A stretch of 60,255 nt of DNA, the filler included, from Sluysia triapertura (lineage: Eukaryota), in assembly GCA_046118255.1 (NCBI GenBank). It is 4 parts of 4 records of this genome, joined end to end, with 100 filler letters (N's around TTAATTAATTAA, not from the genome) between each part and the next. Parts side by side here need not be neighbours in the genome. Positions count along the whole stretch, not along the records: positions 11,531 to 22,650 come from JBJNIA010188621.1; 3 more parts are not named here. The stretch is one strand, 5' to 3'. This document shows, piece by piece, positions 1-60,255 of the stretch. The notes beneath the pieces were generated by a model that saw only the letters and a program-made list of their open reading frames with translations, was not told the DNA's origin and ran no database searches. The stretch's first letter is position 1; the number at the start of each line of letters is the position of its first letter. A program made the position numbers and the translations under genes.

Positions 1-581
1 CTATTTAATGTTTCTTATTGAAGATGCATTGAAGGTTATGACTTCTTGCTTTAGAATAGTGTGAATGTTAAAATGAGTGATAAGTGTGCATTGGTGTTTT
101 GAAAGGTCAAGTTTGATTGCTAGGATTTAATGATAAAAGATCGTGAATTTATAATGTTTGGATTGCTTTGTAGATGTCTGTTAGCTGATTTCGAATGTGA
201 TTGTGATTGAATTGTTAAGAATTAAAAAATAAAATATATTAGATGAATTTTTTAATGTAATTTAATGGTTTTGAGTGTAATTGTGGTTTGGATGTTGTGA
301 GATTGTGGGTTTAATTGATTTTAACGGATGAAGATGTTTTGGTGGATGTAAAAGAGATAAATATGAGAATGTTAAACCGTTCATAAGTATGGTTTTATAT
401 ACAATGTATTGCTTTAATTTATTATTGTTTTATGTTGATTTTAGAATGTAAAAGGCAGGTTTTGAAGGTGAGTGTTATGTTGAAAAGGACGCATGTAAAA
501 GAAGTGTTTTTGATGAATGCTTTAGGAAATATGGGATGTGAATTTTAATAAAATTTATTAGAAAATAGGTTGGCCACCACA
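1..581 (-). mobile_element. Dispersed repeat family copy (TGTGGTGGCCAAC-headed, LTR- or long-TIR-like), truncated by window start
   Basis: Ends in GTTGGCCACCACA at 569-581. The reverse complement is A/C-rich and shares blocks (e.g. ccacaatctcacaacat, aaaaccattaaat) with copies at ~3790-4400, 5040-6101, 20398 and 55295. Confidence 0.7.
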
Positions 582-1759
582 ATTGTTAGTAAATAAAAAT
601 CAACCAAAAGAAAAACATATTACTTTCATCAGTTTATAAAAGTTTAGTGAATAACAATGTCGATAACAATAATATTCGGTAAGTTTAAGAAGCTTATTTT
701 AATTAATAATCTTGTGTTATATAAATTTAAAAAACGAAGTTTACTAAGTTATCTAATTAAATGATAACTGGAAAAACAAAATTTCTTGATTTTAAGTGGA
801 AATTTTGCTCTGCAATATTAAATAATTGCTGTAAACTTTATTCAACCTTCTTTAAGGTTGAAATAGTTTCCATGACAAAATTATTTTAGGAAAATCTCCG
901 ATAAAATTTCTTCTCTCTTGAAAAATGGTACCAAAATTGCTTTTTTAAAATATTGCGTTTTAAAAATTGTTTCAAATTTATTATGTATCAGTTTATATAG
1001 TAAAATTATCTTTACCTTGATGTAATTTAGATAAAATAAAATTTACGTTTCATTCGTTAGTTTTACAGATTATTTTAATTTTTGAAATTATTTTATTTAA
1101 ATTTAATAATTTAAAATCAAAATAACTTGCATAAAATTAATTCAAAATTTATAATTCACAAAATAATTTGTACCAAATAATATAATATAAAATCACATAA
1201 ATTTGATACTTTGATACTGACAATGCGTAGATTCGAATTGATAATTCTTATTAGATAGTGCAAGCAAATTAATGAATTTTTGATACAGTAATATTTAAGA
1301 TGCAAGAATATTAAGAAAGTTATTAAGTTAATGGTACGATTTGTTTTTGATAGAATGATTTGTTTACTTCGATAGAATATATAACATACCTGTTAATTCT
1401 ATTTTTAAATTAATCTGCATAATAGGAAATCTTAAACTACTGGGTTTATCAATTCCACTGTGGTTTATAATCAATGTTTCTTTATGAATTACATAGAAAT
1501 TAATATTCTTGGATGGATTAATTAATTTTATAAAAGATTTAAAGTACAGCTCTATAAAAATTATATATTCTTTAAATATTCTTTAAATTATATACTCTTT
1601 ATATAGTTTTTAAATATTTTATTCGCATTTACAGAAAATGGGAAACTAATTGGCACATAAGAATAATTTTCAACAACTTTATCACAAAACTTGAATATAA
1701 AACGATATATAATAGATTAAAAATATAAATATTTACCGTTATAAAATTTTTACTTTGCA

Positions 1760-1966
1760 TTTATTATTTTCATATAGTAGAATGCCTTTACAAATGATAA
1801 GATTATTGGTTTTAGTTCTCGTGATAGATTTTGATGAGTTATGATTCATTTCACTGTAATAATTGCATTTTTTATAAAGAGTGGTAGCCAATTCTCTCTG
1901 AACTAACGTGGTTTCTTCATATAAAAACCGATAAATGATGATCGCCAACTTACTATCACATGGTAC
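1760..1966 (-). mobile_element. Possible degenerate retroelement integrase zinc-binding region
   Basis: Translation VPCDSKLAIII...TTLYKKCNYYSEM...IICK loosely follows the spacing of Gypsy integrase H2C2 regions (VP..R..IL / T...L..YYW..M...C). Key His residues are missing. Confidence 0.2.
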
Positions 1967-2827
1967 TTTGAAGGATATATAACCGAAACAGTCATTTTTG
2001 GGTGGTTATAGTACAGTATTCATAAGAAAATATTCTTTAAATATGAGAAGTCTAATTTTAAATAATATTTAATACAATTATTCTTTTGTTTTATTGATAT
2101 TATTAGACAACATAATAGTAAATTCCTTCTTAATAAAAAAACAGTCTCAACAAGAATATATATATTTTAATTTTTTGGTGTTAAAAAATTTTTTATTAAA
2201 AAAATTTACTTTATTATTTTTATTTGGATCGTAACACAAAACATTCAGGATAATAGTTAGATTTTCAAATTGGTGAGCTTTATACAAAATGAAAAATTAG
2301 GATTATAAAAATTCAGATAAAACTTATTATTTTATTTTTTATGTGAGTATGCCACATTAATTTGTATTTACTTTTATTTTTAGATTTTTAGCTCAAACTG
2401 GCATTAATGTAACTGAAAAGAATATATGTATATATGTTATTGGTTTGTTTTTTTGATTCTATTAACGAGGCACGGAGGCCATTTTATTTTACGCTTATAA
2501 AATTTATTATCATAATTATGGAGCTGGTTTTAAATGATACTGTCTTAAATTGTAAAATGTATAAGGCGTATTATTTTGTTTTCGTTAAATGAAATATAAA
2601 GTGTTAATATAATAATTAGTGAGTTATGTTTTGGTCCACCACAATTGCAATTATAATTATTTTAAAACAATTATAATTTATTATTATTATTTTCATTATC
2701 ATTATTATTATTATTATTACAAATTGTGGCAGAAACCTAGAAAGTTCATAAAATGATAAAATGGGAGTCCATCATTTTAATGAACAATATTGACAAATAA
2801 TATTTAAAGTAATTTTGTAATATTTAA

Positions 2828-2998
2828 CACTAGAAGGACCAAGTACGTCAAATGACGCAAATAACATATTTGAATAATGTCATCGCCGGAGTTTACGTGG
2901 GAAAATTATGAAAAAAATACGACGATGTCATAACCTTAATTTTGAAAGGTTAAAGCACGTGGGCTTTCTAAGTATTGAAAATTATGGCCCTTCTAGTG
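2828..2998. mobile_element. piggyBac-type MITE (171 bp)
   Basis: 13-bp TIRs CACTAGAAGGACC / GGCCCTTCTAGTG (1 mismatch), flanked by TTAA on both sides (2824-2827, 2999-3002). Confidence 0.85.
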
Positions 2999-3789
2999 TT
3001 AAAAGTATTTTCTAAAGTATTTTAATATTATATAATGTTTCTATTTAATTTATCGAAGAACACCTACAATCATAAATGTAAAGTTTCATTGAATATTCTA
3101 AAAATGCTCAAAATGAAATTGTTTTAAAATGTAAAATAATGTGTAAGGCGTTTTAATGTAAATTTTAACTGCTTTAACTAGTTTTATGAAAATTTTAGTT
3201 TCCAATATTCTAAATGATTGACAAACTGCTACATAAGCAGTTATGTTTTTGTAGGAAAATTAGAAACAGAAAAGACAAAAAGCAAAATGAAAAGAGAGAA
3301 TACCAAAAAGAAGTTCGAAAACGTATTAAGCTTTAGGAACAGTGAAAAACAGTGAGTTTGAGGCTTATTCTTCAGCAGCTGATTAAACTGAATAGTAGGG
3401 TAATTTATCAAGGTTAGTAACTTGCATTTATTATTGTTAATACGAGGGCCAACATTTATTAATATTAAGTTGAGCCTCCCAAAAAAATCAATTTATCAGT
3501 AGCTTAAAATTAAAATTAAGAGAATAATAAAATATTTAACTTAAATTATTTCAAAATAATTCGAGCAGGAAGTCTCCCAAAAAATCAATTTAACAATGGC
3601 TTAAAAAATTATACTAACAGTAACAAAAGTTAACTAAAGATTTCCCAAAAAAGTTATTTTTAATAATAATTAAAATAATACAAAAATTTAAAACCTTAGC
3701 ATAGTTATGGATTTTATTAATAATTGTTTTTAGCTGACTGTGTGATTGTATTGTAAAATTTTTAAGTTTTTCCAATTTTAACATTTAAC

Positions 3790-4341
3790 ATTTTACTTTT
3801 TCAGATTCATTAAAATCCTTTTACATTTCAAAACATTTTAAATTCACAATCTCATAACATTAAAATTATACTTACATTCAAAACCATTAAATGTACATTT
3901 CACATTTTATTTAAAACACTTTAAGTTCAGTCATTAACACCACTGAAAAATATTAAATTCACATTTCAAAATCATTTTTAAACGTTACAATCAAAATGGA
4001 ATTTCTTTTAACATCTTTAACTACGTTGTCACTTTCTTTATAGTCTTTACCGCTTAAATTCCTTTTCAAAGACAATATGAAGTAAAAGATATTCCGAAAG
4101 AGTTTATGTCTAAAGAGCGTTACAATAAGATTTTATTTCAAGAAATTTATATATTTTCAAAGAATTGATAGTCAGGAAATATTTCAAAGAAAAGAAAATA
4201 ATATTAAGAAGGATTTATGCTTATATCTTTTTGTAATTTTATTTTCTTTTTTTGTTATTATTATTGTTTTTATTTTATTTTGTTTATTGTCAATTTCATT
4301 GTATTATTATTAGTAAGTTCATTATTATTATTGCCATGTTT

Positions 4342-4375
<34 letters not shown>

Positions 4376-4620
4376 ATGTTATTTTAATTATTTTAAAATG
4401 TTATTTATATAATCCGTCATTAGCTGACACTTTTAATTAAAATTTATTCAAATCATCTTATTAACTGTCGACTAATGACAGTTACTATGTACACAATTCT
4501 ATTTTTGATTTTTAATTAATGAATAGTAATCCACTTTGCTGACTGTTAATTAATAACAGTTTTTTTTGATTGGCTTAATTAATTATTTAGTAACAAAGAA
4601 TGAATGAATAGTAATACAGA
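3790..4620 (+). mobile_element. Dispersed repeat family copy (5'-truncated)
   Basis: Co-linear with 55480-56160 (aaaacattttaa..cacaat.tcataacat, caatcaaa..gg..tttctttaacatcttta.tacgt, then an (att)n-rich tail). Its 3' part shares the ACTGTC..GACAGT palindrome and TGATTGG with 45120-45222. Boundaries approximate. Confidence 0.6.
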
Positions 4621-4728
4621 CACAAAAATTCTCGCAATTCTAAAAAAAGTTAAAAATTTTTATAGATTTTTTAGTTTAAAAAGAATAAAAAGAAAACATC
4701 AATAGTAACAATTTTATTCTTATATTTA

Positions 4729-4917
4729 ATGAATTCATTAAACCAAAACTACCAAATGAATTATCTAAGTCGAATAAATGGCTCTAAAAGAATGCATATT
4801 TCAAATATTCCATTCGGCTATCATGAAATGGATTTAAAACAACTATTGAAAGACTACGATGTAATTCTAGATGTGTAAATTATTTTTAATAAAAAAGGAT
4901 CAAAAGGATTCGACTTT
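4729..4917 (+). pseudogene. RBFOX: Rbfox/Fox-1 family RRM fragment (pseudogene)
   Basis: Translates ...GSKRMHISNIPFGYHEMDLKQLLKDYDVILDV*IIFNKKGSKGFDF, matching the Fox-1 RRM ([44 protein letters not shown]). In-frame TAA at 4876-4878 replaces Glu. Similarity ends within RNP1. Confidence 0.85.
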
Positions 4918-5039
4918 AAAAATATAGTTGAAAAAATTGTGAACACCAATTGTTAATTTTTTAAAGTATAAATCGCGAATAATAGCAATTGCAATTGAGC
5001 TTTGTTAAAGAAATTCTGACCAGTATTATAAAAAAATTA

Positions 5040-6101
5040 ATTGATCATGTATTACATCGCAATTGTTGATTGGTCATCCAACCAACAGTGTTTTCATAAT
5101 AATAGTTGTGCTTGATGATTTAGTTGGATGACCAATACAAATTAACAGAAAATGAGGAGAAATAATTGATCGATTTACAAACCACTATCAGTGGTGATAT
5201 TATCTGTCAGTGTATGTCAATGGAGTTACAAAATTAATGAATTTAATGATTAATTAAGGATATGATATTAAAAATAAAATGATAACAATAATAATAACAA
5301 CAATAATGTTGTTACTATTATTATTGTTGTTGTTATTACTGCATAAATTCTTTATTGTCTTATATCTTTGAAGTTAACATGATATTTCTTTTTGAATCTT
5401 AGTTTTCTCGACATATTTGAAATAATTAAAGGAAATTAAATGTAATTAATGATTTGTGAAAGTTAGGATAGGCTTTATTGTTCAAAATAGTATAATGTTT
5501 CTGGCTAAAATGTTATTAAAGTGTATGTAATTATGACTTAAATATTTTGGAGTAGTGTAACGGGTGAAATGAGAGATGAATGTTTCTTGGTGTTTTGTAA
5601 GAGAGTAATGTTAAAATGTTGGAATTAATGGTACAAGGTCGTGAATTTAGAATGTTTGAATGGCTTTGAAAATGTTTATTAAGTAATCTCGAATTTAATT
5701 GTGATTGAATTATTAAGAATGAAGAATAAAATGTTTTGAATGATTTTTACTGTAGTTTAATAGTTTGAAATGTAATTGTGATTTGAATGTTATGAGGTAT
5801 TGAATACATATTTTAGTGAATTGTTTAATGTAACTTGATGGTATTCTTTGTTATGAGATTGTAGGTTTTAAATATTTTGAAAGTGAATGTTTATTTTGAT
5901 AGATGTGAAGCGAAATGAGATATAAAAGCGATTGAGATGAATTTTACGGAATTGTTATATGTTGTTAAAGAATATGATTTTAGATATGAGTTAGTTTTGA
6001 ATGGATTTAAAAATGTGTAATGTATATTTGGAAGTTTATGAGCTTTTAATATGTTTGAATTTTTTGTGAATTTTTTTAAAATTAGTGACTTGGCTACCAA
6101 A
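5040..6101 (-). mobile_element. Dispersed repeat family copy, inverted relative to the 3790-4620 copy
   Basis: G/T-rich on + strand, ends TTGGCTACCAAA (degenerate TTGGCCACCACA), and aligns with 130-310 (gtcgtgaattta.aatgtttg.at.gcttt...attaagaat). Left boundary approximate. Confidence 0.65.
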
Positions 6102-7554
6102 TTTTTAATAATTATTTTATTATCACAAAAATATAAAATGTTTTTAATGATTAATTTATTATTTTATAGTCACAAAAACTAATTATAAAAAGAACCTAAA
6201 CATTTCATGAAAATTTTTTATAATTATTAATTTATTCATAAAATTATTAAGTTTTAAATTAATTTATTTATAAACATTTTTTTCTTTTTTAACAATTAAT
6301 TATAATTATTAATCAAAAACAAAAATTTTATTTACAATAATAAATCCTCTAGGATCGTCTTCTTGAGGGATATAAAACGAGAATGCAGAATTTAAATTCT
6401 ATTTTGTAGGTATGGGAAATAAATTACAAAAGAAACACTTGCAATATATTTTCATCCGGTTTATTTATTTGTTATTTTCCATGTTACAGTTATATATCAT
6501 ATAGTTATTTATAGTTGCCTTAATTTTATTCTATATAATAGCTATATTTATATCAGTTTTATTACTAATTCGTGTTTTCGCAGTTCAATAGTATTCTTCT
6601 TTATTCTATAGCTCCATTTATCGTTGTTTATTGTAAGCTCCATTTTTTTTCTTTTATTTTCTTTTGAATGTATTTTTTTGAAATATTTCTTTACCATTTT
6701 CAAATTTCTACGTTTTCCTGAGCAATGTATTTATTTAATTAATTATGCTTAATTATTAATGTTTTCTTTACCTAATGATAATAATAATAATAGAAATAAC
6801 AATATTATGTATGCAAATAATAATAATTATAAATATTAATAAACTAATAATAAATATGACACAAATAAATGTAAAAGTATAAATAACAATGACAGTCGTA
6901 ATAAAACTATAAGTAATAAATAACAAGGAAAATAATAATTTTGATAATAATAATAATGATAATATAAATTATAATAAAAATAACAAATTAATAAAATAAT
7001 AAAATTAATGTTTATGATTTTAATGATAGTAAATATAATAAAATATAATATAATAATAAAAAATAATGAAATAACAATAATAAAAATAATAATTAGAATA
7101 ATGATGATATTTATAATAATAATAATAACAAAGATAATGATTATATATATGATATTAACTAAAATAACCTTAAAAAAGAATAATTAAGACATAAATTGGC
7201 GAGAAAAATAAAATAATAAAAACGTATAACAAAACAACTCTTATTCTGCTTCCAAAGTATGTGCCAATAATTTTTACCTATCAAATGTGTACTCAATAAG
7301 TTAAAAAATTATTATTCCAGAAACCGGTACATAAATTTATTTAAAAGTGTTTATTTAAAATAAATCTATCAATCAATTTAGAAAAAATTAGTAATTAATA
7401 GTTAGAAAGAACAATTAAGTTTGTATTGCAATATAAATTTTGTATATAATTAAAAAATTACAGGTACACATTTTTATTTATCTATATTATGAGAATTGCC
7501 ACGTGATTTAATTGTATTTATTATATACTAATAAACTTTGTCAAATTATTTAGC

Positions 7555-9569
7555 ATGAAATTATCTACTTTACTCATACTTTATGGATTCTTGAATGTGT
7601 ATCGAGAAACGGACGCAAAGCAACCCGTACTTTTGAGTTAGTTTGAAATTTTGTTACATTATTTTTTAAAATTTATTTTTCATACTAATTTTTTGTTGAC
7701 ATGAATGTAAATTATATTATAAAACATTTATAAGATTAACTTTTGAAATCCAATTGTATCAAGTTTTATTAAATATTTTATTTAATGTAAAAATATTAAA
7801 AACTCTTTTTATATATTTAGTTCCTGGTGATGGAGGTACACAACTAGAAGCTATGTATGTTGAATCGCCACCACATTATATTTGTGGATTTAAAAATAGA
7901 TGGTTCTTATTATGGCTTAATGTGTACCTAATGCTACCAATAACATTAGATTGTTTCGTTGAAACGGCTAAGTTAAATTTTGATAAAAAAACAAACAATT
8001 CATTAATACCAAGTTTTATTAAATTACGAACTCCACCATTTGGAAATGTTAACTCACTCGAATATTTAAGTAATATCAAATTATATTCGAGTATGTTTTA
8101 TAGTAATTAATTAATAAAATAATTTATTTTAAAATAAAACTGTAAAATTTACGGCATTTTAAAGCAAATCTTATTAGAAAATTAAATATTTCCGTTTATA
8201 TGATAAAAATCTTAACAGTTGGTTAAAAAATTAACGTTTTTATAAATCTCGTTTATATATTTTATATTTAATTTATTTAAGCATCATATTTTTATTATGT
8301 TATCGATAATCTTGTTAAAAAGCATGGATATATCGCAAATAAAGACTTGGTAGGTGCTCCGTACGATTTTCGATATACACCAGGTAATAATTATGGTCAT
8401 AATAATAATGATTCAGATAAAAACAATTTTTTCGATAATTTTAAGAATTTAATTATTGAAACTTATAAAAATAACAATAATCAGAAAATTATTTTAATTG
8501 GTCATAGTTTAGGAAATTTATATAGCATTTATTTTCTGAACAAAATGGATGATAGCTTTAAGAAAAAATACATCCATTCATTTATTAGTGTTAGTGCACC
8601 TTATGGTGGAGCTGTTGATGCAATTCGTACTGCTTTATCGGGTTAGTTTTATTTTTATTGTTATTATCTTTATTGTGCAATAATTTGTTATTGAATATTG
8701 TTTTAATAACTCATAATTATTCAACATTTATCAATTACGTAATCACAAAAACATTCTTATCCATATCTGTATTATATAATAGTCACTTTTAAGTACAGTA
8801 ATTAAGATACAAATTTAGTTTAATATTAATAGTATTATTAACTTAAAAATAACTTAAGTATAGATCATATTTATTTATATACTTAACGTTTCAAAAAATA
8901 TTTTTTTACTATATTTATATTTATTAATTTTTTTTAATTATATTATTTAAATTATAAATTAAATATAATTAATTAATTAATCACAATTAATTAATTTGTT
9001 ATTAGTGCACACTGACATTTCGTAATATTTCGTAATTGATCATTCATTGATAACTAATAACTTAAATTTGTACTCAATTTCATATAGAAAAGTTAGAATT
9101 AATAATAAATCAATCAGCAAGACTAATATTAAAAAAGAAAGGGTACAATTCAATAATAAATGACAATAATTTATAAATGTTTAAACGTATCTTGAAAATA
9201 ATTAAAAAATTCGGAAATAAGAATGAATGCCACTAGGATATCATATTTTATACATAATTCACAGTGATAATAAGATAAGTGATATGTTATATACTATTTA
9301 TGTTTCCAAAATATATAGCGAATATTAAATTACTGAAAAATAAGAAATATTTAAGAAAACGACAAAGTTCTTTCTGTTTCAGAAATATTATAGTGAATGA
9401 TTTATTTTAAGCGCTTGGAGTACTTATTTTGCAGTAGATATTAGCGCAATACTTTAATTAAATATTAAGTATTACTAGACAAGGATTATCAGACTTTGAT
9501 TTGAATTTTGGTCAGTTTTTCAATATAGACAATTTCTAAGTTTATTTATTTCGCACATTCTTTAATAAA

Positions 9570-9600
<31 letters not shown>

Positions 9601-11408
9601 AATAATATAACAATTTAAATATTTTTACATTGAAAATTGAAGTTAGAAAATGTATTAAAACCTTCAATAAAACCTTATTAATAAAAACAAAATAAGCAAA
9701 AATATAATCAAACTTAGGTTTTAGAATATGCTTGCTAAAATATAACTTCTGATAAAATATTAATAGTAATATCGAACACAGTCAATATTGTTAATCATAA
9801 AATCGTATTATGCACACTATTCATTACTATCCTCAATAGTACAAAGAATTTATGTGCAGCATATATAATCCTTCTAAAAAACTAAAATAAAAATCAATGT
9901 AAAAGAATTAATTTGTATAATTAATTACATGAAAATAAATTGTTAGAATGCAGTGATAATTCAGTGGCGATATAAACAAATTTATGGGTAAAAAAAACCA
10001 TTATAACACATAGTTTCTTAAAAGTTAATATAATTCAATAAATATAATTGTTGTTTAAATTTATTCATACTCTAATTTTCAACCTTTGTTCTACTATGTA
10101 ATTGGATCGGGTAAATAGTTCAAGACTTTGATAAAAATTCATTAATTCATATTTTTGTCGAATCAATATGAAATAATTTTTGTTTAAAACGAATCGAATT
10201 TAAATACAATTTTTAAAATTAAATACGTCATATCAATAAACAAAGTTAATGTTTTAATATTATCTTATCCAAATTTATTTACCTTCACATATAATATTTT
10301 TATATAATTAATTAATAATATTAATTTTACTATATTTTAGGAAATAACGAGCATGTTCCAATAATAAAACCAATAAAAGTACGAAGTGCAGAAGCATCAT
10401 GGCCCAGTACCTATTACTTAATGCCAAATATATTAATGCACACAGGAAACAATCCTATAGTTCAAAATGATATAAAAAATTACACTGTTTATGATTTAGA
10501 AAATCTTATGACAGATTCAAAAATTGAAAATTCGAATATTTTATATAGTGTAAGTTAATTTAATTTCCGAATTCGAAAAATCAATTATATTTTCGAAAAT
10601 ATTTTAATTATAAATGTATTATCATATTAAATTAATAAAAATAAGTCTATATCAAAATCAATTAAGTCAAAATCTTAGCTCAATTTTAATTCAATATAAA
10701 AATTAATATATTATTAAATTGCAACATTAAATCCGGATTAAAATTCAACTGAATTATTAATCAAAAATAATATTGAGTCAATTACTGAAAAAGAATTATA
10801 ATATACATGCATAAAATAATCTGGAAAATTAATTACCTTTTTTCCATTATTTTACTGATAAATTTGTACTACTTTTTCAAATGCTTATACAATACCCAAC
10901 GTTATTTAGTTAAAATACATTTTAATTTGACATTAATAATCTACTATAAACAGAGTTATTACAAAACTAAAATATATCAATTTTTATTGATTTTATATTT
11001 AAAAATTTTGAAAAATATTTCATTTATAAACTAATGAAATTAAATTAATGAAACAAAAATTAAAAACATTTTTTTGTTTTTATAATAATTAATAATATTC
11101 GTAAAATGTGTCACCTATTTCAAAAGAAATAAATAAATCTTATATTACTTTGTTGTTATTTTTAATTAAAATACACTTTTAAATAATTATAACTATTAAT
11201 TTTGTTGAATTTAAAATTAAATTTGAAAAATAATATATTTAAATAATATAATTAATATATAATTACTATTTTTCTAGTTATATTCTAAATTCAAACTTCC
11301 TGAACCTCCAAATGTACCAACTTATTGTATATTTTCTGAAGACATGCCAACACCAGAATATCTCATTTATAATGGATTAAAATTTCCTGATGATCAACCA
11401 TATATCAT
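7555..11408 (+). CDS. PLA2G15: Group XV phospholipase A2 / LCAT-family acyltransferase, multi-exon, 3' end missing at the gap
   Basis: Exons 7555-7636, 7821-8090, 8282-8383, 8417-8641, 10341-10549 and 11278-11408 join in phase through GT-AG introns. Signal peptide, PVLLIPGDGGTQLEA, LWLN, GAPYDFR, catalytic GHSLG, SAPYGG, PPNVPTYC and FPDDQP are present. The exons carrying the catalytic Asp/His (GDGTV) were not found after the gap at 11431. Confidence 0.92.
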
Positions 11409-11594
11409 GTAAGAAACGTTACATATAAATNNNNNNNNNNNNNNNNNNNNNNNNNNNNNNNNNNNNNNNNNNNNTTAATTAATTAANNNNNNNNNNNNNN
11501 NNNNNNNNNNNNNNNNNNNNNNNNNNNNNNTATATTTTTAGAGAATTTTTATTTTTATGCTAAATAAATTTCCAGTACATAATCTAAATTAAAA

Positions 11595-12473
11595 TATTAT
11601 GTTGAGAAGGATGAAATTTATAGTTAATTGGTAGTAATAATAATTTTACCGTTCTGTTTTTCATTGTAAGCTGTAAAAAATACTAAAATCGTTTTTTAAA
11701 AATTAATCTTGTTGAAAATGGAACGGTCAGAAATTTGTACTATTATGAAGCATAAATTCTTACGTGGGTCTTCGGAATTACAGACCGCGTGGAGCTTTAA
11801 TATCAAATTGGTTCGCCAAATTTTGCACAGGTAACTTTGACCTTACGAATAAGCCATACGTCGTCGACCAGAATCAAAGGTCACCTGATGATCTCAGAGT
11901 ACATATAAATTATTGTTGAAGTTTGGTGTTAGCGATTAAACAATATTAACTCATTTATCTCAAATCGGTAAAGTACAATTGGGTTCCACATGAACTTAAT
12001 GAAAAACAGAAATAAGAGTGTTTGGAAGATTACTTGATGTTGCTTTCTTGTTGCAAATATTATCCATTTTTGAATTGAGAAATGGATCCAATATGACATT
12101 AGCAAACATTCGGCCGAGTAGTAGAATAAAGATGAATAACCAAAACATACTCCAAAGTGCAATATTAATCAAAAAGTTGATGGTAAATGATTTCATGAAA
12201 TCTGGCTCATTTATTGTACAAAATGATACAAAAATCTACTTTATGATACCACTAGACCAAACGACTAGTGTAACTGGAGGAATTGGAGTTTTAACTTATC
12301 TATTATCCTCCACACTCACTAGAGCTAGTCACTCCTGACTACCACTTCCGCAAGTTGGACAACGTGTTAATATGAAAACAATTTAATTCTGACAATGGCG
12401 TAAAACTGCCCTTCCAGGAATTCAATTCACGAATAAAACAATTCCTTATATGTGTAAGTTATCAACCAACCTT
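11595..12473 (+). mobile_element. Degenerate mariner transposon
   Basis: Frameshifted transposase: N-terminus MERSEICTIMKHKFLRG (from ~11718), the WVPHEL motif (~11981) and PPHSLELVTPDYHL (decayed YSPDLAPSDYHLF, ~12307). TIR-like ends TATTATGTTGAG... and ...CAACCAACCTTA. Confidence 0.85.
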
Positions 12474-13129
12474 ACCTTTTTTTTCTTTCTTGACGACCTG
12501 ATATGTGAATATATAAAAAATGCAATTTAATTTAAGATTATAAATTATAAAAATAGTATCAAATAAAATAGGATTTGGAAATAGGATGTCTTTTATTTTC
12601 AAACTTATAATAAAAGATAAGAAAATTAAAGGTTGACTATGTTTTTCTGTTAATGATTGTTTGACATTTTAAAATCGAGATTACGTTTATTAACCCCTTC
12701 CCTGTTTATTCCGTATATTTACTGGGTAACTAAAACAATCAAACGAAAAAATAAATGTACTCTTCATAATTTTTATAAAGCGATGTCGGAAATATCTTTA
12801 TACACTACTTTTATTATTTTATATTACATTGTATGTTTTATTACCCTGTTTGTCAAGTGTTATTTGTTTTTTTATTAGAAAAAAATTATTTTGCCTTCGC
12901 ATTTTCACTAATAAAAAATAGCCAGTTTTCGACCATATACTTGAAAAATAAATAAAGAAATCTAAAAACTTGTATTATTTTTACTATTAATATTGATACT
13001 TAAATCATGATACAAAAAAACTATTATTTTATTAAAATAAACACTCGTGTATTTAATCAATAGATTTACTTTTTAGAAGAATTGGATAGTCACATTCAAA
13101 ACCACTAAATATATATATAATTCATTATT

Positions 13130-13720
13130 AGATATAATTCCACTTGAACGAAATCTTTAACTGGAATATCTAGCACTTGATACTAATCTCGACTTCATTT
13201 TGAAATTGCCATCCAATAATTAATGCTCAATAAATTTACACAAATTCAAAAGACACGACGTCATAATAGCCCAACTAGACCTGATTGATTTCTCAAACAA
13301 TTATGGCAACGTTTTGACTGATAAAATTCATATTTGACGTTAAACTAACTGAATCTGGTTTATAATGACCGACACATTTTAAAATCTCATCAGTCGAATT
13401 TTGTCTAATTTGACAAGCTGATTACGTTATAAGTTAATCTGAAATCCATTATGTCGGAACCGGATCTTAATTCGTCACAAGTTATGCTATACACCAAAGA
13501 ATTTTTCTCAATCTGAAAAACAAATAAGTGTATTTTAACCAATGTGCTGCTCCTTCCTAAAGCACTCTCGGCATTTAGGTTTTCATTGAGTGAATTTAGC
13601 AATTTAATCTCAATTAGATATTGGAGTTTTAGTTTAGAAACATTATGTGAGCAATCTTCGTTATTCCACGCCTATCTTTATCGAAATGTGGTCGGCTAAC
13701 TTGTTCGAATATTTGTAATA
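13130..13720 (-). mobile_element. Decayed DNA transposon with SWIM-like zinc finger (MULE/Mutator-like)
   Basis: Minus strand reads RCHNC...SGLVGLL*RRVF, resembling the SWIM motif CxC...GLLCRH. The surrounding sequence is coding-like but broken by stops. Confidence 0.35.
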
Positions 13721-14510
13721 CACTCAAAATATTAATATTTTTAAATGATATTTTTAAATTTCACATTTCTCTCGATCACTAAAATTTTCTCTTAAAACAA
13801 CTATTCTTTTCTAACGTAAAGTCACATTTATTATTAAAACAATAAGTTATTTCTTGAAAACAACGTAACATTTAAAATTAATTTTATTAAATTAACAAAT
13901 ATAGAGTAAAATAGTATAAAAACATTTTAAGATGTCATAAAAATATGAAGATAACGTAGGAAAATAAAAGATTTTTGAAAATTCAAAATAAGATAATATA
14001 GTTTATGTATAACGTTGCAAATCGTGGATTTTCAAAACATTATATTTAGGTATACATTAAATTAATTAATTTAGAAAATTAATTTAATTAATTGACATTA
14101 GCAAATGAAAATAATAAACACACAAACTTCGTCAAAACCAAAAAAAACTTATTGATTAAAATGATATATTATGTGGTTATAAAATGAAAATATTTATCTA
14201 CAATAATTAATTTATCAATTTATTTTTCAATATTCAAAATACGAACAAATATACTCGTTTAGAGTTGTCATTTTGGATGAAGTTTAGAATGCTTTTAAAG
14301 CTTTTTATTCTTTACAATCGTTACAGGTAAAAGATATAGCACTACTTTATTTCTTGGATAAGGCATTATTTTGTACAAAAAGGTGATGCAAAATATAGAA
14401 AGAATCAAAAATGCATAAAACGAGTACTGCTAGGTTCTATTGAATTTAACTCAAGTTTAACTCATTCTCTCAAAACACAAAATTTATTTAAACTAATAAA
14501 TTCAGTTATT

Positions 14511-14906
14511 TTAATATTTATATCCTAGTTTACATGTTTTCGATATACTTTTCCATCCTGCCTTGATTTTTACTTGAAATGTAGATAATTTGGGATATGA
14601 TGTATTCGGTACGAAGTTCAAATAATCAGATGATATCAGTTTTTCACTACCTGACAAAGTTAATTTCTTAGTTTTCACTTTACATGATGCTTCAAGACAT
14701 AGTTCAGCTCTAATATTGATATCACTTGGTATCAAACCCTTATTTTCAATACTGTATTCGATTTTCGTCTTGATTTCCTCTGGATATCGAACAATTTGGT
14801 CACAATTTAATATATTTATATCGAATTGTTTAACAGTAACACAAGCCAAACAGTTTTCTGTCAATATTGATGATAGTATAAGTAAAATTAAAATCGTATA
14901 CTTCAT
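14511..14906 (-). CDS. Small secreted Cys-containing beta-rich protein, cluster paralogue 1 (131 aa, family not recognised)
   Basis: Intronless ATG-TAA ORF with a hydrophobic signal peptide ending CLA|C. Clear paralogy with 15578-15964 and 22097-22501. TATATAA ~40 nt upstream, AATAAA ~25 nt downstream. Confidence 0.88.
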   Translation of the reverse strand: MKYTILILLILSSILTENCLACVTVKQFDINILNCDQIVRYPEEIKTKIEYSIENKGLIPSDINIRAELCLEASCKVKTKKLTLSGSEKLISSDYLNFVPNTSYPKLSTFQVKIKAGWKSISKTCKLGYKY

Positions 14907-14942
14907 ATTTATAATTTCTTTATACGATTAACTGGTACTTGC

Positions 14943-14980
14943 TTATATAACAAGTGCTTTTCTGATTAACTTCAAACTTT
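14943..14980 (-). promoter_or_regulatory. TATA box plus shared upstream motif (AAAGTTTGAAGT) of paralogue 1
   Basis: Similar motif at similar spacing from a TATA-like box in all three paralogues (also 16013-16049 and 22532-22566). Confidence 0.45.
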
Positions 14981-15577
14981 GTTATTTCTATCTATATTGA
15001 TAATGCATTATCTCTTCTTGCTTTATTATGCGTTTCGAAAAAACAAACTAATACTAATGTCGATTTTAAAAAAACAATGTTAAAAAAACAAAAGTGGCGC
15101 CAATTTTTTGAAATAGTAAATTAAAATGAGGTAAAGAGCATTCATAGCTGATTTATTTTCATATAATAGATTCGTAAAAGAAAATTAAATAAGAATAGAG
15201 TTAGACTTTTTTTGAAGATATTATATAAAATTTTCTATGTTTTATTAGTAAAAGTATTCAATGATTTATTTGATTTGGGAAGTGCTGGGATTTATTTTGT
15301 ATACTATTTTATGTAATATTTGGTACAGTTTATAGAGTCATATATCAAATAATCCTTCTACTGTGAAATTATTGAATTAAATCGGGGTTTTCTGGGTGTA
15401 ATAAAATCTGTTAATATATTATCCATGTAAAATGGCCATCTGTTTAAGTTAATCAATTTTGATTGGTCCCTGTAGTCGTCATTTATTTACTATTCAATTA
15501 TTTATGTTATTTATCAGTTCAAGTAATAAATTTTATGATAAAACAAATAACATAGAATTATAGATATATATATATTT

Positions 15578-15964
15578 TTATCTAATATATCCTACATTAC
15601 AAGATTGTTTTTCCAAGCTTGGTCCAGCTGTTACTTGTACCTGAAATTGTGTATCTAATGGATAAGATTCATTAGGTTGAAAATCAAAATATCTGACAAC
15701 ATACGATAATGCAGGTTCTTTACTAGTATAAGAAACCGAGATGGCTTTAGTTATACAAGTCGTATTTAAACACATTCGAACTTCAAGAGGAACATTGTTC
15801 ATTTCTAAAATTGCTTTAGATTCAATTTTTGTACGTACTTTATTTGGATATCGAATCGTTTCATTACAATTTATAATAATTATATCGAAATAACTTTGGC
15901 AAGCTCTAATATCATCTAGTAAATTAGTTATTAGTAATATTAGAATCAATGTACTATGGTTCAT
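15578..15964 (-). CDS. Small secreted Cys-containing beta-rich protein, cluster paralogue 2 (128 aa)
   Basis: Intronless ORF with signal peptide ending IRA|C. Shares FD...NC, RYP...TKIE, CxxxxC, FxFxP..Y, FQVxV.AG and CxxGY with the other paralogues. Confidence 0.88.
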   Translation of the reverse strand: MNHSTLILILLITNLLDDIRACQSYFDIIIINCNETIRYPNKVRTKIESKAILEMNNVPLEVRMCLNTTCITKAISVSYTSKEPALSYVVRYFDFQPNESYPLDTQFQVQVTAGPSLEKQSCNVGYIR

Positions 15965-16279
15965 ACGTTTAAGAAATTTTTTATTCTATATTAATCTATT
16001 TCAACGGAAACCTATTTATGTAACTTAAATGTTTTATACTTTGAACTTTGAATTAAATATTTTTATTAAAGACGAAAAATACAAAATACTATCATTTTTT
16101 TCTTTATTTCTTGTATATGATTATAAAAAAATTAAAATTTTACAAAAAGTATAATTTCAAAAATATCTTAAAATAAAATAAGAAAATATTCTAATAAATG
16201 TAAAATGGCATTTCCTTTATGTAATAAAATGTCTTAAAATATCTTGTAATAAAAAAGTAAACGAAAGAAGATAAAAATA

Positions 16280-17170
16280 GAGTAAACTCCCGATTATTCG
16301 GGCTAATGATGGTGAGGGTCGACACAGATAATCCGCTAAATAATAATGATAATAATAAAAATACTTTAAGTGCTTTATTAAAAAATCGGTAATTTTGGTT
16401 TGTTTAAGTGAATTTCTCAACAACTTTTTAATACTATCTCGAATTTTTCTTAAAGATTCGTTATAGTTGAAGTTCTGTTGATCGACATAAGTCAATGGCG
16501 TGTCTTGACTAATGTGATTGGTAATATCTTCTACTTCACTTTCTGTCTCACTTTCATTTTCATTTGGATTTGAAACTAGATTTGAAATAATATCCGTGAA
16601 ACTCTGTATCTGGAATCTTGGATCATATGAATTAAATTCCATCAATTTCTCAGTATTTTGGTCATCAACATTTTCAAAGCCATTTAAATGTTACACATCT
16701 CAAGTTCGATGAAATCCGACAAAATTTTCAACCAAGCTTAATTTTGTTCCAAGATTTAACAGCTCCATATGTTGCATCTAACATTGCCATGTTTTTCCAT
16801 AAATTTATTAAATCGTCATTCTCGCTACAAAAGCTTCTAAGGAGATCATTGCGATAATGGCGTTTCATTAAAGAGATAACTCCTTGATGTTACATTAGGT
16901 GGTAAAAATTTTGCAGCTGAAGGCCGTCGTTTGTTTTCAGTATGCTTTCATTTGGATGATACGAATCATTATCTAATAACAGTACTGCCCTCTGGTAATC
17001 CTTTACTTTTTAGAAACTCGAATTTCTGGGACCCATTTATTTTTAAACAAATGTTCAAAGATCATTCTTCCTTTTTGATTGTAGTAGTCAACAGGATGAT
17101 TCTTTATTTCAGTTCCTTTAAATGATCCTGTCTTTTTTACTTTTCCAATCACGAGAAGCTTCATCAATAG
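16280..17170 (-). mobile_element. Tigger/pogo (jerky-like) DDE transposon remnant
   Basis: Minus strand encodes AAKFLPPNVTS...QGVISLMKRHYRNDLL (DDE_1 family motif, with a small deletion) and the C-terminal KQTKITDFL typical of Tiggers. TIR-like GAGTAAACTCCCGATTATTCG at ~16280. Confidence 0.85.
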
Positions 17171-17559
17171 GAAAACAACTTATTGACTCAAAATGATATA
17201 TCATGTGATTATAAAATTAAAATATTTATCTACAATAATTAATTTATCAATTTATTTTGCAATATTCGATATAAGAACAAAAGTGCTACAAAAAAAACAC
17301 ATCCAGTAAATACGGCAATGTCGGTAAAAAAAGTGATGGTGAATAAGAAGAGAATAAGAACTTACACTTGGAGAATGAAGTTTGAAAATAGGAAAACTCG
17401 AGAGATTAATATAAATTAAAGAATATGAATGATAATCACAAATTCTCCCAAATCATGTGTAAATTATTGTTGATAATTAAACAACTTATAGGATATACTA
17501 TTCGCATTACTTTTTACTATTATCATTTTTATTGTTTGTTATTATATAATTATTATTAA

Positions 17560-17980
17560 TAGACTTGATTTTCGAATACTTATTTTATGCATGACTTGAA
17601 TTTTGTTTGCTTTTGGCAATTTTAGAGCACTCCTCGATCATTAAGATACTGCAATAACAGTTCGATACCATCGAAACGACAAATTGATAATAGCCGGCTT
17701 CTTTTGGCTTTTGTCACAATTTCATCATTTTTTAAAATGATATCGACTTGTCTAACCAGCGTTAAATAATGACTTTACGTAATGATCGATCAACACCAAG
17801 TCATTTGCAATTTTCTAAACTGACAATCATTACTTGTTGTATCCCGATCTTTTCCAACATACTTTGATAATTTTCACCATCTTGGATTCTTTGAATAATT
17901 CTAATAGTTTAATTTCTAATTCTTGACACTGTACAATCGACGCTCGCAGTAACAAAATATCATTCAATGGATCATACCTA
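17560..17980 (-). mobile_element. piggyBac transposase C-terminal remnant
   Basis: Minus strand reads RFDGIELL...NCQKQTKFKSCIK, resembling the PGBD C-terminal RFDG...C..C.K.TKF.C Cys-rich tail. Broken by stops. Confidence 0.5.
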
Positions 17981-18091
17981 ATTAGCATAGTTAGCACAAA
18001 GCGTTACTTCATATTAAAAAGATTACGAAATATTAACTTTTTAAAACAATAAAAAAATTGATAGTTAAAAAAGTAAGAAACTATTACTTTT

Positions 18092-18206
18092 TCAGTGCAT
18101 TTTACATATGTTATCAATGAAATTTAAATTAGCAACTGTTGTAAACAATTCAAACTTCATTTGTTTACAATTTGTAACATCGTAACTGATTGTATATATC
18201 AGTTCA
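18092..18206 (-). CDS. Possible C-terminal part of a fourth secreted-family paralogue, cut by the gap
   Basis: ...KFELFTTVANLNFIDNICKMH* has an F...CK ending with spacing close to FQVKIKAGWKSISKTCK. It is on the same strand, and its downstream flank (17177-17282) duplicates the downstream flank of paralogue 1 (14145-14249). Confidence 0.35.
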
Positions 18207-20397
18207 NNNNNNNNNNNNNNNNNNNNNNNNNNNNNNNNNNNNNNNNNNNNNNNNNNNNNNNNNNNNNNNNNNNNNNNNNNNNNNNNNNNNNNNNNNNNNN
18301 NNNNNNNNNNNNNNNNNNNNNNNNNNNNNNNNNNNNNNNNNNNNNNNNNNNNNNNNNNNNNNNNNNNNNNNTTAATCTTTAATATAAATAAATAAATAAT
18401 CCTAATTAAGATTATTAAAATTAAAATAACATTGAACCACCATAAATTTTTTTGAAGCCACAATGAATATTATACATTAAATAAATATTAAGCTTAAAAT
18501 AAATATCCTAATTATAAATATTAAATTCGTTTTCAAATGAATGAAAGACAAAATTAATTTGTATACACATATTAATTAAAATTAGGAAATTAAATTTAAA
18601 AATAGATTGATTGGAATATTTGATTTGGTTATTTTTAATCATCGCAACTTTCGACCACAATGTTACAGATTCATATAGAAAACAATACAAATTAAAAGTT
18701 GTAAAAATTATAATTAGATTTAAATATTAAGAATAATTTTCAAATAATTATAAGAATAATTAATAAAATATTAAATTAAAAAATAAAATATTAAATATAT
18801 CTTAATGATTTTACAAAAACTTTAAAAGAAACTTCTTAAAAGGTTCTGAAATCTATAACTGAAAAAAAGAAATAGAAACTTAATGTAAGAAACCTGGACT
18901 CAAATCAATGTAATTTGTAGATAAAGTTTGTAATAGAAGAATTTTAGGATGTAATAAGAAATAAATAGCATGATACTAAAACATATAAAACAATATGCAG
19001 AAGAGTGGAGACGGATGCGCAAAAAATGTAACCTATGAAATTGATTTAAATTGAATATTGTTATGAACTTATCAACTTTTGCGCCACCACACGGTTATAA
19101 TGAGACAATTATCTTATAGATATTTCGCGTATTTTGTAGTTGATATCTTTGAAAAGTAATTCAAATATATTTATTATGCAGAAAAGTTTTGTATTGCTAT
19201 TTTCTTAATTTATGTGGTGAGTCCCTTACAATCTTAGTCTTTCTCACTTAAGAAGTAGTAATTGGAAATAAATTATGATTTTAAATGTTAACTATTTTAT
19301 ACAAAATAAAGTCGATCCTCCCTTAAAATTTAATGGATAAAACAATCGTCTTCTTATAATATTTTGTATTTTATAATACTTTTCTAAACGACTAAATGTC
19401 TTTTTGAAATTATAAAAATAAATGATAGGTTACGTGATATTTTACGACCGTATTATAAAAACGGCACCTTACAAATATCAAACTTTCTTTAATAATAAGT
19501 TTAAGTATAATTTAAGACCGTATCTAAATAACAGAGTATCCTATATTATATAATTTTTCAAGTAAAATAAATAGGGAAAATTTATATATTAAATACAAAC
19601 AACAAAATCTAACAAATAATTAACAATAATAATAAAACATTTATCAGATTATAATATAATCAAATTTAAAGATTTTAGTTTAATTTTTTCTTCTCCAAAA
19701 TTAAAAGGGACGATAAAAATAAAATTAGCGATTTTAAGTTGATTTTGCGCACAATAAAATAGGCGAACTTAATATTAAAAAACTAACGAGTAAAACAAAT
19801 ATATATGTCCTGTAATCAATCAAAATCCAAGTAATTAGAAAATTTTAAGATTGATGTGACAATCGAATTCCAACTGAGAAAAATAAAGAAATCGAAAATT
19901 CTTTAAAATTGATGTGAATCCAAATAATCTAAATAAAGAATAAATAAAAATTTTTAAGATTGTTGTGTGGAGTGAGTGAAGTGTATATATTAATGAAGAT
20001 TTTTCAAACGACCTTGATCAGGCTATTTCAAACAATAAGCTATTTTAAACGAATTATATTATTTTGTAAATTATTCTATTTCATAAATTTAATAATAATA
20101 TACAAGCAAAATTTTATTTGAATATTTTAAAACTTGTATTAAAATATTATTACTTTTTCTATATTAGAAAATATTTATTTAAAACTGTTATTTTTAGAAC
20201 CATATTAAATATTTAATTAATATTTTATGATTTTTTTAGTGTAGAATACAATTTAATTTTATTTTTAGAACTAGAGCATACATGTATACTTTTATTTAGT
20301 CTTATTTTTAGATTTGAACATTGGACATATTAATAAAATTGATGTGTTTCCATAATATTCAGAAATCTTTTTCTGTTACTTACTTTTTATAAGTGGA

Positions 20398-20540
20398 TGT
20401 GGTGACTCACCAATAATTCTGAAATTTTATTAATACAGAACCTTAACAATAATCAAAACCATTAAATGTACCTCATTCACAATCATAAACACAAATATTA
20501 CATAATTTCACATTTTATTGATTTTTTTAAACATATAAGT
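20398..20540 (+). mobile_element. Short or deleted copy of the TGTGGTG-headed repeat family
   Basis: Starts TGTGGTGACTCACC and contains the family block caaaaccattaaatgtac...ttcacattttatt also seen at 3879-3911. Confidence 0.5.
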
Positions 20541-22096
20541 GAATATTTAGTCTAATTTTTATACAAAAAAAGGAAACATAATTATTTGAAATTTATAAAT
20601 TAATGAGATTAATATTATAAAATTACAATAAATAAAAATAAAACTTTAAATAAATCTCAATAATCATAAAATAATTTAATTAAAATATTTCAAAATAAAC
20701 ATCATAAAATCAAAAATAAGCTAAAAAAAGGTAAGACATATAAATCGAAACTTATGAAATTTAATTAGCAAATTAAAAAGATCGCAGTGTTGGAATAAAG
20801 AAATAAAATGGAAATAAAGAAATAAATACTAACAAGCACAAACTAACACATGATACAAATTGGTATTGACAATTCATTAAAATATTTGGCTATTCATAAA
20901 ATAATTAATTCATTATTGGATTATACGTTGAATTATTAATTTGATTTCATTTTAATTAATTGTTGTTTTACCTTGACATTTATTTATATTTTTATTTGTG
21001 AATATATTTATGAATCACATTGATAATAACTATTTCTTGAATTATAAAATCAAGTATTAGTACAAATTAATAAAACTTTGACATAAATTAATATTTATAT
21101 TATTAAAATTTATTTTAATTAGTTACGTTTGGCCTCTTCATTAATTAATTCGAATTTTATTTATGTGGTGTTTTGTTATACTCTTGGATGTTTATTTAAT
21201 TAAAACTTATTCTCTATGATTATTTTATTTACTTAAAACTAAGTATTTCTGGAGGCTTAAGTCAATACTCGTCTCTCTTCTTAAAGTGCAAACTAAAATT
21301 TCCTAACTTTTGAATCCTTTTTTTTCAGTTCCAAAAATCAATAAAACTTTAACGAAGGTTTGTGTAGAATACAAAAGATTATTAGTTTTTTAAAATGGTA
21401 ACATGTGGCCTAGTCACACTTGCAGTCAATTATAGATAATGTTATTCACTAAAAATCAATTTTAATGTCCGATGGCTGTCTTTTTAGTAAATATTATAAT
21501 AAGTGTCAAATAACAAAATTATTCCTATTTAAATATTATATCTCATTAAAAATTATACATCTTGATGGCAGAAATATAACTTTTAATTGTTAATTAAATG
21601 TCTTTAATAGCAGAAATAAGTTTAAATATTCACAAATTAATGGAAACCCTTTTTATAGCAATTTTCCAAAATTTTTTTCTGTAATTAATTTCTCTATATA
21701 TTTATTTCGTGCTAACATTACAAATTGTTTTAACATAGATATTTTATTATACATGCAAAATTATTTCAGTAGTACAGTAGTATTTAGTCATAACATGATT
21801 TAAAATAATTTACCAAAGATATTTTTTGTAGAAAGACCTAAGATTTTAGTCAAATCTTTTCTAGCAGAAATAAATGACACTAACTTTCACTTTTAAAATC
21901 ACGTTATTGACTTATAATTTATATTTCGAAAATTAAATTATCATAATTAATATTAATTAAAAGATAATTTAAGGAATAATAAATAAATAAAACTTTTTTA
22001 GTTTATATTTTTATAAAAATAATATGTAGCATTACTAAAGTTGTATCAATATTATTTCGACATGACTATTTTTAACTGATTCTTGTAAAATAATTT

Positions 22097-22501
22097 TTAT
22101 TGATTTTTTGTATATCCAATATTACATGATCTGATTAAAGTTTTTGTTGCTACTTCTACTTTAATTTTAAACAAAGAATGTATTGAATAAAATCTAGGTG
22201 GTTGAAATTCAACAAATTCTAATGTTTGAAATTTTTCTGCACCATACAAAGTAAGTACCTTTGTTGTAGTTTCGCAATAAGTGCCAATACACATTTCTGT
22301 TGCAACATTAACATTTTGTACAGTTAATCCTAAATTGTGAAGTTCATACTCGAGTTTTGTTTGAATAACATTCGGATATTGAACAACTTGATCACAATTC
22401 AGTACAGTGACATCGAACTGTTTTACAAGAACACAAGCTTGACAGTTTTTTATCGACGTTGTAATTAAATATAAAATTAAAATCAATACTTGGCAATTCA
22501 T
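22097..22501 (-). CDS. Small secreted Cys-containing beta-rich protein, cluster paralogue 3 (134 aa from ATG 22501)
   Basis: Intronless, signal peptide ending CQA|C. ACVLVKQFDVTVLNCDQVVQYP closely matches paralogue 1 (ACVTVKQFDINILNCDQIVRYP). TATATAA upstream; AATAAA overlaps the stop. Confidence 0.9.
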   Translation of the reverse strand: MNCQVLILILYLITTSIKNCQACVLVKQFDVTVLNCDQVVQYPNVIQTKLEYELHNLGLTVQNVNVATEMCIGTYCETTTKVLTLYGAEKFQTLEFVEFQPPRFYSIHSLFKIKVEVATKTLIRSCNIGYTKNQ

Positions 22502-22763
22502 ATTCACATATTTTATTAAACAGGTTAATAATTATATATGTTATAAAATATCGTACTTTAAACTAATACTTTTTATTGATAAGATTATTTTCTTGAATGT
22601 ATTCTCATTGTTTTCTTTTATTTTAAGATTTTTAAATGTTTTTTCAATATNNNNNNNNNNNNNNNNNNNNNNNNNNNNNNNNNNNNNNNNNNNNTTAATT
22701 AATTAANNNNNNNNNNNNNNNNNNNNNNNNNNNNNNNNNNNNNNNNNNNNTGCTTAAGATTAC

Positions 22764-23220
22764 TCTTGTAGTCAAAGGAACATGAATATAAAATGGATTC
22801 AGCTCAAAGCCCAAGAATTCCCCAGTTAGTTGTGGTTTAATATCTTTATTATTTATCTTTACGTTTATGAAAACAAGTATTATCTTATAATATTTAGAAA
22901 ATCTTATTAGATCACTTATAGTTTTATATTTGATTCTTTCAATACGTATTTCATTTAAAAAATTATAAAAGAACATTAAAGAATAGTACACAAATAAAAA
23001 TTTATTCCTAATTAACAAATTGAAAATTTTAAAGTCCAAAGATTCTTTGCCAGGCATGCCAGTTAGCCAAATCACGGGTTTAACATCTAAAATAAAATAA
23101 GCAATTAGTTTATGAATTGAACAATAAAAAGAATTAATTACATTGATCACGATATGCTGTTCTAATTGGCCTATAATTTCCGCGTCGGAAGATTGTCTCA
23201 ACTCGTTGCAATACATGATT
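22764..23220 (-). CDS. Partial gene, possibly adenylate-kinase-like with degenerate P-loop (continues into the gap)
   Basis: Exons 23051-23086 and 22764-22843, joined through a putative GC-AG intron, give KPVIWLTGMPDIKPQLTGEFLGFELNPFYIHVPLTTR. This aligns without gaps to the adenylate kinase N-terminus ([18 protein letters not shown]...HLSTGDLLR). An upstream exon ends at a GTAATT donor near 23141. Confidence 0.4.
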
Positions 23221-23291
23221 TCATTTCCTTTATTGGTAATGGTATACCCTTTTATGTTTTGACATAACATAGATTTGTAAATATCAAAGAT

Positions 23292-23340
23292 CAACTTTTA
23301 CAAATATTCAACTTTTACAAATATTCAACTTTTACAAATA
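23292..23340. repeat. 17-bp tandem repeat (CAACTTTTACAAATATT) x~3
   Basis: Seen directly. Confidence 0.85.
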
Positions 23341-24381
23341 CAGTAAATATCAAAGGTCTACTTTTACAAATTTTATACGACTTTATAAAGGTCAGATTTT
23401 AATATAAATTAATTTTTCAAATATAATTTCAAATATAATTAAGTAAATTTTCAAATTCAAAGATAATATTAAAGTTTTTAATTTTTGGAAGTTAAATTGT
23501 AGGATTAAATTTTATAATATCGAATAATCAATTTAATTAAAAAATCTTCGTTGGAAATTTTATGTCATCCAAGTAAGTGATATTTTATTATTATTTTATT
23601 TATTAAAATTAATATTAAAAACATTATGGAAATTAATATACTAAATTATTAAAATTAATAAAAATAATAATTAAATTCTCTATTTCTTTCCATCTTTGTT
23701 TTAATTCCTTAAAGGTCAATTTTAAAAATCTATATAAGGATACAATTTTTGCATAAGTTTCACACAAATTATTTAACTCTTCATCGAGCGTTTTGAGGAA
23801 CCGTTTTCAGCTAAACACACAAAAATTATTCAAATCTCTATCGAGCATTCGTTTCGTCAGCTATCGCAATTCCTTTGGACAATTTTATCTAGAATCTTCG
23901 AATACCATATCAGGAAATTTTACTTGTCGTTAGTTTTTTATCCTAAGGTCCTTTGCAATTTATAAAATTGCCTTATTAAAATAACACTTAAATTACATTT
24001 TTAATATCCCGCTATCGTTTCAAGATAGCGTATTAAAATCCATATAAAATTTTATCTTAGATTATAATAAAAAAATAATCTACTGTAATATTTTTATTAT
24101 TTTATTATATAATTACGCATTTTGGTTAATAAAACTTAGTTATTTTAAATTCTTCTGATATTAGTAACGGTTCCTTCGTGAATCAAATCAAAATCGTTAT
24201 AAAAGGTCCATTTTATTTGAACCTCATTAAAATATCAAATTTAAAAAAGGTTCGTATAATCGAACCTAAGTAAAATCAACTTTATATTATTTTTTAAAAT
24301 CATTAAAATCAATAAAATCATATTGAACCCCTAAAATCTTATTTATTAAATTATTAAATTTGTTTTCTTAAAATCCAACGG

Positions 24382-24756
24382 TTGGCCATTAAGTTAGTAA
24401 GTTCAAAACGTTGGTGGACTCACATTTTTATCTTTATTCGCAAAACTCGTAGGAAATCTTGCAATTTTAAGCAGAACGATTTGATCAAACTTAATTCTGG
24501 AAAAGGCTTTCGAGCCAATTTTATAATTTTTATGCGGATTATAAATAAAGATTCAATGCAAGTTCTTGATTTCAGTTTAAGACCAAAACTGGTTTTTGAA
24601 TTATATCCTGTAGGAAGCGAAGATGAAAATAATGTGTTTGCAATAGTTTTAGATGGAAGCCACAATCACACTTTATGTTCCGGATTTGGACGCTGTTTTT
24701 ATGGTTACTTTTTGGGACTAACTCGTCAAGAAAATCCATACGAGAATAATATATAA
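24382..24756 (+). mobile_element. Probable piggyBac transposase C-terminal remnant
   Basis: SSKRWWTHIFIF resembles the piggyBac R..KWW..IF motif, followed by MQVLDF and a downstream H..L....GRC tail. Confidence 0.45.
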
Positions 24757-26169
24757 TGTGGGACATTGTAATCATTACGGAAGCAAACCAATAGATCTTT
24801 TCTTTTTTTTGTTTTAATTTTTATGATTTTGGATTTGAATTTTTATTTAAATCGTTTTAGACTTTTATTTGTTTTGTTTATTATTATTATTACCGTAATG
24901 AAACAAATAACTATGATAAGGTTAAATTCATTAACCATAATTTTTATGTTTACAAAAAAGATTGTGACGCCCGTGTTGATCATCATAGTAGCGATCGTGC
25001 TCATGTTTATCAATATTTTGAATTTTTTATTATGTTTACGTATTACTATGAATACAAAGAACATGGAGTTACCGACGAAGACTGTGATTCGTACATCCAG
25101 GCTGAACCTATTGTTCTTTTGAGTTAACATCATGTAAGTTTCTTGTTTGTTCGATATTTTTATGTGCTTCAAGAATCAATCGATGTAGCTTATGCCTTAA
25201 ATAAGAGTCGTTTTTTACTTTTTTGTGTTAAGAGAAAAAGATACAATTTATCGTAATTCTGAGTTATTAATTATATCACCCTTTCGTAAGGACCTTAAGT
25301 CCGTTTTGTATTCATAATATAAGTTCAAATATTATAGTTATTAATGTTAAAGACGATAAGAATAAAATTAATAACTTCGAAGACTTTCGAGCATATAATT
25401 TTGAAGATCAATATAGCTCGATTAGCAATAGTAGAGATGATTTCCAAAATAACAATTTTGGAAATGACAGTGACGAAGTCAATAATGTCGAAGTCGGGTA
25501 TTGTGAGGCTAACAGTGATAACCCTAATGACAATGAAGATAACAGTGTTGGAGATAAGATTACGCAAACTAAGAAGAAAGATATTGATTATCAAGTCAGC
25601 AGCGATAAAGAACATGATGTTTTTTTCGCCGTTATGAAGATCATTTTTATGAAATTAAACAATACAAAGTTGATTTTTTAGTATTTATAAAATTAATATA
25701 CGTCTTTTCGAATCTTATTATAAATTAATTGTATTTAATTTCCTTAATGATAATAATATTTGTACTAGTGATAAAAATAAATATAAGGTTAATGAAAGTT
25801 ATAACAGTAGTAATGAGTATTTTTGATCACTTAATGATCACAAACATGATGATTCTCGACTTAGAGATAATGAGCATGAGTATTACATGTTTAATAAACA
25901 AGAAATTACTTGTATAACTGCTGTGTCCAGCTTCTACTGATAACAAAGATATTTGCTTAATGCGTGGAGTGTTCTGCAGATACACTCATTCTTTTCACGA
26001 GTTGAAGATCAGCAAAGAAGATCAAGCAACTTACAATATAAACTCGCAATGAATTACAGAATTACTAAAGAGTATTACAGTTGTTCCTGTCACTTTATCC
26101 GGAAATATTTTGATGGACAACGTTAAGGTAAATAATATTTACTTTGTGTTAACAATCATTATTTTTTCT

Positions 26170-27022
26170 TAGTAGGTGAAACGTCAAGAAATATCATACC
26201 TAGGAGAGAAGTATCAAAATTAAAATTTTTCAATAATAAAATTTTTGTCTAGAGAGGATATAACCATTAGTTTGGAACTAAAAAGTTCGAACGAAGAATT
26301 TTTAATAAGAGCTAATCTTAAATTTTATAAAGTTAAATTGTAAAAACAATAATCTAATAACATTAATCTTCATTAACTTTCGACAACATGGAGGATCGGT
26401 AGTTCGAATAAAAAATTATTTCGGCAATTCAAAAATGCTGGATAACTACCTAATTATTCAATTTTAAGAAATTTCGTAAATGATGAAGAGGGGCTATCTA
26501 CTTAATAAATTGTGCTAAAATTACATGGTGAAAATAAAATGGCCTATTTGAACCGCATGTCTCTGTATTAAAAATGAAATATCAGTTGAGGAAGAAGTAC
26601 GTAAGGAACAAGAAGCTGGACCATCAACTAGATACCGCACACTAAGCATGATCCATCAGAGAGATTATCTTTGGATGTGATAAAATATCGAATAAGAAAA
26701 ATTACCAAATCAAGAAATAAACCATTTTGTCACTCACTGCATATGTGCAATAGACGGAGAATTCTTCGAGAATTATCATATTAAAATAAGTATTAGTATT
26801 AGTATTAATAAACAATATTTGTAAATAAACAATATTTACAAACTAAATTTGTAAACAATTTTAATTGTGTTATTTAAGAACAAATCATAAAATTTACTAG
26901 TTTTTGGAAGTTTTGCATTTCATTTATATATTACCTCTTTAACAAGTTAAATTTTTAAAATTCGCAAAATATCGCCAGATGTTTACACGGGGCGGAGAAA
27001 TAAATATGGGGACGTTTAAGTG
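26170..27022 (+). mobile_element. piggyBac remnant with 3' terminus
   Basis: Decayed frames with KKLF, HDPSERLS, LH.C and FFENYH resemble the piggyBac C-terminus. Ends ...GGGGACGTTTAAGTG followed by TTAA. Left boundary approximate. Confidence 0.55.
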
Positions 27023-27560
27023 TTAATACAAGGAAAAACAAATCAAATATTGCAACACTTTATATAATTATTTTGTTTAGATACTTATCTTCCAGAACAG
27101 TGAATTTATTACATTTGAAAGATTTAATATTATCATTATTATTATTATTTTATCTTGTCAGCACATTATCTAATTGAAAAATTAGGCGCGATTCACAAGC
27201 CCTCAAATTTATTTTTACTATAAATAGCAGATGTATTCAGCTATAATACAACATAACTTGATTACAGAGTTAATTTGAATTTGAATAAACATTTTTGCAT
27301 AATTCACAAATCGCATTTAATTTTTGTAGGATTGTTTACCTTAAATAAGCCTAAACTTCACTTAAAATCATTAATATCTTTTCATCAATCTCATCACTAA
27401 TTTTAAAAATTATATATTTAGTTCAAACTTATATTTAAATTATTTAAATTATATTTCGTGTTTATTTTTGTTTCTCATTACCCTTATTATTAATTAGTAA
27501 GAGTACAACTTATGATCTATTATTGATTTTGTGTTTAAATAGATTAATTAAGATAGATTA

Positions 27561-28290
27561 TGTAGCGGTTCAGACCCTCCTTCATAGTAAAATTGAAGTT
27601 TTATTAATTAAAATCTACAGGATTTCCACCAATAAGGTCGTACTACAACTATAGGTGAACCCATTAACGGTTTTATATATGCCCAGGTTACATCATTATC
27701 ATTATTATCACTCAATCAATCAATAACTAACATAACCATCGTAGAAATTCTCGTCATTAACGTCACTTGATATTATATTTTGTAAACATGAATAAGCAAA
27801 ATCGAAGCCCTCGTTTCTTCTCCCCCTTCTTTCTGTCATCATGTGACGACATCTCTTGGATTTAGAAGCACTTTTCTGTAGTCTTGGCAATACAGTTCCA
27901 CATTCATCACTTTCAATTATCCATATGGTTCGTTGTTGACACTTTTTCACATCGCACCATCCCTCCCCTTTCTCATCGTCATTCTCTTTATCAACAAATA
28001 TGTGCTTTCTCATTGGCAAACTTGTTGCTGATTTGATTAACCAATCACCGAGATTAATTATTCGTAATAGTCGACAAATTACGATATGTAACCAATTAGA
28101 ACAGTTTGCTGTCGTGCTACTGTGATTGTATGTCGATGAAAAGGGCAACAAGCAAGTTCCAAAACACAGCTGGTCTTCTGGCATCAGTTGGAGTGGTTGA
28201 GTTTTTCTTATTTGTCCGAATTTAATGTGACTGCATTCTTTGTTTTGTAAATTATCTGAATCAATTCGAAAAACGTTTTCATTGATACTT
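27561..28290 (-). mobile_element. Ty3/Gypsy remnant: integrase fragment, polypurine tract and 3' LTR
   Basis: Minus strand reads IDSD...KECSHIK...PLQLMP (integrase zinc finger / core junction), then the PPT GAGAAAGGGGAGGG (~27961-27974), then ~400 bp with TATATAAAA and AATAAA in LTR order ending ...CCGCTACA at 27561. Confidence 0.6.
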
Positions 28291-28427
28291 CAATGTTTGG
28301 ATTACAATAAATAATCAAAAATCAATGGGTCACATTGAAATACAGTTTATAAAAATGAATCATAAAAAAGCAGAATAATCTATAATTAGTTATTGAATAA
28401 TTTTCTTTTAAGAAACTATTATTATAG

Positions 28428-28873
28428 ATGAAGATTATCAAGCTTAATGTCAACATCACTTTTGCATTTGCGGAATGTACTCTTATTAATGCAGTAAGTC
28501 CTCCAAAACAATGAGGTAAGTAAATTTGCGAAATTTTTAATGTTAAGAAATATTCAAAGTGAAAAAAATCATAAAATACAACAATATGTTCAAGGTAAAT
28601 CTAACTAATACAGTTACTTCTACAGTCGCGTCAAATGCTGCTATTAAAGTCAGTATTATGAAATGCAACAACATGCGCAAGGCAAACGTCACTGATACAG
28701 TTACAATAGTAAATTCATTTCAAGCGCTATTCAAAGTCACTTCTATTAAACATGACAATGTGTGGAACTCAGACTCTACTAGTAAAACTGTCAACAAATG
28801 GATCAACGTAAACCACTATATCAATAATACAAAATACTGTCACCACCAGACGAGATCAAACTGTAGGCAATAG
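28428..28873 (+). pseudogene. Possible secreted Thr-rich 29-aa-repeat protein (pseudo)gene
   Basis: ATG 28428 opens a signal-like exon ending at a GTAAGT donor (28516). A 32-nt intron joins it in frame to ORF 28559-28873, but there is a TGA at 28512-28514. The ORF holds ~2.5 copies of an 87-bp (29-aa) unit. Confidence 0.35.
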
Positions 28874-29399
28874 TGAGAAACATGGATACAAAACGAAGTG
28901 ATTTGTATTATTTCCTTTTACGTGATTTGATGCCTGATTCATCTCTCTGTTCTATGTTCATATCTTATTCATGTTTTAATTTTTTAGAAAGGAAAACTCA
29001 TCCCATACAGGTATAACTAACGTTTGCGTAGTTATAAATATTGAATTTACGTGAATGAACATGCTATTAAAATACAATCAATATTTTTTTAAATTAATAC
29101 ATTCAAAAAGTTAATATATACTTGACTTCATTTTTAAACCACTAAATAAATATCTAATCATAATAAACCTTTCTTCCATCATCACATCATCCTCAAAGTA
29201 ACGAAAAAAATTTCAGATTTAATTAATCAGTTATCTAAGGAAGTAGGAAGCTAGAAAAACGAAAATAAAACTTGTCAATAGAAATAAATAATTTAAAGCA
29301 CGAAAATTCAGCAATCTAAACAAATATGATTGTTTATTCATCAGTCGATAATAAAAGAGTTTATCTTCGAAAATATTTCAAAAGTTAAGTTATTTGGTA

Positions 29400-30110
29400 A
29401 GTTTTCAATCAGCATTTAAATCAAAAAGATTGACATATGTTCAACATATTTACTAGGATATGTTACAGAAACAAACTCTGAATTTGTGATCAAATGCGTA
29501 ACCTAGAAACGAATAGTAACCAATGTAAAGATGAAAGTTTTAAATGCTATCAGAAAGAATCGACACGTTTCACTATGGAACATTATCTTGAAATTCATGC
29601 TAGTGCAAGATGTATTATCTCTCTCAATTAACAAATCCAATTCTAATATTTTCATTTTTGAATTTTAAAAATAGAATTTTGTGATATTCGAATTAAACAC
29701 TGTAGCAGTATTTAATGGTTAAGCAAAAATTTGAAAAGTTTTCAGATAAAACACATACACGTCCAGTTCGTGAATTATTGTATGAATTATTTGTTAAATT
29801 TAGTAATGGTATTTCAAAATCAATTTGTATGATAGCTATAGAACCAATTAGTCGCATGCAATATATCCTTGAATTAGTTTTTGTTTACTTCAGTGTAATA
29901 CCAGACAGTTTTTTAAATTTAGCTCATAATATATTCAATAAACATGATACGCGTGTTTTCAATTTTTGTTAACGAAAATAACTTGACCACAGTAACATCT
30001 ATACATGCCAGTGTGATCACACATCTTTCATCCAGCTAGCTGCGATATATGATTTACATACTTTAGGTCGGATGAAAGAAATACGATTTTATGCGAATGT
30101 AAGAATAAAT
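29400..30110 (-). mobile_element. Possible highly decayed hAT-like transposase remnant
   Basis: Coding-like composition and a KLIQ motif followed by a degenerate TRW-like stretch. No intact frame. Confidence 0.2.
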
Positions 30111-30499
30111 TTGATATAAATAATCATTGTTCCAAGAAAATGTATCATTATTATGCCAGTTTAAAAATATAATGTAGTTTTATTTTGAATTTAATTTTCA
30201 AGACAAACAATAAAGAGGGCCTTAATCCCATTTATAACGATGTTTATCCTCGAAGTTTAAATAGTAGTCATAATTATTATTTTTACGTGATTAAATAATT
30301 AAAAATTAGAACGGGCCTTCAGTCCCTCATTTGATAACAGTGTTCTCTATAATGTAAATTTCAATATCAGAGCGATTACACAAAGTAAATTATTAAAATT
30401 ACACTTTCCTTATTAGCTCAAAATAAGTACAAATTTCTTAGAAAGGTTAGAAAGCAACTTCAATGATTCTTTTACAAGTAATACTAGGTTTCACATTAT

Positions 30500-31150
30500 T
30501 ATTTTATCATTATTTTGATTCCTTTTGATAAGACTAAAAGCTTCTGATGATTTTTCTTTAGACCAATGCGGTACAGCATCCAAAATTGTTAAGTTCTAGC
30601 AGATCTTCATTTGATACATCTCTTCCATATGAATCTAGTATGTCAATCACATTTTCCAGCCTCTCTCGGTATATCCACAATATATGGCGGAAACATATTA
30701 TTATTGCATTGTGCATCGCAACATTCTTCAATAATAAATTCTTCAGCATCAATTTTACCACACGGGTAAAGTTATTATTACTTAAGTGGTTTCGTTTTAT
30801 AAATCTTTGAAACCAAACTTTACTTGTCTTAAAAGTTTCCTCATACATATTTGACGTTGTTAGATGAAACCAAACGGACATTGCTTTTCCTTGTCAATTA
30901 TCCAAGTTTATGAGTGCGTTTATTTTATTTTTACCGAGTTTCCATGTCTTCCATTATTTTGTTACAACATTTAGAAACTGGCTTCGACTTAAACCATTAT
31001 GTTTACTAACTGTTGTGGATGGAAGATTCAATATTCGTGCAGTAACCGCTGCATGCTCTCCTCTTTTAAAACGATCTGATATATCTAATTTAATCTTTAA
31101 ACTAATAGATTTAGGCGGTTGTCTTAAGTTTTGAATGAAGTAACCATTTT
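30500..31150 (-). mobile_element. Tigger/pogo (CENP-B-like) transposase remnant
   Basis: PKSISLKIKLDISDRFKRGEHAAVTARILNLPSTTVSK (psq-type HTH) and FKTSKVWFQRFIKRNHL (CENP-B HTH motif F.AS.GWF.RF..R). Confidence 0.85.
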
Positions 31151-31309
31151 TTGCTCTTCATTTTTATAAATTATTTTTAGTTTTAGCTATGGATAAATAT
31201 TTATTTGATAGAATAAATGTTTTTCGAAATGGATTCAATGTGTTACTTGTAGGATCTATTCCCTTACTGAATAATTTATTTTATGATAAGTTCATATTAA
31301 TAACAAACT

Positions 31310-34300
31310 TGCTTGATCCAGTCCATCCAATAGACTTTCGGAGAAGTTTAGAATCACCATTAGATGTTTCCACAGATAAGGCACGACATTCAACTGGATC
31401 TGATTAATTTGATTGGCAAATTGAATGATCCAATGAAAAATGATTCCGGACAGTGTTTGCATGAGATCCACATTTCGAAAACAAGTGGCAATGACTAATA
31501 CATTGTCGCTAGTAATTGGAGAATGTGTAGGTCGAAAGGATGGATCAGAAGGGGCATTATTATTTGTGGTGGCAGTAGTAGATGGTTCTAAAGGTGTCTG
31601 GACATTGTTTGATTCATGGTGGATACTCGAAATTGCTGTATCGTTATCGGTTGACTTAGTTTGCCTAGTAATTAAGTCATCTTATTTTCTGTATGAATAA
31701 GCATTACTAGAAAATGTGTGGTTTAATCTTATTCATTTTGTAATCATATACAATCTAATATTTGGATAATAAATTCGTAGATGCCGAACTTTATTTTATG
31801 CCTTGAAAGAACGTTTGGATTAAGATGTTAAAAAGCATTTCAGAGACAAGTAGAACTACAATTTCCAGATAAAGACAGATTATGTTTAAAGTATTAAATT
31901 TAAATATTAAAATAAAGTATCAAGAAAGTTTAAATAAATTATCGTTAGATAGGTTTTATCACTAATAATTTTAAGGCGAATAAGAATAGTTTATTTTACG
32001 AGTATCAAATAACATAACATTAACCAATAATAAAGAATCAAATAAGAATTGATAATTTAATTAAATTTTTCAGAGAAAATGTTTTAATATAATAAGTTTA
32101 ATTTAGACAACAGAAAGCAGTTTTCATTTTAAATAAACATGAAATAAATAGATCTTTCAATAGATCAGCATAATTGTCATACAAACACACAACTAACTTA
32201 AAATAACTGAACTAACTTGATCTTGGACTCCTTCTTCGTCTTCAAAACCGTTACAGACGACGAACCAAGGTAAAAAACTAAATTAATAAAACACCGTAAA
32301 GATAAGTACATAATCATTCGAATTAGGGCAAATTAACTGTATTGGTGTGATGACGACATGGATACCAGTTCTTACAATAACAAGAAGGCAAAGCTGCCGA
32401 ATGTCTATCATCAATAACATTCGTAATAATTTGTTAAAATGAATATTAAAGGAATTATTGGACTCAATAAATCTAAGCATAACACGACATCTAATATTGT
32501 GACGAAAACCCCCCTTTTCTAATTAATCAATAAAATTACTTTTTGAATCATCCTTGGAAACAATGCTAGATCCGGATTTCCGATGATTTTCTTTATCCGT
32601 GGTTGACTTGAATAAAAGAAAAATATCAATGTTAAACGAATAGAATGCAAAGTACATTCATGAAATATATCATCAAATAACCTGTCTTCCAAACACCGTA
32701 TTGTGCCCGACTATCGCTCGAATAATTCGGTCATCCTCGTCTTGAGAGTGAATTTCTTCATCCCCATCATCATTGTCACCATCTTCGATGTCGTCATCTT
32801 CTTCGATCTCTTCGTACTCATCCTCCGAATATGCAATTCCACCTTCTTCGTCTCTACTAACATTACTTATGCAGCTACTGTCGCTGTATTCTGAATAATC
32901 TTCCATTAATCGAGCACGTACATCGTTTGATTCATCTAAATAGGAACCACTTAATTCCGAGTGTATCGATTCGTGATCAAAACCTTCTTTTTCACTTAGA
33001 TCTTCTTCTGGTTCTACATTCCCTGGACCTTTACGAAGTAATCTCTGCGTTAAGTCAAGTCTATGCTTTTTATGGGTTCTTCCACGATTTTTCTCCGACC
33101 TTTTAAGTGGATTCTAAATGATATTTAAAATTTACGAATTTATTAACCTCATCATTTACATCCGATTTTTTTTCATCAACTTTAATCCCAATATTATCTT
33201 TGGAACTTTCCCGAAGAGGTTCTACGTCCTCATACTTTTCTTTCTCATTTTCGAACACGTGCTGCAGTTTCTGCTTCGACAAAGCAAACCTGATTGCTTC
33301 ATCATGGCGCTCAAATAACAAAGATTTCTCGTAACCTTGACTACGAATTTCATCTCGAATACGTATCAAACACTGATTTAGCACTTGTCCAATCAAATTC
33401 ATCAGAAAACATCGACTCAATTCTAGACTTTCTTCACCACAATCATCATCTTCATCATTATTGTTGTTATCCGCATCGACATTAGTATCGTTACTGTGAT
33501 CACAAGTTTCGCTATTTTCATCGGTTTGTTTATTTAAGTCACCAGTAAATTCTGAGGCGTCGTTATTAGCAGAACATGTTGTTTTGTTTACACTGAGATG
33601 CTCCTCCTGGTTTTTCTAAAAATAAATGACACATAGAATAGTAACATATTAATAAACAATTGTATTATTTAATAACCCTACCACTATCACAAATTACTCA
33701 CTTAATTATTATCTGGAATATAATATTAGCAACTCAGCAGTTAGCAGCACTTCAGAACTTTATTAACTATTACTTAGGAGTTAACCCTTTGCGGTCCTAT
33801 TTTATTTCCATTGAATCCTTTACAGGTCTTATTTCATTCCAGCAAAAACACAAAACGCCTGACTCAAAAAAACATACTCAACTCGAATTTATGCTTATTA
33901 TTATTTATTTATTAATTTAATTACGTTTATGTTATATTTATGTAATATCAGCTAGTGTAATGCTTTTCGGTACATGAGGGTCATAACGTGTCGCAGACCA
34001 TTCTGCTCACTTTTTTATTATGTATGTAACTACTTACTATCGCGACTCAGAGAAAAAACATTTTCTCCACCACTTGATTGATTTTCTAGTAAAACGGCAG
34101 CTAGAAATGTAGTGGTCTGCACAATCAACAGCACCCATGTGGTAATATAATCTATGAACATTTTCTTATCAGACCATCTTCGACATATAACAGATTACAT
34201 AAACATTTCAATGTTTGTCGGGGTTGCCTCGACTGGAACGTGAAAATTGCAATTTATCACATCTTGAACTTGTTTCTGTTGCTAGATGTGAAAGTGCAAT

Positions 34301-37154
34301 CTTTTACAATTAGGAAATTTGCTCTACAAAAGGGACATTATGTGGAGTCAATTATTTAAATTTGAGCTAAATGTTATTTAAACTTTATATCTTATTTCAG
34401 AATTCTTTTCACTATATTTATTCTAATGCAAACGTCCTTCTTTTCATCTCATGCAATTGCTTCTGTTATAGTCTGATTATTTTTTATAATTTCGTATTAT
34501 ATGACCAATTTCAGTACTTAGTTAACTGCATTTCTGTGATCATATGGTCAATTACTTCTATATTGTAGTTAAATACATTCTACAACTTTTATTTACATCC
34601 ACATTGTGTAACCTTATGCTTATTAGTATTCATCATTCATTTTCATTTCATTGTTAGTTTAAAATACATCCTTTTTTCCGCATTACTTCTTGTTTCCTTA
34701 CTTTGATCAGTTTTTGAAAGTGTCTTTACGATGATATTCAAATTATATTCAATTTTAAGCCCTCTGATAAATCAAAATAAAATTATGTCCTCATACAAAA
34801 GAAAATAATCGATTAAATAAAATCTAATTACCTTTAGTTTGTTTTCTAATTGATACAATGACGCAACTCCAATAAACAAAAGTTGTTCAATCATATCTCG
34901 AGTTAAAAATGTCGGTTTTTTATTGGTAAAACTACAACTAGCTGAACTGTTATTGGTTATTTTTCTTTCCAATCCCAGAACTGACGAATAAAGTCGTAGC
35001 ACATCATCACACATATGAGCCAATCGAAATAAATCTTCTCTAATATAAAAAATAAATATAATATAATTAGTTTATTTTATGAAATCACACTAGTGGGAGG
35101 CCAAAACGATATCTTTATTAAATACCTTTTATTTTATGATCGACCATGTATCACTGAAGGTACCGATGAAAATAAATCAGAATCACAAACACACACCACA
35201 CAGAGAAATCAAGTTATTTCAATCGTAAATCAATCAAAGGAAATTTCTTTCCAGATTTATCATTTAATGACCTTTCTAAAGAAACTGACTGAAAAGAAAT
35301 CTATGAATATTTAGTAGACTTCCCAAAATTCGCGCAATTCCTCTTATTATCATCGATTTAGACAATAACATGAAACTACTGAAGGTGACAAGAAAGAGCG
35401 GTATTATTTGGTGTCCTTATTTATCAACATTGATCTATTATTGTAGCAGGAGTAACAGTGATTTATAAATAATATAGCATAAATTATTATTATTGTGAGT
35501 AGCACATAAGACAAAAATTACGAAACCAACCTTTTAACATTGTAATTAGTGAAACAATGCCAAATATTCAGATATTTCACTATTGCTGCCTTGACTTTGA
35601 ATGATCTAGAAATAAATTCAATGCTGAGAATATAATTTGTTTTTAAAATAAAACTTAAATCACCGTTTCTTTAAGGAAATGTTTAACCCTTTGACTACCA
35701 ATGGGACGATGGGTCCCACAGAAACTATGTTCTACATCAGTGGGTTAAAAGTAGCTTTAAACAGCCTAACAGATCGTCCCAATGATTGTGTAGTTTATTG
35801 AATGACGTGAAATCAGCTGGTCGGTTACATTTCTTCAATTATGCCATGGCGATAAGTTATTAGCCAATTAAGTTAATATTATAAAAGGTTTGGTAGTGAA
35901 AGGGTTAAAAGTTCTGAAATACCATATTTAGAAAAAGAACATGAATTATTTAGTATGTGCTAATTCCTAAAAAACACAATGCAACATTATCTAAGATAAG
36001 CTGTAAGATCATCGCAACAGAAGTACACAGAATCTCTCTTATCTGGTATAAACAATAAATGTAAGATAGATGAGATATAGCAACTTTACATTATTTAATA
36101 ATCAAATAAATAACTTGATGCTGGCTTTTTTATTTTCTCTATTCCCGTAATGATTGTAAAATAGTTCTTTATCGATTACTGCTCTTAATCTTTTAATATT
36201 CTTCTCGAATAGTATTAGCAAATTATCTTGGGCCACTCCAAACGGTTCCTGCGACAATAGAGCTCTGGCAAAATAATAAGCTGCCGTAGAACCGTAGTTA
36301 CAAAGCATTTCCAATGTACCCAGTTGATTGTAGGCATGTCCGTAGCCTGGATTCATCTTTAAAACCATCGTGTAATAAATACGAGGCAGCTCATAATTTA
36401 TTATCCACACTGAATCAGTTTCAACTTTATTGTTGTCATCTATCTCCAATTCGTAGCGATCTGTAATTACACGAAGTTAATACAATATGCATCACACACT
36501 TATCAAGCAAACATTAAAACCAAACGTCAGAAAACGTACATAAATCTCCCATGTAAAGCAACGAACGTTGAGCACATTTAAGAGCCCAATCCTTAATAGA
36601 AATATTAACTTCTTCATCAGAACCCTCAATCTCATCTGGAACTAAAAGATGAACGAAATAATCAGGAAAAATGTCTTCAGTTAATCTAAATTTTGTTATT
36701 AAACTTATTATTAATTTGTGATAATATCCCAGAGATTCTTTAATATGACGTCGATAAGAAACATACAATACTGAATCATTTGATAAAAGTCCATTATTAT
36801 TTGAATTATTCAATTTAATATTTCGTTTAAAAATTCTAATAGGTTCATAAAATATTGACTTCCAAATTGTATCTTCTGCCTTTTGGCCAAATTCTAATGG
36901 CTCTAAAAACATTAACTTCCTTAAATTTTCTTTTAATCTGCATTTATAAAATCAATGTAATAAATAGTTTACTTATAACGCATAAATTTAATATCATCAT
37001 TAAGAAAAATCTCTTCACAATTTCTTAACTGATAACTTTGAACTAATTTCTTCAATACTTCTGCGATTACTCGTATATAAGTTTTTTCTTTAATGCTGGC
37101 ATTAGGCCTGATACCTAATTTTATACTATTTTGCTGTTTATTTGTAACTGACAT
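31310..37154 (-). CDS. SMG5: SMG5-like (EST1 family) nonsense-mediated decay factor; C-terminal PIN exons not identified
   Basis: Exons 37154-36973, 36937-36540 and 36460-36115 join in phase. Further exons at ~36083-36027, ~35040-34832, ~33616-33148, 33113-~32682, ~32608-32540 and ~31681-31310. Motifs LRKLMFLEPLEFGQKAEDTIWKSIFYE, QRSLLYMGDLYRY, GHAYNQLGTL, YYFARAL..EPFGVAQDNL and FHWI...LWKHLMVILN match SMG5. Internal exon boundaries are approximate. Confidence 0.85.
33785..34740 (-). mobile_element. piggyBac remnant inside an SMG5 intron
   Basis: Terminus TTAA|CCCTTTGCGGTCC at 33781-33797. Minus strand reads HMGAVD..ADHYIS..FTRKSIKWWRKCFF (piggyBac YN..MG.VD...RK..KWW motif). Far boundary approximate. 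Confidence 0.8.
35687..35904. mobile_element. piggyBac-type MITE (218 bp) in an SMG5 intron
   Basis: 14-bp TIRs CCCTTTGACTACCA / TGGTAGTGAAAGGG (1 mismatch) with TTAA on both sides. Confidence 0.88.
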
Positions 37155-37608
37155 TAAATAAAATACAAAAAAATATTTAAATGTATATATTTAAATACAT
37201 AAAATGCAATTAAAATTTTAGATTCTGATAAATATATGAATTTAGTATAAATTATTAATCAACGATAAATATATAGTTATATAAACAAAATTATCATAAA
37301 TATGACAAAAATCTGAATGTTATAATATTATATTTTTTAGAATGAAAACATTAAAAAATGTGTATATGATTTTGGTTCATTAATCTTTCATCACGCGAAC
37401 TGAAATATCGCATTATTATATTTAATTTTATTAATAAAAAATTATTAACTTAAAAAATAATTTTAATAAAATGTTTAAAAACCTACTTTAGTAGTTATAT
37501 GGAATAAAATATTTTTTAATTTTATGTTTGTTTAACTGGATTTACTTTTACTGTAACTTCTCAAATAATTAATTGTTCTCATTAAATTGACGTGGCTTAT
37601 TTAGAAAT
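37155..37608. promoter_or_regulatory. Putative bidirectional promoter between SMG5-like and TMED
   Basis: Divergent start codons are only 454 bp apart. Confidence 0.5.
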
Positions 37609-38268
37609 ATGTTAAAAGTATTAATAATATTATTGCTTTGTTTAATTTCGGATATTTTATCATTTCCTAAATTGCTCACATTTGAATTACCTGATAAGGA
37701 AAAATTATGCTTCTATGAAAAATTAGCGTTGAATAAAAAATATATATTTACATTTAGAGTAATAAAAGGTGGTAATAATGATGCCGATGTTAAGATAATA
37801 GCTCCATCAAAGAAAATTTTAGCAGATAAACAAAAGAGTCATTTTGATTTAATTTCATTTAAAACATATGAAGATGGTTCATATGCATTTTGTTTCTCAA
37901 ATGAATTTTCATCTTTCTCCCATAAACAAGTGTTTTTTGAATTAAGACCAGAGATTTTTGAAACTTTGCAAGAAGAAGCTGGGTTTGGGAATAAACCGAC
38001 AGCATTAACAATGATGGAAACATCGTTGGATAACATTCACGTTCATTTATCAGAAGTGGAAGAATATCAAACAATGTATCGTAATGAGGAAGCGGAAGGA
38101 CGGGCATTAAGTGAAAGTTTAAATCAAAACGTTTTATTTTGGAATGCAGTAGTTGCTGTTAGTATAATTTTAACTGGATATGGTCAAGTTTTGATATTGA
38201 AGACATTTTTTAGTGATAAGTCAAGTATTGGAATCGGATTAAGTAATAAACGTATGACTAAAGTTTAA
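37609..38268 (+). CDS. TMED7: p24/TMED cargo receptor, gamma subfamily (TMED7/TMED3-like), intronless
   Basis: Signal peptide, GOLD domain (LTFELPDKEKLCFYE; Y.FCFSNEFSSFSHKQVFF), coiled-coil, transmembrane helix and an FFSDK...V cytoplasmic tail. Confidence 0.93.
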   Translation: MLKVLIILLLCLISDILSFPKLLTFELPDKEKLCFYEKLALNKKYIFTFRVIKGGNNDADVKIIAPSKKILADKQKSHFDLISFKTYEDGSYAFCFSNEFSSFSHKQVFFELRPEIFETLQEEAGFGNKPTALTMMETSLDNIHVHLSEVEEYQTMYRNEEAEGRALSESLNQNVLFWNAVVAVSIILTGYGQVLILKTFFSDKSSIGIGLSNKRMTKV

Positions 38269-50149: not shown

Positions 50150-51050
50150 TTAGAATAAACATATCTCAATTTATGGATGGATTTGGTATTAATTCGAAAC
50201 CCGAACAATGTCATTCTAATATTTTTAGAACTAATCCTGCACTGTTATTGAAAGTTTTAATAAAAGTAAAAATTTGTGTACTAACACAATGCACAAAGTA
50301 TCCTATTAGCAATTAAATCATTACTGATCATATTGCTCATTCTACAAGAAAAGAAATGTGCCATGTTACATGACATGTTTCAATTGTCAAGAGCATGTTA
50401 ATGGTTTTGGTAAATTTTCAAAAGAATTAGAAAATTTAAACTTAATATTATAAAAATCAATTCAGGCATTGGCACCAATCACAGAAACCCCTTTTAGAAC
50501 AGAAATTTCGAGAAATTACGTACTATTTGATAAATTTCACATGCATTACTAATTCATATACAAAACATTCAACAAAACAGTGGTTAATTCTTGTTGCAAC
50601 CTGTTTGGATGAGTTATGCGTATGCAAATGATACAGCTTCTAGAGAAAATAAGCTTATTTTCATGCTTATGTCATGTTCATGTCATAAGGCTGTGCCATT
50701 TTTTGCGAACCACCTTAGTTAAGATGATGATGTCCAATGTAGATGTTTTTCACTTCATCGAGGCTTATTTAAGTATCCCAGATGAAAAGTTCATGGAAAG
50801 ACTTGATTATTGATTTTAGAAATCAACTTTCGCCTAAAGACTCTAAATTTATTATTTTTAAAAACTTTTGAATCACATAATACAAAGTAATAAGGAAACT
50901 GTCACAAAATTTTTATTTGATTTCAAACAGTTAGCTATAAGGCTTACTCGAGTTTTATGCAATAGCAAAAATTGAATTAATTATTGAAAAATTCATAGAA
51001 TATCTAAAGAACCCATAATCACACAACTTTTGATGCTAATTTAGTTAGTA
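50150..51050 (+). mobile_element. Decayed transposase-like sequence (possibly CMC/EnSpm-Mirage type)
   Basis: Broken frames contain FMDGFG, ITDHIAH and TPF...LFDKFHMH, in the order of the D-G / D-x-x-A / D-x-x-H motifs of CMC-group transposases. Confidence 0.25.
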
Positions 51051-51964
51051 AGTGCAAAATGCGTCATATATAAAAAGTAAAATAGGAATTACGTATCAGC
51101 CTATAATTCCTACAGTATATACGTCGACAAATAAATAAATATTCTAACAATCGGAGTAATTTTAAATATACTTTTAGAAAATTTAGAGGTTCTTTATGGT
51201 TACGAGAGAAGCTAAAAATTTTGTAGTCGAAATTATGATTAAATTTATTTAAAATAATTTTAAGTAATTTTAAAATTACTGATGACTTAAGGCCTGAAAT
51301 AGCTTTAATGTATTTTGGAGAGGAGTTGGCCATGAAAACAAGAAATAATTAGAAACATCATATATAGAACATAAAAACATTAAGACATAAATTTTAATAA
51401 ATTTTAAGGATAAACATTTATTTTCCACTGATCTCACTAAGTAATCAGCGTTATCGTGAAGAAGTAATTTCAATTTTTTTACACAATTTATTAAGCAATT
51501 ATTTACTTGTGTTAACCATTTTATCACGTATTCTGAATCATTATTGTACTTTTCTACCATCACGCATGACAATTTTATTTCGTTAACTTATAACCGCGTT
51601 TTTAAAACCGAGCATAACGTAAATAGATAAATTGACTGACTTTTCATAATCATCATTGTAAAAAAATCAAGTTTCTAGCAATTTTATCATATTTTTGAAG
51701 CAATTTTATTGTTACATTATTATTTAGTTTCGAGAATTCCCTACCGTAATATTTCCATTTATTTAACGCAATCATAGATTTATAATGAGCATCTAATTCG
51801 CATTTTGCCATTTATTGTAGTTTTATAATTAAAATCTTTAGTAAAGTAGCTTAACTACTAATTCATTTTTTAATATTTTGCGAAGATTCTAACTTAAAGG
51901 TAGAAGAATGTGGTGAAGTTATCTTCTTTATTAATATATTATCAACTTTATTAATATATTAAGA

Positions 51965-52218
51965 CAGCCTTTTTACGGTCTGTCAAATATTCAAGTAATT
52001 TAAAGATTAAATCAGCCTTTTTACGGTCTGATTAAATTGCAAATGATTTTAACAAATAATGAATAAGTACTACGAATTTTTTTAGTATATAGATCGTAAA
52101 AATTTTAAGTAAGCTCAAAATAAAAAACAAAAAAATAAAAATATAATAATGATTTTACTTCCTTAGGAAATCAAATTCAGATTTTAAATTACAAATTGAC
52201 CTAGCCTTTTTACGGTCT
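51965..52218. repeat. Three copies of the motif (C)AGCCTTTTTACGGTCT(G)
   Basis: Copies at 51965-51982, 52013-52030 and 52203-52218. A decayed copy at ~55144. Confidence 0.85.
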
Positions 52219-55200
52219 AGGAAATTAAAATAAGATTTTAAGTCTATATTAATTAATTCTATTTTATTAAAATTAGGATTTTAAAAATCTTAGTAAAAAA
52301 TTACTTTTGCCTGAAATTAATTGTCTTCGTAGAACTTTTCCTTAATTAAAATTTTTTTAGCTGCTTGTCCCAGTAATCTATAATTTTCAATTCTGATTTT
52401 ACTCTAAAAAATTTTGGTTTAAATAAATCTTACCTTCCATTTTGTTTACTGATATTTTGATTTAGTGAAACAAAATATTAAATTAAAATAAAAATTTATT
52501 TTAGATATTTAAAATCAATAATTTAATTAATAGTTTTATTTATTTTTATTTGTTACAATTTTTTATTATTTTATATTTTTAAATACAATATCTAATAATA
52601 TTAAAATCAAATAATAATAATTAACCCAATATCAAAATCATATTGTTATGCTGAAATCAAAATCAAATTGTTATAAATGTAAAATCAAATATCATTGTTA
52701 TTATTAAACTATATCACAGCACACAGCCCAATAATTTGTATTTTTCAGAGTAACTTTTAAAAAACTGAGCAAAATATGTGATAAATGAATTTATCGATGA
52801 TTTTATGATTTCATGATTTCATATAATCCATTAGATGCTAGTGTCAGATAAAGTATTTTGTTAAGTTTAAATTTTCCATTGATGAATAAGTCACTTTATC
52901 TTAAATTTATAATATATTTGAAAGACTGGGTAATAATAGTCACATTGTAGTGATTCCATTTATCTTTAATGTTGCTTGTTTAAATTTCATTGATTTATTT
53001 TAATTCAAAATCACACGATAATGTTCATTACATTTCGATAAAAAAATAATAATGATATAATTAGACTAAAATATTACAAGCACCGTTGATAGTACCCATT
53101 GCATGTTTCGCTTCATTAAAATTAAAAATCTGCGAAGAAGTTGAATATTGTATTATTCGATCTTTCTTTAAATAAATTAGATTATACAAAGAATAATTTT
53201 CAAACAGATAGTATATGCGTATTTGTGCATGCAAAACTTATTCCAAAATTTACTGAAATAATAAATGTAACTGAAGCTGAAGGTACATCTAGACACAAAT
53301 TAATTATTAAAAAACAAAATTTAGCCAGCGGTTGGGATTTCCAACTAGTTAGTAGAGAATTTAAAAAATATAGGAAATATCTGAAACATAATAATATTGC
53401 TTAAATATATTAATATATATTAAATATATTGCATAATTAAATATTGCTTGAGTAAGAATGATGAAGTAGAAAATGGTTATAATCATTTTGAAACCGAAGA
53501 ATACCTTGGAGTAGGGTATTACGATTCTTATGAAGGCCTAAGAAAGGTTTGGAGAGATGTTTTCAAGTATGATGATACCTTGAAACTTCTGAACCCTAGG
53601 ATCATTTGAGACCTTGTTGATTTTTTGGAACCTTCGAGACCTTAATAAACTTCGAGTAACTAAAAGTATTTGAAACCTATAAATTATTCAGGAACTATAA
53701 TCATCGTTAATAATATTAAAGATAAATTTGATATAATAATAATTAACATAAAAAATAGAAAAAGGAATCAGAATGGTGAAGTTGAAAACATATAGAATCC
53801 TCTGACTACCTTGTAAAGCATTTATCGACTTTATAACCACACTAAAACATTTAAACATAATATAAATTAAGTCAAATTAATTAATTAAAATCTTAATTAA
53901 CTTAATTAAGAAAAATCACGTTTGTGTGAATAGCTTTTGAATGCGGAATGCTATGTTAAAATTGTAACTGTGTATATATGTTTTAAAGAGATCTTCCGAA
54001 GAAAATAAGGTTCGACCGAGTATGTGCTAGGAAAACTTCCATATTCAGCAAAGTAAAATTTTAATTAATTTTTAATTAAAAATGTTGAATTTTTTCATAT
54101 TTAGAATGATTAAAAGATAATGAATTAAATATGAAATGATTGCAATCTCAAAAATGAGGTTGCGATTTTTGTGAAATGGTTCGTTTGGGAATGAGAAACT
54201 TAAACATTTTCCAATAGAAAATTGAGTGAGGTGAACTGAATATTAATTTTATTCCTAAAACTAAAGTTAAATTCATCATTTTTAAGTGTGTTGTTAATAA
54301 TCCCAATAATCTCACAACAAAGACAATAAAAAATATCAAAATTATAATGTTAGGAAGATCCATGCTCGGATAATATTTTTAATTTTTTTAAATATTTTTA
54401 AATAAGTATTAATATTAAATATTTAAAATAAATTTTATATATTATTTTGGATATCCCCCTTCGATTTTTGTTTAATAAGTTGTGAGAAATTCCCCTTGGA
54501 TTTCTATTAATATTACAAAATTCATTTTTGAATTATATTAAAATAAGTTTTGTATGTTGTCTTGGGAATACACGTGTTAAGTGTTAATGCATTGTAAAAT
54601 ATATATAGATTGTTTTAAGAATTCATTTTGAAGTGTTTTTCGTAAAATATAAGGATTAATGCTGTTTTCAAATAAATTATATTATATAACCCTGAAGCTC
54701 AATATTTAGTTTTTGCAAAATCGTTGATTTATAGCTGGGGATTTTTATTTTATTTTATAATTATTGGAAATATAGATTGTGAATAAAGAATATTTTATAG
54801 ATTATATTTCCTCTTGTGATTATTAAAATATATCGAAATTTTTGATTATTTTGATTTTGTTATTCAGCTATTGTTAATAATTTTTATTAAAAAAATTTGA
54901 CGATTATTTAATTAATTTATTTGTGATTTCTTATCTTTGATCGTAATATTTGTTGGATTTTTAGTTTTGTTTTTTGTAAATTCATGTTGAAATAATAGTG
55001 GTATAATATTGATAATTGGTATTTATTTATTGGGATAAAGTTAAAAATTTATCATTGAGATTAAAATTTAATTTGGATTTTAAAAATTATACCTAAGTTT
55101 AATAATACTTTCACATTTATTTATTTTAATATTAAAATCAACTCAGCCTTCTTACAGTAAAAGAAAATAAACTACTGAAATACTTGTGTTGTAACATAGA

Positions 55201-55294
55201 AAAATGTTGTTCTTTATAAAGTTTATAAATAAATTCGACAACACATGCTTATTTCATCGAGGCTTGTTTTATACCGACCACTTTTAATAATCAA

Positions 55295-56183
55295 TGTGGT
55301 GGCCAACCTTTCATTCAAAATTAAAATTATTATTTCCACAAAATATCATATCTACTAACATCTTTCATTTTACTTTTCTGATCTACTAAAACCTTATTTT
55401 ATTTTTCAACATATTTTAAACCTACAACTTTACAACACTAAAATGACACATACATTCAAAACCATTAACGTACATTAAATTTCATTCAAAACATTTTAAT
55501 CCACAATTTCATAACATCAGAATTACAATTTACATCTTAAACCATCAAATATACATCTTAAAAACTAATCCAAAATATTTCAAGTTCATAATCCTTCAAT
55601 ACTCAATCTTTAATGTCATCGAAAAACACTAAATTAACATTTTGAAACCACTTTAGATATTGCAATCAAATTGGCGTTTCTTTAACATCTTTAGTTACGT
55701 ATTATTTTCTTTAAACATTCTCTTATTAATTATTTATACATTCCATATCTTGATAATCACTGAATGAAGTTTCTTTCAAAGAGTACAAGAATCAAAACTA
55801 ATATAGTAAAATCATCTGGAGAAGTAAACCAACTATCTTCATAGGCAAAAGCTAAAAGAACCAAAAGAATTTTATTCATCTTTTCAAAATAGAATTTTGA
55901 TTATGTAATTCAGGATCTGTATTTCGACAAGTTAAATTAAAGGAGTTTTAAGAAATTAAATAAAACAAATTTAAGAAGTTAGGTTTAAAAGAATTTTATT
56001 TATAATAAGAAAAAGAATTTATTTTTAAAACAAAGAATAAGATTTATTCGAAAATTTTTATATATTATTATTATTTATTATCATTTTATCATTTATTTTC
56101 GTTAGTTATTATTATTATTTCATTTTATTTATCCAATTTATTGTAATTATTATATTTCAGCCATTTTCTATTATTATTATTAT
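55295..56183 (+). mobile_element. Dispersed repeat family copy (longest in window)
   Basis: Starts TGTGGTGGCCAACC, is co-linear with 3790-4400 and partly with the reverse complement of 1-581, and ends in an (att)n tail where a second copy begins. Confidence 0.75.
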
Positions 56184-56610
56184 TGTAGTGGCCAACACTC
56201 ACAACCTAAAACGTTTTAAAACATAATATCCAATAACCATAATTTAAATTTCAATAAAACATAAAGTCTAAAGAAATCACACTTCTTACTATCGAACTAC
56301 ATCAACTCAATCATCATATACAACACTCCATATTTATAATATCTCAACAACTCATATAAACCAACAATCCGATTAATACCCTTAACCATCTACCTTACAA
56401 CATACTCTCATAATCAATCCCGAATAATCCACAACATTCACTCAAAAACGATTCAATCAAACAAACCACAACCACAATATATAATACACAAAGCATAAAT
56501 ACAATAACACCATTCAACAACGCTAACAAGTACCTCAGAAATAGAAAACAATTATATTAAAATCTTTAACCAACTACATCAAGCTAAATCTATTTCATTT
56601 ACATGTTCAT
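56184..56610 (+). mobile_element. Second, nested or tandem copy of the repeat family
   Basis: Starts TGTAGTGGCCAAC, strongly A/C-skewed, and shares agaaacattatat.....aac.a....ctatc with the reverse complement of ~5465-5505. Confidence 0.65.
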
Positions 56611-56823
56611 TTTCAATACCGGTGATGATAACGACAATGATAATAAAATTGATGATGATTCGGATTGTAATTCAGAAGAAAAGTTTAAAAACTGCCTTGT
56701 AAGTGAGTACAATAATACATCAAAGAGTGCTAAGAAATTAAAATTAAATTATGTCATGATATAAATCACAACTTTTTTGATAACAACTCCTCAGAAAACG
56801 ATGAACGTGCTAATTCAATTATA

Positions 56824-56968
56824 ATGAATTCAAATATAAAAGCTGAAAATAAGGCCAATTTGGTTGTAGATTATCTATCCCAAAATATGAACCAAGAAGA
56901 AATGAGAGATTTGTTTGGTAAATTAGGTGATTTGGAAAATTGCAAATCGGTACGCGACAAAATTACTG
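56824..56968 (+). pseudogene. elav: ELAV/Hu (Sxl-like) RRM1 N-terminal fragment
   Basis: [39 protein letters not shown] matches ELAV RRM1 (TNLIVNYLPQNMTQEE.RSLF..IGE.ESCKL.RDK.TG). Similarity stops at ACTG|GTGAAA. No downstream SLGYGFV exon was seen. Confidence 0.8.
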
Positions 56969-58997
56969 GTGAAAATCGACACATTGATCATTCAAACGCA
57001 GTAGTGTCAACGGCTAAAAACAGGGAGTGTGATTATTTGGATCATTTTTTATCAACAAATAATGATGACGATCAAACGGAATTAGACTGTGGATCATAAT
57101 CGTTAGAAGCAGAACGACCATGTCATGATAATGTTATAGCCTTACTTGGTGATAACGAATCTACAGTTTTCAAGAAGAACAACGTGATTAACATGAAAAG
57201 TAATCTTGTGAGTGTTAATTTTATGTGTCCATTAATTTTTGATTTAGTTTACAAATATCTCAAGTGGATCCGCGGAGTACAGCAGAAATCTTTGTGGAAA
57301 ACAGGGGCTGAATATGAAGAGATAAAATCTATGATTCAAATCTTTATTATTAACAATTTAAATTTTAAGTTTATAAAGGTTTATTATTTAATAAAATTTT
57401 GCGTGTATGTTCGAAAAATGTTATTTTGTTATGTCATAAATGAAACAGTGTGTATGTTCATTTAAAGTGAATAAAGATAGATCTATTGATGAACTAAAAT
57501 TTAGAATAATTAACCTAATATGTAAACGTATTCAAACCAAAAACTTATACGAAATTTACAAGACAAACAAATTTAAGCATAGTAAAACCCATAAGGAAAG
57601 AATGCTGAATTATAATACAGTTCTATACATAAGTCGAGTTAGTCACATCACGACAGAAACAATTTACGACATAATAGTCCATCTTTTAAAGTTTGATCGA
57701 AATAATTATAAAAAGATTTATACCAAACTCTTATGTAAACAAAAACTTATTAAATCAACATTAAAATTAAAATTAGTTGAAAAATTCAAACGCCCGAAAC
57801 AAATCAAAACCCAAATTGCCAATAATTGTTAAAATAAATCAAGTGATTAAATTGTTTAGAAGTTTTGCAACAATAAATGATTTGGGAAAGTATGTAAAAG
57901 ATGGATTCAATAAAGAAATTTCACTTATCATTGATTGCAAAACCCTATTGAATAATCTTATGTTTATGAATTGAAAATAAACATAAGAAAAGTCTTATTA
58001 ATTTAAAGATTGAAATTTCATTTTCGGAGGATGATTTTAAAACAATCAGTAACATATTGTCCGCACAATTACGAGTTAAATTAGTAGTAGTGTCATTTTG
58101 TGAAGGGAATGCCACGTTATTAAGTTTTAATCAATTTCATGTTAAATTAAATATCAAACCAAAGCACTACAAACAGTAATGATTTAAAACATGAATTGCT
58201 TAATTAATTAACAGAAAGAAGAAATTAATATTTAGACGTGCTCCAATATCTTCACTGGGCATAGATTATTTAATATGAAAAGAAGAATAATTGAATAACA
58301 CACAAATCTGCAAAGAAACAGAACCCGTAGTTGCTGTTTTAGGGTTGTGACGGATGAATTAAATAATACTTCTGAAGATGAATTGGCACCCGAAATATTA
58401 TAAGTTCCAGCTAAGTTAACAATGAAGGAAAAATTGCACTGGCTCTTAATGAAAAAGAAGAAATCAAAATTCAAAATTAAAAAGCACTAAAAATGAAATG
58501 ATTGTTTAAAGAAGAAAATTATTTTTCCAAATAAGAAAATAGAAATTCTAAAAACGAAAATTTTCTTCTATAAATAGAATAGAAGCTTCTAGAATGTTCT
58601 AGAGTGTTCGATTTTCATTGGTTGATGATTAGTATATAAACTAGCATCACTTTAATGAATATCGCCATTTACTTAATTAGCTATTTAGTACAGCCATCTT
58701 GATTTTATCAGTTAAATTTTCAGTCGTCATTTTAGCATCAATTTGTAAATCAATTTAGCGATTCAATCGGTTATTCAAAGTCTTTGTTTCAGTTTTATTT
58801 TAGTCTTTGGGTCAATTACATGAAATTGAATTTTTGGCCATTCTAATTTCCATGGTATCGGTAAATTGTTTTTTATATGGTATTTTTATCTATCCGGAGA
58901 AGATAAAAAATATTAAAATCAACTCAAAATATTTTATTTAATTAATTTTTATATTGTGTGAGAATAAAAGAAAGGAAAAGTTTATTTAAAAACTTAT

Positions 58998-59130
58998 TGT
59001 GAGTTCACCAACGTACTGGACTTACCAGTTAGGGCCAGCCGTTGGATTTTACTATATAAAGTGCAGGTTTTGCGTAACAAGATTGGTTTTATATCTGTCT
59101 CACTTCTGGAGTTATCTTAAAGTTGGTCAA
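58998..59130 (+). mobile_element. LTR-like fragment
   Basis: Starts TGTGAGTTCACCAAC, GC-richer than its flanks, with an internal TATATAAA. 3' end undefined. Confidence 0.25.
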
Positions 59131-60255
59131 TGTTAATTATATCTTTTCTTTCTGGAATTTATACTCTAAAATTGGTTATTAAATTATGTTACCAAAGCCT
59201 GTTATATAGGATTGAATTCAATAATTTTACTACCTAGAAATTATATTCTAGTGTGGGAAATCTTCTTTAATGTATTTTAATAATTTTATATCGAAAAATT
59301 ATAAATAATGGTTTAAATAACAATTTATTTAAATAAACAATGTCTTTACAGAGATAAAAATTAATTACAGATTCTTTATAATTATAATAATGATTTTACA
59401 ATAGCTAGGTACAACTAGCTATACACTCTTTATAATTTAAAAAATGAGATTTTACTCGAGACCTTTATATGGTCTAAATGATTAAATGAAATTTGAGTCT
59501 ATTTTGCTTGGATATAATAATATCAAATTCTTCAAATTTAAATTAAGCTAACGTGACTATTTTCGTACACCAGAGAATAAATATTTTATATTTTTGATAA
59601 ATATAATGTTAATGAACGAAATTCGATTGTCCTAAACAATTGTACCAGCAAATGGATACTCTTGAAAATTTTAAGATTTATAAGTAAATTTTTGGTTTTG
59701 GTTCTTGTGTTTTTTCTGTTGCTTATATATTTGTTTTAATCTGACCTTGAAAGATAAGATTAAAACAAAAATAATAAAGTAAAAATATTTAAAATAAATT
59801 ATTTTCTATTAGGAAATAGTCAAGTTGAATAATCATAATTATTAATTAAAAATAAAATAATTAGAATAATAAAAAAAATAAATTTTTAACATACTTTAGA
59901 TTAAATCAAATTCCAAATATAATAATATAATTACAAGATAAAATAATCAATATTTTTTAAACAAATTAGTTAATAATAATCAATTTATACATAGTCATAA
60001 ATAATTATGATTCATCATATATATTCACAGATAAATAATTATATATTCATACATAGATAAATACATAGATAAAAATTATGATTCATCACAGAGTGTTTGA
60101 AATTTTTAAAATGGTTGAGAAATAAAATCATCGTTATTGACATTAAGAATAAATCTATATTATTTTATTTTAAAATTATATTATAGATTTACATAAAATT
60201 AGAAATTAAAATTAAAATTACATTTTTAAGAAAAATTGCATTTTTAATCACAGAT

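What the first reader, a model, noticed from the sequence alone, without database searches (positions are those of the whole stretch)
14511..22501. Cluster of intronless secreted beta-rich proteins of unrecognised family with a conserved mature N-terminal cysteine
Seen: three same-strand, intronless 128-134 aa ORFs (14511-14906, 15578-15964, 22097-22501). Each has a signal peptide ending x-x-Ala immediately before Cys, and five conserved mature Cys (N-terminal C; NC; CxxxxC; CxxGY). Shared motifs FD[IV]x[IV][LI]NC, YPxx[IV]xTK[IL]E and FxPxxxY sit in an alternating hydrophobic pattern typical of beta-sandwiches. The copies are well diverged yet all intact in a region full of decayed TEs. Established: an N-terminal Cys exposed by signal cleavage is the palmitoylation site in Hedgehog and Spitz. 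Inference: four Cys form two disulfides, and the odd N-terminal Cys is lipidated or cross-links oligomers. This would make a lineage-specific family of surface, cuticle or host-interaction (effector) proteins. I do not recognise the family.
Basis: partly seen in the sequence, partly recalled or inferred. Interest (0 to 1): 0.8.

Follow-up and report, generated by a model that had tools for sequence, protein, structure and literature searches.

The report
Orphan family of small secreted beta-sandwich proteins
Three neighbouring single-exon genes in a very AT-rich, transposon-littered eukaryotic region encode an unannotated, fast-evolving family of small secreted Ig-like beta-sandwich proteins with no detectable relatives. 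The family is real, but its function and the proposed lipidation of its first cysteine remain untested.

Summary
Three minus-strand ORFs (14511-14906, 15578-15964, 22097-22501; 131, 128 and 134 aa) are clear paralogues (tblastn E 1e-34 to 1e-15). They are the longest ORFs in 24%-GC DNA apart from one transposon remnant; about 0.01 ORFs of this length are expected by chance.

The assembly gap (18207-18371) lies between genes 2 and 3 and touches no ORF. It affects only whether gene 3 is truly linked to the other two.

No relative was found in Pfam, NCBIfam, PDB sequences, an exhaustive profile search of 1.84 billion representatives, or three DNA collections. Two independent AlphaFold2 models (pLDDT 75 and 77) give the same 8-strand Ig-like (E-set) sandwich. 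Structural neighbours form a flat, function-neutral list (Z about 11 down to 8). ML/Npc2 does not stand out.

The first ~30 mature residues are under purifying selection (omega 0.16-0.46 at saturated dS); the rest evolves at omega about 0.5-1.6.

The idea that the N-terminal Cys is the odd, lipidated or cross-linking residue is neither supported nor refuted. No model coordinates, RNA data or organism identity were available, and the homodimer test gave no verdict. This is a genuine but ordinary lineage-restricted secreted family. Interest is moderate to low.

The parts
14511..14906 (-). g1: complete single-exon CDS, 131 aa plus stop. Signal peptide is residues 1-21; the mature domain is 110 aa starting at Cys22.
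   Evidence: ORF; paralogy; alignment; AF2 model pLDDT 75 with 8 strands; identical in the run X1 contig.
15578..15964 (-). g2: complete single-exon CDS, 128 aa plus stop. It is the most divergent copy, with a 2-residue deletion just after the N-terminal Cys and three N-glycosylation sequons.
22097..22501 (-). g3: complete single-exon CDS, 134 aa plus stop. The mature domain is 112 aa from Cys23. It is separated from g2 by about 6.1 kb that includes the assembly gap.
   Evidence: AF2 model of the mature domain pLDDT 77 with the same 8 strands.
14844..14906 (-). g1 signal peptide (21 codons). The equivalents are 15902-15964 in g2 and 22436-22501 in g3.
   Evidence: Hydropathy and the (-3,-1) rule; modelled as a helix with low pLDDT at the junction.
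18207..18371 (.). Assembly gap between g2 and g3. It is not part of any gene of the family.
   Evidence: N run; ORFs across it are artefacts.
16220..18003 (-). Decayed pogo/Tigger-type DNA transposon remnant directly upstream of g2. This is context, not part of the family.
   Evidence: DDE_1 PF03184 at 33.3 bits (cutoff 22) for 16731-16889, and 18.4 bits for 17006-17179. The 157-codon ORF at 16220-16690 has no homologues.

Best explanation
g1, g2 and g3 are functional paralogous single-exon genes of a previously unannotated, taxonomically restricted family in an AT-rich eukaryote with a genome of several hundred Mb.

Each gene encodes a pre-protein whose signal peptide is most likely cut at a conserved Ala|Cys junction. 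This releases a soluble domain of about 110 residues that folds as one Ig-like (E-set) beta-sandwich of eight strands.

Inferred steps:
- The CxxxxC pair staples the central beta-hairpin.
- The Cys in the last strand is bonded to one of the two N-terminal Cys (C14 or C1).
- The remaining Cys is unpaired. It more probably makes an intermolecular disulfide (covalent dimer or tether to a partner) than carries a lipid.
- The conserved first 30 residues (strands A, A' and B) form the constrained core or binding face, while the rest of the surface evolves quickly. That pattern is usual for extracellular binding proteins involved in immunity, host interaction or reproduction.
For: Real genes:
- ORF lengths are far beyond chance, and pairwise homology is E 1e-15 to 1e-34.
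- DNA similarity is confined to the CDS; the flanks do not align.
- dS is about 1 (saturated) yet no stop or frameshift has accumulated. Whole-gene omega is 0.47-0.67.
- The N-terminal 32 mature residues have omega 0.16-0.46, against about 0.5-1.6 elsewhere.

Secreted and soluble: an N-terminal h-region, a shared (-3,-1) site and no other hydrophobic segment.

Fold:
- Two AF2 runs on different paralogues give the same strand order, with pLDDT 75 and 77 and pTM 0.64 and 0.68.
- VIA-align gives Z 11.0-11.3 to transglutaminase/factor XIII barrel-1 and to GH66/GH2 Ig-like domains. For factor XIII the rmsd is 2.2 A over 100 residues.
- Atlas TM scores are 0.63-0.77 to CARDB/DUF11/GH2-type domains.

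Orphan status. The proteins themselves are on record nowhere.

Hairpin disulfide: C49 and C54 flank the turn between strands 38-50 and 53-64.

Flexible N-terminal Cys: pLDDT is below 50 for mature residues 1-4, and g2 tolerates a 2-residue deletion right after it.
Against: - No expression evidence: no RNA run holds the stretch.
- The MSA has only three sequences, so the AF2 models are of moderate confidence and cannot discriminate between sandwich subtypes.
- Cys pairing was not measured.
- Omega near 1 over two thirds of the protein is also compatible with weak constraint. The estimates are noisy, because dS is saturated and codon usage is extremely AT-biased.
- The homodimer prediction scored 0.00, which the tool says to treat as no evidence either way.
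- The organism is unknown, so any biological role is a guess.
Confidence: 0.5

Rival explanations
1. The family is an extremely diverged offshoot of the ML (MD-2-related lipid-recognition; Npc2 / Der p 2) domain, a secreted lipid- or sterol-binding sandwich. In that case the N-terminal Cys is bonded to the last-strand Cys, as in Der p 2 C8-C119, and C14 is the orphaned one.
For: - Same size class, secretion and single-domain E-set sandwich.
- From my memory of Der p 2 (a lead, not a test): C-x12-C and C-x4-C spacings, a last-strand Cys, and a P...P/YP strand-turn-strand ending with similar spacing to the final Cys.
- Foldseek lists ant NPC2 3wea at rank 27 (E 1.9e-3, TM 0.44) for the g1 model.
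- Lipid-binding sandwiches RhoGDI (TM 0.64) and UNC119 lead the Foldseek list for the g3 model.
Against: - No hit to Pfam PF02221 for any copy, even at E up to 10.
- No PDB sequence hit at E up to 10 with the profile.
- No ML protein among the hits of the exhaustive profile search.
- ML structures are absent from the top 50 in three VIA-align runs (Z cut-offs 8.6, 7.7 and 10.0).
- RhoGDI is not recovered by VIA-align.
- There are five Cys, not six, and the middle of the domain is about 17 residues shorter.
Confidence: 0.15
2. One reading: signal cleavage exposes an unpaired N-terminal Cys that is N-palmitoylated by a Hedgehog acyltransferase-type MBOAT enzyme. This would make a lipid-tethered surface ligand or effector.
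For: - The Ala|Cys junction fits the (-3,-1) rule in all three copies.
- The Cys is invariant although it sits at a poorly modelled, indel-tolerant N-terminus.
- The number of mature Cys is odd.
- g1 and g3 have a Lys at +5.
Against: - No similarity to Hedgehog, EGF-type ligands or any known acylated protein.
- Only a handful of substrates of these enzymes are known (my knowledge).
- An odd N-proximal Cys in secreted proteins more often makes interchain disulfides, as in Alt a 1 or adiponectin (my knowledge).
- The Cys could equally be bonded to C104 or C14.
- It cannot be checked whether the genome has the enzyme.
Confidence: 0.07
3. The ORFs are not host genes with a function. They are cargo or relics of a mobile element, or recently born ORFs drifting neutrally.
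For: - They are embedded among decayed pogo/Tigger-type and mariner-like remnants and MITE-like repeats.
- Omega is about 1 over much of the length.
- There is no expression evidence, and they are unannotated everywhere.
Against: - Three copies at dS about 1 all keep 128-134 codons open in DNA where 8.8% of random codons are stops.
- All five Cys and the strand pattern are kept.
- The N-terminal region has omega 0.16-0.46.
- The flanks share no similarity, so the copies did not spread as one mobile unit.
- The sequence folds confidently enough into a defined domain.
Confidence: 0.06

Closest known systems
Ig-like / E-set accessory sandwiches (transglutaminase and factor XIII beta-barrel 1, GH66 and GH2 Ig-like domains, CARDB, alpha-2-macroglobulin MG domains, HAP2 domain III)
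   Same: Same overall 7-8-strand sandwich. Z is 10-11.3; for factor XIII the rmsd is 2.2 A over 100 of about 110 residues. Both independent models agree. Atlas TM scores are 0.63-0.77.
   Different: Sequence identity is 2-14%. Those are domains of large multidomain, mostly bacterial or intracellular enzymes. This family is a free-standing secreted domain with its own Cys framework. The list is flat (375 chains with Z of 8 or more), so no specific kinship or function follows.
ML domain proteins (Npc2, Der p 2 / Der f 2, MD-2; Pfam PF02221)
   Same: Small, secreted, single E-set sandwich with a Cys at the start, a short Cys-loop in the middle and a Cys in the last strand. There is a weak Foldseek hit to ant NPC2.
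   Different: No HMM or sequence signal. Five Cys rather than six. The domain is shorter. It is not among the best structural neighbours.
Alt a 1 (fungal secreted beta-barrel allergen)
   Same: A functional analogy only, from my knowledge: a small secreted beta protein with five Cys, of which four form two intramolecular disulfides and one N-proximal Cys makes a covalent homodimer.
   Different: A different fold (11-strand barrel) and a fungal-only family. There is no Pfam AltA1 hit. Dimerisation was not supported or refuted here.
Hedgehog / Spitz N-terminally palmitoylated ligands
   Same: A Cys predicted to become the first residue after signal-peptide cleavage.
   Different: No domain similarity. 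The fold class is different. Acylation was not tested.

Membership tests
ML domain (PF02221, Npc2 / Der p 2 / MD-2) | Significant match to the family HMM or to solved members by sequence | tested here: not met
   No PF02221 hit at E up to 10 for any copy. The profile against PDB sequences gave 0 hits at E up to 10.
ML domain (PF02221, Npc2 / Der p 2 / MD-2) | Six Cys forming three conserved disulfides (first strand to last strand, an N-terminal loop pair, a central loop pair) | tested here: inconclusive
   Five invariant Cys. The positions could correspond to five of the six, but pairing could not be measured and the comparison rests on memory.
ML domain (PF02221, Npc2 / Der p 2 / MD-2) | ML structures are the closest structural neighbours | tested here: not met
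   3wea is at Foldseek rank 27 with TM 0.44. It is absent from the top 50 in three VIA-align runs.
ML domain (PF02221, Npc2 / Der p 2 / MD-2) | Central hydrophobic lipid-binding cavity | not testable with these tools
   Model coordinates are not returned.
Ig-like / E-set beta-sandwich (fold class, not a family) | Two-sheet sandwich of 7-9 antiparallel strands, with many E-set domains as neighbours | tested here: met
   Eight strands in both models. Z reaches 11.3, and rmsd is 2.2-2.6 A over about 100 residues for the best hits.
Hedgehog/Spitz-type N-palmitoylated secreted ligands | Cys as first residue of the mature protein | tested here: inconclusive
   Ala|Cys is the only (-3,-1) site shared by all three. 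SignalP was not available. g3 also has a plausible upstream site (TTS|IK).
Hedgehog/Spitz-type N-palmitoylated secreted ligands | Hedgehog N-terminal signalling domain or EGF-like ligand domain | tested here: not met
   No Pfam hit. The fold is an Ig-like sandwich.
Hedgehog/Spitz-type N-palmitoylated secreted ligands | Amide-linked palmitate on the N-terminal Cys; HHAT/Rasp enzyme in the genome | not testable with these tools
   This needs mass spectrometry and the whole genome.
Bacterial lipoproteins (lipobox) | [LVI][ASTVI][GAS]C lipobox in a prokaryotic gene context | tested here: not met
   The residues before the Cys are C-L-A, I-R-A and C-Q-A, so the -3/-2 positions do not fit. ORF density is low and eukaryotic-type transposon remnants are present. 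There are no prokaryotic relatives.

The most novel reading that the evidence does not exclude
A new, lineage-specific class of secreted single-domain Ig-like proteins whose invariant first residue, a Cys exposed by signal-peptide cleavage, is enzymatically lipidated or used as a reactive thiol to tether the protein covalently to a membrane, cuticle or host target. If lipidated, this would extend Hedgehog/Spitz-type N-terminal Cys chemistry to an unrelated fold.
Probability: 0.07. Interest if true: 0.75.

Novelty: new variant of a known kind. Interest (0 to 1): 0.3.

Why it matters
This adds one more taxonomically restricted family of small secreted proteins: a new sequence family on a very common fold. 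Such families are numerous in eukaryotic genomes, and they are often where immunity, reproduction or host-interaction functions evolve.

The contrast between a conserved N-terminal face and a fast-evolving remainder, together with an invariant Cys at the predicted mature N-terminus, gives a concrete and cheap biochemical question: is that Cys free, paired, dimerising or acylated?

Without the organism, expression data or relatives, the finding does not bear on any long-standing problem.

Tried and rejected
Searches that found nothing:
- Pfam at E up to 10 gave only a chance 12.5-bit tailspike hit. NCBIfam found nothing.
- The word-indexed search of 5.8 billion proteins found nothing with g1 or with the mature-domain profile at E up to 10.
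- The exhaustive profile search of 1.84 billion representatives gave one hit at E 8e-4. It is a 1431-aa bacterial repeat adhesin that matches only the F-x-Y-x-P-N-x-x-Y strand motif in six repeats. I rejected it as homology.
- PDB sequences gave nothing.
- ESM Atlas by features gave recognition values of 2040 and 1448, below the 2300 mark, with the best score 0.87 and no usable named hit.
- Back-translated pattern scans of metagenome, viral and prokaryotic genome contigs found no relatives.
- Exact-protein look-ups for all three proteins found them on record nowhere.
- Rfam and tRNA scans of the piece found nothing.

Tests that gave no answer:
- The homodimer prediction of the mature g3 domain scored 0.00 with no verdict. 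It is not evidence either way.
- The sequencing-run search found a single DNA run with a coded organism and no RNA, so expression and taxon stay unknown.
- Two literature searches returned nothing specific.

Hypotheses not supported:
- My initial ML/Npc2 hypothesis was not supported by the tests. See the rival explanations.
- The lead that the g3 model's Foldseek list starts with RhoGDI and UNC119 was not reproduced by VIA-align.

Full report
**Observation**

- g1: 14511-14906, 131 aa
- g2: 15578-15964, 128 aa
- g3: 22097-22501, 134 aa

Each starts at the first ATG after an in-frame stop. At this base composition 8.8% of random codons are stops. A 130-codon open frame therefore has a probability of about 5e-6 per start, and about 0.01 are expected in the whole piece.

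The only longer stop-free stretch is 16220-16690 (minus strand). It belongs to a decayed pogo/Tigger-type transposon: DDE_1 scores 33.3 bits (cutoff 22) at 16731-16889 and 18.4 bits at 17006-17179.

The three proteins are clear paralogues. tblastn gives E 1.7e-34 to 2.2e-33 for g1-g3 and E 1e-15 to 1e-19 for pairs involving g2. No further copy or fragment occurs in the piece.

**The assembly gap**

The N run at 18207-18371 lies between g2 and g3, 2.2 kb and 3.7 kb from them. It touches none of the three genes. The ORFs that the ORF lister reports across it are runs of X.

The membership of g3 in one physical cluster with g1 and g2, and the 6.1-kb distance, therefore rest on the scaffold.

The g1-g2 pair is 672 bp apart. 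It is covered with 0 differences by a single 2114-nt contig, at depth about 16, assembled from the only public run that holds the stretch. That run is probably the assembly's own source, so this is not independent support. Its contigs total about 735 Mb, which points to a large eukaryotic genome.

**Are they genes?**

Nucleotide similarity between the loci is confined to the coding sequence. The best stretch is 75% over 122 nt, starting at the ATG of g1 and g3, and the flanks do not align.

Synonymous divergence is saturated (NG86 dS about 0.95-1.1). Whole-gene omega is 0.47-0.67.

Split by region:
- The first 32 mature residues have omega 0.16-0.46 at dS 0.8-1.55. This is protein-level constraint, not gene conversion.
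- The remaining two thirds have omega about 0.5-1.6.

These numbers are noisy: the segments are short, dS is saturated and codon usage is extremely AT-biased. Even so, three copies that old have kept open frames, all Cys and the strand pattern, and that is hard to explain without selection.

TATA-like boxes lie 37-74 nt upstream of the ATGs, and AATAAA lies 23 nt (g1) and 91 nt (g2) after the stops. Such motifs are common by chance in DNA this AT-rich.

No RNA run holds the stretch, so expression is untested.

**Secretion and the Ala|Cys junction**

Each protein has an N-terminal hydrophobic core ending at about residue 15-16 and no other hydrophobic segment (the maximum 19-residue hydropathy beyond residue 25 is 0.8 or less).

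Candidate cleavage sites allowed by the (-3,-1) rule were listed for each copy. The Ala|Cys position (C-L-A|C, I-R-A|C, C-Q-A|C; c-regions of 5-7 residues) is the only one shared by all three at the same aligned column.

This is a transparent rule-based check, not SignalP. g3 also has an acceptable upstream site (TTS|IK).

An upstream cut would therefore give a CxxC motif and six Cys in those two copies.

There is no C-terminal hydrophobic tail. N-glycosylation sequons number 1, 3 and 0 in g1, g2 and g3.

**Fold**

Two AlphaFold2 runs gave the same order of eight strands:
- full-length g1: pLDDT 75.3, pTM 0.64
- mature g3: pLDDT 77.0, pTM 0.68

The signal peptide is modelled as a helix. The junction and the first four mature residues have pLDDT below 50.

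Structure comparison returns the same flat list for both models.
- Z is 11.0-11.3 for transglutaminase/factor XIII beta-barrel 1 (factor XIII rmsd 2.2 A over 100 residues) and for GH66/GH2 Ig-like domains.
- Next come HAP2 domain III, alpha-2-macroglobulin MG domains, CARDB, arrestin N-lobes and CsgC.
- There is no step in the scores, and 375 of 996 re-aligned chains have Z of 8 or more.
- Foldseek E-values are all near 1e-3.
- ESM Atlas matches (TM 0.63-0.77) are again CARDB/DUF11/GH2-type domains.

The fold is therefore a common Ig-like (E-set) sandwich, and it carries no functional information.

**No relatives**

All of the following found nothing:
- Pfam (E up to 10) and NCBIfam
- PDB sequences
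- the word-indexed search of 5.8 billion clusters
- an exhaustive HMM search of 1.84 billion representatives
- the Atlas feature search
- pattern scans of metagenomic, viral and prokaryotic contigs

The single hit at E 8e-4 is a bacterial repeat adhesin that shares only a strand motif.

The three proteins themselves are on record nowhere. The source genome, and presumably its close relatives, therefore appear to be unannotated in these collections. The true taxonomic range of the family remains unknown.

**The cysteines**

C49 and C54 flank the two-residue turn between the strands at 38-50 and 53-64. They sit opposite each other in a hairpin, so a disulfide is very likely. This is an inference.

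C104 lies in the last strand. C14 lies between the first two short strands, and C1 is six residues before the first strand.

In the usual Ig-like topology the second short strand (A') pairs with the last strand. Two observations fit a flexible N-terminal tail: pLDDT is low there, and g2 has a two-residue deletion right after C1.

The ML-domain pattern (first Cys bonded to last-strand Cys) is the alternative, and it would leave C14 free.

The tools return no coordinates, so I could not measure distances and the question stays open. A homodimer prediction gave no verdict.

**ML/Npc2 hypothesis**

Size, secretion and parts of the Cys framework recalled Der p 2 and Npc2. That resemblance comes from my memory and is only a lead.

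The tests did not support membership:
- no PF02221 hit
- no PDB sequence hit
- ant NPC2 only at Foldseek rank 27 with TM 0.44
- no ML chain in the top 50 of three VIA-align runs

RhoGDI and UNC119 lead one Foldseek list but do not lead by VIA-align. I keep this as a rival at about 0.15.

**Verdict**

'Unrecognised secreted beta-rich family' is supported.

'The odd N-terminal Cys is lipidated or cross-links' is untested. As far as lipidation goes it is unlikely. Covalent dimerisation or tethering through whichever Cys is unpaired is the more conventional expectation.

This is a real but ordinary kind of finding: a lineage-restricted, fast-evolving family of small secreted Ig-like proteins in an unidentified AT-rich eukaryote.

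Noticed in passing
window 16220-18003 (minus strand): A decayed pogo/Tigger-type DNA transposon sits directly upstream of g2. DDE_1 fragments lie in different frames: 16731-16889 at 33.3 bits and 17006-17179 at 18.4 bits. An LLLDN-type motif at 16893-17009 was seen by eye. The 157-codon ORF at 16220-16690, with an acidic stretch, is probably the transposase's C-terminal part and has no homologues.
   Followed up: partly
window 11700-12335 (plus strand): ORF fragments that look by eye like the N-terminal helix-turn-helix and following region of a mariner-type transposase, broken by stops and frameshifts. Pfam did not confirm them.
   Followed up: partly
window 14058-14249 and 17156-17281: A 126-nt dispersed repeat (83% identity) with 32-nt inverted arms (14058-14089 / 14183-14214 / 17215-17246), which looks MITE-like. 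The two copies bracket g1, g2 and the pogo remnant.
   Followed up: no
window 15130-15450 and 16090-16200: Other contigs of run X1 match these intergenic stretches in short pieces, and depth rises there (up to 43 against 16). They are therefore dispersed repeats. Short direct repeats (15378-15449 against 16198-16242, 74-76% identity) flank g2.
   Followed up: no
window 18031-21030: G+C is extremely low (12-24%) on both sides of the assembly gap, with no ORF of 60 codons or more apart from artefacts. This is probably why the assembly broke here.
   Followed up: no
g1 residues 19-22 and g3 residues 20-23: g1 and g3 have a Cys at -3 of the predicted cleavage site, giving C-x-x-C across the junction (NCLAC, NCQAC). 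g2 has DIRAC. If cleavage were upstream, these two copies would carry a CxxC motif at the mature N-terminus.
   Followed up: partly
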